A stretch of 60,998 nt of DNA, counting the filler. It is 6 parts of 6 records of this genome, joined end to end, with 100 filler letters (N's around TTAATTAATTAA, not from the genome) between each part and the next. Parts side by side here need not be neighbours in the genome. Positions count along the whole stretch, not along the records: positions 52,581 to 60,998 come from SRR31147125_13771; 5 more parts are not named here. One strand, 5' to 3'. Shown here piece after piece: positions 1 through 60,998 of this stretch. Position 1 is the first letter of the stretch. Each line of letters starts with the position of its first letter. A program made the position numbers and the translations under genes. The notes under the pieces were generated by a model. That model ran no database searches. It saw only the letters and a program-made list of their open reading frames with translations, and had not been told where the DNA came from.

Positions 1-1067
1 TTTTTTCTAAAAGGTTCAGACTCTTTTTCATCTAAACCGATGATGTTACGACGATATGATTGTAGAGCTTGTTTCTTTTCACTTTCAAATAAATCTCTAT
101 TATTTGCTAGTTTTGAATTATATATACTGATGGCTTCATGAGAAGATTTGGTAATCTTTACTTTTTTATCCTCATATTGTTGATGGATGTTTTCAAATTT
201 TTGATCTAGCGCTTCTAATTTTTCGACATATGAAGCTTTAAGTGTGGCAATTTTAGATTGGTATGAGTCATCTAAAATTTTAATATTTTCAGCGATGGGT
301 GCATTAAGTTTATCAAGTGATTTATCTAATTTAATAAGAGAACGTTGATATACTTTATTTAGATAATTAATCTTTTGGTTAATTTCGATATTTGTATCAT
401 TAAATACTTTTTTTATGTCAACATAAATATTATTGTTTCTATCTTTTTCACTTTGAATATTAAGATTAATTTCAGAAATACCTTGATCCATGACTTCTTT
501 AATAACTACTTTTTGTTTTTCATATTTTTCTTGTTGGTGTTCGAAGTTATGTTTTAAACTTTGTTCAGTACTTTGAAATTCTTGTTGTATATCTGATACG
601 ACTTTGATATCTTCTTGTTTAAATTGTTTATAGGTTTGTTCTAAGTCACTTAATTGTTTATGGAGTTTTTGCTTAGCATCTTGTATTTTAGATGCTATAG
701 TTTCTTTTAGTTTTGCTCGATCATCTATGCATGTATCAACAAGCATTTGATGATTTGAAATGATTTCTTTTTGTTTTTTTAAAAGGATACGGTGCTGATC
801 GAGTATTTCTTCGGTGTTTTTTTCTACAATGACATGATTGGCACGTAAATATTTATCTTCTAAAATTTGATAATCTTCACTAATTGCATTTTGACGTGCT
901 AAAAAAAGTGAGTTTGCACCATTGTCAAGTTCACTTTGTGCATTTAAAAAAGGTTTAAAAAGTTTGAGTTCTTTTGTAAATAATTTATAGATTGGATCAT
1001 ATAATTTATCATCATTAACCTTTTGTTTAAATGTTGTTTGGAATTGTTTGATTTTGTCTGCTTCCAA
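1..1067 (-). CDS. Large coiled-coil hypothetical protein, 5' part only (runs off window start)
   Basis: Manual translation: TTG at 1067 after AGGATGTG, open frame to position 3 (MEADKIKQFQTTFKQKVNDD...), K/E/Q/L-rich helical composition. Absent from the ORF track because it has no stop in the window. Confidence 0.8.
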   Translation of the reverse strand, partial: MEADKIKQFQTTFKQKVNDDKLYDPIYKLFTKELKLFKPFLNAQSELDNGANSLFLARQNAISEDYQILEDKYLRANHVIVEKNTEEILDQHRILLKKQKEIISNHQMLVDTCIDDRAKLKETIASKIQDAKQKLHKQLSDLEQTYKQFKQEDIKVVSDIQQEFQSTEQSLKHNFEHQQEKYEKQKVVIKEVMDQGISEINLNIQSEKDRNNNIYVDIKKVFNDTNIEINQKINYLNKVYQRSLIKLDKSLDKLNAPIAENIKILDDSYQSKIATLKASYVEKLEALDQKFENIHQQYEDKKVKITKSSHEAISIYNSKLANNRDLFESEKKQALQSYRRNIIGLDEKESEPFRK

Positions 1068-1174
1068 GCGTCATCACATCCTATTTTCATTATATCATAA
1101 TCAGATGTTATGATAGAAAAAACACTAAAAAAATGATATAATTATTATAGAAATATGAAAGGCAGTAAAAAATT

Positions 1175-1729
1175 ATGTACGCTTATGTGAAAGGTTTTAT
1201 TAAAAGCATTAAACCGACTCATGTCGTTGTTGAAAATCATGACATCGGCTATAAAATATTATCGCCTTATCCTTATCAATATCAGCTTGATGAATCAGTG
1301 ATTATTTATACGTATCATTATGTTAGAGATGATGCTATTCATTTATATGGGTTTAACTCTGTAGAAGGTCATGATTTATTTGTAAAGCTTATTGGTGTAT
1401 CAGGGATTGGACCTAAATCTGCACTATCCATACTTGCGACAAATCAAATTGATGAAGTCGTCATGGCTATTGAGCAAGCAGATGTCAAATACTTAACGAA
1501 ATTTCCAGGTATCGGTTCTAAAAGTGCACAACAAATTATTCTTGATTTAAAAGGAAAACTTGTCACTGATGAACAAACACTAATACCTACACAAGAAAGT
1601 GATGTCATCCAAGCTTTATCTGCACTTGGATATAATAAAACAGAAATTCGAAAAGTTATGAAAAAAATTAATGCTGATCAAAGTGTTGAAGAAATGATCA
1701 AAGAAGCATTACAATTACTCATTAAATAG
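1175..1729 (+). CDS. ruvA: Holliday junction branch migration protein RuvA
   Basis: MYAYVKG start, LYGF motif, [10 protein letters not shown] and [10 protein letters not shown] HhH motifs, ALSALGY C-terminal domain; directly upstream of ruvB. Confidence 0.97.
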
Positions 1730-1737
1730 AGGTGTTT

Positions 1738-2748
1738 ATGGATAAAGATAGAATCATTACAGCCATGTCAACTAAAGAAGATGAAGATCAAACTTTAAGA
1801 CCTCAGTTGCTTGATCAATATATTGGGCAAAGCAACATTAAAGAGATGCTTGATGTTTATATTAAAGCTGCACTTAAACGTGAAGAAGCACTTGATCATA
1901 TGCTCTTATATGGTCCTCCGGGGCTTGGGAAAACAACATTGGCACAAATTGTCGCTCATGAACTTGATGTTCAAATCAAAGTCACAAGTGGACCAGCAAT
2001 TGAACGCAGTGGTGATTTAGCAGCTGTATTATCATCATTAAATCCTGGAGATGTCTTATTTATTGATGAAATTCATCGATTACCAAGATTTGTTGAAGAA
2101 GTGCTCTATGGTGCAATGGAAGACTATGTTTTAGATATTGTGATTGGGAAAGATCAAGAATCAAGATCAATTCGTATTGATCTTCCACCATTTACGTTAA
2201 TTGGAGCAACCACTAGATTTGGAGACCTCTCAGCACCACTTAGAGATCGATTTGGCGTTGTTTTTAGATTATCTTATTATAATCAAAAGGAATTAGAACA
2301 AATCGTGAGAAGAACATCAAAAGTTTATCAAAATGAAATTGATGAGGATGCTGTCCAATCACTTGCAAGACGTTCACGTGGTACACCAAGAATTGCCAAT
2401 AGACTTTTTAGACGTGTTAGAGATTTTGCGGAAATTATCGGCGATGGCATTATTACTGAAAAAATTACAACGCACGCATTATCCAAATTAGGTATTGATC
2501 AAAATGGACTTGATCATACAGATTATAGATATTTAAAATCAATTGTTGAAAAATTTAAAGGTGGTCCAGTTGGTATTGAAACCATTGCTGCATCAATCGG
2601 TGAAGAAATTACTACAGTTGAAGATGTTTATGAACCATACTTACTCATGGAAGGATATATTCAACGTACGCCAAGAGGAAGAGTAGCAACAGAAAAAACA
2701 TATGATGCATTAGGCATTAAGTATTATAAAGGACTATTTGAAAAATGA
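1738..2748 (+). CDS. ruvB: Holliday junction branch migration ATPase RuvB
   Basis: LRP, Walker [41 protein letters not shown] 1738 follows GAGGTG; an alternative GTG start lies at 1732. Confidence 0.98.
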
Positions 2749-3761
2749 AAGTAAGCGAATTTGATTTTAATTTACCAGAGCATTTGATTGCACAACATCC
2801 AAGTGATAAACGTGATCATTCACGATTAATGGTTGTTGATCGAGAAAAACAAACATTATCACATCAACATTTTTATGATATTATTGATTATTTAGATGAA
2901 AATGATGTGCTTATTTTAAATAATACAAAAGTCTTACCAGCAAGACTGATGGGTGAAAAAGAAGAAACACAAGCACTCATTGAAATCTTATTATTAAAAG
3001 AGATAGAAAAAGATACATGGGATGCACTTGCAAAACCAGCAAGACGTGTTAAGCTAGGCACTAAAATAAAATTTGGCAATCTTTTAGAAGCAACTTGTGT
3101 TGCAATTAAAGATGAAGGCATTAGAACATTTAAAATGAGTTATCAAGGCATATTTATTGAGGTACTAGAAGCACTTGGTACAATGCCACTTCCACCATAT
3201 ATTCATGAACAACTTTTAGAACAAAACCGTTATCAAACTGTTTATGCAAAAGATCCTGGTAGTGCTGCAGCACCAACTGCAGGATTACACTTCACAAAGG
3301 AACTCTTACAAAAGATTGAAGATAAAGGTGTTGAAATCATTGATGTGACATTAAACGTTGGTCTTGGCACATTTAGACCAGTAAAAGTTGATGATATCAA
3401 AGATCATCATATGCATCAAGAAACATATAGCATATCAGATGTATCAGCTAAACGTCTAAATCTTGCAAAATCAAGTGGAAAAAGACTGATTTGTGTAGGT
3501 ACGACATCACTTAGAACATTAGAAGCGAATTATCAAGATGGATTTCATCCAGGAACATTTGATACATCCATATTTATATTTCCTGGATACACATTTAAAG
3601 CATGTGATGCTTTAATCACTAATTTCCATTTGCCTAAATCGACTTTATTAATGTTGGTCAGTGCATTATCATCAAAATCTTTGATGAAAAAAGCTTATCA
3701 AGCAGCCATAGATGAATCTTATCGTTTTTTCTCATTTGGAGATTCAATGTTTATCAAGTAA
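2745..3761 (+). CDS. queA: tRNA preQ1(34) S-adenosylmethionine ribosyltransferase-isomerase
   Basis: [53 protein letters not shown] motifs. Confidence 0.97.
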
Positions 3762-3790
3762 TTGAAATCAAACTGAAAAGCATGTATAAT
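3762..3790 (+). promoter_or_regulatory. Sigma70-type promoter for the EIIB-like/ptsH genes
   Basis: TTGAAA-17 nt-TATAAT, 18 nt upstream of the 3809 start. Confidence 0.7.
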
Positions 3791-3808
3791 TAACATGAGG
3801 TTATATTT

Positions 3809-4174
3809 ATGAATATTACATATCAATTTATTTATTTGCAATTATCAAGTATAGCGACAATTTTAATTGTATCATTAGTTGTTCTGGTACTATCAGCATT
3901 AATCACTGCATTTTTCTTGATTAAATCACAAAATAAGACAGTGGATAGGCAATATCTTATAAAGATTAAAGATGCACTTGGTGCATCTAATATCGAAAAT
4001 GTATCATTAGAAAAGCAACGTGTACAAATTATTGTTAAAGATACCACGAAGATTAATGCAACATTTTTCACAAGTGAAAAACTACCAGCTTTTATCAGTG
4101 GTAATAAAATAACTGTTCTTTTTAAAGAGAACGCAAAAGAAATTTACCAATTTCTTATAAGTAAAGGAGCTTAA
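3809..4174 (+). CDS. Membrane-anchored PTS EIIB-like protein lacking the phospho-acceptor Cys
   Basis: N-terminal TM helix, then ALGASNIENVSLEKQRVQIIVKD, resembling the glucose-family EIIB consensus ALGGxxNIxxxxxCxTRLR; adjacent to HPr. Confidence 0.6.
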   Translation: MNITYQFIYLQLSSIATILIVSLVVLVLSALITAFFLIKSQNKTVDRQYLIKIKDALGASNIENVSLEKQRVQIIVKDTTKINATFFTSEKLPAFISGNKITVLFKENAKEIYQFLISKGA

Positions 4175-4176
4175 CC

Positions 4177-4446
4177 ATGAAAAAAACTTTTTTAGTCACA
4201 TCTGAGTATGGGATTCATGCCAGACCAGCAACAAGATTAGTAAACTTAGCCATGAGTTTTGAATCAGAAATTATGTTAGAAGCAATGGGTAAAACAGTCA
4301 ATTTAAAATCAATTATGGGACTTATGTCATTAGGTATCTATAAGGGTGAAGAAATTACCGTTTCAGTTGAAGGTGAAGATCAAGAAAAAGCGATATCTGC
4401 CATTTCAGATTTTGTCATCACTGAAGGTTTAGGAAGACTTGCATAA
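4177..4446 (+). CDS. ptsH: Phosphocarrier protein HPr
   Basis: GIHARPA (His15) and KSIMGLMSLG (Ser46) motifs; 89 aa. Confidence 0.95.
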   Translation: MKKTFLVTSEYGIHARPATRLVNLAMSFESEIMLEAMGKTVNLKSIMGLMSLGIYKGEEITVSVEGEDQEKAISAISDFVITEGLGRLA

Positions 4447-4470
4447 GTGGTAGAATTTCTACCACTTTGT
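4445..4470 (+). terminator. Hairpin, probable intrinsic terminator after ptsH
   Basis: AAGTGGTAGA-ATT-TCTACCACTT perfect 10-bp stem with a short T tail. Confidence 0.6.
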
Positions 4471-4481
4471 TATATACATTT

Positions 4482-5087
4482 ATGAGACAAAAAAAATTAA
4501 GTTTTGTGACCATTGATTTACTTAAAAGTAAAGGTGTGATCACAGATATCGAAAAACTCAATATTGATAAAGAAAAAAAAGTTCATTTAGAAGTCGGAAG
4601 TGGAAAAGGACAGTTTATATCACGTCTAGCCAAAGATCATCCAAATGAGTTTTTTATTGCTTTTGAACTCAATATGTCTGTACTTTATAGAATTGTTGAA
4701 AAACGTGATCAACTCGGTTTAGACAACTTAGCAATTATTTTAGGCAATGCAAATGATTTATTATCTTATTTTGATGATCAAGTCATTGATCATATTTATC
4801 TCAATTTTTCTGATCCATGGCCTAAAAAGAAACATCACAAGCGAAGACTGACATACACAAGCTTTCTAAATATGTATTTAAATGTATTAAAAGATGATGG
4901 TTTGTTACAGTTTAGAACAGATGTTAGACCGTTTTTTGATGATAGTATTGATTATATTGACCCTTTATTTGATATATATGATATTAATTATCAATTAGAA
5001 GAAAGTCACTACATGACAGAATATGAAGAAAAAAAGAGAAAAATCACATCAATTAATCAATTAAAAGGACGTAAAAAACATGATTAA
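4482..5087 (+). CDS. trmB: tRNA (guanine-N7)-methyltransferase
   Basis: LEVGSGKG SAM motif, LNFSDPWPKKKHHKRRL, FRTD, TEYE. Confidence 0.95.
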   Translation: MRQKKLSFVTIDLLKSKGVITDIEKLNIDKEKKVHLEVGSGKGQFISRLAKDHPNEFFIAFELNMSVLYRIVEKRDQLGLDNLAIILGNANDLLSYFDDQVIDHIYLNFSDPWPKKKHHKRRLTYTSFLNMYLNVLKDDGLLQFRTDVRPFFDDSIDYIDPLFDIYDINYQLEESHYMTEYEEKKRKITSINQLKGRKKHD

Positions 5088-6132
5088 TCAATTATATATC
5101 GATTTATTTAATATCGAAGCAACTTCTAGTTTTGAACAACCTGTTGCTAACTATTTTAAAAACTTTATTAAAGATTACCCATCATATGACATAAAACGAG
5201 ATAAACTGGGATCTATATTTGCGTATAAAAAATCAAGTATCCAGGATGCACCGGTTGTGATGGTCGCAGGGCATATGGATGAAGTAGGATTGATGGTTTC
5301 AGGGATCACTTCATATGGGATGCTTAAATGTATTAATATTGGTGGACTCGCTGGTGAAACATTTATATCTCAAGTATTAAATGTTCACACAAAAGAAGGT
5401 GTCATTAAAGGTGTTATTGGTGCACTACCTCCACATCTTAGAACATCTCAATCCACTAAAATTTCTGATCTATTATTAGATATTGGTGCATCTTCTAAAG
5501 AAGAAGCTCAATCTTTTGGTGTTGAAATTGGTAATATGGTACTATTTGATAATCCGTTTGCTTATACAAAAAATCCAAATCGTATAATTTCTAAAGCCAT
5601 TGACAATAGATATGGCTGTGGTCTAGCACTTGAAGTTATTAAATACTTTGATCAAAAAGACTTACCATTTGATTTAGTTGTTGGTGCAACCGTTCAAGAA
5701 GAAGTCGGACTTAGAGGTGCTGAAACATCAGTAAATTTAATTAAACCCGATGTATTCTTAGCACTTGATGCATCACCTGTTAATGATCACTCTACTGCTG
5801 AGCCGTTAGGCGCACTTAATGAAGGATTTTTAGTAAGAATATATGACCCAAGAAACACCATGCACCAAGGCATGTTATCTTATATGACAAATCTTGCAGA
5901 AAATAATGATATTAAATATCAATATTTTGTATCAAAAGGTGGTACCGATGCAGCAAAAGCACTTGATAGTCTCAATGGTGTACTTGCAACAACGATAGGA
6001 CTTCCTGCAAGATATATCCACTCAACAGCTGCAATGATGGATATCAGAGATTTAGATGCAGCAAGACAGATGATATTTACAATGTTAGAAGATTTAGATA
6101 AACAAAAAATTGAAATAATGAAAGGAGCTTAA
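5080..6132 (+). CDS. M42 family metallo-aminopeptidase
   Basis: AGHMDEVG, KAIDNR, QEEVGLRGA, GGTDA, RYIHS motifs. Confidence 0.93.
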   Translation: MINQLYIDLFNIEATSSFEQPVANYFKNFIKDYPSYDIKRDKLGSIFAYKKSSIQDAPVVMVAGHMDEVGLMVSGITSYGMLKCINIGGLAGETFISQVLNVHTKEGVIKGVIGALPPHLRTSQSTKISDLLLDIGASSKEEAQSFGVEIGNMVLFDNPFAYTKNPNRIISKAIDNRYGCGLALEVIKYFDQKDLPFDLVVGATVQEEVGLRGAETSVNLIKPDVFLALDASPVNDHSTAEPLGALNEGFLVRIYDPRNTMHQGMLSYMTNLAENNDIKYQYFVSKGGTDAAKALDSLNGVLATTIGLPARYIHSTAAMMDIRDLDAARQMIFTMLEDLDKQKIEIMKGA

Positions 6133-6133
6133 C

Positions 6134-6976
6134 ATGAAAAATATGACATTAAACAATGGTGTTAAAATGCCACAATTAGGCATTGGCACATTTTTAGTTA
6201 AAGATGGTGAAACAGCTTATGAAACCGTTAAATATGCTTTAGAAGTCGGTTACAGACATATTGATACTGCACAAATGTATCGCAATGAGGCAAGTATAGG
6301 TCAAGCCATCAAAGATTCAAACATGGATCGAAAAGATATATTTATTACAACAAAACAAGGTAGAACAGGTGATGTTACTTACATGGAAAATCAACTGAAT
6401 CAATCACTAAAAGACCTACAAACAGATTATGTTGATCTCTATTTAATCCATTGGCCAAATCAAGATTATCAAATTAATAGAAACACATGGAAATTTTTTG
6501 AACGTATTTATAAAGAAGGAAAAGCTAGAGCTATTGGTATCTCAAATTTCCAAATACATATGATTAATGATTTACTCAAAGAAGCAACTGTTATTCCAGC
6601 AGTTAATCAAGTAGAATGTCATCCAGGTTTATCACAAGTACCTTTAAAAAAATATTTAGATGATAAAGGTATTCAATTAGAATCATATGGTCCATTTATG
6701 CGTGGACAAGTCTTTGAAGGACGTTACAGAGAAGCATTAGAACCGATTGCAAAAAAATATGATAAATCAATTGCACAAATCGTCATTACATGGGGATTAC
6801 ATAAAGGATTTGTTATGATTCCAAAGTCTCAAACACCTTCAAGAATTAAATCTAATTTTGAAGCACAATATATCGAATTGTCAGAAGAAGATATTAAAGC
6901 TATTGATGCTTTAAGTCATGGTACTCGTGTTTATACAGATCCTGATAATAGCTTATGGGGAGCGTATATAAAATAA
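6134..6976 (+). CDS. Aldo/keto reductase
   Basis: GYRHIDTAQMY, DLYLIHWP, IGISNF, NQVECHP, IPKS motifs. Confidence 0.95.
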   Translation: MKNMTLNNGVKMPQLGIGTFLVKDGETAYETVKYALEVGYRHIDTAQMYRNEASIGQAIKDSNMDRKDIFITTKQGRTGDVTYMENQLNQSLKDLQTDYVDLYLIHWPNQDYQINRNTWKFFERIYKEGKARAIGISNFQIHMINDLLKEATVIPAVNQVECHPGLSQVPLKKYLDDKGIQLESYGPFMRGQVFEGRYREALEPIAKKYDKSIAQIVITWGLHKGFVMIPKSQTPSRIKSNFEAQYIELSEEDIKAIDALSHGTRVYTDPDNSLWGAYIK

Positions 6977-6995
6977 GACCTTTTGGTCTTTTTTT
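6975..6995 (+). terminator. Intrinsic terminator
   Basis: AAGACC-TTTT-GGTCTT followed by a T run, right after the AKR stop. Confidence 0.75.
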
Positions 6996-6996
6996 A

Positions 6997-7024
6997 TTGA
7001 AAAAAATATTATTTCATGTATAAT
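6997..7024 (+). promoter_or_regulatory. Sigma70-type promoter of panT-coaX
   Basis: TTGAAA-16 nt-TATAAT. Confidence 0.6.
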
Positions 7025-7033
7025 ATGAATGAC

Positions 7034-7057
7034 TTATGAGACCCGAAAGGGCTTAAA
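7034..7057 (+). ncRNA. Candidate pan-motif-like cis-regulatory hairpin
   Basis: UU[A]UGAG[A]CCC-GAAA-GGGCUUAAA has two bulged A residues on the 5' side. It lies between the promoter and RBS of pantothenate uptake/kinase genes. Confidence 0.45.
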
Positions 7058-7071
7058 AAGGAGAAAAGAAA

Positions 7072-7851
7072 ATGAAAAAGAATAATATTTATGATTTAGT
7101 GTTAACATCAGTTTTTGCTGCAATTATTTTAGTGATGAGTTTTGTACCATTTTTAGGTTTTATTACTATTGGACCTGTCTCTATGACAATCATCCATATT
7201 CCAGTATTGATTGGTGTTTTTTTGTTGCCAAAAAGATATAGCTGGATGCTCGGACTATTTTTTGGATTAGGTTCATTTATGAGAAGTTTTGCTAATACTG
7301 GTGTGCTTGATCCTGCATTTCAAAATCCATTAGTTTCTGTATTACCACGTGTATTGTTTGCAGTTTCTGCAGCATGGTTATTTGAATTTTTTAGATGGAT
7401 TAATATAAAATTTGCTGGTAAAAATTATATATTTTTTGCGATTGTATCATTATTTACAGTTCTAGGATTTTACTATGGTGGTATTGCCATCGTTGATTTA
7501 ATCGGGTGGTCTAAAAATGTCGTCATGCCTATGATATTAATCCTAGCCATTGTGTTCTTAGCGCTATATTATTATATGCTAGAAAAATTAAATAAACCAC
7601 GATTAATCTTTATCCCAACAACTTTTTTACTTGCAACTGTTGTTCATACTATTTTAACACTTGCAGCAGTAGGCATATTTGCATTTGATTTTATTAATGA
7701 CTATTATGCATCTGTAGACGCTATTATTAATTTTATTTTCGTTACTGCAATGACTAATGGTTTATTAGAAGCACTTTTAGCAGTTATTGTTGGTGCGCCA
7801 ATCGTTTATGCTATCAGTGAATCTAAATTAACAGTGGGTCTAACTTTTTAG
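7072..7851 (+). CDS. panT: ECF transporter S component, probably pantothenate-specific
   Basis: PFLGFI, TIIHIPVLIG, NPLVSVLPR, NGLLEA signatures; multiple TM helices; directly upstream of coaX. Confidence 0.8.
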   Translation: MKKNNIYDLVLTSVFAAIILVMSFVPFLGFITIGPVSMTIIHIPVLIGVFLLPKRYSWMLGLFFGLGSFMRSFANTGVLDPAFQNPLVSVLPRVLFAVSAAWLFEFFRWINIKFAGKNYIFFAIVSLFTVLGFYYGGIAIVDLIGWSKNVVMPMILILAIVFLALYYYMLEKLNKPRLIFIPTTFLLATVVHTILTLAAVGIFAFDFINDYYASVDAIINFIFVTAMTNGLLEALLAVIVGAPIVYAISESKLTVGLTF

Positions 7852-7868
7852 AATGAGGAAGTGATTTT

Positions 7869-8615
7869 ATGATTTTATTATTTGATGTAGGAAATACCAA
7901 TATTTCAATTGGTATATCAGATGGATTCAAAATAGTGGATACGTTTAGATTAAACACTATTGTGACTAAAACAGCAGATGAATATTACATGCAACTTAAA
8001 GATGTCCTATCTTTATATGACATTAAACAAGTAGCAATCTCATCAGTCGTACCAAGGATTACTGAAAAACTTGTACAAATCAGTGAGAAAAGATATCACA
8101 TCACACCATTAGTCATTGGACCTGGTGTTAAAACTGGGATTAATATTAAAACAGATCATCCAAGAGAAGTAGGCGCTGATTTAATATGTGATGCAGCAGG
8201 TGTAGATGATGAAAAACAATCCACGCTAATCATTGATTTAGGTACTGCGATTAAATATATCTATGTCAAAAATAAAACAATCAAAGGTGTGGTTATCACA
8301 CCAGGTGTATCTATATCCATTAAAGCACTTGTAGGTAATACTGCATTATTACCTGATATTGATATTACAGTACCAAAAAAAGTTCTAGGAACGAATACAG
8401 TACAATGTATGCAATCTGGCGTCACTTATGGTGTCGCATCACAAGTCGATGGCTTAATAGAGCGTATTAAAGATGAAGTTAATGAACATTTTGATGTAAT
8501 TTTAACGGGTGGTCTATCACAAACGATTGCACCTTTATGTAAGCATAAAATTACAAGAGATCCAGATTTAATCTTAAAAGGACTCTACAAAATATTTATA
8601 AAAAATCAAAACTAA
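7869..8615 (+). CDS. coaX: Type III pantothenate kinase
   Basis: DVGNTN, SSVVP, VGAD, IDLGTA, LTGG motifs. Confidence 0.95.
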   Translation: MILLFDVGNTNISIGISDGFKIVDTFRLNTIVTKTADEYYMQLKDVLSLYDIKQVAISSVVPRITEKLVQISEKRYHITPLVIGPGVKTGINIKTDHPREVGADLICDAAGVDDEKQSTLIIDLGTAIKYIYVKNKTIKGVVITPGVSISIKALVGNTALLPDIDITVPKKVLGTNTVQCMQSGVTYGVASQVDGLIERIKDEVNEHFDVILTGGLSQTIAPLCKHKITRDPDLILKGLYKIFIKNQN

Positions 8616-8618
8616 TGT

Positions 8619-8647
8619 AAAAATCCTATTTCACATAGGATTTTTTT
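8619..8647 (+). terminator. Intrinsic terminator
   Basis: AAAAATCCTAT-TTCAC-ATAGGATTTTT plus T run after coaX. Confidence 0.8.
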
Positions 8648-8726
8648 ATATTTTAAAATGATTTGCGTTATAATAGAGTATAGATATTTATATCTATAAA
8701 TTTAATGAGATGATTTAGGTGAATAT

Positions 8727-10367
8727 ATGGATAAAAAAAAGACATTTAAAGATTATGCAATTGTAAAACTTATCATGAAATATTATAAACAAGAAATACT
8801 AGTGATTAATCTTGCGTTAATGGTAGGATTTTATTTTTATATTATTAATATTGATGCACCACTCAATCATTTGGCGTATACACATATATTTTATATACCT
8901 ATTGTATTAGTTGGTAGTATTGTTGGTCCTTATGCAGGACTTGCTGTTGGTTTATTTGCCGGTATTTTAGCAGGTCCATTGATGCCACTTGATAACATTG
9001 GCTCGGGTTTAGCACAAGAAATTCCCGATTGGTTTTTTAGATTATTTATGCTATCTGTCGTTGGACTTTTATCGGGTATGCTCTCATCGGACTACCAAAA
9101 ACTTAGTAAAAAGATGGAAAATTATTTAATTCAGCATCCTGATAGTAATTTGTATAATATTAATGCACTAAAACATTTAAAACTTAGCGATGGTGAAGTT
9201 TATATGTTTTCAACGATACTGATTGAAAATTATGAAATGATCACGGAAGTATTAGGTTATAAAGCTTATTATGACTTTTTAAATCTGATAAAATCAAGAA
9301 TACAATCTGTTTATAAAGATACATATATTATATTCCCAGAAGAGCGCAGACTTTGGATATTAAAAAAATCAGGCGATTATAGAGATGAAATCCAAAATAT
9401 TGTAAATATTATGGATCATATTAAAGATAATGTCGAACAACGTCTATTTGTCAACTTTGGTCTTGGCTTTGATACAAGATTATATCAACAGGGTGATGAT
9501 CTTGCACAATACTTTATTTCAACTGATATGACAGCACGAGAAGCGATTAAACGTCACATCTTATATTTAAGATATTCTAATTTAAAATCTGATTCTAGAC
9601 AAGAATATGAATTATCCTATGACTTTAGAGAAGATTTAGATAAAGGTTTTGTCTTTATGTATTATCAACCTAAAATCAACCTTAACACTGGAAAACCAGA
9701 ATCATTAGAAGCATTGATTCGTTGGGAAAGAAACGGTGAATTAATACCACCTAATGAATTTATTCCTGTCTTAGAAAAAACATCTTTAATTCAAGAATTA
9801 ACAAAAAATGTATTAGTATGGGCGATAGAATATCATATTGAATTAAGAGAAAAAGGCATGTATATTCCTATTGCGATTAATATTAGTGCAAAAAATTTAT
9901 ATGATACGAGTTTTTACACACATATGATGGCTATCTTTAATCAATATGACATTAAACCTAAGGCCATTGAAATCGAAGTGACAGAAACAGTATTGGTCTC
10001 TGATTATGACCAAATACGAGCAAATCTTCAAAGATTTTATGATAAAGGTTTTAAAATATCTATTGATGATTTTGGTCAAGGATATTCATCACTTTCATAT
10101 TTATCTAAATACCCGTTTACTGGTTTAAAAATCGATCAAGCTTTTGCTAAAGATATTTTAACCAATCAAGCAAATCAAAAAATTGTTAAATCAACGATTC
10201 AGCTTGCAAACGATTTAGATTTAGATGTGACCGTTGAAGGTGTTGAAGATAAAGAAGTTGCTGATTTAATGAAATCATATCGTTGTAAATATGCACAAGG
10301 ATATTATTACAAAAAACCAATGAATAAAGAGACATCAACTATATATTTAGCAAACGAATTATTATAA
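8727..10367 (+). CDS. Membrane-bound EAL-domain c-di-GMP phosphodiesterase with degenerate GGDEF-like middle domain
   Basis: About 4 N-terminal TM helices; YYQPK, EALIRW, INIS, IEVTE, IDDFGQGYSSL, LKID, EGVE, QGYY motifs; no GG(D/E)EF motif. Confidence 0.9.
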   Translation: MDKKKTFKDYAIVKLIMKYYKQEILVINLALMVGFYFYIINIDAPLNHLAYTHIFYIPIVLVGSIVGPYAGLAVGLFAGILAGPLMPLDNIGSGLAQEIPDWFFRLFMLSVVGLLSGMLSSDYQKLSKKMENYLIQHPDSNLYNINALKHLKLSDGEVYMFSTILIENYEMITEVLGYKAYYDFLNLIKSRIQSVYKDTYIIFPEERRLWILKKSGDYRDEIQNIVNIMDHIKDNVEQRLFVNFGLGFDTRLYQQGDDLAQYFISTDMTAREAIKRHILYLRYSNLKSDSRQEYELSYDFREDLDKGFVFMYYQPKINLNTGKPESLEALIRWERNGELIPPNEFIPVLEKTSLIQELTKNVLVWAIEYHIELREKGMYIPIAINISAKNLYDTSFYTHMMAIFNQYDIKPKAIEIEVTETVLVSDYDQIRANLQRFYDKGFKISIDDFGQGYSSLSYLSKYPFTGLKIDQAFAKDILTNQANQKIVKSTIQLANDLDLDVTVEGVEDKEVADLMKSYRCKYAQGYYYKKPMNKETSTIYLANELL

Positions 10368-10450
10368 ATTGATAATAAGTAGCATAAAATGTCTACATAA
10401 ATAAGATACATAAGAAAGAAAGGAAATATATTTTGTTTGAATGATTTCAA

Positions 10451-10550
10451 NNNNNNNNNNNNNNNNNNNNNNNNNNNNNNNNNNNNNNNNNNNNTTAATT
10501 AATTAANNNNNNNNNNNNNNNNNNNNNNNNNNNNNNNNNNNNNNNNNNNN
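10451..10550. other. Artificial contig spacer
   Basis: N44-TTAATTAATTAA-N44 (stops in all six frames). Confidence 0.99.
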
Positions 10551-11770
10551 ACATTCAAGGCGGCAAGCTTCACACCGGAATCACGCTCCATAGCATCCAG
10601 CACATCCTTGCTTTGATAAGCGATGGATTCAAGTGTAGCACGAATGATATGGTTGGCAGTGGAACCCTGGGTTAAACCGGCCAAAGTTCCCCGAACATTC
10701 ATATCCCAATAAGGTGCGCCCAGTCCGCTGAACGCCGGAACAAAATAGACGCCTTCATTATCTTTCAATTTTGCCGCTGCTTTTTCAGAATCGGCAGCTG
10801 TTTTGATGATCTTGAGATTATCTCTTAGCCACTGAATAGCTGCACCTGCAATGAATACGGAACCTTCAAGTGCGTAGGTGATCTTATTATCAAGTCCCCA
10901 GGCAATAGTGGTCAGCAATCCGTTTTCAGATCTCACGGCTTTCTTACCGGTATTCATCAGCATGAAACAGCCGGTCCCGTAGGTGTTCTTGGCTGTCCCC
11001 GATTCAAAACAACTTTGACCGAATAAGGCAGCTTGCTGATCGCCGGCGATTCCCGCAATGGGAATAGCAGTACCACCAAAAAATTCAGGATCAGTGTTTC
11101 CGTACACGTCAGATGAATTTTTGACTTTTGGCAACATTGATTCGGGAATATTAAAAAGCTCAAGTAATTCTTTATCCCATTCAAGCGTATGTATATTGAA
11201 TAGCATGGTTCGGGAGGCATTGGAAACATCAGTAATATGTAATTTGCCTTTTGTCAACTTCCAGATGATCCAAGTGTCCACGGTGCCGAAAAGCAGCTCA
11301 CCTTTTTCTGCGAGTTCTCGTGCACCGTCAACATTTTCTAGAATCCAGTGAACTTTGGTTGCCGAGAAGTAAGCATCAATAATTAAGCCGGTTTTTTCCT
11401 GAAATTTATCCGCCCAGCCCTCTTTTTTCAATTTATCGCAGAAATCTGCGGTACGCTTATCTTGCCAGACAATAGCCGGATAAATAGCTTTACCCGTTTT
11501 TTTATTCCAGACAATGGTCGTTTCGCGTTGATTGGTAATGCCGATGGCCGCAATATCTTTGGGTGAGAGTTCAAGCTTCTGGAATAATTTGATCGTGACT
11601 TCAACCTGTGTGTTCCAGATATCGACCGGATCTTGTTCAACGCGATCGGGTTTGGGGTAATGCTGGGGAAATTCCTTCTGCTCCATCCCAAGAATAGAAA
11701 AATCTTTATCAAAAACAATGGCACGTTCGCTGGATGTTCCTAAGTCGAATGTTAAAATATATCGCGACAT
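10551..11770 (-). CDS. glpK: Glycerol kinase, 3'-truncated by contig end
   Basis: [57 protein letters not shown]. Confidence 0.96.
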
Positions 11771-11830
11771 ATTGAATACCTGATTGGTTTTTTGTTACTT
11801 TCGTTATATGTAATGATATTTGTGCAATAG

Positions 11831-11870
11831 GGCGATAGAGAACTAGCGCTCTAGTACGCTATTGCGCTCG
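11831..11870. repeat. 40-bp repeat, inverted copy of 12942-12981
   Basis: GGCGATAGAGAACTAGCGCTCTAGTACGCTATTGCGCTCG; 32/40 identical to the reverse complement of 12942-12981 (hand alignment). Confidence 0.85.
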
Positions 11871-11900
11871 CGCTGAATTCAGGCTTTCGGCTTCTGATTT

Positions 11901-12815
11901 CTATATATGATACGTGATCCACTCCAACAGATCGTCATAGACCTTTTCTTTGCCAACTTCATTCAATATCTCATGGCGCATATTTTCAAAAATATTGACC
12001 GTAACTTCTTCGAGCTGACGCTGGCGATACATTTCTCCGATCTTCTTGGGGCCCTTGCCTTTTTCTCCGACAGGATCTTCAGATCCGGCGACAATATAGA
12101 TCGGCAGAGTGAAACGGATCCACTCATTATGCTGTTTTTTGGAGATATAATTTAATCCGTAAAACAGGTCCTTGAACATACCCAGAGTGCAGATAAATCC
12201 ACAATATGGATCATCTACGTATTTTTTAACGACCTCTTTATCACGGGAAAGCCAGGACATTGGGCCTTCTTCTTCAAAAGGTTTATTAAAAGCGCCGAAG
12301 CTCATGTTATCAAAGAAGGGTGAGGGGTCTGTATCTTTGTTTTTAAATGATTGAAAGATAGACAAAAATCGACCAGCCATGATCAGGGCTTTGGGTTGAG
12401 CCGCTGTTCCAGATAGGATCACACCATTTACGTCATCATATAATGTAATGTATGTTCTTGCAAGAAAAGAGCCCATACTGTGTCCCAGCAGGATAACCGG
12501 AAGCTTGGGATAATCCTGGCGGATCACACGAGTCAGGATGCGCATATCGGTCACAACCTTGATCCAGCCATTTTCATCAGCAAAATAGCCGAGTTTTTCA
12601 ACACTGCCTGCAGTTTTGCCGTGACCACGATGATCATTGGCATAAACCGCGATCCGGTGTTTGTTCAGAAATTCAGCAAAATCATCATAGCGCTCTGCGA
12701 ATTCCGCCATACCATGTGCAATTTGTACAACAGCAATAGGATCTTCTTCTGGTAGCCAACAGTAAAAAGCGATCTTTGCGCCATCATCCGAGGTAAAGAA
12801 ATCAGTTTTTTTCAT
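11901..12815 (-). CDS. Alpha/beta hydrolase (monoacylglycerol lipase/lysophospholipase family)
   Basis: HGMAE, DHRGHG, GHSMG nucleophile, GSEDPV, RHEILNE; likely start MKKTDFF at 12815; upstream of glpK. Confidence 0.9.
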   Translation of the reverse strand: MKKTDFFTSDDGAKIAFYCWLPEEDPIAVVQIAHGMAEFAERYDDFAEFLNKHRIAVYANDHRGHGKTAGSVEKLGYFADENGWIKVVTDMRILTRVIRQDYPKLPVILLGHSMGSFLARTYITLYDDVNGVILSGTAAQPKALIMAGRFLSIFQSFKNKDTDPSPFFDNMSFGAFNKPFEEEGPMSWLSRDKEVVKKYVDDPYCGFICTLGMFKDLFYGLNYISKKQHNEWIRFTLPIYIVAGSEDPVGEKGKGPKKIGEMYRQRQLEEVTVNIFENMRHEILNEVGKEKVYDDLLEWITYHI

Positions 12816-12879
12816 AATGGATCCAATTTTAATGACGAAAATTATCAATTAATTGTGATGATAACAATAGAAAAGAAAA

Positions 12880-12932
12880 TCAGAAACCAGAGACCAGAAA
12901 CCAGAGATCAGGAGCCAGAAGCCAGAGGTCGG
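12880..12932 (+). repeat. Degenerate 7-nt tandem repeat (YCAGARR)n
   Basis: tcagaaa ccagaga ccagaaa ccagaga tcaggag ccagaag ccagagg; a shorter complementary tract lies at 11882-11902. Confidence 0.8.
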
Positions 12933-12941
12933 AATAATGTA

Positions 12942-12981
12942 CGGGAGCATTAGCGCACTAGAGCACCAGTTCTCTGTTGCC
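12942..12981. repeat. 40-bp repeat, inverted copy of 11831-11870
   Basis: CGGGAGCATTAGCGCACTAGAGCACCAGTTCTCTGTTGCC. Confidence 0.85.
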
Positions 12982-13212
12982 AAATCACACCTTGAGCTTA
13001 TGTAATGTTCTTATTATAAGCAAAATACCACTTGTTTATATGTAGTTAAACACTTACATTATTAAGTCAAATACTAATAAAACAACTATGAAGTAACCAA
13101 AGGAAAAGGACCTAGAAGAATAAGGCATTTTGTTATTCTCTTAATAAAATCGATGTTTGACTTGTCCCATTCCCATTAAATGACTTTATAAATTGTCTAA
13201 AGGAGATAAGCT

Positions 13213-16200
13213 ATGAGACGTAGTATTTATTTTCTTGGCTTGACACTTCTTACTGTTTCACTTCTTTTTGCCGCAAAGCCACAATCATTTAATTTGGATC
13301 CGTACAATCCCGAGTACGATCCAAACACCGTTCTGGTGAAATTCCACGATGAAGCCCAGGTAAACAACTCGTTGGCCAAGACCGCCGCGCAGACGGGTAT
13401 TGTTTCTGTAGACAGGCTGATAGGTAACTATTCGGTCAAGTCTGTAGAAAAAGTATTCGTTAATGCACAACCGATCTTTGGTAAGCGAACTTTTACGGAT
13501 CCTTCTGGAAAAGAACATGAATTAAAAAATATGGACAAGATCTATCGCATCAAGTATGATGCAAAAAAAGATCCCAAAGAATTGTCCGAAGAAATTGCGA
13601 ACGATCCCTCGGTGGAATATGCCGAGCCGGATTATTACGTCTACATGATGATCGCACCGGACGACCCCTTTTATGCGAGCGGAGATCAATGGCACATTGA
13701 TGCCGTGAACGCGCCGGCGGCCTGGGATAGCACGACGGCCGACACCAATCAAGTGATCTCCATTATCGATACGGGGGTCGACTGGGATCATCCCGACCTG
13801 GACAGCAAAATATGGATCAACCGCGATGAATATCTTGGTATTGAAGGAGTCGATGATGACGGCAACGGCTATATCGATGATATCCGCGGCTGGGATTTTA
13901 TCAATGACGATAATGATCCAAACGATGATAACTCTCACGGAACCCACGTTGCCGGTATTGCCGCTGCAGAGACCAATAATGCGGTTGGTGTCGCAGGTAT
14001 CGCGTGGGGTGCCAAGATCATGCCGATTAAAGTTCTGCAAAGCACGGGTAGTGGTAATTCCAGTGATGTAGCAGCAGCCATTGATTATGCTGCAGCCAAT
14101 GGTGCCACAGTCATTAATATGAGTTTGGGTACTTACGGAGAATCGCAAACAGTTAAAACTGCCCTTGAAAATGCATATGCCTATGCTGTTCTTGTGGCGG
14201 CCGCCGGTAATGACGGGTATAAGGTCGATCCACCTTTTCCTCCATTGCCCATTTATGCTCCGATGTTTCCCGCATGCTATAGTTTTGTTCTGGGGGCTGA
14301 AGCCAGTACTGAAACAAGTGCAAAAGCCGGATTTTCGAATTATGACCCTTCGGGGCCGGTTGAAATTGGAAATGATTATGGACATAATTATGAAGTTCGA
14401 GCACCAGGGTCAAATATTTACAGCTCAGTGCCAAATGGTAACTATAGAGGCCTGAGTGGAACGTCAATGGCTTCTCCTGTTGTAGCAGGTGCCGTTGCAT
14501 TAATGAAATCATATAAACCATCTCAATCTACAGAAGAAATATTTGCACGATTGATCCAAAGCTCTAACAGTGGAATATTAGATGTTTATAATGCTTTAGA
14601 TTATGAACTTATCCCAAATTTAGCCTATATCAGTCATACAATTGTTGATACCTTACCCGGGTGTGATCAAGATGATAATGCTGATGCGGGTGAAACGATC
14701 AAGCTATATATAAAATTAAAAAATGCCGGAGGAAGCGCCGATAGTGTTTGGTGTAAAACACGAATTGCCGAATTTGAAGATACTTCATTAATAAACATAA
14801 CAGATTCGATCAGCTATATTGGTAGCATGTCTGCGTATTCAGAACTTACCGGCCAGGGAGACCCTTTCATAGTTGAATTAAGTCCAGATATTTCAAATAA
14901 TCGAATCATTAAACTGGAATACGAATTACTAAATAAAGACTCAATTAATGTTACAGACGAACTGGAAATTAAAGTTCAAAGAGGAATTGAATTATCAGGG
15001 ATATACGATCAGCTTATACACTTACATGCAAATAAATATTACGTTGTAACTGATAACACAGTGTTTGATTCTCTTATTATTGATCCCGGAGTCACTTTAC
15101 GCATAAATAATGAAGTATCAATAATTATTTCCAGCTACATAGAAGCAATTGGCAAACCAGATTCATTAATTATATTTACACGCAACGAAAATGCATATTG
15201 GAGTGACATAGAACATCGCGGAAGCCATAAAATGGAATTTGAATATTGCGTTTTTGAACATGGACGCGGTAATGGCAATAGAGGTATCCCCGTCCTTTCT
15301 GGGGTTTCTTCAATAGAAAATTGTCAATTTAGATATAATAGTTATTCAATTATACATTATGAAAATGCTAATATTTCAAGAAACAAATTTGTTTTAAATA
15401 GCGCAAATTTGGTGGGGGCAATTTGCAACACATTAGCCTATAATGTTTTTGTAAATAATAGTTCCTATCAAGCACCCTTGGAGATCTATCAAGCCCATAC
15501 AAATTCTAAATTCGTTAAAGATAATATAATGTTCAATAATACAAGTTCATATTACGGAAATGATAAGGATATAACTATAGGCGGTACTCCATGGGGAATT
15601 TATCATCTTTCACCCAATTACTTTGGAGTAAATGATTCTGCTTATATAGCACCAAGAATATTAGATTTTATGGAAGCATCACATCTTCCGGTTGTTTTGG
15701 GAGATAGCGCAACAAGCTCACCATCGACAAAATGTCATGGTGTTGCCTGGAAAGTTGAAATTAATGACGTACTGGTCAACAGATATGATAATCCCTATAA
15801 TAGTTCGACCGGTTTGGGAATAGTTGGTGCGGAATTATTAAAATTCGATATTTATTTTAACAGAGCAATGGATACTACCGTAACACCATTTCTTACTTTT
15901 GGTGTTAGAGAGCCCTATACGCAACATCCAGTAAACGAGAGTTCCTCTTGGTCTGCCGATTCCATGGTTTGGACGGCATACTATAATATTGATGATGAAA
16001 CGGGAGATGGAATACAAAGAGTAAGGGTTGCTTTAGCTGAGGATACCGACAACTTTGAAATACCCACTGAGGACTCCCGCTTTGAATTCGTGATTCAGGC
16101 AGCTGCAGCCGCCGGAGTAAAATTCACAGCATCAGCCGGTATTGGCAAGGTGGATCTTGAATGGGCAAAAGCCGCAAAAAAAAGGACATTAGGATATAAT

Positions 16201-17214
16201 GTATACAGATATGAGGCATTGACCGATTCAACCTGGTCAGACACAACACTTCTAAATGATGAGCTGGTTACGGATACACTATATACTGATTACGATGTGA
16301 TCCCGGACAGTACTTATTATTATCTATTCACTCAAGTCCAAACCGATATGTCGGAAGGCGATTATTCTAAGAAGGTAACAGCAACAGTTCTTTCTGCTGC
16401 AAATGGCGATGCCAACGGCGACTTGAACGTCAACGTGCTTGACGTGATCTCAATCGTCAGCTACATTCTTGAAGGCAATCCAAGTCCCTTCCTTTTTGAT
16501 GCTGCTGATATCAATGGCGACGGCAATATCAATGTTTTGGATATTATTGGCGTGGTCAATGTTATCCTGAATCCGGGAATGGGAAAAGCCGCTTATGTAG
16601 ATGCCAGCGAAACGCTATTTTATCTTAAAGATAACAGGATCCACGCTTCCTCAAACGGAGCTCTGGGTGGATATCAATTCATTATCAATGGTGATATTGA
16701 AGAATTGAATATCGAGTCAGCTTATCCCATGGAAGTTGCAACAACCCAATTGAATGAAGATGAGTTGTTGGTTATGGTCTATAGTCTGAATGGCAATTTG
16801 ATTCCCGAAGGAAACAATATCATACTAAGCTTGTCAGCGACGGATGATCTGGTATTCTCGGATCTTGTTGTTTCCGATACTAAAGGCAACTTGGTATTAA
16901 GCTCCTTTGGATCCATGACGGATATTATCGTCCCGGCAGAATTCGCCTTGAACCAGAATTATCCAAATCCATTCAATGCGGGTACAGTTATATGTTATGA
17001 GTTGCCGGAAGTAACGGACGTTGAATTGGCTGTTTATAATCTTCTTGGACAAAAGGTCTATGATATACATGTCAGCGATCAACGAGCCGGGTATTATAAA
17101 TATCAATGGAACGGATTGGATCGCAGCGGTAATTCATTGCCTAGCGGTTTATACGTTTATAAAATTATTGCAGGTGAATTTACAGACAGCAAAAAAATGA
17201 TCTTGATGAAATAG
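13213..17214 (+). CDS. Secreted S8 subtilase with beta-helix-like, Fn3-like, dockerin-like and C-terminal sorting (T9SS-A/FlgD-Ig-like) domains
   Basis: Signal peptide; catalytic triad IIDTG / HGTHVAG / GTSMASP; duplicated Ca-loop GDANGDLNVNVLD...ADINGDGNINVLD (~16405-16570); C-terminal QNYPNPFN...SGLYVYKI. Confidence 0.9.
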   Translation: MRRSIYFLGLTLLTVSLLFAAKPQSFNLDPYNPEYDPNTVLVKFHDEAQVNNSLAKTAAQTGIVSVDRLIGNYSVKSVEKVFVNAQPIFGKRTFTDPSGKEHELKNMDKIYRIKYDAKKDPKELSEEIANDPSVEYAEPDYYVYMMIAPDDPFYASGDQWHIDAVNAPAAWDSTTADTNQVISIIDTGVDWDHPDLDSKIWINRDEYLGIEGVDDDGNGYIDDIRGWDFINDDNDPNDDNSHGTHVAGIAAAETNNAVGVAGIAWGAKIMPIKVLQSTGSGNSSDVAAAIDYAAANGATVINMSLGTYGESQTVKTALENAYAYAVLVAAAGNDGYKVDPPFPPLPIYAPMFPACYSFVLGAEASTETSAKAGFSNYDPSGPVEIGNDYGHNYEVRAPGSNIYSSVPNGNYRGLSGTSMASPVVAGAVALMKSYKPSQSTEEIFARLIQSSNSGILDVYNALDYELIPNLAYISHTIVDTLPGCDQDDNADAGETIKLYIKLKNAGGSADSVWCKTRIAEFEDTSLINITDSISYIGSMSAYSELTGQGDPFIVELSPDISNNRIIKLEYELLNKDSINVTDELEIKVQRGIELSGIYDQLIHLHANKYYVVTDNTVFDSLIIDPGVTLRINNEVSIIISSYIEAIGKPDSLIIFTRNENAYWSDIEHRGSHKMEFEYCVFEHGRGNGNRGIPVLSGVSSIENCQFRYNSYSIIHYENANISRNKFVLNSANLVGAICNTLAYNVFVNNSSYQAPLEIYQAHTNSKFVKDNIMFNNTSSYYGNDKDITIGGTPWGIYHLSPNYFGVNDSAYIAPRILDFMEASHLPVVLGDSATSSPSTKCHGVAWKVEINDVLVNRYDNPYNSSTGLGIVGAELLKFDIYFNRAMDTTVTPFLTFGVREPYTQHPVNESSSWSADSMVWTAYYNIDDETGDGIQRVRVALAEDTDNFEIPTEDSRFEFVIQAAAAAGVKFTASAGIGKVDLEWAKAAKKRTLGYNVYRYEALTDSTWSDTTLLNDELVTDTLYTDYDVIPDSTYYYLFTQVQTDMSEGDYSKKVTATVLSAANGDANGDLNVNVLDVISIVSYILEGNPSPFLFDAADINGDGNINVLDIIGVVNVILNPGMGKAAYVDASETLFYLKDNRIHASSNGALGGYQFIINGDIEELNIESAYPMEVATTQLNEDELLVMVYSLNGNLIPEGNNIILSLSATDDLVFSDLVVSDTKGNLVLSSFGSMTDIIVPAEFALNQNYPNPFNAGTVICYELPEVTDVELAVYNLLGQKVYDIHVSDQRAGYYKYQWNGLDRSGNSLPSGLYVYKIIAGEFTDSKKMILMK

Positions 17215-17223
17215 GGGTAAACA

Positions 17224-20200
17224 ATGAAAAAGATACTATTCTTTGCAATAGCTATTCTCTCTCTTGTCCATGCCCAGAACATCATGTCATTGAATGCTGT
17301 TTCCGGGCCGGCGAACGATACCGTTACCGTATCTTTGAGTATCACAAATCAGGATACGGTGACCGGGTTTCAATGTGATATTCCACTGCCTGAACACGTA
17401 AGTTTTGTCGAAAATTCCGTAACACTTTCTGGCAGGGAAGATGATCATGTGATCGTTGAAGATGTCAATGAAGAGGATATCCTGACCATTTTTGCATATT
17501 CAATGTCTTTGGCTGAATTTTCGGGGACAAGCGGAGAGGTCTGTTCTTTTAAGCTTGTGCTCGGCACTGTGCCGGGAACATATGTCCTTGATCTGGAAGA
17601 TGTAACTATATCCGATAAATCATCAAATAATATTGCTACGAGTTCAGATCATGGATACGTAAGTATTGAAGCTCCGGATATTTATATTTCTCCGGATTCT
17701 TTAGCTTACGGCAGGGTGTCTTTGCTGGATTCTTTGGACAAGAGCTTCACGATACAAAATGACGGGAATATCGATCTTTCAGTCACGAATATTATCAGTT
17801 CTCATTCCGATTTTGAAGTACTGGGTTCGACGGCATTTACTTTGAGCTCCGGTAGTTCAAGATCGGTAACCGCTCGTTTCCATTCCGATGTAAAAGGCAA
17901 CTACTCAGAAAACATATCAGTACTGTCAAACGATCCGGATGAAACCAACTCCATTGTAAAAGTCAGTTCAATTGCTTATGCCGTGAACGAATTGAATATC
18001 GATAATATGTTCGCTCGTAGCGGTCACACAGTCACGGCTTATGTTGATATCTCAAACATGGAAGCCTTTACCGCCTTCTCTTTTGATCTTGATATTCCAG
18101 AAGTAATGACATTGGTCTCAGGTACGGCTGCGCTAAGTGACAGGAAGACAGACCACGCCGTGTCTGCCAGCACCTTGGCAAACGGAAATATTCGCATCAT
18201 GGCTTACTCGGTCTCTAACGACGCATTTAGCGGCACTTCGGGAGAGGTATTGACTTTTGATCTAAACGTGGACGGGCCGGGTGGTTATTATAACGTCACC
18301 TTTGTCGATCCGGTGATTGCAGATTCAAATTCAACTAATATCATTAGTGACAGTTACAATGCGACATTGGAGATTGCCGCACCAGATATTGGTGTTTCAC
18401 CAAGCCCTGTGAACTTTGGAAATGTGTCAGTTTTTGATACCGCTACGGTGAATTGTACGATCTCAAATTCGGGATCTGATACGCTAAATGTTACACATCT
18501 GATCTTTTACGATGAACATTTTTCTTCTCCACAAACCTTGCCCTTTAAAATTGCTCCCAGATCTCAGCAGATCGTGGCAATTGATTTTCATAACGAGCTT
18601 GAACACGTCCATAATTCCACTCTGCGTATCCGTAGCAATGATCCGGACGAAGATCCCAAAGATATTACTCTAACCGCAACATCGTTCATTCCAAATATCA
18701 TGCGAGTGGATTCATCAGATATTGTCCAGAATGATACGGGATGGGTTTATATCAATATTGAGAACAATGAAGATTTTGTGGGGTTTCAGTGCGACCTGGG
18801 CTTTGCGGAAGGATTTACATATCTCGGAACAAGCGAACTCACGGATCGGGCAGACGGCCACTCTCTTTCAGTGAGCGAAAAAGAGGGAAATATAATAGGA
18901 CTGTTTGCCTACTCAATGTCTCAAACGGCTTTCATGGGTACCGGCGGAGCGGTTGCTAGATTGGCGTTCCTGGCGCCAAGTAATATGGATGATTATGATT
19001 TTACCTTGAGTGATGTTATCATTGCTAATGCGGCTTCCGAGAATATCATGAGTTCCTATGAAGGCGGTGTGATCACTGTGGTCACATCCGGTCCAACATT
19101 AATGGAGTTTCCGGATATTGAATTTAAAGAAGATAAAGACACGACCTTTGATATTTCCTCATTGGTCAGTGATCCAAATACGGCTTATGGTGATCTGAAT
19201 TGGAGTTTTAGCGGTGATGATTCACTTACTTTAAATGTAACAGGTAATGATCTAAATATTTCTGCAAATGATAATTGGTTTGGAATAAGGTCTGTGACAG
19301 CAGAGGTCAGTGACGGCGAATTAACGGATACAAATACCTTTATAGTATCAGTGACAAAGGTAAATGATGCGCCGGTAGCAAAAGCTGATTCGGGAGAGAC
19401 TTATGAAGATGTCTCTCTAGAGATCATTTTATATGCAAATGATATTGATAGCGAAACATTGAATTATGCCGTACTTGATAGCGTGGTTAGTGGAAAACTG
19501 GAAGGGACAGCACCATATTTGACATATTTTCCTGATGAAAATTATTTCGGTAAAGATAGTCTGAGTTTTATTGTCGATGATGGGGAACTATCAGATACTG
19601 CTGTTTTTCAGATCAATATTCTTCCAATGAATGATCCTCCGGTCGCAGTTTGTGAAGAATACGATATGCAAGAAGATAGCATATTGACCTTTATATTAAG
19701 AGCAAATGATCCTGAAGACGATGCTTTGAATTTTAGTATTTTAGATAGCGCAAAACTGGGTGTTATCTATGGCACATTACCGCAATTGAATTTTTCTCCG
19801 ATTAGCAATATTTTTGGAGAAGATAGCCTGCGTTATATTGTCAGCGATGGTGCCTCCCAAGATACAGGCAGAGTCAAGATCACAATTTCTCCCGTTAACG
19901 ATTCTCCGATCGTTATTTCAGATTCATGTAAAACGCAAGAAGATCAACCTCTGGAAATAGTTCTTCGTGCCACCGATATTGACAGCGAGGATTTAAATTT
20001 TACAATCCTGAACAATCCACAGTTGGGAATTCTTGAAGGAAACGCACCGAATTTGACTTATACCACTGATGCAGATGTTAATGGTTTTGACAGCTTGAGA
20101 TTTATCGTGAGTGACGGTCAATTATCTGATACCGGAAAAATCACAATAGAGATCATACCTGAAAATGATGCTCCTTTTGCGATACCTAATGAATATGATA

Positions 20201-21582
20201 TGCAAGAAGACAGCACTTTTGAATTTAGTTTAGAAGTATGGGATTCAGATCATGATGAATTGACATTTGAAATTCTTGATAGTACAAAACTTGGTCCGCT
20301 ATCGGGTGTTTTGCCTGATTTGCAATATTTGCCGGCAAAAGATGTGTATGGTGCGGATAGTTTGAGATTTATAGTCAGTGATGGAATCTTGCAAGATACC
20401 GGAAAAGTAAAGATCGTGATCAATCCGGTTAACGACCCGCCCAAAGTTACACCCGGTCAAGCACAAGTTCCAGAAGATACACCTACAGGTATTGATCTTG
20501 AAGCTACGGATGTAGATAATGCAAATCTCGTATTTTCCATTGTTGACAGTACGCTTCATGGAATACTTTCAGGAAATGTTGAAAGCTTGATTTACACTCC
20601 GAATGCGAATTATTTTGGATTTGACAGTTTGCGTTTCTGCGCTAGCGATGGATTCTTATCCGATACGGGTATCTTCCATATTGAAGTATTGGCTGATAAT
20701 GATGCACCTGTTTGGAGCGCATTACCCGACACCAGCTTTGATGAAGATGATAGTCTGAAAGTACATGTTATGGAGTTGTTTAAGTTTGTTGAAGATCCCG
20801 ATAATGAGCTAAAGGATATGATCATTTCGGCAACAGTACCTGAGGTTCTTCATTGTGGTTGGATAGACAGCACTTTCTATCTAACGGCAGATGCCAACTG
20901 GTTCGGAAAGGACAGTATTGAGCTTGATGTTTCCGATGGCGTAGATTCGGCACAGATCATTTGGCATATCACGGTTGACCCGGTCAATGATGCGCCTGTA
21001 TTTACCACCCTGATAAATACTGCCAGGAATTTTAATGCAGAAACCCGCGATACAATTTACTTTGCAGATCTATTCGAAGATATTGATACACCGGATACAT
21101 CAGTTTCAGTAACAATCTCTGCAACAGAGATTTTGTATGATGTTCATCAGTCGTCAGTTTTTCTTGAATTATATATCAGTGAAAATATCACGATCAGCGA
21201 AGCGATAGAAATCACTTTGAATGATGGTGATAACATTGTTTCAAGAAATCTCGAAGTTGAGATCATTGAAGTCGCGATCGATGTCATCCCGGAAAACTTT
21301 GCTTTGTACCCGCCATATCCCAATCCCTTTAACCCATCTACGACCATCACTTATGATATCCCGGATTTGTCGGATGTCAATATTGTCATTTACAACGTAA
21401 ACGGTCAGCGTATTAGAACCTTGGTTGATGGTGAGCAGCCGGCAAAAGCCTATCGTTTGATCTGGAATGGGAAAAGTGATCATGGAGGCACCGTGCCTTC
21501 GGGCATGTATATTTATCGTATTGTGGCAAATTCAGCGGATGAATGTTATGTAGATTACAGAAAAATGCTATTTATAAAATAA
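17224..21582 (+). CDS. Secreted scaffold-like protein: 3 cohesin-like + 2 ASH/PapD-like Ig + ~8 cadherin-like (tandem-95) repeats + C-terminal sorting domain
   Basis: Three repeats of V.I.N...(G/A)F(Q/S).D...R...H...AYS.S...F.G..G.V; SNDPDE-containing Ig modules; repeated (V/M/E)ND(A/P/S)P...ED...G.DSL.F.VSDG; PYPNPFNP C-terminus; no catalytic motif seen. Confidence 0.78.
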   Translation: MKKILFFAIAILSLVHAQNIMSLNAVSGPANDTVTVSLSITNQDTVTGFQCDIPLPEHVSFVENSVTLSGREDDHVIVEDVNEEDILTIFAYSMSLAEFSGTSGEVCSFKLVLGTVPGTYVLDLEDVTISDKSSNNIATSSDHGYVSIEAPDIYISPDSLAYGRVSLLDSLDKSFTIQNDGNIDLSVTNIISSHSDFEVLGSTAFTLSSGSSRSVTARFHSDVKGNYSENISVLSNDPDETNSIVKVSSIAYAVNELNIDNMFARSGHTVTAYVDISNMEAFTAFSFDLDIPEVMTLVSGTAALSDRKTDHAVSASTLANGNIRIMAYSVSNDAFSGTSGEVLTFDLNVDGPGGYYNVTFVDPVIADSNSTNIISDSYNATLEIAAPDIGVSPSPVNFGNVSVFDTATVNCTISNSGSDTLNVTHLIFYDEHFSSPQTLPFKIAPRSQQIVAIDFHNELEHVHNSTLRIRSNDPDEDPKDITLTATSFIPNIMRVDSSDIVQNDTGWVYINIENNEDFVGFQCDLGFAEGFTYLGTSELTDRADGHSLSVSEKEGNIIGLFAYSMSQTAFMGTGGAVARLAFLAPSNMDDYDFTLSDVIIANAASENIMSSYEGGVITVVTSGPTLMEFPDIEFKEDKDTTFDISSLVSDPNTAYGDLNWSFSGDDSLTLNVTGNDLNISANDNWFGIRSVTAEVSDGELTDTNTFIVSVTKVNDAPVAKADSGETYEDVSLEIILYANDIDSETLNYAVLDSVVSGKLEGTAPYLTYFPDENYFGKDSLSFIVDDGELSDTAVFQINILPMNDPPVAVCEEYDMQEDSILTFILRANDPEDDALNFSILDSAKLGVIYGTLPQLNFSPISNIFGEDSLRYIVSDGASQDTGRVKITISPVNDSPIVISDSCKTQEDQPLEIVLRATDIDSEDLNFTILNNPQLGILEGNAPNLTYTTDADVNGFDSLRFIVSDGQLSDTGKITIEIIPENDAPFAIPNEYDMQEDSTFEFSLEVWDSDHDELTFEILDSTKLGPLSGVLPDLQYLPAKDVYGADSLRFIVSDGILQDTGKVKIVINPVNDPPKVTPGQAQVPEDTPTGIDLEATDVDNANLVFSIVDSTLHGILSGNVESLIYTPNANYFGFDSLRFCASDGFLSDTGIFHIEVLADNDAPVWSALPDTSFDEDDSLKVHVMELFKFVEDPDNELKDMIISATVPEVLHCGWIDSTFYLTADANWFGKDSIELDVSDGVDSAQIIWHITVDPVNDAPVFTTLINTARNFNAETRDTIYFADLFEDIDTPDTSVSVTISATEILYDVHQSSVFLELYISENITISEAIEITLNDGDNIVSRNLEVEIIEVAIDVIPENFALYPPYPNPFNPSTTITYDIPDLSDVNIVIYNVNGQRIRTLVDGEQPAKAYRLIWNGKSDHGGTVPSGMYIYRIVANSADECYVDYRKMLFIK

Positions 21583-21597
21583 GGAATGGAGTATATA

Positions 21598-22092
21598 ATG
21601 AAACGCTTAATGAAATTATGGTTTATTCTTGTTCTATCGCTATCTTTTTTGTTTTCGGCAAATACTATGCAGGTCGAAAATACATCAACCAACACAAACA
21701 CAACATTCTGGGTTGAGATCAGTATTACAAATGATGATGCTTTTGTAGCTTTTGAGTGTGACCTTATTGCACCTTCGGGTTTTACATACCAAAATTCTGC
21801 TGTATTATCTGGAAGAAAAGATGACCATACTTTAACTGCAAATTCTAATGCAGATACTGTGCACATACTATCTTATTCTCCCACTTCAAAGCCATACAGT
21901 GGGTCAAGTGGTACAGTTGTTTCTGTTCAATTCTCGTCCGGTAGCTCAACGGGAGATTTTACATTTTCGCTTTCAGACCCCATTATCGGTGACGCTTCCT
22001 CGCAAAATATTTTAACCGGATCCTCCTCCGGGACAGTTACGGTTTCTGAAGTCCCGTCTCCGATTAAATTAAGGTCCTTTATTGCGGAAAAA
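21598..22092 (+). CDS. Secreted cohesin-like domain protein, 3'-truncated
   Basis: Signal peptide, then VEISITNDDAFVAFECDL...GRKDDH...SYS...YSGSSGTVV, matching the cohesin-like repeats of the upstream gene. Confidence 0.75.
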
Positions 22093-22192
22093 NNNNNNNN
22101 NNNNNNNNNNNNNNNNNNNNNNNNNNNNNNNNNNNNTTAATTAATTAANNNNNNNNNNNNNNNNNNNNNNNNNNNNNNNNNNNNNNNNNNNN
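22093..22192. other. Artificial contig spacer
   Basis: N44-TTAATTAATTAA-N44. Confidence 0.99.
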
Positions 22193-22426
22193 AAAAAGTC
22201 GTTCATTTCTGTCGTGCAATTGCGATAAAAAAATATATTTCTCAATATTCGTTTTTTTGCGCTTTAAGCCATCCATTATTCGCTTTACCTGAATATTCTG
22301 ATTAACCGCTGAATATGGCAACAATCCACGTAATCCATATAATTCCCGTTCTTCTCTGGTAAATGCTACTGATTTATTGTATTTGGCATCGAGTAAAATA
22401 TCGAAACCATAATTTCTATTTTGCAC
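22193..22426 (-). CDS. NAD(P)-dependent malic enzyme, N-terminal fragment
   Basis: NKSVAFTREERELYGLRGLLP...EKYIFLSQLHDRNERLF matches the MaeA/SfcA-type N-terminus. Confidence 0.88.
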
Positions 22427-22458
22427 AGTTTTAGAAATTTCAGGTATATATTAAAGGA

Positions 22459-23532
22459 TTATTTAGTCAATAGTTGATTAATTAAAGAAATACTTTCAGG
22501 TGAAGTGAATATTCCATGCGCATCATGTCCTATTCCGGAGACAGTCACTAAAGTATGCTTGTGTTCGGGATAAAAATAATTAAAAAAATTATACATAGTT
22601 TGTCCACGCAGGTAACGATTTCCTGAATAGGTTGGTGATGGATTTCCTTCCCCCTCCTGCCACATGGCGCCACATTTTTTATCAGAGGCTGTTTGATCCA
22701 ATTCTCCCAATAAGTAGGTTAAATTTCGTTGGGGAAATTTTTCCTCAATGTGCTGGCTTGTAGCTTGCTCCAAATATTCATTAAGATTCACCAATCCGTA
22801 ATGATAATTGTTGTATTCCGGACAGGTAGCTGGCACTTCCCATTTCTCTGTAAGCTTATTCCAACGTTCTGCTCTTGGATAAAAATAGGATGATGGATTG
22901 GATACCACATAAGAAAATTGAATATCCTGATTGGCATCTTCAACTGAATTAGCAGGTGCATAACGATGCACGAACTGACCACCTGCGGAATGCCCCATAA
23001 CAACCACTCTTTTCATATTTGGGAATATGGCAGTATTTGTAATAAAATCCGTTAAGTATTGATCCATAATAGAGAATGAACTGATACTGGCATTTTTAGC
23101 AAAATTGCCAATCCGGTACCTACTGCCATAGTACAAATCATTTGTGGCTGTTTCTTTTTCTTTGAATAAAGGGGCTATTATGAGGGTCTTTTCCAGATTA
23201 TTGCTAGTTTCAACAGCTTGTTTTAAAGTCTCGTATTTTTCGCTGGCATCGTAACTTAAGCCGTGAATTAAAAATATGGTATTTTCAATATCAGTATGCG
23301 ATTTAGAGGTATTGGTAAAGTGGATGTTAGTAAATACATATTGCTGATAAGTAGTCCCATCAACCTTAAATTCTGTGGTTAAAGGCAGCAGGTTTACCTC
23401 GCCCAACTCTTCCTCATCCATTACAATTGTATTGGTATCGTAGCACGCTGAAACAAATACTACAGAAACAAATACCACCAGTAATTTCCTTATTAACTTT
23501 GCCTTTTTCAATATAATAAACCTGACTTTCAT
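22459..23532 (-). CDS. Lipoprotein alpha/beta serine hydrolase
   Basis: Lipobox-like FVSAC, IHG oxyanion motif, GHSAGGQFVHRY nucleophile elbow, LGELD, GIGHD. Confidence 0.85.
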   Translation of the reverse strand: MKVRFIILKKAKLIRKLLVVFVSVVFVSACYDTNTIVMDEEELGEVNLLPLTTEFKVDGTTYQQYVFTNIHFTNTSKSHTDIENTIFLIHGLSYDASEKYETLKQAVETSNNLEKTLIIAPLFKEKETATNDLYYGSRYRIGNFAKNASISSFSIMDQYLTDFITNTAIFPNMKRVVVMGHSAGGQFVHRYAPANSVEDANQDIQFSYVVSNPSSYFYPRAERWNKLTEKWEVPATCPEYNNYHYGLVNLNEYLEQATSQHIEEKFPQRNLTYLLGELDQTASDKKCGAMWQEGEGNPSPTYSGNRYLRGQTMYNFFNYFYPEHKHTLVTVSGIGHDAHGIFTSPESISLINQLLTK

Positions 23533-23558
23533 ATTCGTATACTAAAAAATAAGATTGT

Positions 23559-24848
23559 TTAAAAAACGGCTTGCAATAACATAGCTCCTTCTATACCGGT
23601 AGTTGAACTTTCAGTGCCAGGCATAAATTCTGAATAGCCAAATTCAGCCTGTAACTTTAATTTGTTTCCCATAAAATATTTTGATAAAGCCAATGACTTA
23701 TTACTTTTTTCTACAGCCAACGAGGCTGTTTCAAATTCTGGTATTAAAGTACTATAGCGCACAGCTATTCCTAAACCGTTCTTCATCACATAACCCGATT
23801 GGATATTAATACCCTTTGTAAGTACATAATAGCTTCCAATTCTTCCCGGAGCAATTGCAATGGTAGCCTGTGGATCGGTAAACAGGTTTTTATAAGAACT
23901 TGCAATAGCCTGGCCAAATTCTCCTGCAAACGAAAATCCTTTATACTTAATCAATACATCAGCATAAGATTTTAAGTAATTGGCATAGGCAACATCACCA
24001 TTAACATTATACAGGGGATGCTCAGTATCCCAATACATATGCCCGTCTCCTATAGGGTGATTGGCTCCCTGATTTACAGAACCGGATAATCCGATGGCTA
24101 ATTTAAGAGATTCTTCATGAGCAAGATCTGCACCTACAAAACAATTCCCCGGTGCAAAATCGCCCAAAGGCAAAAAATCGATTCTTGTACCATATTTTAA
24201 ACCACCTTCATCAAAATAAGTACCCGCTGCACCAAAAGCGTTTCGTCCGTCACCTGAGGTTACCGAAACAGATGGTTTAACAACCAGGCTACCCAACGAA
24301 AAACGGGCATCCAAAAATGCACCAAACTCTCTTCGGTCTTCACCACTTAACTCACTGGTAAGTAAAGATGGGCGAATAAACTCTTTTAAAATATCAGCAG
24401 CGTTTGCATCAGCATTATTGGTATTTATCAATTTCTGTCCAAAAGAGAAATTAATATTCTTTCCCGGACTATACGATGCGTATGCATCAAGCAAAGCCCA
24501 GGCATCAGTAAAGTCCATTTGCAAATAAAAACCAAATTTACCATCATACATTTGGCCTCCCAAGTTAAACCTCGCTCGTTGCATATTTATTGCCTGAGTA
24601 TGGTTTTTATTATCGTTATTATAGTCGTGTAAGTAACCTGTCGCCACATTTCCACCCAGGGTAAATTGATGCGTATAGATTTTACCATCATAACTTTTAT
24701 CTTGATAATTGATTTTTAACCCCTCGCCAAACCTGAATTTTGTTGTAGAATCGCTGGCAACCTGGTTTTCTATTGATCTTGGCTGTGCTTGCCCCAACAG
24801 GTTCGCCGCACTCGTAAAGATTAATACTAATAAAATTAAATTTTTCAT
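23559..24848 (-). CDS. Outer-membrane porin, OprO/OprP-like
   Basis: Signal peptide, QRARFNLGG, LLDAY, GQK, amphipathic strands, C-terminal Phe; paralogous to 26490-27881 (shared GGLKYGxR). Confidence 0.75.
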   Translation of the reverse strand: MKNLILLVLIFTSAANLLGQAQPRSIENQVASDSTTKFRFGEGLKINYQDKSYDGKIYTHQFTLGGNVATGYLHDYNNDNKNHTQAINMQRARFNLGGQMYDGKFGFYLQMDFTDAWALLDAYASYSPGKNINFSFGQKLINTNNADANAADILKEFIRPSLLTSELSGEDRREFGAFLDARFSLGSLVVKPSVSVTSGDGRNAFGAAGTYFDEGGLKYGTRIDFLPLGDFAPGNCFVGADLAHEESLKLAIGLSGSVNQGANHPIGDGHMYWDTEHPLYNVNGDVAYANYLKSYADVLIKYKGFSFAGEFGQAIASSYKNLFTDPQATIAIAPGRIGSYYVLTKGINIQSGYVMKNGLGIAVRYSTLIPEFETASLAVEKSNKSLALSKYFMGNKLKLQAEFGYSEFMPGTESSTTGIEGAMLLQAVF

Positions 24849-24897
24849 CGCAAGATTATATTAAAGATTTTTTATCATTGATTAATTGATTGATTAC

Positions 24898-26487
24898 TTA
24901 AAGCTTATTCTTATTCATATACCTGAAATATGGAAGTTCTCCATTTACATCCAACTCAATTACCCGAAACCTTACAAAACCGTTATCATGTTCAGGCTCC
25001 ATCAGGGTGGCAATAAGGTTTCCTATTTTCTGATCCAGATAAACCACAAAGCTACCAGCTGGAATCTGCACTTTTTTTGTTTTTAGATTAGTTGTGCATT
25101 CAAATGGTAATATTCCCTGAAATGGCACCGGATCGGATTTTGCCGTAAGCAACCTGTAGGTTTCAAGACTTAGCTCTTTATTTGATTTCAAAGTATCGAC
25201 AGTTGCACCTAGCGTAATAAGATTTTCAATAGCAAGTATACAGTCTGGTTTTAAAATATAGGCATGTGGACGCTTTCTGGTTAATACTGGAGCTAACTGC
25301 GATGCATCATTTACCTGCATTGTAATATTTACAGGTGTTAATTTTTCTACATCCAGAAAAATTTTAGTATCCTCATATACTTTTTTATCGCTGTCTACAA
25401 CAATTGGCGTACTCATTTCCAATGTGCGTTTATGTGCATTTGCGATAGTTTGTTGCACTTTTTCTTTATTATCTGCAGTAGTGTTTAAATACGATTTAGC
25501 TAACAAGAACGAAGTATTTACCCTGCGTGTGAACGATGTTCTTCCCAAAGTACTTCCACGTATTTCCATTAAAATTGAAATACAATTGGTTAACCCATAC
25601 GATGTGGCACTTGAACGTGCTGCTACACCACCCAAATTTATGGATAAATCACCTTTCTTTTGGGTGGTTGAAAAGTAATTATCGGTTCTAAGTTCATTCT
25701 CGGACATTTCTTTTTTGGCGTTTGCTACAAACAAATCTTCGGTAATCGATCTAATTTCTTTATCTATATTCAAATTACCGCTGTAAAGAAACAAAGCATC
25801 ATAGTAATGGGTAACCCCGCCAGGTGTTAGGTTCCTGAAATCAGCACGAATTGGGTTAAACTCGTGAAAATCGATACCTACATGCGGACTAAATTTTGAA
25901 AAAGCACTTTTCAAGGCTTTGCTCTCTATATCTTTTAGCATCACCTGATCTCGGTTTAAATCGCTATTATTGGCTGCGTATCTATCCTGGCGCGTATAAC
26001 CATCGATGTTTGCCATGGGGATAATACATACATATAATTGCTCCAATAAGGTTTTGCCATCTTGAGTATTTAAAAGATAATCGATTGTTGCCAGCATGGC
26101 TTCAGTACTTCCGGGTTCATTGCCGTGTAAACCTCCTTGCATAAAAACACGAACCTTATTTTCGCTATTTTCATATCCTAAATAAATAGTAGGAATCTCT
26201 CTGCCACGTTGACTTTTGCCGATGTATTCTATTTTCGCCAATGCCTCATTTCCCTTAATTTGTTTTTCCAGAAATTTTATCATTTCCTTGTATCGGGTAA
26301 AAAAATAGAAATTATCAAAGGCTGGAGTATTAAATTGAACATCCGGATTTGAAAAGTATTTTTGAGTCATCTTTTTTGACTGCTGATACTGACTAAAAGC
26401 ATTACTTGACAGCAAGATAGCAAACAAGATCAGTATATATTTAGTATTTTTTAGCATAACTTTTATGTTTATACAATTATGTTTCAT
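24898..26487 (-). CDS. Secreted M14 family zinc carboxypeptidase
   Basis: GGLHGNE (HxxE), NIDG, DLNRD, IDFHE; signal peptide; true start may be MLKNTK. Confidence 0.88.
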   Translation of the reverse strand: MKHNCINIKVMLKNTKYILILFAILLSSNAFSQYQQSKKMTQKYFSNPDVQFNTPAFDNFYFFTRYKEMIKFLEKQIKGNEALAKIEYIGKSQRGREIPTIYLGYENSENKVRVFMQGGLHGNEPGSTEAMLATIDYLLNTQDGKTLLEQLYVCIIPMANIDGYTRQDRYAANNSDLNRDQVMLKDIESKALKSAFSKFSPHVGIDFHEFNPIRADFRNLTPGGVTHYYDALFLYSGNLNIDKEIRSITEDLFVANAKKEMSENELRTDNYFSTTQKKGDLSINLGGVAARSSATSYGLTNCISILMEIRGSTLGRTSFTRRVNTSFLLAKSYLNTTADNKEKVQQTIANAHKRTLEMSTPIVVDSDKKVYEDTKIFLDVEKLTPVNITMQVNDASQLAPVLTRKRPHAYILKPDCILAIENLITLGATVDTLKSNKELSLETYRLLTAKSDPVPFQGILPFECTTNLKTKKVQIPAGSFVVYLDQKIGNLIATLMEPEHDNGFVRFRVIELDVNGELPYFRYMNKNKL

Positions 26488-26489
26488 AA

Positions 26490-27881
26490 TTAAAATGCTA
26501 CAGATAACAATATTTTTGACACCAACTCTCCGTTAAGTACTGAATATCTAGGTGGTGAAAAATTAGTACCTAAATAAGAGTAATCAGAAGGGAATTCAGA
26601 ACCTTCATTTACCGTATTATATGAAACGGATGCCTGTACTTTCACCGCGTAATCGTCGGTTAAATATTGTGTAACCCCTAATTCATAATATTCTGGCCTG
26701 TTATAAAGCGATCCATTATTTAACCATGAAATGGCATCGGGCATAAATCGTGTGTAACGAAACTGAAAGCCAAAACCGGCTTTAAACAAGTAACCGGCTT
26801 GCACATTTAAGCCACTACCCAATGCCATGTAGCTTTTAATTTTTGATTCTACATCGTTTACACCATCCACATTAAAATTGGTACTTTCTACACCATTTCT
26901 GGATCTACCCACAATTTTGGCTGCATCACTAATGAAAGCTTTGGTGTTTACAAATTCGCCCAGCAAGGTAAAGCCATTGTACTTGAACATAAAATCGGTT
27001 ACTATCTTCTGGTATCCGGGCAATATGTAATTACCCTCAGCATCCCAATACAATAGCGATCCACAACGATCAGCTCGGGCACTGCTAACGCCATCCACAT
27101 AACTATAGGCAGCACCTATACTCAATTTTGGTGTTTGTTCGCGATACCAGTCATCTCCCCTGAACTCTCCCATATTTCGAAATAATCCAAAAGGATTATA
27201 ATTTACACGAATGCCATATTTCAAACCTCCGTAATTTGACAAACCATTTACACCATCTCCTGATGTTATTTCAAGAGTTGGCCTTAAGTAATGCGTACCG
27301 TACATGCGGATATTTCCTTCCAGCATAATTCCTTTATCACGGATGGACGCAAAGCCTGAAAACATGCGACTCCGATCTGTCATTTGTAATGCGTAATTTG
27401 AAATACGCAACTCTCGATTATCCGAAGCCAACGATCTTTGCCCTACAATTATTCTCCATTTCCGATTGAATCGGTATCTGATGTAAGCATCATATAAAGC
27501 AATATTGTTATGCTGTAGCTCATTATCATGATATCGACCAAACTCAACCGATAAGCGGTAATCAAGTTTTCGTGATTTGTCTGTTCCCGATAAACGCATA
27601 CGAGCGCGTCGCACTCTAAAACGGCTATAACCACGGTCATCTTGTAAAATCGAGCGGTATTCCGCATAAGGTTGCAAACAACCCGATAACTTCATTAAAT
27701 AACCATCGTTGTCTGAAATAAATCCAATACCCCTGCCAGGGCTATATTTTAGCAAGCTAACTTCATCTTCCATGTAAGCATCATGGTCGTCATCGCCACC
27801 ATCATTATATTGACCGATGACAAATAATGGATACATGGCAAAGAGAAAAACGAGTAATTTTTTCATAAGTATTTCAATCAT
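26490..27881 (-). CDS. Outer-membrane porin, OprO/OprP-like
   Basis: Signal peptide, FRVRRARMRLSG, LYDAYI, VGQ, C-terminal Phe. Confidence 0.75.
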   Translation of the reverse strand: MIEILMKKLLVFLFAMYPLFVIGQYNDGGDDDHDAYMEDEVSLLKYSPGRGIGFISDNDGYLMKLSGCLQPYAEYRSILQDDRGYSRFRVRRARMRLSGTDKSRKLDYRLSVEFGRYHDNELQHNNIALYDAYIRYRFNRKWRIIVGQRSLASDNRELRISNYALQMTDRSRMFSGFASIRDKGIMLEGNIRMYGTHYLRPTLEITSGDGVNGLSNYGGLKYGIRVNYNPFGLFRNMGEFRGDDWYREQTPKLSIGAAYSYVDGVSSARADRCGSLLYWDAEGNYILPGYQKIVTDFMFKYNGFTLLGEFVNTKAFISDAAKIVGRSRNGVESTNFNVDGVNDVESKIKSYMALGSGLNVQAGYLFKAGFGFQFRYTRFMPDAISWLNNGSLYNRPEYYELGVTQYLTDDYAVKVQASVSYNTVNEGSEFPSDYSYLGTNFSPPRYSVLNGELVSKILLSVAF

Positions 27882-27911
27882 TTTTTTTGAAACAATTCAT
27901 AGAATTCTCCA

Positions 27912-29069
27912 CTAATACACGGTTTCAAACGATCCTTTTTTCAATATTTCCAGATTACGCATCATCAATTGTCCTTGGGCTATAACATCGGTTAATTCAA
28001 AGGATTCATCAAAAAAGCACAAATCAGCATCATATCCTAATTGTATTGCACCTTTGTGCTTTAATCCCAAATTGTTGGCCGGGTTTAATGTCACTAATCT
28101 GATGGCATCCTGTATAGGCAAAATTTTATTATGGATGATGGCCTGAACTTCGGTTAAATTGGTATATATGGGAGCTTTTCTGAAACCAATCAGTTCTCCA
28201 TTTCCATTTAGCATATCCAATCCGGCATTTCCATCGGTACTAAACGTTAGATTCGAAATCGGCACCTCATTTTCTATTGCTATAGCAACTACTCTGTGGG
28301 GCTCATCAAACTTGCTTCCACCTGTAGATATGTCAATCATTCCACCTTTTTTGGCAAATAATATCGACTGATCGAATAAATCCCTTGTTCTACCCACGTG
28401 GGTTGGTGAAATATGTTGAATTGGAAATAATCCTTCCTCAACAATCTCCATGAGCAAATCCATACGTGTATCTAGCCCCCCCATATGAATATGTAAAATG
28501 CCTTTTTTTTGACCAATTACCCCGCCTACGCGCACCTGACGTAAAATATCGAGTATTTCTCTTTTTTCAGGAAATGAACTTCGAGAATCGGAAAGTGATA
28601 ACTTACAGCCTAAAACTTTATCGATAAAAATCATATCGTTTTGAACCGAATCGGTTATGGTAAACGGAGGTAGGTAAAAATAACTTGTTAACATGTAGGC
28701 CGTTAGACCTTCAGTATCTAATGCCTTGGCTTTTCCGTATAGTGAACTCAGGTTTCTGATACTTCCATCGGTACCCAACATTCCCATAACAGTTGTGCTT
28801 CCTACCTTTATTAATTCACTCAGACTTACTTCAGGAGTCATGGATGAGAAGCCATGCTTTCCGCCAGCGCCGGTGATATGAATATGCTGGTCGATTAATC
28901 CCGGAGTTACAATTTTCCCTTCGGCATCAATGGTTTCAACGGGTACTCCCTGCAATTCAATATGATCATCGATTTGCGCAATCCTACTACCGTAAATTAA
29001 AATATCTTTGTCCCCCTTAAAATCAGGGGCATATACTTTTGCGTTTTTTATTATTTTAAACATAATCAT
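27912..29069 (-). CDS. iadA: Isoaspartyl dipeptidase-like amidohydrolase with altered substrate pocket
   Basis: PGLIDQHIH, LGTD, GCK (carboxylated Lys position), HMG, PTHVGR, TDGN; start at 29069 or 29063, overlapping the dcuC stop. Confidence 0.88.
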   Translation of the reverse strand: MIMFKIIKNAKVYAPDFKGDKDILIYGSRIAQIDDHIELQGVPVETIDAEGKIVTPGLIDQHIHITGAGGKHGFSSMTPEVSLSELIKVGSTTVMGMLGTDGSIRNLSSLYGKAKALDTEGLTAYMLTSYFYLPPFTITDSVQNDMIFIDKVLGCKLSLSDSRSSFPEKREILDILRQVRVGGVIGQKKGILHIHMGGLDTRMDLLMEIVEEGLFPIQHISPTHVGRTRDLFDQSILFAKKGGMIDISTGGSKFDEPHRVVAIAIENEVPISNLTFSTDGNAGLDMLNGNGELIGFRKAPIYTNLTEVQAIIHNKILPIQDAIRLVTLNPANNLGLKHKGAIQLGYDADLCFFDESFELTDVIAQGQLMMRNLEILKKGSFETVY

Positions 29070-30423
29070 CAAATAAAAAAGTGATAAACGATCATTACCA
29101 GTAACGCTGCGGTTAATGGTATTAAATTTCGTTTTGCGAGTTGTACTGAAGAAACTCCTGCCAAATCGGCACAAGCAATAATAACTCCGGCAATGGGAGA
29201 ACATGCCCTGCCCATGCTCGATGATAATTGCATGGGCAAAATCATATCGGCCATATTACCTCCAAACTTTGCAGAGATACCAGGAACTAAAGGACTAAAC
29301 CCAAAGAACGATGCATTACCACTGCCCATAAGCATCGAAGCTCCGTATATTAAAAGTGTCATTAATAATGCAATCCCCACAAAACCAACCCCCATGCCCT
29401 GAGGTATACTTAATAAGTTATCGATAAATCCAAAACTGATTAGCCCTTTTGCAAATATATCGGCCGTTACAATCAGTGAAACAACATTGACGAAAATCTT
29501 TCCCATTCCTTCAATAAATACTTTTACTGATTCCATTACCAAGGCAACTTTTTTCCGGTATATGGCTTCAAATACTATCGCTACAAAAAAGCTAATCACC
29601 ATTGCTGCTGGTGTCTTCAATACAATAGGTGAGTTGAAGAAGCTTGAAAATACAGTCAACAAAATTAAGGGCAATACAGGTAAAATCGCATATATTTTAG
29701 GTGCTACCAGTTTCAACTCTTCTTGTTCTTTAACTGCTGTTCCTTGTTTTTCACGCTTATCAAAATATCGGTTTACCACGAAATAAACAATCATTAAAGT
29801 TAGCGTGAGTATTGGTATTAAGCTTAATTGATGGTCTATAAAGTAGCTGATATTATCGATACCAATAACAGTTGCTGCCTGAGCTGTATTTGCTGATGCC
29901 GGCCCCATATCAAACACGGTACATGCTGTAATTACAGAAACGGCTGTAAGTGGAGAAATTCCCAAGCGTACCAATACAGGAAAAACCGATGCCATAAGCA
30001 ATAAACCCAGACCGGTGGCTGAAGGTGTACACATAAACAAAAATTGTCCGATAGGAATAACCAGTGATGCAACCAAATAGGGATATTTTTTAAAAGAGCC
30101 AATGGTTTCATTGAAATATAAACCAAGACATCGCTGGCGCCAACTTTTTTCATGTAGGTAACAAAACCGCCAATTGCCATAATCATGATACCAATACTGG
30201 CAAATTTTGAAACAAAAGCTTCAATTACTAATTGAAATAAATCAAACCCGACAAAGCCTGTTGCTTTTTTAACTTCCGGTAAATCGTATCCAAATAGATG
30301 AGCAAGCAGTATTAACAAAATGCCACTAAACAATAATACCGCCTGGGGATAAAATTTCTTTAATAATAGTTTTGCTACTACTCCAATTATTAGGATTATG
30401 ATTATAAAAGAAAGTATATGCAT
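29069..30423 (-). CDS. dcuC: C4-dicarboxylate transporter, DcuC family; split by a 1-nt frameshift at the T6 run 30086-30091
   Basis: GIMIMAIGGFVTYM, PSATGLGLLLMAS, MGSGNASF, GRACSPIAG. One extra A restores ...LLKKYPYLVASLV... Confidence 0.87.
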
Positions 30424-30504
30424 AGAATGTAATTATATTTAACATATAAAGTAAACACAAGTTACTTTACTGTTCATATTGTATTTTACTGTTTATTTAT
30501 GAGA

Positions 30505-31881
30505 CTATTCTCCACTTGCAAGGCCATCACCATCTAACGCTGCATCAGGATCAGCTTCGGCTGAATAATAACTGTTAGCTTTTAGCATGTCGTATGCTGC
30601 TGCACTAATGATAATAGGGTCGTCGGCATTTCCATTTACACGAACTCTTTCTAACGCTGTATTTGCTGTTTCGCTAATGGCAAGATTACCTGTGGTAATT
30701 AAACCATCGCGCAGGTTAAGGTAAGTTAAACTGGTAAATGTTGTAGCATCAAAAGCAGTTAATGCATTACGGTACAACTGGATATATTTGATTTTGCTCT
30801 CATCGGCAAAAGTAATACTGGATATGTAATTCTCTACAGCTACATTCTTTATACCTGTATGGTGTACAGAATCAATCATTGGATTTTTAGATAAATCTAA
30901 CGATGTAACAGCTGCGTAATTAAACTTGAAGTATGTCATATTGGTAAAATACTCAATACCGGTAAAATCGGTGATAGCATCAGCTACAGCGTCACTACTT
31001 GATCCAGACACATTTAAACGTAAAGTTTCTTTTGCTTTAATCGTATCCAAATAAAACACCCCTTCTTCTTCTACAATGCAAGGTGTTTCCGCATTTGTCA
31101 TTAGGAGAGCACCAAATTTTGCATCAGGAATTGTTACATGTTTATAGATGGTTTGATCAGCTGTTGTTTGATCAATCACACCTTCAGCAACTGTAAGTTT
31201 GGTATAAATGGCATCTGGCACAACAAATGGAACTCCCGGATTATCACTTAAGTCTACATAAGTTAAATTTGTTAAACCTGAAAGATCAATTTCAGAAATA
31301 TTATGGCGTGGTAAGTACAAGTGCGTCAAAGCGGTATTGTTTGACAGATCTATTGATGCTAACCTGAAACTAATTTCATCTATATCTCCTTTGTAGCGCA
31401 ATGAGTCCAACTGGGTAAGTGCACTTAAATCCAATGCATTAACATGATTATAATTCATTTGTAACACCTTAAGAGAAGTGTTAGCCGTAAGATCTAATTC
31501 AGTTAGTTCATTCGATGTTAAGGTTAAATGTGTCGCCCCTGTAAAATATTTAAGTTCAGGGAATGCTGTGATTTTTACATCAGCATGCTTTACATCATCA
31601 TTTGTTAAATCTTCAATTGAGGTACTTGTTTTTGATAAATAAAGGTCAGTAGTTGTTTTAACCGAATCCGGGCAGAATACAAAACCAGAATCGGCATCCA
31701 TAATTGTGGGAACCATATTATACTCCAGGTAGGCACCTAAAGCCTGATCCTGAAAAAGTTGGTAAGCCACTTCTGGTTCGTTTTTGCTATTATCAACTGG
31801 TTCTTCATTCTTTTCGCATGAAACAAATGCCAAGCCAATAAATGCTATTAGCATCAATAAATTTTTAAGTACATTTTTCAT
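30505..31881 (-). CDS. Leucine-rich repeat lipoprotein with two LRR modules
   Basis: Start MKNVLKN, lipobox FVSC, repeats LxxLxLxxNxL/LDLSxNxxL, IPDAKF and GIEYFTN cap motifs. Confidence 0.8.
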   Translation of the reverse strand: MKNVLKNLLMLIAFIGLAFVSCEKNEEPVDNSKNEPEVAYQLFQDQALGAYLEYNMVPTIMDADSGFVFCPDSVKTTTDLYLSKTSTSIEDLTNDDVKHADVKITAFPELKYFTGATHLTLTSNELTELDLTANTSLKVLQMNYNHVNALDLSALTQLDSLRYKGDIDEISFRLASIDLSNNTALTHLYLPRHNISEIDLSGLTNLTYVDLSDNPGVPFVVPDAIYTKLTVAEGVIDQTTADQTIYKHVTIPDAKFGALLMTNAETPCIVEEEGVFYLDTIKAKETLRLNVSGSSSDAVADAITDFTGIEYFTNMTYFKFNYAAVTSLDLSKNPMIDSVHHTGIKNVAVENYISSITFADESKIKYIQLYRNALTAFDATTFTSLTYLNLRDGLITTGNLAISETANTALERVRVNGNADDPIIISAAAYDMLKANSYYSAEADPDAALDGDGLASGE

Positions 31882-31897
31882 TTTAATTAATTTTAAG

Positions 31898-32659
31898 TTA
31901 GTTATTGCCTCGAATAATTCCGTAAGTATCTTCCATTTCATCATCGGTAACCGTCTCGGCAGTACGAATTTGATCATAAATTGCTGCGGGAATGGTAAAT
32001 GGAGCACCTGCATTATTTTTCAACTTTAAGAATGTAAGCTTGGTATTTTCACTCACATCTATTTCAGTTAGTGTTGCCCCAAAATTTCCATCATTTAAAA
32101 CATCCCCATCGTTTAATTGTAAATAGGTAAGATTTGGAAACATTGAAAAATCAACCGATGAAAACTCATGTCGAAACAAGTGTAAATATTTCATATCGGC
32201 TTCAGGGTGAAAAACTATTGATCGCTTCCATCCTGTAAAGTCTTTTTGAAAGTCCTGATCACCACTCGTATTTGTATAATGTAGACTATCTAACCAAGGA
32301 AGCATGGTAATATCGATATCCTCCAGGTGATGGTAGCTAATATCCAGATACTCCAGGTTTTTAAAATATCTTAAATCATCCAGTGTTGTAAAATCAGGAT
32401 CAGTACCTTTAGAAGTACCTGCCAGTTTAAGTTTTGTGGTTAACAAAACTGCATCGCTGGTTGTGTCAATGTAGTACAAATTTTCTGTTTCATCCAAAAA
32501 CGCATAACCATCATCGAACAACTCTAGACCCACTACCTGATCGATAAGGTAATGTCTGTTTTCATCCGTTGCTCCACCGATTAATTCAGGTTCATCTAAT
32601 GAACATGCTGACATTAGTACAGCTAAAACCGTTAATCCGCTAATTAATAATTCTTTCAT
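31898..32659 (-). CDS. Leucine-rich repeat lipoprotein
   Basis: Start MKELLISG, lipobox MSAC, LRYFKNLEYLDIS, IDVSENTKLTFLKLKNN. Confidence 0.8.
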   Translation of the reverse strand: MKELLISGLTVLAVLMSACSLDEPELIGGATDENRHYLIDQVVGLELFDDGYAFLDETENLYYIDTTSDAVLLTTKLKLAGTSKGTDPDFTTLDDLRYFKNLEYLDISYHHLEDIDITMLPWLDSLHYTNTSGDQDFQKDFTGWKRSIVFHPEADMKYLHLFRHEFSSVDFSMFPNLTYLQLNDGDVLNDGNFGATLTEIDVSENTKLTFLKLKNNAGAPFTIPAAIYDQIRTAETVTDDEMEDTYGIIRGNN

Positions 32660-32762
32660 TTGTTTTTGCTTTGTTTTATTTGATTCCAATTTTTTATAAT
32701 GAAATCTTAAACCTTTTTATTGTTATCGTGTTATACTACGTTAAGTATATCAAATCACGATG

Positions 32763-32823
32763 CAAAAGTAAATGAACAAACTACTTATTTAGATACCAAT
32801 CGGTATCATTATTAGATACCAAT
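32763..32823 (-). promoter_or_regulatory. Bacteroidota promoter plus MocR/GabR-type operator
   Basis: -7 element TACTTTTG on the minus strand (32763-32770); TTAGATACCAAT direct repeat (32789-32800, 32812-32823); inverted repeat GATACC-N4-GGTATC (32792-32807). Confidence 0.7.
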
Positions 32824-32853
32824 TATTATACAATAATTGAATGGAAAGAATAA

Positions 32854-33327
32854 CTAGCTAAAACTATTGATGAGCTTGGCCATTATATCTACTTTGCGTT
32901 TTAAAACGGGTACAGGTACTGGGGAATATCCGAAAATCAAACCCGATTCACTCTGTTTGGTAACAAAACACTTTTTTAATGAATGTACCGCAATATTATT
33001 ATGATTGAGCATTTTGATAACCTCCTGCTCATCTACTTTACTATGTAAATAAGCGGTTACATGAAGACTTCTGAATGGTGTGTGTATAATTTTCAATAAA
33101 TCAGTTTCATTTTCGAGTCTCGATATAAAAAGATCCCTTCTTTCCTGAGCAACATCAATTACATTATGCAAATGTTTTAACAGGTAATTTCTTTCGATAA
33201 ATTGATCCATTACCAATTGAATAGATGGGGTGACAAAGCGATGTGAATGTTCTTGAAATGCAGTTATTGCATCAGCGAGATAATTAGGAACAATCATATA
33301 GCCTAAACGAATCGAGGGATGAAGCAA
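32854..33327 (-). CDS. MocR/GabR-family PLP-dependent transcriptional regulator, C-terminal fragment
   Basis: LHPSIRLGYMIVP, Q...FI...HL...ERRD, LH, GLIFGYS are typical of the MocR aminotransferase-like domain. Confidence 0.82.
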   Translation of the reverse strand: MLHPSIRLGYMIVPNYLADAITAFQEHSHRFVTPSIQLVMDQFIERNYLLKHLHNVIDVAQERRDLFISRLENETDLLKIIHTPFRSLHVTAYLHSKVDEQEVIKMLNHNNIAVHSLKKCFVTKQSESGLIFGYSPVPVPVLKRKVDIMAKLINSFS

Positions 33328-33427
33328 NNNNNNNNNNNNNNNNNNNNNNNNNNNNNNNNNNNNNNNNNNNNTTAATTAATTAANNNNNNNNNNNNNNNNN
33401 NNNNNNNNNNNNNNNNNNNNNNNNNNN
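33328..33427. other. Artificial contig spacer
   Basis: N44-TTAATTAATTAA-N44. Confidence 0.99.
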
Positions 33428-33428
33428 T

Positions 33429-33530
33429 TTTAAGAAGAGCGTAGGACAAACACCATCGCAGTACCGCAAAAAATACAACCGAATGTTTACCAATGTTAAT
33501 ACTAGTTTAGAAGTACAATCGGTTCTATAA
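33429..33530 (+). CDS. AraC-family regulator, C-terminal fragment
   Basis: Manual translation FKKSVGQTPSQYRKK matches the AraC C-terminal signature. Confidence 0.75.
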   Translation, partial: FKKSVGQTPSQYRKKYNRMFTNVNTSLEVQSVL

Positions 33531-33806
33531 GATGAATTAGTAAGGATTATATCCGCTGGGCATTATGCAACGATGCAATATGTAAAAACATAATTGTTTG
33601 AGGAAAATGTTCGCCCAATTTATGATGATATTCCTAAATATTGTTTTATTTAGCTGTAAACTACATTGTTTCGGACTTGGTAAAGAAAAACTCCTGTTTG
33701 CTGTATTATTGAATTTACTTTAACATTCGAAAAAGCCGGATTCTCTTTTTCGCACCAAGTTGTGAAGCATTGAAATGTAATGATTAAGAAACTATAAAAA
33801 TTAGCC

Positions 33807-34988
33807 ATGAAAAAATCAAACGTATTATTAGCATTAATTGTATTTCTGATTTGCCCAAAGATCTCATACAGCCAAGGAAATAATAAAATAATAGCTGGTG
33901 AAAAGCATTCGATTTATTCAGAAATAATTGGTGTAGAAAAAGAGTATTGGGTGCATTTGCCCAATAATTACTATCAAAGTGAAAATAAATACCCTGTCTT
34001 ATTTATTATGGATGGTGAAGAACATTTTTACCTGGCTTCTGGAACTTCTGAGTTTATGAGTTCTCAATACATAATCCCTGAAATGATTGTTGTGGCAATA
34101 TTTCATGATGATAGGAACCATGATCTTACACCAACGCACAGTTTGAAAGATTTAAACGGTTTTGAGAGCAATGCAGCAAAAGTGAGTGGTGGCGGAGAAA
34201 AACTGTTGCAGTTTATAGAAAAAGAGTTGATCCCTAAAATAGAAGATACTTACAGAACCGGTTCCTTCAGAATATTTGCCGGTCATTCTCTGGGAGGTTT
34301 ATTGTCTGTTTATGCCTATTTAAATTACAATCAACTTTTTGGTGCTTTTATTGCGATGGATCCAGCTTTAACATGGGATAATCATTTATGTGAACGGATA
34401 CTAAAGTCTACTACCCAGCCATCATCTAACTTTACTAGTAAGCTATATATTTCTTCAGCGCATAATGCACCTCGCGATAAGAAGGATAAGAGTCCTTTCC
34501 GGTTATCACAAAATGCCTTTTCCGATGCACTAAAGGCAAAGCAAATTAACAATACGCAACATGATTATTTTGAGAATAACAATCATTTAACTGTCCCCTA
34601 TGAAAGCATGTATGCAGGCTTATCGTATATATTTTCTGATTTTTATATCCTGGAAGATCCGCAATTTGAGCTTGAGGTCTCATATATACAGGAATTTTAT
34701 AAGAAAAAATCAAATCAATATGGAATTGAGTTTATCCCATCAGAAAGACTGGTAGAGATGTTTGGAAAATATTTTCTTTTTGATATAAATAATTACGAAA
34801 AAGCTATTGAGTTCTTTAAGCTAAACACTGCCAATTATCCAGCTTCATACAAAGCTTTTAAATATTTAGCCAGGGCATATAAAGAGCATGGAGAAACAGA
34901 AGATGCAATTTTAAACTATAAAAAAGCATTGGAATTTAACCCTGAAGATAAAGAAATACAAGAGTTGATAAATGAGTTGGAGAATTAA
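33807..34988 (+). CDS. Secreted esterase (IroE/Fes-like alpha/beta hydrolase) with C-terminal TPR
   Basis: YPVLFIMDG, RNHDLTP, GHSLGG, TPR helices KAIEFFKLN...YKKALEFNP. Confidence 0.88.
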   Translation: MKKSNVLLALIVFLICPKISYSQGNNKIIAGEKHSIYSEIIGVEKEYWVHLPNNYYQSENKYPVLFIMDGEEHFYLASGTSEFMSSQYIIPEMIVVAIFHDDRNHDLTPTHSLKDLNGFESNAAKVSGGGEKLLQFIEKELIPKIEDTYRTGSFRIFAGHSLGGLLSVYAYLNYNQLFGAFIAMDPALTWDNHLCERILKSTTQPSSNFTSKLYISSAHNAPRDKKDKSPFRLSQNAFSDALKAKQINNTQHDYFENNNHLTVPYESMYAGLSYIFSDFYILEDPQFELEVSYIQEFYKKKSNQYGIEFIPSERLVEMFGKYFLFDINNYEKAIEFFKLNTANYPASYKAFKYLARAYKEHGETEDAILNYKKALEFNPEDKEIQELINELEN

Positions 34989-35171
34989 GTTTTTTATGTT
35001 CTGCATTTAATCTGAAAACTAATTTGCTTTCAATAATTACTTTACAAAAGTTAGTAGTCAAGCCAAGTAATTACATTATCAAAAAAACTTATCATACATC
35101 ATTAATCCGGAGAAATACTCAATTACTCATATTGATAAAAAAACGGGTTTATCTGATTATTTAAACTTTTA

Positions 35172-35179
35172 TACATTTG
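35172..35179 (+). promoter_or_regulatory. Bacteroidota -7 promoter element
   Basis: TACATTTG (TAnnTTTG) upstream of the LuxR gene. Confidence 0.5.
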
Positions 35180-35262
35180 CACAAAGCGTAACGGTTTTTG
35201 TATTGAACTAAAATCTCACTGATTAAAACTTTACTGATAATACTAAGAAACATTCTGCATGT

Positions 35263-35967
35263 ATGAAACTACATTCTGAAAAAGAAATTTTGAAACAAAA
35301 TACCATTGATCTGGAATATTGCTCACTATTGGAAAAAAATGGAGTAGTTACTCTTGATGAATTGAGTGATTTAATTCCGGGATACATTCATTTAAATAAT
35401 CGAGAAACACTCGGATTGGAGTATGTTAGTCCCAAAGGATTGGATAAATTTGAAAAAACCATTCATGAAGTGCAGGCAGAAGGAAGGGAATTCATTGATA
35501 ATATTTCAGATAAAAAATCGCAATATATTTTTAATACTTCATTAATTAATTATTCACTTTATGGCAATAAATCTTTGCCGTTTAGTTTTATTCAAAGGTT
35601 AAGATATACTTCAAAATCAGATTATTTACTTTTTTACACCACGTCGAAGCATCATCATGACCAGCAACATTTGATTTCGTATACACAACCCTTACAGATT
35701 TTAAGGAATGATACATTTTTAAAAGAAATAGTAGAAGACAGTTATTGTTTTTTTAATGAGCATTTTTTACAGTTTAGCTTATTAACACAAAGAGAGAAGG
35801 AGATTTTATATTTAATTGCGAATGGTGATTCTAATAAGGAAATATCGGAAAAGCTATGTATATCTTTTGAAACAGTTAAAACCCACAGAAAGAATATTTG
35901 TAAAAAGTTAGAAACAGGTAAGTTGATTGATTTAGTAAAATATGCACAAGTATTTTTGAAAAAATAA
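35263..35967 (+). CDS. LuxR-family HTH regulator with N-terminal PAS-like region
   Basis: LTQREKEILYLIANGDSNKEISEKLCISFETVKTHRKNICKKL. Confidence 0.92.
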   Translation: MKLHSEKEILKQNTIDLEYCSLLEKNGVVTLDELSDLIPGYIHLNNRETLGLEYVSPKGLDKFEKTIHEVQAEGREFIDNISDKKSQYIFNTSLINYSLYGNKSLPFSFIQRLRYTSKSDYLLFYTTSKHHHDQQHLISYTQPLQILRNDTFLKEIVEDSYCFFNEHFLQFSLLTQREKEILYLIANGDSNKEISEKLCISFETVKTHRKNICKKLETGKLIDLVKYAQVFLKK

Positions 35968-36048
35968 ATACCCCCACGACGGTATTGCAGATATTCTGTG
36001 AATTTGATTTTTTTACCCTCATTGAAAAATTTATAAGGGTATAAGAAT

Positions 36049-36726
36049 ATGAATAAAGAATTTGGAATATTATTGGTTTTGTCGTTGTTAATGAATACTG
36101 TAAATGCGCAAGGTCCGAATAGAACATTCGGTAAGTTTAAAAAGCAAAATGGGGAGACTGAATTAACCTGTTCTACCAATTGCGCCACAATTATTTTGGT
36201 TTATGAAAAAGGTACATATATAAATTCAGTAAAGGCAGCCGTCGGTATTAATGATAAATTCGCATTGGCATCTGAAAAAGGGTATTATATAGAATTTCAA
36301 ATTCCTGCCGGAACACATAAAATTAGCTTACCTCAGGGAGTTAATGGCAATGATGGAATGTATAAATTAGAACAAATTGATTGGGAAGAATCTGATTTTA
36401 TTTGCTTGGCCTCAACGTATTCTGATTGGGAAAATTATCAAATTAAATTGAACGCAGATGTCACAAACCTACAGTATAACCTTACAGATGTGCCGTATAC
36501 CAATAAAATGTTCGCAAACCAGATTAATTACCTAACATTTGAGCGAAACTTTAAATCGGGTAATACATATTATTTTAAAACAGTTAAACTAGCAAAAGGA
36601 CTTTCCTTGGCATGTGGGCCAATTATTACAGAAACAACTAAAGATGATTTTTCTGCAATTATTGAAGGGAAAAATATTAAAGGTAAAGGAAAAGCTATTA
36701 TTTACTCAAATCCTTCAAAGAAATAA
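36049..36726 (+). CDS. Secreted hypothetical protein (DUF2846-like)
   Basis: Signal peptide; GYYIEFQIPAGTHKI and KSGNTYYFK motifs. Confidence 0.55.
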   Translation: MNKEFGILLVLSLLMNTVNAQGPNRTFGKFKKQNGETELTCSTNCATIILVYEKGTYINSVKAAVGINDKFALASEKGYYIEFQIPAGTHKISLPQGVNGNDGMYKLEQIDWEESDFICLASTYSDWENYQIKLNADVTNLQYNLTDVPYTNKMFANQINYLTFERNFKSGNTYYFKTVKLAKGLSLACGPIITETTKDDFSAIIEGKNIKGKGKAIIYSNPSKK

Positions 36727-36728
36727 CC

Positions 36729-37445
36729 ATGAGAAAAATTATTAAAGTATTTGCCGTATCAATATTCTCTGTATCATTATCCGCACAAGACATTAATCGA
36801 CAGGGATTCTATATGTCAATTGGAATTGGGTCAAGTTTTACAAATTATGAGCTTGACGGAAGTATAAATAAACCTTCAAATTCGACACTCTATTATGGTG
36901 CCATGTGGTTGGGAGATATAAACTCGGATGATATAGATGGTGATTTGGAAAGTTATCCTTTTACAAAAAATAGTTTTGGACTAAGAACTAATTTCAATCT
37001 TGGCTATGGGATTAATAACCAATTGATCGTTTCATACATGAACAGGGTGTCATATATCCTCGACGATATTCTTAGCAGAACAAATTATTCTTCGCATTAT
37101 GAAACTCCCCCTGCTTTAACAATAGCTGGCGTAACCGGAGTCGAAGTGGATTATTTTTTATCGGACAAAATGAAAAGTCCATATTTATCAGTTGGTGGAG
37201 GAGTGTCACTTTGGAATCAGCCAGGTGTTTCAGATTATCTCACAAAATCTGGTTTTGGCTTTACATTTGGAGGAGGGTACCAACTTTCGAGACATCTATG
37301 CCTTGATGTTAGTATGTTGTATTTACAAGGAGACTTAACCAATAAAATCAAAAACGAAATAGAAAACCTTGGCGAAAATATTAGTATTGAGAATAATTAT
37401 AAGGCGTTTTCCATTGGGTTAAACATAAAGTATGTATTGTTTTAG
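36729..37445 (+). CDS. Outer-membrane beta-barrel protein
   Basis: Signal peptide, SPYLSVGGG, GFGFTFGGGYQL, C-terminal Phe. Confidence 0.75.
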   Translation: MRKIIKVFAVSIFSVSLSAQDINRQGFYMSIGIGSSFTNYELDGSINKPSNSTLYYGAMWLGDINSDDIDGDLESYPFTKNSFGLRTNFNLGYGINNQLIVSYMNRVSYILDDILSRTNYSSHYETPPALTIAGVTGVEVDYFLSDKMKSPYLSVGGGVSLWNQPGVSDYLTKSGFGFTFGGGYQLSRHLCLDVSMLYLQGDLTNKIKNEIENLGENISIENNYKAFSIGLNIKYVLF

Positions 37446-37452
37446 GTAAAAA

Positions 37453-37492
37453 AAATCGAACTAATTCCAAAATGGAACCATTAGTTCGATTT
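37453..37492. terminator. Bidirectional terminator between convergent genes
   Basis: AAATCGAACTAAT...ATTAGTTCGATTT 13-bp inverted repeat. Confidence 0.65.
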
Positions 37493-37549
37493 AATTTTGA
37501 TACGATTTTTTATGAAGTAAGAAATTAAGTTTTAATGTCTGAACTCAAG

Positions 37550-38287
37550 TTATTTAAGTTGCTCAATTTTCAATCTCTTAATCAAAAGCCACAACGTCAA
37601 TGATAACTCACCTACCACGCCGGGAATAATCACTACCATGGATAGTATTGATTTATAGTCTTCGTAATTGGTCATCATAAACTGGGCAAAGCTATCTGCT
37701 AGGTAACCAACTGCAGCCACCATTAAAAGTATTCCAATAAAGTTGGCTACAAAATTTGACCTTAAGATGAGGTAGCCAAGTGCAAATAAATGTATTCCAA
37801 AGAATACCAAACCAACCAGCCAGGTATAGTTAAATGCGTTAACCGATAACATGAGCTGGGCCTGAAGCTGGTTCTCATCAAAAGCAAAAAGGTATTCGGC
37901 GCCGCTGGTTATGCTCATAACATCAAAAAGGTGGAAAAGGGCAACACCAAATATGGCGCAATTTACTAACCTGAACCATGCTGAAAATAATGCCAGGTTT
38001 TTATTAACCGGTTTAAACAAAACATACAGAGCCCAGGTAAGTATAACATCAAAAATTACCATGAGGATAAAGCTCAAAACACCAATGCGGAATTGCGTTC
38101 CGTTTTCTACTATGTTTTTAAATGTTTTAGCTGAATCTTCACTAACAACAAGTCCTTCGAGGATGAAAAAGTTTGCGAATATTCCTGTTACGAAAATCAC
38201 GAGGTATCCGATACCAGCTATCCTGGCAATTCTTTGTAATGAATTTTTATTTGTTTCCATTTTTATGAGTTTTAATTGAATTTTCAA
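37550..38287 (-). CDS. DUF4386-family membrane protein
   Basis: ARIAGIGYL, FFGIH, GELSLTLWLLIK; about 6 TM helices. Confidence 0.8.
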   Translation of the reverse strand: MKIQLKLIKMETNKNSLQRIARIAGIGYLVIFVTGIFANFFILEGLVVSEDSAKTFKNIVENGTQFRIGVLSFILMVIFDVILTWALYVLFKPVNKNLALFSAWFRLVNCAIFGVALFHLFDVMSITSGAEYLFAFDENQLQAQLMLSVNAFNYTWLVGLVFFGIHLFALGYLILRSNFVANFIGILLMVAAVGYLADSFAQFMMTNYEDYKSILSMVVIIPGVVGELSLTLWLLIKRLKIEQLK

Positions 38288-38325
38288 AAAAGATTATTTG
38301 TACACTTAATTGTATTTGTGTATTT

Positions 38326-39129
38326 CTATTTTTCAGAAATAATAATTGTATCCCTGCTAATGGTATAAGCCCCAAAATACCCAAGAGCATCACCGGTTAT
38401 GTTTGTTTCAGGGTTTGCAGGATTTGCATTTGCAATAAATGAACTTTCGCTTAGTGCATTTAATGCCTGGTAATAATCGTATGTTGATTCATCAAGAGTT
38501 TGAATTTCTACTTCTACGGTGTCTTCTGGCATAAACTGCTCTGTGTCCCATCGCATCATTATTTCATTTCCGTCAACATACTCATCATCAAATACGGTTA
38601 ATGTTTTCTTAGCTTTTGTTGTGTCATTGATATTATACACTTTCATTCTATAGAAATTCTCTACACCTTTTGGATCAGGTAAATGGCAGTAAACCAGATA
38701 ACCACCTGAAAATTCGAGGTAAACAGGAGTTTCTTCATACGATAGCATTGTTATATCTACTTTTTGAGGCATCATTACATTTGCTGTATATTCTTCTCCT
38801 TCAACCATAACGCTTAATGAATATGTGTTGCCTTCGTTGCCAATTAAATTATTTGAAGCATATTTTCCAGGGGCAGTTTTTTCAAAGTTTGTAATCACAC
38901 CATTTTGATCTGTGACAGTGATTAATGCATCATTAATTTTTGGATAACTACTTGGTTCAAAATAATCGCTTGACATAGAAAGCTGCACTGTGCTTGTGCC
39001 TTCTTCTGAGCCGGATATTTTTCCGACGATTACTAATTTGGGATCATTCGATTTTAAATCGATATCAATAACGTCTTCGCAAGAAGTAAAAATTATTACT
39101 AAGCTGAGTATTGTTAATATTGTTTTCAT
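38326..39129 (-). CDS. DUF4249-family lipoprotein
   Basis: FTSCEDVIDIDL lipobox, NFYR, NPETNITGDALGYF; follows the TonB receptor. Confidence 0.82.
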   Translation of the reverse strand: MKTILTILSLVIIFTSCEDVIDIDLKSNDPKLVIVGKISGSEEGTSTVQLSMSSDYFEPSSYPKINDALITVTDQNGVITNFEKTAPGKYASNNLIGNEGNTYSLSVMVEGEEYTANVMMPQKVDITMLSYEETPVYLEFSGGYLVYCHLPDPKGVENFYRMKVYNINDTTKAKKTLTVFDDEYVDGNEIMMRWDTEQFMPEDTVEVEIQTLDESTYDYYQALNALSESSFIANANPANPETNITGDALGYFGAYTISRDTIIISEK

Positions 39130-39149
39130 ATCTAAATATTTTTGAGTTA

Positions 39150-41473
39150 TTAAAATTTAAAATTGTAAGTAACCGATGGGAGCATTTGGAATAATGACAA
39201 ACGGACTGCTTCGGTTTTTGTCGGGTCGTTTTCATTTGCCCTAAATGAAATTGAAAAAGCATTTCGGTGAGCGTATAGATTGTAAATCGAGAAATTCCAG
39301 CTCGACTCAAATCTTTTTTCTTTTTCACAGTATACGTTGCTGCAACATCCAGGCGGTGGTAGTCTGGCATTCTGTAGCCATTCCTGTCGGTATAGGCGGG
39401 TACGGTGAAATCATCAACCTGGTATTTGCCACTTGGAAAGGTAACAGCATTTCCTGTATTGTATACCCAGCTCGCAGAAATATTCCATTTTTTGTTAAGC
39501 TGATACATGGCAACCATTGAAATATCATGTGTGCGATCGTGTTTTGCCGGATACCATGCTCCATTTTCAATATCATCAATTGATTTTTCAGTTCTCGAAA
39601 GCGTATATCCTATCCACCCTGTAAGTGATCCTGATTTTTTCTTGATAAACAGTTCCGTGCCATAAGCCCTTCCTTTACCAAATACCAGTTGAGATTCAAC
39701 ATCTTTGTTGAACATTATTTCAGCACCATTTTGGTAGTCAATTTGGTTTTTCAGGTTTTTGTAATACACCTCAATAGATGATTCGAACATATTATTATTA
39801 AAGTTCCTGAAAAACCCTACAGCAACCTGGTTGGAAATTTGAGGTTTAACATTTTTACTGCTTCCTAACCAAACATCGGTAGGCAGTGAAGCCGAAGAAT
39901 TTGATAACAAGTGAATATATTGTGCATTACGGGCATACGAGAATTTAATGGAGTTTTGTGGGTTTAACACAAAGTTAAAAGTTGCCCGTGGTTCAATAGT
40001 TCCGTATTGCTTAATAATTTCGTTATTGGAAAAGACCTCTGTGCTTGTAATTTCATCATCGCTACCATAAGAATGAACAGTGTCCGGGCCAAATGAAACA
40101 AAAGTTGAGTATCTCAATCCATAGGTTATTTTTAGAAAATCGGCTGCATCTATCTTATGAGAAATATAGGCAGCACCTTCAAGAGCATTTTTTTTATCCA
40201 TAAAAAGTGGATCAAACTGCTCTTCATCTTTTGCCCAAATTTCGCCAGGACTAAACGTGTGGTAAACTGCGTTAATTCCAAACTTTAACGTGTTCCTGGT
40301 ATTAATATAATATTGAAAATCTTCTTTTAAGTTGAAATCTTTTATGGCAGACTCAACATAAATGGTGTTGTCAGAAAAATTGTAACTAAATCCATAATTA
40401 AAATTGCTGTAGATTAACGAACTATTTAAAAACAACCTGTTCCCAAATACATGGTTCCAGCGAAAAGTTCCGGTTGCATTTCCCCATTTTAATCCAACAA
40501 GATCGTTAATTTCAAAAACATCCCTTCCAAAATAACCCGATAAGAAAATACGGTTTTTATCATTGATACGGTAATTTGTTTTTGCGTTTAGATCATAGAA
40601 ATATAAATCTGTATTCGCTCTTTCATTGTTTCGTGAAAAAACCATAAACATATCGGCATAACTTCTCCTTCCTGAAACAATTAACGAACCTTTGTCTTTT
40701 ATGGTAGGTGTCTCAATAGTTAACCTTGAAGATAATAAACCCAATCCTCCGGATGTTGAAAAGCGTTTCGAGTTGCCATCATTCATTTGTATATCTAACA
40801 CAGAAGATAGGCGGCCACCAAATTCAGCGGGTGCATTTCCTTTGTATAATTCTACATCTTTTATAGCATCTGAATTAAATACAGAGAAAAATCCCATAAG
40901 GTGAGATGCATTGTAAATTGGCGCTTCATCTAAGATAATTAGATTCTGATCTGCCCCACCTCCTCTTACATAAAATCCTGTTGTTCCTTCAGAGCCAGCA
41001 TTAATTCCTGGCAAGAGTTGAATGGTTTTTAAAATATCTTGCTCGCCCAAAATTACCGGGATTAGTTTTGCTTCTTTTGTTGAGAGTTTTACAACACTCA
41101 TTTCAGGTTCCAGAATATTTTTGTCCAATGCTTCACTGGTTATAACAACCTCTTCCATCTTGGTAGACATAGGTTGCAACTCAATATCCTTGGTAACATT
41201 TTCAGAAAGTGAAACACGTTCAGATATGCTTTCAAACCCTACATATGAGAACCTAAATGTATAATTGCCAGGCGGCAAAGAGATAGAGAAGAATCCATAG
41301 AGGTTTGTAGTAGTGCCGGTTTTCAATTCCTCAACATAAATTGTTGAACCAATTAAACCTTCACCATTATCGGCATCTTTCATATAACCACTAAGAGTTA
41401 CATTTTGCTGTGCTATGCTTGTTGCTATCGCAATAAGCATGAGCAGTAAACTTGACAGGCTAACTTTTTTCAT
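39150..41473 (-). CDS. TonB-dependent receptor; 1-nt frameshift at the T6 run 39314-39319
   Basis: CarboxypepD_reg-like N-terminus, plug VRGGGADQN, GGRLSSV, YHRLD. Corrected frame ends RFESSWNFSIYN...PSVTYNFKF* at 39150. Confidence 0.9.
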
Positions 41474-41528
41474 TTTATACGATTTATAATTGTTAATTTT
41501 TTTCGAGAATGCTGATGTTGATTCGGTT

Positions 41529-42230
41529 TTAAGCGTGTTGGGTAATAATTGATTTTGTTGTCGCTGATTTTGGTTTCCCCCCGCGGATTAACAGCCAAAA
41601 AGCAAAAGCAATTTCTCCAATTGCCATCGGTGCGCTAAGAACCATTTCGATGTTGTTTATTTGGGGCACAAATGCCGGCATTAGATTTTTTGCCAAGTGG
41701 ATTGAGGTATAACAAACACCGGCAACAACTAATAAAATACCAAATACATTATGTAATGTCTTATTTTTAAGAGCAAGTATACCTAAGAAAATTAGGTGCA
41801 GTCCAAAGATTATAAGTCCCCAAGACCATATAGAATCGAAAGAATTTAAGTTAGATAAAACTTCACCGGAAGTTGTAAAAGGATTTTCAACGATAGTTAA
41901 AACATTAATAAGTTTAAATATGGCGACTGCAAAAAAAGCTGTGTAAATAACTCGTGATAAAGCCATTGCATACGTAAACTTTTTATTCTCGTCGATAAAG
42001 AATTTATACAGTGCCCATGAGGCCAAAACATCACAAATAAGTATAATCATCCATCCAATTATCTCAAATTGAAAAAGTAGTTTTGCGTATTTGAGATTCT
42101 TTATTGTTGCATCAATATCATCTGGGATTATTAGTAAGTTATGGGCATATCCAAATGAGAATCCGGCTACTAATGCCATTATAATAATTGCTATTGCTGC
42201 TGCTAATGCATTTTTTCTTTCTGTAGTCAT
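41529..42230 (-). CDS. DUF4386-family membrane protein
   Basis: Paralogous to 37550-38287 (DV..WALY, FGLHL, GEIAFAFWLLIRG). Confidence 0.8.
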   Translation of the reverse strand: MTTERKNALAAAIAIIIMALVAGFSFGYAHNLLIIPDDIDATIKNLKYAKLLFQFEIIGWMIILICDVLASWALYKFFIDENKKFTYAMALSRVIYTAFFAVAIFKLINVLTIVENPFTTSGEVLSNLNSFDSIWSWGLIIFGLHLIFLGILALKNKTLHNVFGILLVVAGVCYTSIHLAKNLMPAFVPQINNIEMVLSAPMAIGEIAFAFWLLIRGGKPKSATTKSIITQHA

Positions 42231-42235
42231 GATGA

Positions 42236-43230
42236 TTAATTTTGAGGTTCAACAATAATTACCACATTTCCTTTTTTGCGGCCAGAATCGATGTATCTAT
42301 GCGCTTCTTCCAGCTTTTCGAGAGGGTATTGTCTGTCGATTGTTGTAGTTAAATGACCTTCTTTGTAAATCTCAATGAGTTCTGCTAATAACTTTTTTAG
42401 TTCCTCATCTTTTAGAAGACCGGTAGCACTAAATTTGGCTTTCTTTTTACCAAAAAGGGAGGTGCGCATCATTTGCAGTAAAAGAGGAATCTGCATTACA
42501 GGCGATAAATATGTGCCTGTTTTGGATAAGCATTTTTAGTTTTACTAAATGAGCTGCTGCCTATAGTATCGTAAACAACATCGTATGCATTACCATTTTT
42601 AGTGAAATCTTTTTTTGTATAATCGATTACGTTGTCGGCACCAAGAGATTTTACAAGACCTTCGTTTCGTCCGCTGCTTACGCCAGTAACCTCGGCGCCA
42701 AAATATTTTGCTAATTGAACAGCTGCTGTTCCAAGACTGCCAGAAGCACCGTTGATAAGAATTTTTTGTTCAGCTTTTAAATGAACGACATTCTTTAGAA
42801 AATTATAAGATGTTAGGTGGCCGTCGCATATAACAGCAGCTTCTGAATAACTAATTGAATCTGGCAGGTGCAGGATAACACCATTTTCAGAAATGGTAAA
42901 ATATTCGGCATTGGTGCTAAAACCTAATGTCGTTTCACCAAAAACTTTGTCGCCAGGTTTAAATGCGCTAACATGCTTACCTACAGATTCTACAATACCG
43001 GCGAAACCTGTTCCCGGAATGGGATGTTTCGGTTTTTTAATCCCTGTGAATAAACGTGCAAAATATGGTTTTCCGGTTCGCATCATGCTATCTGCTGTTG
43101 TTGCAGAAGAGGCATATACTTTTACAAGAACTTCGTTTTCATTGGGTACGGGTTTTTCAACATTTGTTAGTTGAAGTACGTCAGGTGTTCCATAACCTGT
43201 TGCTGTAATTGCTTTCATTGTTTTTTTCAT
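42236..43230 (-). CDS. NAD(P)-dependent MDR-family oxidoreductase (quinone-oxidoreductase-like); frameshift at the T5 run 42533-42537
   Basis: [33 protein letters not shown]. One extra A restores [18 protein letters not shown]. Confidence 0.88.
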
Positions 43231-43271
43231 TGTATTTATTTTTTTGTTGTTGATTACTAAAAACTATGAAG

Positions 43272-43279
43272 CAAATGTA
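43272..43279 (-). promoter_or_regulatory. Bacteroidota -7 promoter element
   Basis: TACATTTG on the minus strand, upstream of the oxidoreductase operon. Confidence 0.55.
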
Positions 43280-43373
43280 GGGGAGGTGCAACGCTCAAAT
43301 GTTCGGGAAAACATCAAAGAAGTTCGGAATTATAATATCGGACAAATAGGTCTTAAATTAGTGTCGAATTTTT

Positions 43374-43473
43374 NNNNNNNNNNNNNNNNNNNNNNNNNNN
43401 NNNNNNNNNNNNNNNNNTTAATTAATTAANNNNNNNNNNNNNNNNNNNNNNNNNNNNNNNNNNNNNNNNNNNN
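43374..43473. other. Artificial contig spacer
   Basis: N44-TTAATTAATTAA-N44. Confidence 0.99.
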
Positions 43474-43710
43474 TCCCTATCCATAAGACAGGAAATCGGT
43501 GACGTTGCAGGGTTGTGCGCAACCCTTTTTAATATTGGGCACATCCATTTGCAGAATAAAGAGCAGAAAGAGGCAGTGCAGGCATGGGTTACGGTTTATA
43601 GAATCGCCAAAAAGAGCAATCTGGCGCAAGCATTGGAAGCATTGGAAAACCTTGCGGAAAATCTTGGCCTACCTGGTGGCCTTGATGGATGGGGGAAATT
43701 GGGGAAATAA
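43474..43710 (+). CDS. TPR-containing host protein, C-terminal fragment
   Basis: SIRQEIGDVAGLCATLFNIGHIH is a TPR-type repeat. Confidence 0.65.
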   Translation, partial: SLSIRQEIGDVAGLCATLFNIGHIHLQNKEQKEAVQAWVTVYRIAKKSNLAQALEALENLAENLGLPGGLDGWGKLGK

Positions 43711-43995
43711 CCGGAAAGAATAATTGCGCACAATGTATAAAAAAATGGGGCAAGTTTATTTAGCCCGTCGGTTTTATTTTTGAAAATGCCGAATCAGGCG
43801 CAAAGAGTTTGATTTTCGGCATTAATAAAACAGAGCCTTTGAATTTTTCAACAGGCTCTGACTTAATGATGGAACACAGGTCAATCATGAATGATCCTTT
43901 TCTCTTTCCCCCCACACACAAAATACTCATAGTTGTGAATGAGAGTCTACGGTCAAAATATTACGCATAGAGGGGGGATATGCAGCAACTCCACT

Positions 43996-44745
43996 TTAAT
44001 AATGCGTCGATGTCTGAATCATTATCCGATCAATCCAAACCACTTGCCCAATAATCCTCACCCGATCCAAATCCCGCTCCACAGCCCCATATCTTTTGTT
44101 GATTGAACGAAGACAGATTTTTCCCTCCCCAAGCATTTCCAGTTGCTTGACCACGATCACATCATCGACCCCAATGGCAAAATATCCGAAATTTTGTGGT
44201 TGGCACCTGCCGGTATCGATCAATACCGAGTCTCCATGTTTGATTTCCGGGGACATTGAATCTCCTTCCACTTTCATCAAGATTAAATTTTTAACTGATG
44301 TGGCAACGTGTCGGAGGAAATTTTTCCGGAATGAGTAAAATTTACCATTTGTTCTCTCTGAAAAAACAAAATTACCGCCACCGGCGTTGAGAGCGGCTTC
44401 AGCCATGGCGACATATTCAAAATCATCGGAGGGTGGGCCAGGCCACTGAGGAATTTGGATGCCGTTGGGGCTGTTGGAGATTCTTTCTTTACACGAACAA
44501 TGGTCTTTGTGCTCTGTATTTGGGTGGTCATTTTTCATGGCACCTTGACCAGTAAGTAGCCAAGTCGGATTAAATTCGTATTTGTTAACTAAGTTCTCAA
44601 TAACGACGCCTTTAATATCGCCAGCGCATTTCTTGTAGGTCATTATAGTATTCCTACTCACGCCCAAATTTTTGGCTAATAAATCATAGGTTTCGTCAAT
44701 GTTTGTGATTGCATAGGCAATTCTGCTAGCAAGAGTATCTTTCAT
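43996..44745 (-). CDS. Phage CI-like repressor (HTH + S24 peptidase)
   Basis: LAKNLGVSRNTI HTH, WLLTGQG, VEGDSMSP (Ser), VVKQL (Lys), AG cleavage site in LNAGGG. Confidence 0.92.
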   Translation of the reverse strand: MKDTLASRIAYAITNIDETYDLLAKNLGVSRNTIMTYKKCAGDIKGVVIENLVNKYEFNPTWLLTGQGAMKNDHPNTEHKDHCSCKERISNSPNGIQIPQWPGPPSDDFEYVAMAEAALNAGGGNFVFSERTNGKFYSFRKNFLRHVATSVKNLILMKVEGDSMSPEIKHGDSVLIDTGRCQPQNFGYFAIGVDDVIVVKQLEMLGEGKICLRSINKRYGAVERDLDRVRIIGQVVWIDRIMIQTSTHY

Positions 44746-44788
44746 TGTAACTCCAGTAAACTATTTTGCATAATTTTTTATGTATAGC

Positions 44789-44829
44789 TCAAAATTTGAT
44801 TTGACTTGGTTCAAATATTGGACTATATC
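44789..44829 (+). promoter_or_regulatory. Putative early promoter with overlapping palindromic operators
   Basis: TTGACT-17 nt-TATATC, overlapped by TCAAAATTTGA and TCAAATATTGGA. Confidence 0.4.
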
Positions 44830-45076
44830 AAATGAAGAGGTTAAACAATTCACCAAGCTCACTATATTTTTTTTGATTTTCTTTGGCAATGTCAATTTTT
44901 AAAAGATTCAAAAGTGAAGTTTTGACAGTTTAATTATTTGTCTTTGAAATTTCATGATGAAAATCCGCTTGGATTAAATTTGTTGGAATTAAGGTGTGTT
45001 GCAAAAAATATCAAAATGCAATCTGGTCGGATATATTGGTGCCACCAAGAAAATGAGAGCAAGGAAGAACAAATTT

Positions 45077-45295
45077 ATGGACAGAAAAGTAAAAATGAAT
45101 GGCCGCCAGGTCAAAATTTGGTTGGTTGAGCAAAATATCATGCAAAAAGACCTGCGGAAGGAGATCGGAGTGGGGAAGGGCATGTTCAGTATGTTTGTCA
45201 ATGGCAAACGGACATCCCAGCCCCTGACGGATTTCCTCATCGCGAAGGGATGTCCAGAAGAATATTTCGATAATGGAAGAGTCAAAATCGCATAA
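45077..45295 (+). CDS. Ner/Cro-like HTH protein
   Basis: QKDLRKEIGVGKGMFSMFVNGKRTS HTH; divergent from the repressor; start uncertain. Confidence 0.75.
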   Translation: MDRKVKMNGRQVKIWLVEQNIMQKDLRKEIGVGKGMFSMFVNGKRTSQPLTDFLIAKGCPEEYFDNGRVKIA

Positions 45296-45301
45296 GGAGA
45301 T

Positions 45302-46102
45302 ATGCAAATGGCTGAAACGATAGCAGAACTACTTGAAGAAGGTGAAGACGTCACCAAGTGCTTGACCACCGGAGAGCGAGAGCGCCTGAAAGCTTGTGAA
45401 AAGATCATTGAAGACAATCTTCAGGCGGTTGTCAAAGTGGGCGAAGCACTGGCAGAGATCAGAGATTATCGACTTTATCGAAAGGATTACGACACCTTCG
45501 AGAGGTATTGTAAAAGCGTATGGGATTTCAGCAAGGCTTACGCCTACAGGATGATTAAAAGTAATGAAACCGTGGATTTGCTTTCTAAAAAAGTCGCCCA
45601 TGGGCGACAAAATAGCGAAAACGTAACTCATGAGCATGCCACCCCCACCCCACCGGATGAATACCCGAACCACCAGAATGAGCTTCAGTTTGAGGCTGGC
45701 GAAATAGGTCCCGAAGTTATTACTCTCCCTCAAAATGAGCGACAGATCCGTCCTTTGACCAAACTCAAAGATCCAGAAGAGCGCGTCAAAGCCTGGGATC
45801 TTGTCATGCAAAAGCAGAAGGAAGGGAAAAAGCTCACCGCCTTCTTGGTTCAGGAATGCGTCAAGGAAATAAAAGGTGATGCAGAGGAAACAAAGAAAAA
45901 GAGCGCCAAAAAAGCCGTGAAGCAGAAAGAAAAAGAGGTCGAGGACAGCCACCGCCTCAGTGAGATCTTCAAAACTCAGTACAACGTACTGCTTCAAATT
46001 GTTTTTGACGAGAAGAATGCGGAGTGGACCAGATCTTCAAAAAATGAAGTGCTCAGGTATCTCAGGGAGTTGGTGGAGATAGCAGAGAGAGACGACTATT
46101 GA
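45302..46102 (+). CDS. Phage protein (DUF3102-like N-terminal region)
   Basis: VGEALAEIRD..LYR..Y.TFERYC...W.FS...AYRMI, NERQIRPL; RBS AAGGAG. Confidence 0.6.
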   Translation: MQMAETIAELLEEGEDVTKCLTTGERERLKACEKIIEDNLQAVVKVGEALAEIRDYRLYRKDYDTFERYCKSVWDFSKAYAYRMIKSNETVDLLSKKVAHGRQNSENVTHEHATPTPPDEYPNHQNELQFEAGEIGPEVITLPQNERQIRPLTKLKDPEERVKAWDLVMQKQKEGKKLTAFLVQECVKEIKGDAEETKKKSAKKAVKQKEKEVEDSHRLSEIFKTQYNVLLQIVFDEKNAEWTRSSKNEVLRYLRELVEIAERDDY

Positions 46103-46113
46103 TGAGGTGACCC

Positions 46114-48435
46114 ATGGCACTGGTAGCGGAAAACATACTGGCCGAAGCCTTGGGACTGGACGAAAAGAGCGTCCAGCTTCGATGTGTCGAGAAAAAATGG
46201 CCTCTTGTAAAGAAGTCTGAGCAGGGTGGAACCGGTCGATACTATATCGATTTTCTGTTGCCGGAAAAGATACGCCAGGCGGTCGTGGAATATCAATCCA
46301 AAGAGCAAAAATCCCTTGTTGCCGCTAATCAGCAGGCATCAGAGCGGACAACGATGATCCCGGAAAGTGCCAAAGGGGAGGGGCTGGCAAAATATCAGCT
46401 GATCCACGCATACCGAAAAGTCAAGCAGGTCGCGCCCCATGGCCAAAAGAGCCAAGCGGCAAATGACTTTCTTCTGGGCTACAACTCCGGCGTACTCATG
46501 GCATCGGTGTTTGAGAAGGTCGGGACGATTAAAAAATCGACCATCGATAATCTGGATACAAAACTCACCGAAAACAACGACGATTATCTCTGTCTCTGCG
46601 ACGGCAGGGGCGGATGGAAAAAATATGGCACCAAAAAGTGGAAAGGTCGGGGGCTCTCCGAATCAGCCAAAGCGATCTTTCTCAAATGCTACCTGAACCA
46701 GTCCAGGCCCAGCGTGGCCATGGCGATTCGGGGAACGAGGATGACCTTGAAAGAAGAGAAAAATATTACAGAACCCGCCAGCGACAAGACGTTTCGGCGC
46801 TGGTTTAAAGATTACGAAAAGCATAACGCCCATGTGGTCTGCATGGCTCGGGAAGGCGTCAAAGCGTACACCGATAAATTCGGTGCTTATGCCGACCGGG
46901 ATGCAGCTCTTTTAAAAGTGGGGCAATGCCTGGTTGCCGACGGCAAGACCCTCAATTTTTTTATTCTCCACCCGGAGACGGGTCGACCGGTCCGTATGAC
47001 GCTCATCGTCTTCCTGGACTGGCGGAGCCGCTATCCGGTGGGATGGCAGATCATGCCTACGGAAAACACGCTGGGGATCCTGGCGGCATTCCGTAATGCT
47101 GTGGCCACCCTGGGCGACTATCCCCAGAGCGTCTATTTGGATAACGGGAAAGCCTTTAAATCCAAGTTTTTCACAGAAACAAACCCCAACCTGGAAGAGC
47201 TGACCGGGCTTTATGCACGGGTCGGAACTGCCGTCACCTTTGCCAAGCCTTATAACGGACGGGCCAAGGTTGTGGAACGCTTTTACAGAACCATCCAGGA
47301 ACAGCTTGAATTCATGATGCCCTCTTACTGTGGGGATTCCATCACCACCAAACCGGCATGGATGAGTCGAAACGAAACATTCCATCAGGCCTGGCATGAC
47401 GCTAAAACAAAAAACTGGATACCCACCATCCGGGAAGCTGCTTACATCATCAAGCGTTATTTCGAGTGGTATGCCAATCAGCCTCACAATGACCTGGAAG
47501 GTACACCGGCGGATATCTTCCTTCCCCATAAAGGCACTGGTGTTGATCCGATCCAGCTGAATCATGATTTCTTGTGGCGCAAGGAAGTGACGCCCCATAA
47601 CTGCCGAATCACCCTGTGGAATATCGATTATGAGGCGGACGGACTCCACGGTCTCTCCAAAAAGCACAAGGTCATTGCCATGTTCGACACCGCAGATATG
47701 CGCAAGGTGTGGTGCTACACCCAGGATGGGGAGTACCTCTGTGAAGCCGATCCGGTCGCGGCCCTGCATCCCCTGGCCAAATTGTTTGGTGGAGAGGTGG
47801 CTCTGGAGCAGGTTCACGAGCACAACAAACGCCTCCGCAAACTCACCAAAGATACCAAGCAACAACTGGCTGCCGCAGGTATCAGCAAAGAGACCCAGGA
47901 AGCCATGAATGTTCTGCCGTTCGCCAAAAAGGTGCCCATCCTGATTGATGGTCATGCAGATGATCCCGAGCTTCCTGCACCAAAACCGGCATTACCCGAA
48001 CCCAGGGGTAAAGAAGAGGCGGAGATTATCGAGATATCCGATGATGAAGCCGAGCGTCTGGAGGCTCTTCTCAACCGGGGAGATCAAGAGAAAGATCCGA
48101 TCCCGGAAGCTGAAATCGTGGATGAGGATGAGCTCTCTCACCTGGAGTCCTTGTTAGATGAAACCGAAAACGAACCCTTCCATGCACCGGAAGAGGAACG
48201 CGGAGAAGGCGATGAATTGAGCCGTCTGGAAGCACTCACACGCACATCTGAAGAGCAAAATGATTCGGAGTTGGAAGAGCCGCAAGAAACCGCACCCGAT
48301 GACCAAGACGAAGAATTGAAACGATTGGAAATGATGCTCAATCAGAGCGAACAGAGCCAAAAACAGCCACGAGAGCCGGAGCAGGCATCCGAAGATGATG
48401 AGATTGAGCGCCTGAATAAGCTGTTGGGGCTGTAA
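46114..48435 (+). CDS. Mu-like DDE transposase A with acidic repeat tail
   Basis: Mu-type HTH N-terminus; catalytic LVADG / YLDNG / VVERF; Mu transposase C-terminal region. Confidence 0.9.
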   Translation: MALVAENILAEALGLDEKSVQLRCVEKKWPLVKKSEQGGTGRYYIDFLLPEKIRQAVVEYQSKEQKSLVAANQQASERTTMIPESAKGEGLAKYQLIHAYRKVKQVAPHGQKSQAANDFLLGYNSGVLMASVFEKVGTIKKSTIDNLDTKLTENNDDYLCLCDGRGGWKKYGTKKWKGRGLSESAKAIFLKCYLNQSRPSVAMAIRGTRMTLKEEKNITEPASDKTFRRWFKDYEKHNAHVVCMAREGVKAYTDKFGAYADRDAALLKVGQCLVADGKTLNFFILHPETGRPVRMTLIVFLDWRSRYPVGWQIMPTENTLGILAAFRNAVATLGDYPQSVYLDNGKAFKSKFFTETNPNLEELTGLYARVGTAVTFAKPYNGRAKVVERFYRTIQEQLEFMMPSYCGDSITTKPAWMSRNETFHQAWHDAKTKNWIPTIREAAYIIKRYFEWYANQPHNDLEGTPADIFLPHKGTGVDPIQLNHDFLWRKEVTPHNCRITLWNIDYEADGLHGLSKKHKVIAMFDTADMRKVWCYTQDGEYLCEADPVAALHPLAKLFGGEVALEQVHEHNKRLRKLTKDTKQQLAAAGISKETQEAMNVLPFAKKVPILIDGHADDPELPAPKPALPEPRGKEEAEIIEISDDEAERLEALLNRGDQEKDPIPEAEIVDEDELSHLESLLDETENEPFHAPEEERGEGDELSRLEALTRTSEEQNDSELEEPQETAPDDQDEELKRLEMMLNQSEQSQKQPREPEQASEDDEIERLNKLLGL

Positions 48436-48456
48436 ACATAAGAAAGGAAGAACACC

Positions 48457-49179
48457 ATGAAAGATAAAATTTTAAAAGACCTTCCACGGATGCTTCAATT
48501 TTATGAAGCCGCTAACGTCGTTACGGACACAAAAAAAGGCCAACCCGGTTTCATGTTGGCCTGGGGTATCTCCGGACGGGGAAAATCCGAATGTGCCGAA
48601 CAATTTAGTTTGGATACCGGGGCGATTTTGATGCGGTTTCAGCAGGGTTGGACCCCTCTGGAGATGTTGAAATGGCTTTGCAAAGAGATGAACGGCATGG
48701 AGCCCAAGAGTATTGCCAAGGCAAAATACATTATCCAGGAGGAGCTGGATGCAACAGGGAACAGTATTGTTGTGGATGAGGCGGATCGGCTCTCTATTGA
48801 TCACTTTGAACATTTCCGGGACATCTTTGACAACATCGGTACTCCGGTCATTTTTGTGGGGGAGCCCAACCTTTATCATAAACTCTCCGAACACCCCCGA
48901 TTTATCAAACGGACCACGCGAAGCATCGAAATCGGTCCCGTTACTTCTGAAGATGTTGTCAAGCTGACCCTGGGATTGACCAATTTGAAAATCAAACCGC
49001 TGGCAGCCGTTCAGATGGCAAAGAAGAGCCAGGGGTCAATTGCCGAAATCAATAAATATCTCTACGAATTGGAAAAAATAGCCGCTCAGAATGACGAAAC
49101 ATGGATTACCCCGGAGATGCTCAAGGTCATCCCTGAAAGAATCATCAAGCCGAAAGTAAAAGGAAATAAAATCAAATGA
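48457..49179 (+). CDS. MuB-like AAA+ transposition ATPase
   Basis: Walker A GISGRGKS, Walker B IVVDEAD, FVG; follows the transposase. Confidence 0.88.
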   Translation: MKDKILKDLPRMLQFYEAANVVTDTKKGQPGFMLAWGISGRGKSECAEQFSLDTGAILMRFQQGWTPLEMLKWLCKEMNGMEPKSIAKAKYIIQEELDATGNSIVVDEADRLSIDHFEHFRDIFDNIGTPVIFVGEPNLYHKLSEHPRFIKRTTRSIEIGPVTSEDVVKLTLGLTNLKIKPLAAVQMAKKSQGSIAEINKYLYELEKIAAQNDETWITPEMLKVIPERIIKPKVKGNKIK

Positions 49180-49829
49180 AGGATCTCGTACAGATGGTCA
49201 AGAACCTGGCGGCAGCCAAAGGATTTATCAGAAAGAAAGAGGTTCGGGCCTCCCTCGATCTGACAACAGGGCAGGTGGATAGTGCTTTTCAAAACCTTTG
49301 TGAGTTAGGGTATTTGGAGCGAATCGAACGGGGGCATTACAGATTTATTGAGCAAGTGGAAAAAAACATTAAGGACAAAAAAGAGAAAGCTTGGCGAGTC
49401 ATGAAACTAAGGCGAGTCTTTTCAGCCTCAGATATCTCCAAGCGGATAGAGTCCACTAAAGAGTACGTTTATAAGCTGATTCGAAAGCTCCATGCCGACG
49501 GCTACATCAAACCGGCAGGTGTCCGTAAAACATACGGCAGTGGTCAGGAAAAGCTGTGGCGTTTGACCCTCAAAGGACAAGAGAAGGCGCGAAGACCTCG
49601 TCTTGAGACGTTCAAGTCCAATCCTCTAACCCTCAAAGCCCTTCAGCTGGATCGCTTGATTTATTCGGAGCTGGTGCTGAGGGACCGGAAGTCTGCCGAT
49701 CAGGCGCTTGCCCTGATGGATGAGATGAGTGAGCAGATTCGTAAAATTAACGCTGAGATGGGAGATGTCGAACCGACACATGAAGAGATCGAGGCAGAAA
49801 TCGAAAATCTCGATCGATCAGAAGAATAA
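49176..49829 (+). CDS. Phage tandem winged-helix DNA-binding protein
   Basis: LCELGYLERIERGHY and YVYKLIRKLHADGYI winged-helix motifs. Confidence 0.65.
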   Translation: MKDLVQMVKNLAAAKGFIRKKEVRASLDLTTGQVDSAFQNLCELGYLERIERGHYRFIEQVEKNIKDKKEKAWRVMKLRRVFSASDISKRIESTKEYVYKLIRKLHADGYIKPAGVRKTYGSGQEKLWRLTLKGQEKARRPRLETFKSNPLTLKALQLDRLIYSELVLRDRKSADQALALMDEMSEQIRKINAEMGDVEPTHEEIEAEIENLDRSEE

Positions 49830-49951
49830 AAAAACTCTTCTCGGATGCGCCAACATCCGGGAAGAGCCAATAACCGCATCATTTCGCCCCAAGCGAGATG
49901 CAAAATCAGGGTAGTCGGATTGGCCGCCCTTGTCAATGAAAGGAATAAATC

Positions 49952-50173
49952 ATGAGCATTTTCAAAAGAAAAACCATCACCCCCAACCGCAGAGTGGAGA
50001 TGCCCCTCTATCTCAACAACGCTCTGATTTGCGTGGACTGTCTGCATATCTATCCGTCCTCATCTCTGCACCGATGCTGCCCCAAATGCGCATCGGAACA
50101 AACCATTCCCCTTTCCAAGTGGGTACCGGTACCGGGGAAAAGCTATCGAACCTACATGCATGAGGTGATGTGA
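49952..50173 (+). CDS. Small zinc-ribbon phage protein
   Basis: CVDC...CPKC; RBS AAGGA. Confidence 0.6.
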   Translation: MSIFKRKTITPNRRVEMPLYLNNALICVDCLHIYPSSSLHRCCPKCASEQTIPLSKWVPVPGKSYRTYMHEVM

Positions 50174-50445
50174 TGTGTAAAACGATCGTCAGTATTGATC
50201 AACTATTGGAAGTCATCAACAGCATGGCCATGGGTGGAGTGGTGATCAAAGTCTACAATAAAGAGATCGCCGGGCTGTATGAGGATATCGACATCATCCG
50301 GGATCCATCGACAGATACCTTTATCCATGAAACGGACTGTAAGTTGGAGCCGGAAGATATCGCCAATGTTCATCTCGAATCCCTGGAGATGAGGCTGGAG
50401 AGAATAGGTCTTGTCAGGCCGATGGGAGGCGACTATGCCAACTAG
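50173..50445 (+). CDS. Phage hypothetical protein
   Basis: Start/stop coupling with neighbours; RBS GAGGTG. Confidence 0.55.
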   Translation: MCKTIVSIDQLLEVINSMAMGGVVIKVYNKEIAGLYEDIDIIRDPSTDTFIHETDCKLEPEDIANVHLESLEMRLERIGLVRPMGGDYAN

Positions 50446-50875
50446 CAAACAACTGGCCGTTATCCACGTCGCAAAAAAACAACTCGGCCTATCCGACGAC
50501 GATTACCGGTTCCTTCTCAGCTCTTTTCTAACTCCGACCGGAGCGCCCATCCAATCTTCGAAACAGCTCAACGCCCGGCAGTTCAACGAGCTGATGGACT
50601 ATTTCAGAGGGCGGGGATTCGAAACCAAAAGCGGCAAGAAATACCGCAAGATCACAAACGAGCAGATGGGCAAGGCCAACGCCATCCGTCTGGATTTGGG
50701 TGAAGAGTGGGACTATGTGGACAGCATTTGCAAGAAAATGTCAAAGGCGGAGCTGGGCCGAACCATAGAACGGTTCGAATGGCTGCCGGGTGATATCCAA
50801 CAGAAGGTCCTTCAGTCCCTGATCATTCATCAAAACCGTCAACAGAAAAAAAACAAGGAGACCGTCAATGAGTGA
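50435..50875 (+). CDS. Mu GemA/gp16-like (DUF1018) protein
   Basis: QLAVIHVAKKQLGLSDDDYR...SSKQL...GF signature; start MPTSKQ after GGAGG. Confidence 0.82.
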   Translation: MPTSKQLAVIHVAKKQLGLSDDDYRFLLSSFLTPTGAPIQSSKQLNARQFNELMDYFRGRGFETKSGKKYRKITNEQMGKANAIRLDLGEEWDYVDSICKKMSKAELGRTIERFEWLPGDIQQKVLQSLIIHQNRQQKKNKETVNE

Positions 50876-51254
50876 ATATCGGTTGAAACACCTGTCCAAG
50901 CACTTTTGCGAACGATGGTGCGAGCGCGTCAGTAATGGCGTCATGCCCCAGATGGCGGCGATCAGGCAGATTATCAAGGAAGGGATCATCACTCAGAGTT
51001 TCAGAGTGCTTTACACCGCCAAAGGGGAGCCTCAAAAGATCCTGGCCACGTTCTGGCACCCCCCGCTCAACGTGACCATCAGTTTGGATAAGAGCACCGG
51101 TACGGCGGTCTCGGTCTTGAGTGAGAAGAACATGCCGGGAGTTGTGAAACCCCACCGCCAGAAAGCTGTCAAGAAAGTGAAATTCAACAAACGAAAACCG
51201 GACGTTTGGCCCGGTCAAAGACGCGTCAAAAGGGAGGTAAATCATGCTGGATAA
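50868..51254 (+). CDS. Phage hypothetical protein
   Basis: Coupled ORF with LSKHFCERWCERV motif. Confidence 0.6.
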   Translation: MSEYRLKHLSKHFCERWCERVSNGVMPQMAAIRQIIKEGIITQSFRVLYTAKGEPQKILATFWHPPLNVTISLDKSTGTAVSVLSEKNMPGVVKPHRQKAVKKVKFNKRKPDVWPGQRRVKREVNHAG

Positions 51255-51861
51255 ACTCGAAATGAACGAATACATGGAGGACGGCAAGGGACGTCTGGTC
51301 CCCAAAGAGAACATCGAAGAGATCGACCTCACCCGCGACAGCCTGGTCAATCATCTGATTCAAAAGGGTCTGGATCTCCAGGCGGAAATGAAAGCCTTCA
51401 AAACCATGGCCATGGATGAGGTCAAGTCCTTTATCGAGCTCTCCGCCAATGAGTACGATGTCGCCATTGGCGGCAAAAAAGGCAACGTCACCCTCATGTC
51501 CTTCAACGGCAAGTTCAAAATTCAGGTGGCCGTGGCGGACAACCTTGTGTTTGACGAGCGTCTCAAGGTCGCCAAAAAGAAAATCGACGAATGCCTCCAA
51601 ACATGGACGGAAGATGCCAATACCAACATCAAGGCCCTTGTTGACGACGTGTTCCAGGTGGATCGAGAAGGCAATCTCAGCACCCAAAGAATCCTGGAGC
51701 TCCGCCGTTATAAGATCGACGATCCGCTTTGGAAAGAGGCCATGGAAATCATCGGCAAGAGCCTTCAGGTGGTGAGCACCAAAGAGTATTTCCGTCTCTA
51801 TCGTCGGGATCCGACAGACCAGCGATGGAACGCCATCAGCCTGGATTTTGCCGCCCTATGA
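51244..51861 (+). CDS. DUF3164-family Mu-like phage protein
   Basis: YMEDGKGRLVP, GGKKGNVTLMSF, FDERL, W..AM, ISLDFA. Confidence 0.85.
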   Translation: MLDKLEMNEYMEDGKGRLVPKENIEEIDLTRDSLVNHLIQKGLDLQAEMKAFKTMAMDEVKSFIELSANEYDVAIGGKKGNVTLMSFNGKFKIQVAVADNLVFDERLKVAKKKIDECLQTWTEDANTNIKALVDDVFQVDREGNLSTQRILELRRYKIDDPLWKEAMEIIGKSLQVVSTKEYFRLYRRDPTDQRWNAISLDFAAL

Positions 51862-52388
51862 GATGCATCTGTCCCGCATGCGGAGCAACCGTCAGTCTGG
51901 AAGCCTTCCTGACCGATGCCGAAGCCCGTCAGTTCATGACCGTCCTGACGCGGCTTCCGGCACCGCTGGTTCCACTGGCTCCCAGGTATCTGGCGCTGTT
52001 CCGCCCCACCAAAACCCGGAATCTGCAATGGCGTAAATGCTCCCGCCTCTTGGAAGATCTGGAAGCATTGGTCGGCAAGGGCCACGTCCACAGACAAGGC
52101 CAGGTGGATCGCCCTTGTACGCCATCGACCTGGGCGCAGGCTATTGAGCGAATCATTGCCACGCCACCGGCACGGCTGCCCCTCAAGAATCATCAATACC
52201 TGGCTGCCATTGCCTGGGATCTGGCCGATGATGTCGATAAGCGCCGGGAGGTCTCTCAGGAAGCCGCCAAGAAACGCCAGAATGATGCGAATAGAGGCGG
52301 TGGGCTGCAACGTCCCACCGCTCCCCTGGATCCGGCGCTGATGAAGAAAATACGGAAGGAAAGCATGAAGAAAGGAAATCAAAAATGA
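51858..52388 (+). CDS. Mu-like phage hypothetical protein with N-terminal CPxC
   Basis: MRCICPACGA...YLALFRP...LPLKNHQYL; ATG overlaps the upstream stop. Confidence 0.7.
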   Translation: MRCICPACGATVSLEAFLTDAEARQFMTVLTRLPAPLVPLAPRYLALFRPTKTRNLQWRKCSRLLEDLEALVGKGHVHRQGQVDRPCTPSTWAQAIERIIATPPARLPLKNHQYLAAIAWDLADDVDKRREVSQEAAKKRQNDANRGGGLQRPTAPLDPALMKKIRKESMKKGNQK

Positions 52389-52480
52389 CACTACCCTGGG
52401 CAATCGTGATTGTTGGCGTTACCTGGGCGTTGATCTGGGTCGCAACATTTTCCTATGGCTTGGAGGCGAGGGACTTTTTT

Positions 52481-52580
52481 NNNNNNNNNNNNNNNNNNNN
52501 NNNNNNNNNNNNNNNNNNNNNNNNTTAATTAATTAANNNNNNNNNNNNNNNNNNNNNNNNNNNNNNNNNNNNNNNNNNNN
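52481..52580. other. Artificial contig spacer
   Basis: N44-TTAATTAATTAA-N44. Confidence 0.99.
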
Positions 52581-52582
52581 CC

Positions 52583-53011
52583 GCCATCACCACCTGCCCA
52601 CAGCAGATCGATCTGCGTAATGGCATTCTCCTGTCAGACACCCCCGGCCTGCTGTGGCCGATCCTGGACGATTTGGCCGGAGCCTGTCGTCTGGCGGCCA
52701 GTGGAGCCATCGGTGACAACGCATTTGACACAACAGAGGTCGGGCTGACAACGGCCTCCTATCTAGCCGAGCGCTATCCCGCTCTGCTGATGCAGCGCTA
52801 TAAGATGACCGAAATTCCGGTCAAGCAGATCAGCATTGTGGAAGAAATCGGCCGCCGCCGAGGCTGCCTGATCAGCGGGGGCGATGTCGACCTGCATCGC
52901 GCAGCGGAACTTCTGTTGCGCGAACTCAGAGCCGGTAAATTTGGCCGCATCAGCCTTGAGCGCCCCGGAGAAACAGACACGGCCTTTAGCAAAGGGATCG
53001 AATCGGAATGA
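52583..53011 (+). CDS. rbgA: Ribosome biogenesis GTPase RbgA/YlqF, C-terminal fragment
   Basis: AITT..Q...LSDTPGLLWP, LAASGAI, IGRRRGCL, ELRAGKFGRISLE. Confidence 0.88.
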   Translation, partial: AITTCPQQIDLRNGILLSDTPGLLWPILDDLAGACRLAASGAIGDNAFDTTEVGLTTASYLAERYPALLMQRYKMTEIPVKQISIVEEIGRRRGCLISGGDVDLHRAAELLLRELRAGKFGRISLERPGETDTAFSKGIESE

Positions 53012-53357
53012 AATCAGCCCGCAATTACAAAGATATTTACGTCACCGACATTTCCTTTGACGTCACCGAAGAAGAACTGCGTCAACTGTTCAGTCTCTGT
53101 GGGACCGTCCGTCTACTCCAGCTGCAGACAGACGCCAAAGATAACTTCATCGGCACTGCCTACGTACGCATGGCGGATGAAAAACAGACCCGGGAAGCGG
53201 TTAACATGCTCGACGGAACCCTGCTTCAGAACCGGTGCATCAAAGTCGCCCTGTCCCGAACAAAAGAGGAGCGGATGGCACCGCCCGTCGAAGAGAAAAG
53301 TGAAAAAAATCGAGACGGCGCAGAACCTCCAAGGGGCGACCACAGCAAAGCGGATAG
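53008..53357 (+). CDS. RRM RNA-binding protein; probable frameshift at the A7 run near 53303-53309
   Basis: RNP2 IYVTDI, RNP1 GTAYVRM. The shifted frame gives a basic tail KSRRRRTSKGRPQQSG* ending at 53357 rather than the 214-aa read-through. Confidence 0.8.
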
Positions 53358-53478
53358 GTCACCCCGTCAACAACATATCACTTCAAACAGCCACCCGGAC
53401 AATAACCATATTTACGCGGGTTGGAAAATACGTCCTGCGTGGCTTTCAAAGCATGCTCCCGGTTCACCCCAGCGCCTG

Positions 53479-54258
53479 TCAGCAGGGCAACGGCATCACC
53501 ACGACGCTCTTCCAGAACGGCGCGCTCAAAAGCTGCCAATTGCCCCGACAGGAAGAGTCGTTCATGCGGCTGAGATCAAATCGCCGTTGTCGCTTCAACA
53601 TCACAGTTATTCTCCTTTCCTGACAGGGGTTTACAAACAAGACACGTGGTGATTCACTCTTTTTATCCGTCATCCCCCAGAACTTTTCCTTGAATTCTTT
53701 GCGCCCTGAGCCATTCGTGTAAAACCAGTAACGTAACGGGTTCTTGACATAATAATCCTGGTGATAGTCTTCAGCGGGGTAAAACGTCCCCGCTTGCGCA
53801 ATTTCAGTCACGATCGGTTTTTTAAATGGCCCATTTTTCGCCAGATTCATTTTTGACTTTTCAGCGATAACCCGCTGCTCGTCCGTGAGGTAGAAAATAC
53901 CACTACGATACTGGCTGCCACGATCAACAAACTGACCACCTGCATCGGTCGGATCCATATTCATCCAGAAAGCATTCAGAAGCTGTTCGTAACTGATCAC
54001 TCTGGAATCGAAACGCACCTCAACCGCTTCCGTGTGTCCGGTTGCCCCGGAAGAGACCTCCTGATACGTCGGGTTCATCTTCTTGCCTCCCGTGTATCCG
54101 GAAACCACTTCATCAACACCGTCCAGAGCTTCAAGAGCCGATTCGACACACCAGAAACACCCACCGGCTAAAATAGCCCGATCTTTCGCATCCATCGCAA
54201 TACCAACGCTCGGCACCACGACAAAGGCCAACAAGATAACAGTCCTGAGTATTCTCAT
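53479..54258 (-). CDS. msrA: Exported peptide-methionine (S)-S-oxide reductase; true stop probably near 53655-53665
   Basis: Signal peptide, AGGCFWC, GYTGG, GHTEAV, GQFVDRGSQYR, AEDYHQDYY; the tail after KFWG looks spurious. Confidence 0.93.
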   Translation of the reverse strand: MRILRTVILLAFVVVPSVGIAMDAKDRAILAGGCFWCVESALEALDGVDEVVSGYTGGKKMNPTYQEVSSGATGHTEAVEVRFDSRVISYEQLLNAFWMNMDPTDAGGQFVDRGSQYRSGIFYLTDEQRVIAEKSKMNLAKNGPFKKPIVTEIAQAGTFYPAEDYHQDYYVKNPLRYWFYTNGSGRKEFKEKFWGMTDKKSESPRVLFVNPCQERRITVMLKRQRRFDLSRMNDSSCRGNWQLLSAPFWKSVVVMPLPC

Positions 54259-54268
54259 AGCACCCTCC

Positions 54269-54829
54269 TTACATCATCCGGTCAAGCTTTTTAAAGCTCA
54301 ACGACAGAGAGTTGATACAATGACGCTTGCCCGTCGGTGGCGGTCCGTCATCAAAAACATGCCCCAGGTGAGAATCGCAGCGACTGCAGATCAGCTCATT
54401 GCGCACCATGAAAAAACTGCGATCCTCACGGGTTGAGACATTTTCTTTTGCAACCGCCTGATAAAAACTCGGCCACCCGGTTCCGGACACGAATTTATGC
54501 TCCGAATGGTACAGATCGTTCCCGCAAGCCGCGCAGCGATAAACGCCGTAGTCCTTGTTCTTTAACAGGGCTCCGGTAAAAGCTCTTTCCGTTCCCTCTT
54601 CGCGCAAAACATGATATTGCTCTGAACTGAGCCGCTGCTTCCATTCTGCTTCACTGCGGATCACTTTTTTCAAGGAGACATAATCCCCCTTTTCGACCGA
54701 GAACAAACGCAGCACCTGCTCTTTCATCGCTAAGTCATCCTTTTTCATCTGTGCGCCAATGACTTGATTTCCCACCAGAACGAGTCCGGCCTGTGCCAAC
54801 ATGACTTGTAACAGCTGTCTTCTTTTCAT
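54269..54829 (-). CDS. msrB: Exported (Tat-like signal) peptide-methionine (R)-S-oxide reductase
   Basis: MKRRQLL signal, GTERAF, CxxC pairs, SGTGWPSF, HLGHVF.DGP, RHCINS. Confidence 0.95.
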   Translation of the reverse strand: MKRRQLLQVMLAQAGLVLVGNQVIGAQMKKDDLAMKEQVLRLFSVEKGDYVSLKKVIRSEAEWKQRLSSEQYHVLREEGTERAFTGALLKNKDYGVYRCAACGNDLYHSEHKFVSGTGWPSFYQAVAKENVSTREDRSFFMVRNELICSRCDSHLGHVFDDGPPPTGKRHCINSLSLSFKKLDRMM

Positions 54830-54833
54830 AGGA

Positions 54834-55139
54834 TCACTCCTTTATTTTTTCGTTCAATGTCCTTCTATACGTTCCGGCGTCTTTCAACCAACCTTCCATC
54901 TGCACCGGGTTGACCTGCTTCGGATCGTAAACAACGCGATTGATCTCTTCAAAACTCTGCCATCCCTTCTCAACGTCAATAATGCCTGGCCGCCCTTCCA
55001 GGGCTGCTTGCCCGATGTTGTATCAGTCAACAGCAAAGACCGCCTGCTTCATATCCGTCTGCGTCTCCATCGCCACCAGCGCCCCCGGAAGAAGAGCAAT
55101 CACCATAACGGTCAATACACCAATGAGGGTTCTTTTCAT
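54834..55139 (-). CDS. Candidate secreted selenoprotein, 101 aa, mini-MsrA/ferredoxin-like fold (UGA = Sec at codon 39)
   Basis: AGGAG RBS, signal peptide, in-frame TGA at 55023-55025 in AVFAVD-U-YNIG, 62 further sense codons, SECIS-like hairpin, stop 4 nt before the msrB start. Confidence 0.8.
54989..55007 (-). promoter_or_regulatory. Bacterial SECIS-like hairpin
   Basis: GC-A-GCCCU-GGA-AGGGC-G-GC; the G-initiated apical loop begins 23 nt after the UGA. Confidence 0.65.
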
Positions 55140-55232
55140 AGTCGACTCCTTTTCTGTTGTTTTCATCCTACCAGATCGACCGTCAAGAAAAGGTCACACC
55201 CATTTAAAGATCAGGTAAAGAAGTGAAGCGGA

Positions 55233-56325
55233 TCAGCAGGAGCCGTCGAGAGAATTTCCGGAGGAGAGTGGAAGAGATACGGTCATGGTCGTCCAACCGT
55301 TCGCACTTTGTGCAGCGACCTGACCACCGTGGGCTTCGACGATCTGTTTGACGATAGCCAGCCCGATGCCGGCGCCTCCCTGCTCACGAGATCTGGCACG
55401 ATCCGCTCGGAAGAAGCGCTCAAAAATAAACGGAAGATCGTCACCGGCAATCCCGTCACCACTGTTTTTGACCTCAACCGTTAGAAGATTCTTCTGCGTT
55501 GAAGCCGTGATAGAAACGCTCCCCTTCCGGGGTGTAGCCGAGCGCATTCTCTAGCAGGTTTCTAAAAGCCTGGAGCATTTTATCCGGATCAGCCTGGAAC
55601 CGGCATCCGGGTGAATCGACTTGGATATCGACCGCGATCCGCTTCGCCTGAAATCGGAGACGGAACAGCGACAGGAGCTGATCGAAAAAGTGATCGAGAT
55701 CAATCTCCTGACACCGGAGAAACGCCTCTGCCGCATCCGCTTTACTCAACTGCTGCAAATCATCGACCAGCTGTACCAGGCGCAATGTTTCTGTCTCGAG
55801 CATCCGAAAAGTCTCTTTCGAGGGTGGGACAACAGAATCGGTCAGCCCTTCAAAATAGCCGCGCAGGTTGGTCAGGGGCGTCCTCAGCTCATGAGCGATA
55901 TCGGCGACCATCCTTTTCCGCAGGCCCTCGAGCTGCTCCAAACTGTCTGCCATTCCGTTGAAAGCGACACCGAGTTGGCCGACCTCATCAGACGACACCA
56001 CATCGACCCGATCACTGAAATGCCCTTTGGAAAATTCACGACTGATCCGGGTCATCTGTGACAACGGTCGCAGAACCCGGCGCGTCATCAGGTAGCTGAG
56101 GAGCAATGCCAGGATCAGCGCCGCCAGGGCCGCCCAGACCAGGTAACGGTGCACCGATTCGATAAACATCTGATGGCTGTCATGCGGCTCTATCGCGTAA
56201 TTTTCCATCAGGCGCATGAAATAAGTCGCGGCCAGATTATCGATCGCCAGCCAGACCACGAGAATCGTGATGCCGATCACCGGGATCACGTTGAGCAATA
56301 TTTTCCACAGCAGATGTCGTTTCAC
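55233..56325 (-). CDS. HAMP sensor histidine kinase (BaeS-like); frameshift at the C4 run 55521-55524
   Basis: 2 TM helices, HAMP DEVGQL, H-box AHELRTPL, N-box NLLENAL; G-boxes IFERFFRAD...GAGIGLAIVK lie in the second frame. Confidence 0.9.
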
Positions 56326-57026
56326 GGTCGTTCCTGTTCCTCGGTAAAGCGATAGCCGAAACCACGCACTGTTTCGACATAAAATGGCTTTGCCGGATCC
56401 GTTTCAATCTTCTGCCGCAACTTGTTAACATGAACATCGATCACCCGTTCGATCACCGCTTCATCCGTCTGGTAAAAATAGCGCAGCAGCTTTTTGCGGC
56501 TGTGAACCTTGCCGGGAGCGGACATCAGGGCGTACAGCAGCTTGAATTCCGATGTTGTCAGATTGACAGGCGTGCCGTCCAGCTGAACCTTGAGGCGATC
56601 CGGATCCAGATCAAGGCCGCAACAGCTCAGAACTCCACTGCCCTCAGATCTCGGACGCGCCCGGCGCAGAATCGCCTTGACCCGCTCCACCAGTTCGCGC
56701 GGGCTGAACGGCTTGACGACATAATCATCCGCACCGAGAGAGAATCCGAGAACCCTGTCGATCTCCTCCTCCCGAGCGGTCAGCATCAGGATCGGGATAT
56801 CCGACTCACTCCGCAGTCGACGACAAACCTCCAGGCCATCAATCTCGGGAAGCATCAGATCGAGGACAACCAGATCGGGCTGCTTCTCCCTGGCCCATCG
56901 CAGCCCGCTGAGACCGTCGTACTCTTCCCGGACCTCAAAACCTTCCTTGCTTAGATAGGTTGCAATCAGAGCGGCGGTATTTTTGTCGTCCTCAACAATA
57001 AGAATGGTCTGTCCTGCGTCGTTCAT
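56322..57026 (-). CDS. OmpR-family response regulator
   Basis: ILIVEDD, LDLMLP, GADDYVVKPF, IDVHV..LRQK, TVRGFGY; start MNDAG after GAGGTG. Confidence 0.95.
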   Translation of the reverse strand: MNDAGQTILIVEDDKNTAALIATYLSKEGFEVREEYDGLSGLRWAREKQPDLVVLDLMLPEIDGLEVCRRLRSESDIPILMLTAREEEIDRVLGFSLGADDYVVKPFSPRELVERVKAILRRARPRSEGSGVLSCCGLDLDPDRLKVQLDGTPVNLTTSEFKLLYALMSAPGKVHSRKKLLRYFYQTDEAVIERVIDVHVNKLRQKIETDPAKPFYVETVRGFGYRFTEEQERP

Positions 57027-57169
57027 GGTCACCTCGCGTCCTTTTCGTCTAATCATAACAGGAATCACCGGATCAGCGGCAAGTGCGAGAAAAATTAGAA
57101 ATGCTGACATGGCGAGCCTTTTCTTGTTAGAATCTGTAAATTATTGCTTTTCACCCGAGGAGAAACAAG

Positions 57170-57934
57170 ATGAAAAAATGTAAAGTTATGATCGTTCTGT
57201 TGTTTTTGCTTCTTCCGTTATCTGCCTTCGCGGACGAACTGATCGGCATCAAAGCCGGTTATCAACTGCTCAGCCCTGAAGGTTCCATCGCCGGAACGGT
57301 CGACGGTGCCGGAACCAAAATCGACGTTGAAGATGACCTCAACCTTGATGACAGTGAGAACGTCACCGGTGAGATCAGCATCAACTGGGGGAACTCCAAG
57401 CTCTCCTTTAATTACCTGCCGATTGAGTTTTCAGGAACCGGCACCATGACATTAAGCGGAGAATTCAACGGACAGAGCTTCGATGTTGATGATACGGTCA
57501 AATCAGATCTTTCTATTGATCTTTACGATATCGGCTACACCTATTACCTGTTGAACTTTGATGATCTTCCGACCCGCTTCCAGCTCGGTCTCGAGCTGGC
57601 CGTTAAGATTACTGATGTCGATGTCTCACTGCAAAACCTGGAGGCAGGAAGCGAGTTCACCGAAACCGAATCGGTGACTGTCCCGATCCCCACCATCGGC
57701 GCCCGGACCCGAATTGCCCTGGCCGACTTTCTCGGAATCGTCGGACGGATCGGCTACCTGGAGTATGATGGTAATCACTTCCTTGATGCCGAAGCCCAGG
57801 TTGAATTTTCTCCGTTTCCCATGGTCGGCCTCTATGCCGGATATCGACTTTTTGATCTGAAAGTTGATGAAGAGGATGTTTACGTAGAGACCGAATTTTC
57901 CGGGCCCTATGGCGGTCTGATGGTCCGCTTCTAA
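57170..57934 (+). CDS. Outer-membrane beta-barrel protein (TIGR04219-like)
   Basis: Signal peptide, DVEDDLNL, YYLL, PIP, YAGYR, GPYGGLMVRF C-terminus. Confidence 0.75.
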   Translation: MKKCKVMIVLLFLLLPLSAFADELIGIKAGYQLLSPEGSIAGTVDGAGTKIDVEDDLNLDDSENVTGEISINWGNSKLSFNYLPIEFSGTGTMTLSGEFNGQSFDVDDTVKSDLSIDLYDIGYTYYLLNFDDLPTRFQLGLELAVKITDVDVSLQNLEAGSEFTETESVTVPIPTIGARTRIALADFLGIVGRIGYLEYDGNHFLDAEAQVEFSPFPMVGLYAGYRLFDLKVDEEDVYVETEFSGPYGGLMVRF

Positions 57935-58137
57935 AAGGCTGATGAAAAACGATCGACGGCGCACCTGCTGCCTCGAAAACGTTTTTCTGACATTCTGCCT
58001 AACGAAACCTGAACGCGGAGGCTCTGCCTCCGCGTTTTCATTTGCGAACAAATTCCCCCCCACCTTTGCATCGAACCCGACTCTTTTAGTATGCTATAGG
58101 AAAAGCGCCTTCACCCACAGCCGGAGTCGGGAGAACT

Positions 58138-58479
58138 ATGCCTGCTAAAGTGATTCCAATCAGCCAAAAGAAAAAACAGATCGAACAGATCATCGATGAA
58201 GCCCTGACCGCAAACCTGTCTCACAAGAGCCCGAAGGTCCTCAACTGCCTGAAAAGTGAGATCACAAGCCTGCTGAAAAAACATTTCTCCGGGGACCCTC
58301 CAGAAATGACCCTGGCCCTCCCCGCGGACCTGACAGATGATCAGTTCCATCAGATCAGGGAAAATTTCCGCAAAGTGTTCTTAGAGCACAATGAAGAGAT
58401 GATCACACGCTCCAATTCCATCTTTCTCGATCTTTACTTATCCAGGCTGGAAGTTTGTGAACTGAAATATGGCGATTAA
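58138..58479 (+). CDS. Hypothetical protein
   Basis: GGGAG RBS, 113-aa helical ORF, MPAKVIPI start. Confidence 0.65.
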   Translation: MPAKVIPISQKKKQIEQIIDEALTANLSHKSPKVLNCLKSEITSLLKKHFSGDPPEMTLALPADLTDDQFHQIRENFRKVFLEHNEEMITRSNSIFLDLYLSRLEVCELKYGD

Positions 58480-58526
58480 CAACCGCAACTGAATGAAATG
58501 ATCTATGCGCTACAGGAAGGGACATA

Positions 58527-59916
58527 ATGTTGCACCAGTATGACGTCATCGTTCTCGGTGCCGGGACAACGGCTTTCGGTGGAGCCCGAATGATCGCCGC
58601 TGCGAACAAGCGCGTCCTGATGTTCGAGCAGTCGCACCTTGGTGGTACCTGTGTCAACTGGGGCTGTATTCCGAGCAAGACCCTGATTCACAAAGCCGAG
58701 ATGTATCATGCCGCACGCAAGGGAGAGCTGGGGGCTCAATCTGAAAGCGGCTGAACCGGACTGCGGTACCCTGATGCCATTGAAGAAGCAGGCCGTTGAG
58801 ACCATCCGCGAAACGCATTATCAGGAGGAAGTTGATCAGACACCGACCCTGACCGTTCTTAAAGCCCGAGGCCGCTTTGTCGCCCCGGATCGGATCGAGG
58901 CAGGAGGGCAGGAGTACAGCGCCCCGAAGATCCTGATTGCAACGGGCGGAGAGCCCCGCGTTATTCCGATTCCCGGACTTGAGGACGTCGACTACCTGAC
59001 CAGCAATACCGCACTTCACCTTCCCTGCTTCCCGGAATCGATTGTCATTCTGGGCGGGGGCGTTATCGCTCTGGAAATGGGGCAGATGTTCGCCCGCTTC
59101 GGGACGCAGGTGACAATCCTCGAGCGCGGTCCCAACCTGTTGGCAGAGTTTGACCTGCGCCTGACGGATCAGTTCAGGGCCATGCTTGAGAACGATGGGG
59201 TCCGCATCCTGTGCAACGTAGAAACAACCCATGTAGAAAAGTGGGGTGACCAAACCTGTATCTACGCGACCATCAACGGAGCGGATGTCGGTTTTAATGC
59301 CGAACGTCTGATGCTCGCTATCGGCATTCAACCGGCGACTGAGGATCTTGGCTTGGAAAAGGTCGGTGTTGCCACAGATGCCGCAGGCTTTATCAAAGTC
59401 GATAGCCAACTGCAGACCACAGTGCCGGGGATCTGGGCGGCTGGAGATGTCACCGGACAACCTCTAATTGCGCCAGCCGGAGCACGCGAAGCCCAGATTG
59501 CCGCTCGCAACATGCTCTACCCGGAAGGAAAATTCACCATCGACCACCGCTTTTCTCCCATGGCCGTTTTTGTCGACCCGGAGTTTGCCACCGTCGGGCT
59601 GACAAAACTGCAGGCCGAAGCCCAGGGGCACAAGGTCGTCACCACCTATCAAAAATTGACGCGGGTTCCGAAAGCACACGTCATGGGCGAGATGATCGGT
59701 GGTGTTATTCTCACCGCTGAAAAAGGAACCGGAAAAGTTCTCGGCGTCCAGATGCTCTGCCCTCGCGCAGCCGACATCATCCACGAAGCGACCTTGGCCG
59801 TGCGCTTCGGACTGACCGTTGTCGACCTGACAACCACAGTTCACGTCTATCCCAGCATCAGCGATGGCCTGCGCCAGGCCGCACGAGAAAATGCCTTTCA
59901 GCAGGGCCTGCTCTAA
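58527..59916 (+). CDS. Class I pyridine nucleotide-disulfide oxidoreductase (MerA/RclA-like, no C-terminal Cys pair); frameshift near 58715-58730
   Basis: GAGTTA FAD motif, GGTCVNWGCIPSK, IATG, GGGVIALE, WAAGD, HVYP. Confidence 0.85.
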
Positions 59917-60012
59917 AAACACCGATCCAGAAATCTCGAGCTTCCTCTGCCTGCTGTTTCATGATATAAAATCACATATTTATAACGGCTTTCTATAATG
60001 TCTGGATCGGTC

Positions 60013-60998
60013 ATGAGCCACCTCCCCTTCGGCATATTTAAAAATCTCAGGATCCGCTGGAAGATGATGATCGTCATCCTGCCACTGGTGATTGTGCCGA
60101 TCTTCTTCCTCGGAGGAACGATCGGTTACGTTGCGACGGATCAGGCCTACGAGGGGCTGACCACGAACAGTAAAGCTGATCTCGACCATATGGCCAGCTT
60201 CACCATCGATATCCTTGACGGTCACCATCGTCAGTTCGAAGTCTACCGGGAGGACAAAAAGCAGGTCGTCAAAGGTGAAATGAAAACCCTGGTCGACCTG
60301 GCCTACACTCTCATTACCGAGCAACTGCGACTGCTCAAAGCCGACAAGACCGACATCCTGTCTGCCCAGCAAGCGGTTCGCAGCAGCTTCAAAGATGTCA
60401 GTATCGGCCGCAGCGGTTACCTTTATGCCATCACCGCAGATGGTATTCTGACGGCTCATCCGGCCCGAGAGGGGGAAAACATCCTCAATATTCAGGATGA
60501 AGAGGGTCGCTTCTTTATCCGTGAAATGCTTGAGCGGCCCCTGCGCTCAAAACCGGCAGAGGTTCTTTATACCGTCTATCCCTGGACCAACGAGCTGCCC
60601 GGAGAAATCAAACCTCGACGCAAAATTGTCGCCTTCCGTTACTGCCCGAAATGGGACTGGGTCGTTGCCGCTGGCGGTTACCTCGATGAAACCTACGAGG
60701 ATCCGGTCTTCGAGCAGAAAGCGATGCAGGCTCTTCACGACAAGATAAAAAATAAAAAAGTCGGCAAGACCGGCTACATCTACTGCATGGACAGCGAAGG
60801 CAACCTGATGATTCATCCCGATGCCGAAGGGGAGAACATCAGCAGCGCGACCGATTCAGACGGCCGCCAGTTTGTTGCCGAAATGCTTGAAAACAAGGAT
60901 GGCTGGATCCGCTATCCCTGGCTCAACGTCGGTGACACCAAAGCGCGGATGAAGATCGTCCGCTACCGCTATTTTGAGCCCTGGGACTGGATCATCGC
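60013..60998 (+). CDS. Membrane sensor protein with tandem Cache domains, 3'-truncated
   Basis: Manual translation: LRIRWKMMIVILPLVIVPIFF TM, then two GY(L/I)Y...HP..EGENI...D..GR.F..EM...YPW Cache units; alternative start 59998. Confidence 0.85.
   Translation, partial: MSHLPFGIFKNLRIRWKMMIVILPLVIVPIFFLGGTIGYVATDQAYEGLTTNSKADLDHMASFTIDILDGHHRQFEVYREDKKQVVKGEMKTLVDLAYTLITEQLRLLKADKTDILSAQQAVRSSFKDVSIGRSGYLYAITADGILTAHPAREGENILNIQDEEGRFFIREMLERPLRSKPAEVLYTVYPWTNELPGEIKPRRKIVAFRYCPKWDWVVAAGGYLDETYEDPVFEQKAMQALHDKIKNKKVGKTGYIYCMDSEGNLMIHPDAEGENISSATDSDGRQFVAEMLENKDGWIRYPWLNVGDTKARMKIVRYRYFEPWDWII

Follow-up and report, generated by a model that had tools for sequence, protein, structure and literature searches.

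On the minus strand of the window, i.e., the whole stretch of 60,998 nucleotides that was analyzed, positions 54834..55139 almost certainly contain a genuine selenoprotein gene, in which the UGA at codon 39 is read as selenocysteine (U39). For the complete picture, that of an exported mini-MsrA selenoprotein of ~8 kDa acting in an envelope module that repairs methionine sulfoxide and defends against oxidants, we see about an even chance.

The gene comprises 101 sense codons (55139..54837) and a TGA stop codon (54836..54834). It had been proposed as an unannotated gene in a sequence-only reading of this DNA, and the features named there were found in the window sequence: the Shine-Dalgarno sequence AGGAG (55146..55150, minus strand), the ATG at 55139 six bases downstream of it, and a frame that stays open for 62 sense codons past the in-frame TGA at codon 39 (55023..55025, minus strand) and ends 4 nt before msrB. 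These four bases, TCCT, lie between the stop codon and the msrB ATG at 54829, and the ribosome binding site of msrB, AAGGAG, is located within the last codons of the selenoprotein gene. The translation contains a single Sec and no Cys, and retranslation returned the same protein string as given before. A GGAG-type motif is also present upstream of most starts among 12 homologous loci. A Logan contig of run X1 spans the whole stretch and is identical at 55023..55025, an agreement that is not independent because X1 may be the source sample.

The TGA is retained in homologues. Among 401 genomes, it was found in 12 of 14 strong full-length matches, and the Desulfobacterota genome homologues (12/12) carry TGA at the same column, all of them starting with ATG and hydrophobic at the N-terminus. 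Scanning metagenomes with the TGA motif yielded at least 120 stretches, and 80 loci among the matches listed show TGA at the same column with the frame and the family sequence running on past it (74 full length, four cut by a contig end and two frame-broken); these loci were retrieved by a pattern that itself includes TGA, so that the continued frame and family sequence are the independent part of this result. The TGG (W-type) version of the motif gave 14 metagenome stretches with no relative among them. In protein libraries, 85 of the 150 representatives listed cover the UGA column, where 54 have C, 26 have W and five have other residues; the Cys codon of one member (L155), read directly, is TGT. 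Since the TGG motif finds no relatives, the 26 W entries are interpreted as TGA, and Trp at this codon, which the earlier reading had named as an observation that would speak against it, is no refutation here. Its expectation that homologues keep TGA or have Cys agrees with these counts, and the conservation it anticipated on the two sides of the UGA codon is seen in the protein alignment. Past the UGA, amino acids are conserved and synonymous sites are variable in the genome loci and in the metagenome loci among the matches listed.

A bacterial SECIS element is recognized as a stem-loop that follows the UGA closely on its 3′ side and has a G in the apical loop. A SECIS-like hairpin is present at 54989..55007 (minus strand), with a 7-position stem starting 15 nt after the UGA and the 5-nt loop UGGAA. 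It consists of the GCCCU-GGA-AGGGC core noticed earlier, with its loop from 23 nt after the UGA, and two outer pairs, and it has an A/G mismatch at the third stem position from the base. Folded as a single 66-nt sequence, the region reaches -16.4 kcal/mol (z -0.73; 43 of 200 shuffles as stable), which is not significant. Across 84 sequences the hairpin recurs with a 7-position stem, a UGGAN loop and a distance of 15 nt from the UGA; stem cells are paired in 87.8%, compared with at most 53.2% in slid controls, and the covariation score of the stem is 0.223 vs 0.115 in shuffles, with none of 500 shuffles as high in either measure and with an alignment that was partly chosen by a pattern fixing three 5′-arm bases. 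Stem codons are frozen at their synonymous sites (GGG in 75, GCC in 78 and CTG in 83 of the 84 sequences), and Gly codons outside the stem are freely variable. Judged from this cross-sequence comparison, the hairpin is conserved and more than chance. A Rfam search over 54700..55300 found no SECIS family, its sole match being a chance snoRNA hit (E 2.9). The genes selA, selB and selD and tRNA-Sec scored above cut-offs in all five homologue-carrying genomes examined; a tRNA scan of the window found none. Every proposed check that was run came out favourable, and the earlier reading of the gene is supported.

The protein is very probably exported. A Sec-type signal peptide is predicted for residues 1-23 (55071..55139, minus strand), with a basic N-terminus, a hydrophobic core and LVA before the cleavage site, and the N-terminus is hydrophobic in each of the 12 genome homologues. 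The mature domain encompasses approximately residues 28-95; AlphaFold2 predicts for these ~70 residues a beta-alpha-beta-beta-alpha-beta fold, with a pLDDT of 96-98 for residues 31-95 and low confidence over the N-terminus. In the family alignment the motif at the nucleophile is U-Y-[DN]-[VI]-G, and an invariant E65 is shared by 40 of 40 members. The strand order of the predicted fold would place E65 close to U39.

A relationship of the mature domain to MsrA is likely. Comparison of the family profile with MsrA by hhalign gave a probability of 97.9% (E 3.4e-13, 61 columns) and matched the Sec column with the catalytic Cys of GCFWC. Alignments made with HMMER to E. coli MsrA chains show the same placement, and the alignment of the UGA with the MsrA catalytic Cys suggested previously is confirmed by this profile comparison. 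Ten of 14 PDB sequence matches are MsrA, all weak (E 0.19-2). The Pfam model PMSR (PF01625) is matched by 6 of 40 family members at E <= 0.01 (best 5.9e-4), and the window protein itself matches no Pfam family, PMSR included, at E <= 1. Family and MsrA share the beta1-helix1-beta2-beta3-helix2 core with the nucleophile where helix 1 begins, the YDP strand and its subsequent helix align, and, as in Sec-containing MsrA, Sec and Cys interchange at the same column. In MsrA the strand preceding YDP carries a catalytic Glu (Glu94 of E. coli). HMMER also places E65 on the Glu of the MsrA chains; this assignment is aligner-dependent, as hhalign puts the gap elsewhere.

However, the family differs from MsrA in several respects. 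It has ~70 instead of ~150 residues and ends after helix 2 and strand 4, whereas MsrA continues into a substrate-binding C-terminal half. Missing are this half, as had been claimed, and the 17-residue NPTY...GH loop, seen as a 17-column deletion. The GCFW motif is likewise lost, in agreement with the earlier claim, with U-Y-D-[VI]-G in its place, and there is no resolving Cys. MsrA holds the sulfoxide with the Phe/Trp of GCFW, which form an aromatic pocket for the methyl group, and with two Tyr; in the selenoprotein family these residues are replaced or absent. Sec forms of MsrA are described with a GUFWG/H motif in the 2026 inventory of prokaryotic selenoproteins (PMC13188914).

The best database match of the family is the central domain of NF041383, matched by 40 of 40 members (best E 6.8e-12). 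The window protein matches this model with E 9.1e-9 over profile positions 135-204 only, with 35.4 bits vs a cut-off of 275. Proteins of the NF041383 type pass the Pfam PMSR cut-off and real MsrA genes match the same region of the NF041383 profile; on these profile matches, the central domain appears to be MsrA-like itself. NF041383, the VPGUxxT thioredoxin-like (seleno)protein, type 2, corresponds to 'OS_HP5' in Table 1 of the inventory (PMC13188914). In contrast to the family described here, NF041383 proteins are longer (~280 residues), with a thioredoxin-like domain at the N-terminus and an additional part at the C-terminus, and their Sec is located in the thioredoxin-like motif, outside the MsrA-like domain. 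A search of the ESM Atlas with the natural Cys homologue P0010 returned only unnamed 'hypothetical protein' clusters, one of which has PMSR on 13% of its members.

Like msrA, the selenoprotein gene is found beside msrB: in the window it is followed on the minus strand by msrB (54269..54829; Pfam SelR 1.2e-49, TIGR00357 over cut-off) and by an msrA of the GCFWC type with a hydrophobic N-terminus (53479..54258; Pfam PMSR 1e-62, TIGR00401 over cut-off). MsrB shows an exported-looking N-terminus with a KRRQLL stretch, and the motif GTGWPSF at the position where many MsrB have their resolving Cys. Upstream, also on the minus strand, are a HAMP/HisKA sensor kinase (55233..56325), read in two frames (55474..56325 and 55233..55547), and an OmpR-family response regulator (56322..57110). 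In homologous loci the kinase is one frame, and in the X1 contig a 2-nt insertion at 55520 restores the frame. Genes for exported MsrA or MsrB lie near the selenoprotein gene, on its strand and at a distance of up to 2.5 kb, in 45 of 93 loci: 38 of the 80 metagenome loci among the matches listed, 6 of 12 genome loci and the window. Close to half of the loci are without a nearby msr gene; many of them sit on short contigs, although there is room in L001, L002, L007, L008 and L009. An OmpR-type two-component pair is a common neighbour, and 8 of 12 genome loci have a kinase or regulator gene in the vicinity. A gene for a secreted Met-rich protein immediately precedes the selenoprotein gene in five loci, and in five loci a molybdopterin oxidoreductase gene of the sulfite-oxidase/MsrP superfamily does so. 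ArsP-type permease genes recur in five loci and an ArsR-like regulator in three, the latter from sequence reading only. Thioredoxin-like, CcdA/DsbD, mer or cop genes were not found among the recurrent neighbours.

This arrangement resembles known defence systems. In Azospira, MrpX/YedY constitute a defence against hypochlorite that combines a periplasmic methionine-rich peptide with Msr activity, and E. coli has the HprSR-msrPQ regulon. Both have, as in the window, an envelope-stress two-component pair upstream of exported Msr genes, and the Met-rich protein and molybdopterin oxidoreductase genes found next to the selenoprotein gene in five loci each are further parallels. They differ in that neither is known to include a selenoprotein or a mini-MsrA domain, and the window regulator is not assigned to HprR. 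Copper and hypochlorite sensing were considered for the two-component pair and rejected; all NCBIfam subfamily matches, heavy-metal ones included, are below cut-off.

In the proposed mechanism the UGA would be recoded by SelB, guided by the short hairpin starting 15 nt downstream. The gene would be transcribed together with exported msrB and msrA, with the OmpR-type two-component pair lying upstream, and it is this arrangement from which a module for envelope methionine-sulfoxide repair and oxidant defence is suggested. The mature product would be a single domain, a shortened version of the MsrA N-terminal core, with the selenol at the start of helix 1, in the place of the MsrA catalytic Cys, and with E65 opening the neighbouring strand. 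The selenolate would attack a sulfoxide or another oxidized sulfur centre to form a selenenic acid, which would then be reduced by an outside thiol or a thioredoxin-like partner; an outside reductant is proposed because the protein is without a resolving Cys. From these comparisons, a redox role in envelope sulfoxide repair is reasonably probable, and the chance that the selenol reduces sulfoxides directly is somewhat below even. Still more tentative, and on balance doubtful, is the wider proposal of a new kind of minimal selenoenzyme, in which a free-standing MsrA core of 70 residues performs or recycles the reduction of methionine sulfoxide in the envelope of anaerobes, with a lone selenol and a small-molecule or other protein reductant replacing thioredoxin/DsbD, and that the family also links MsrA back to an HMA-like ferredoxin-fold domain.

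The selenoprotein could instead be a partner of the exported MsrB/MsrA that resolves them or carries electrons for them without reducing sulfoxides itself, which we regard as unlikely. The selenol would then attack the sulfenic acid or disulfide of Msr to give a selenenylsulfide, resolved by a further reductant. Such a relay is consistent with the same-strand adjacency to msrA/msrB in the 45 loci, with GTGWPSF in the neighbouring MsrB proteins at the place of the resolving Cys of many MsrB, with the finding that thioredoxin-like or CcdA/DsbD genes do not recur nearby, and with one locus (L098) in which the small domain shares one frame with a Sec-type MsrA. However, a single selenol provides only one electron equivalent, the molybdopterin oxidoreductases encoded in five loci need no thiol recycling, and NF041383 fuses a related domain to a thioredoxin-like domain, an architecture resembling a catalytic module with its reductant.

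A periplasmic metal binder of the HMA/MerP/CopZ kind, with a selenolate ligand and under metal-sensing two-component control, has a rather low probability. The highest-ranking Foldseek matches are HMA domains (CCS, HMA7, CopA, MerP) with target-normalised TM values of at most 0.78, none of them at E <= 0.001, and hhalign of the family against HMA gave a probability of 95.9% (E 5e-9). HMA, MerP and CopZ are similar to the family in size, in the beta-alpha-beta-beta-alpha-beta fold and in profile over the C-terminal two thirds, and MerP shares the periplasmic location. The model NF041115 for UxxU metal-binding selenoproteins is matched by 21 of 40 members, CopZ or MerP models by a few, the acidic residues D41 and E65 would flank the selenol, and the ArsP-type permease and ArsR-like regulator genes mentioned above would be compatible with metal handling. 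In contrast, the alignment to HMA spans 45 columns that do not include the Sec region, Pfam HMA (PF00403) matches 0 of 40 members at E <= 0.01, and the PF00403 matches in five genomes do not include their family genes. HMA/MerP/CopZ and NF041115 proteins differ from the family in that its mature protein has a single Sec/Cys, with neither a CxxC nor a GMxCxxC metal-binding loop, and in that the genes recurring next to it are msr, not mer or cop; moreover, the kinase and regulator stay under every NCBIfam subfamily cut-off, including those for heavy metals. The family scores significantly against both the MsrA and the HMA profiles, which barely match each other, and its nearest profile kinship is with MsrA, with a weaker one to HMA. 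The earlier reading had offered both redox chemistry and metal binding, and the evidence leans to redox.

Selenols react fast with oxidants, and the exported selenoprotein might signal oxidants to the adjacent histidine kinase, which has a short periplasmic loop, as an accessory sensor with no part in repair. A kinase or regulator directly upstream in the 8 of 12 genome loci, and a two-component pair without an msr gene in L001, L007 and L009, would fit such a function; many loci, however, have msr genes and no two-component pair within reach, and we consider it very improbable. That there is no selenoprotein at all, the TGA reflecting genuine termination, a nonsense mutation or an error of sequencing in front of a frame open by chance, is hardly conceivable: the single-sequence hairpin no stabler than shuffles, the frameshift in the adjoining kinase gene of the window assembly and the lack of a SECIS match in Rfam would be expected in this case, but they are set against TGA in every one of the 12 genome homologues and in the 80 TGA-pattern metagenome loci among the matches listed, conserved amino acids with varying synonymous sites after the codon, retention of the TGA in the X1 assembly, possibly the source sample, and the existence of aligned Cys forms.

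The reading preferred here, an exported selenoprotein built on the MsrA core, concerns a family that comprises at least 279 clusters at 50% identity. Its library entries are post-UGA fragments or contain W from a wrong code; truncated or missed by gene finders, the family is therefore effectively unannotated. No Pfam or NCBIfam model is passed by the window protein or by 40 family members. The NCBIfam models for 'selenoprotein TsoY (UxxV)' and for the 'hypothetical proteins DG/DW/DF' were considered as candidates and match 0 of 40 members at E <= 0.01. The family was not found in Table 1 of the 2026 inventory (PMC13188914), which covers 119 families of prokaryotic selenoproteins, and a listing in its supplementary material or in BSepDB is possible. 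By its sequences and gene neighbourhoods, the family appears to be widespread, unnamed and usually placed beside methionine-sulfoxide repair genes. The double similarity to MsrA and HMA profiles is relevant to how the MsrA fold arose. Should the protein be active in redox chemistry, the repair of envelope proteins in sulfate reducers and their relatives would gain a selenium-dependent step, and the chemistry of a selenol on an MsrA scaffold could be studied in a very small model.

The gap between the sensor kinase gene and msrB in the window contains a genuine selenoprotein gene of the MsrA kind that is unannotated. On the minus strand, a Shine-Dalgarno sequence AGGAG (55150..55146) lies upstream of an ATG at 55139, and in this frame codon 39 is a TGA (55025..55023), which is followed by 62 further open codons, a TGA stop (54836..54834) and, four bases past the stop, the ATG of msrB (54829). 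All these elements had been described in the sequence-only reading and were found in the sequence; the translation is identical to the protein given there and contains no Cys. The hairpin proposed to follow the UGA was located as well, at 55007..54989 with two outer pairs and the loop UGGAA. The Logan contig of the sequencing run X1, which may be the source sample, retains the TGA across this region and differs from the window at 55016, changing I42 to V, the family consensus.

The sensor kinase gene (55233..56325, minus strand) is split into two frames overlapping at 55474..55547, and its homologues are single frames; as the X1 contig restores the frame by two extra bases (CC) behind 55520, together with C>A at 55528, the frameshift probably is an assembly or strain difference and not a sign of a dead gene. 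The msrA ORF (53479..54258) encodes 259 aa, yet its PMSR domain stops at residue 177, and its tail overlaps a convergent plus-strand ORF (53008..53652) for an RNA-recognition-motif-like protein, so that the true msrA end is uncertain. A run of N at about 52500..52570 breaks the sequence, leaving X in the ORFs 52385..52528 and 52525..52731 and upstream genes unreadable there.

A word-indexed protein search yielded five relatives, four of which (57-63 aa) start just behind the UGA position, as expected if a gene caller restarts after a stop; the fifth, of 120 aa on a 596-base contig, reads W across it. Scanning a single genome for each species gave 12 loci, all in Desulfobacterota MAGs. All 12 have TGA at the codon aligned with codon 39, an ATG start, a hydrophobic N-terminus and the motif F-x-V-x-U-Y-D-[VI]-G...G-W...E-[VI]-N-x-V-x-Y-D-P, and most have a GGAG-type site upstream. 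Their true stops vary (TAG, TAA, TGA), and therefore the internal TGA alone is conserved. In an exhaustive profile search 279 representative proteins were found at E <= 0.001; among the 150 listed, 65 are fragments short of the Sec column, 54 carry Cys, 26 Trp and 5 another residue, with single cases of R, G, V and F. The expected homologues with TGA or Cys at this codon thus exist. Trp there had been named beforehand as the refuting outcome and was not borne out: back-translation of the motif with TGG gave 14 matching metagenome stretches, none of them a relative, the motif with TGA matched at least 120, and three W entries looked up come from contigs of 577-712 bases. TGA translated under a different code is therefore the best explanation of the W entries. 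Among the TGA-motif matches listed, 80 metagenome loci comprise 74 with a full-length family gene, 4 cut by contig ends and 2 with a broken frame (L087, L094). In 401 genomes sampled from the phylum, 14 strong full-length matches were found, 12 with TGA, one with Cys (TGT) and one with Ser (AGC; locus L156 in genome G017). The Ser, R, G, V and F members are possibly non-catalytic offshoots.

Taken alone, the window hairpin does not exceed shuffled sequence in stability (z -0.73, with 43 of 200 shuffles matching it), and the case therefore rests on comparison. Across 84 distinct sequences, 71 of which came via a search pattern fixing three bases of the 5' arm, 87.8% of the cells in the stem (alignment columns 25-31 against 37-43) are paired. 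The stem scores 0.223 for covariation, compared with 0.115 in shuffles, and 40 cells carry a change on both sides; none of 500 shuffles attains the observed pairing and covariation values. With the partner shifted by 1-3 columns, at most 53.2% of cells pair. Codon third positions within the stem are nearly frozen (GCC 78/84, CTG 83/84, GGG 75/84), and at the third position of three conserved Gly codons outside it all four bases occur (entropies 1.66-1.86 bits). The third pair from the base is often mismatched, window included. The hairpin is absent from one Cys locus and one Ser locus, two cases in which the amino acids differ too. The genes selB, tRNA-Sec, selA and selD each score over curated cut-offs in all five homologue-carrying genomes, a set distinct from the window's own genome, and SelD has an in-frame TGA of its own there. 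Gene, recoding signal and family are well supported.

There is no Pfam or NCBIfam model for the family. Two of the first five relatives carry the JGI label 'hypothetical protein', and neither nine family clusters looked up nor the nearest ESM Atlas clusters bear a name. No small MsrA-like or U-Y-D-V-G protein appears in Table 1 of a 2026 review of 119 families (PMC13188914), nor in text passages of the deep-Sep (PMC12013277) and BSepDB (PMC13326102) papers. A full-text literature search returned no paper on such a family; an earlier listing is possible.

AlphaFold2 with a 13-row alignment predicted a strand-helix-strand-strand-helix-strand fold with pLDDT 96-98 for residues 31-95. In the structural comparison with MsrA and HMA that had been proposed, both appear in the Foldseek list against the PDB, none at E <= 0.001: HMA domains (CCS, HMA7, CopA, MerP) are at the top, below threshold, and six MsrA structures also occur (6yev, 1nwa, 2j89, 1ff3, 4gwb, 6agv). 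Sequence profiles tell the two apart better than Foldseek. The family (40 rows) matches MsrA (15 rows) with a probability of 97.9% and E 3.4e-13 over 61 columns; this alignment sets Sec opposite the catalytic Cys and has a 17-column gap at the NPTY...GH loop of MsrA. The match to HMA (12 rows) has 95.9% and E 5.1e-9 over 45 columns that do not cover the Sec/Cys region; MsrA and HMA match each other with 60% and E 8.6e-5 over 47 columns, Cys on Cys. A PDB sequence profile search gave 14 weak matches (E 0.19-2), 10 of them MsrA, again placing Sec at the position of the catalytic Cys and aligning the E-[VI]-N-R-V-V-Y-D-P strand with the MsrA strand ending in YDP, so the suggested alignment of the UGA with this Cys holds. 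NCBIfam NF041383 is matched at positions about 135-204 by 40/40 members (best E 6.8e-12), the UxxU metal-binding selenoprotein model NF041115 by 21/40 and an MsrB/A model by 8/40; Pfam PMSR is reached by 6/40 and Pfam HMA by none of the 40. Judged from sequence, the NF041383 region is itself MsrA-like, since genuine MsrA, MsrA-MsrB and Sec-MsrA genes match there and three proteins of NF041383 architecture exceed the PMSR cut-off (25.2, 32.2 and 28.8 bits vs 23.7). We take the domain to be a shortened relative of the core of MsrA that falls, in sequence space, between the MsrA and HMA families and belongs to neither according to their own models. That it is a metal-binding protein, as the HMA and UxxU matches might suggest, is improbable.

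In the window, response regulator, sensor kinase, selenoprotein, msrB and msrA genes follow each other on the minus strand, and MsrB and MsrA have hydrophobic N-termini as read from the sequence. Kinase and/or regulator lie upstream in 8 of the 12 genome loci and msrA/msrB downstream in 6, L002 and L008 having neither; among the 80 metagenome loci, 38 have msrA or msrB on the same strand within 2.5 kb. ORF clustering of all 93 loci, many on contigs too short to reveal neighbours, found Msr in 37, kinase in 25, regulator in 20 and any of them in 50. A molybdopterin oxidoreductase (sulfite-oxidase/MsrP superfamily) lies directly upstream in five loci; a Spondin_N-like protein and an ArsP-type permease each recur in five, and a Met-rich secreted protein lies between kinase and selenoprotein gene in five, with a DM13 domain in two. 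These Met-rich proteins (L007 4327..4851, L009 4262..4834, also L005, L012 and L059) have 9-18% Met and are secreted or lipoprotein-like, and in the two longest the C-terminus is a DM13 'electron transfer' domain, with Pfam E about 1e-12. No NCBIfam subfamily model is matched by the two-component pair above its cut-off; PhoB/CreB/BaeR and WalK/BaeS come closest. That the selenoprotein acts as an accessory to this sensor is very unlikely.

Exported Sec-type MsrA genes (G-U-F-W-G) occur elsewhere in two carriers of the small selenoprotein, G004 (L014) and G005 (L015). In one sub-clade (L098, L096, L082, L069) msrB and msrA come first, followed by the small selenoprotein gene and then by another MsrA gene, of Sec type and with a membrane anchor; in L098 (about 423..1500, oriented) the small domain and Sec-MsrA share one frame, a possible two-Sec fusion that could be real or an assembly deletion. 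In the signal peptide of the L002 homologue (5001..5297) there is an L-A-G-C resembling a lipobox, so that some members may be lipoproteins.

The Sec/Cys protein is conserved, looks exported and is genetically linked to exported Msr genes, and its nucleophile occupies the MsrA catalytic position. E65 is an invariant Glu (40/40 members), and from the fold, in which the start of strand 3 neighbours the end of strand 1, we infer that it is next to U39. Two features speak against a plain MsrA reaction: the aromatic pocket and the Tyr residues of MsrA are without counterpart in the family, and the Tyr next to the selenol is followed by an Asp. A selenol relay serving the MsrB and MsrA encoded alongside is rather unlikely. 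For the function we infer MsrA-like chemistry, in which the selenol would form a selenenic acid, to be resolved by a reductant from outside the protein. In NF041383-type proteins the related domain is fused to a thioredoxin-like one, consistent with a catalytic module joined to its reductant.
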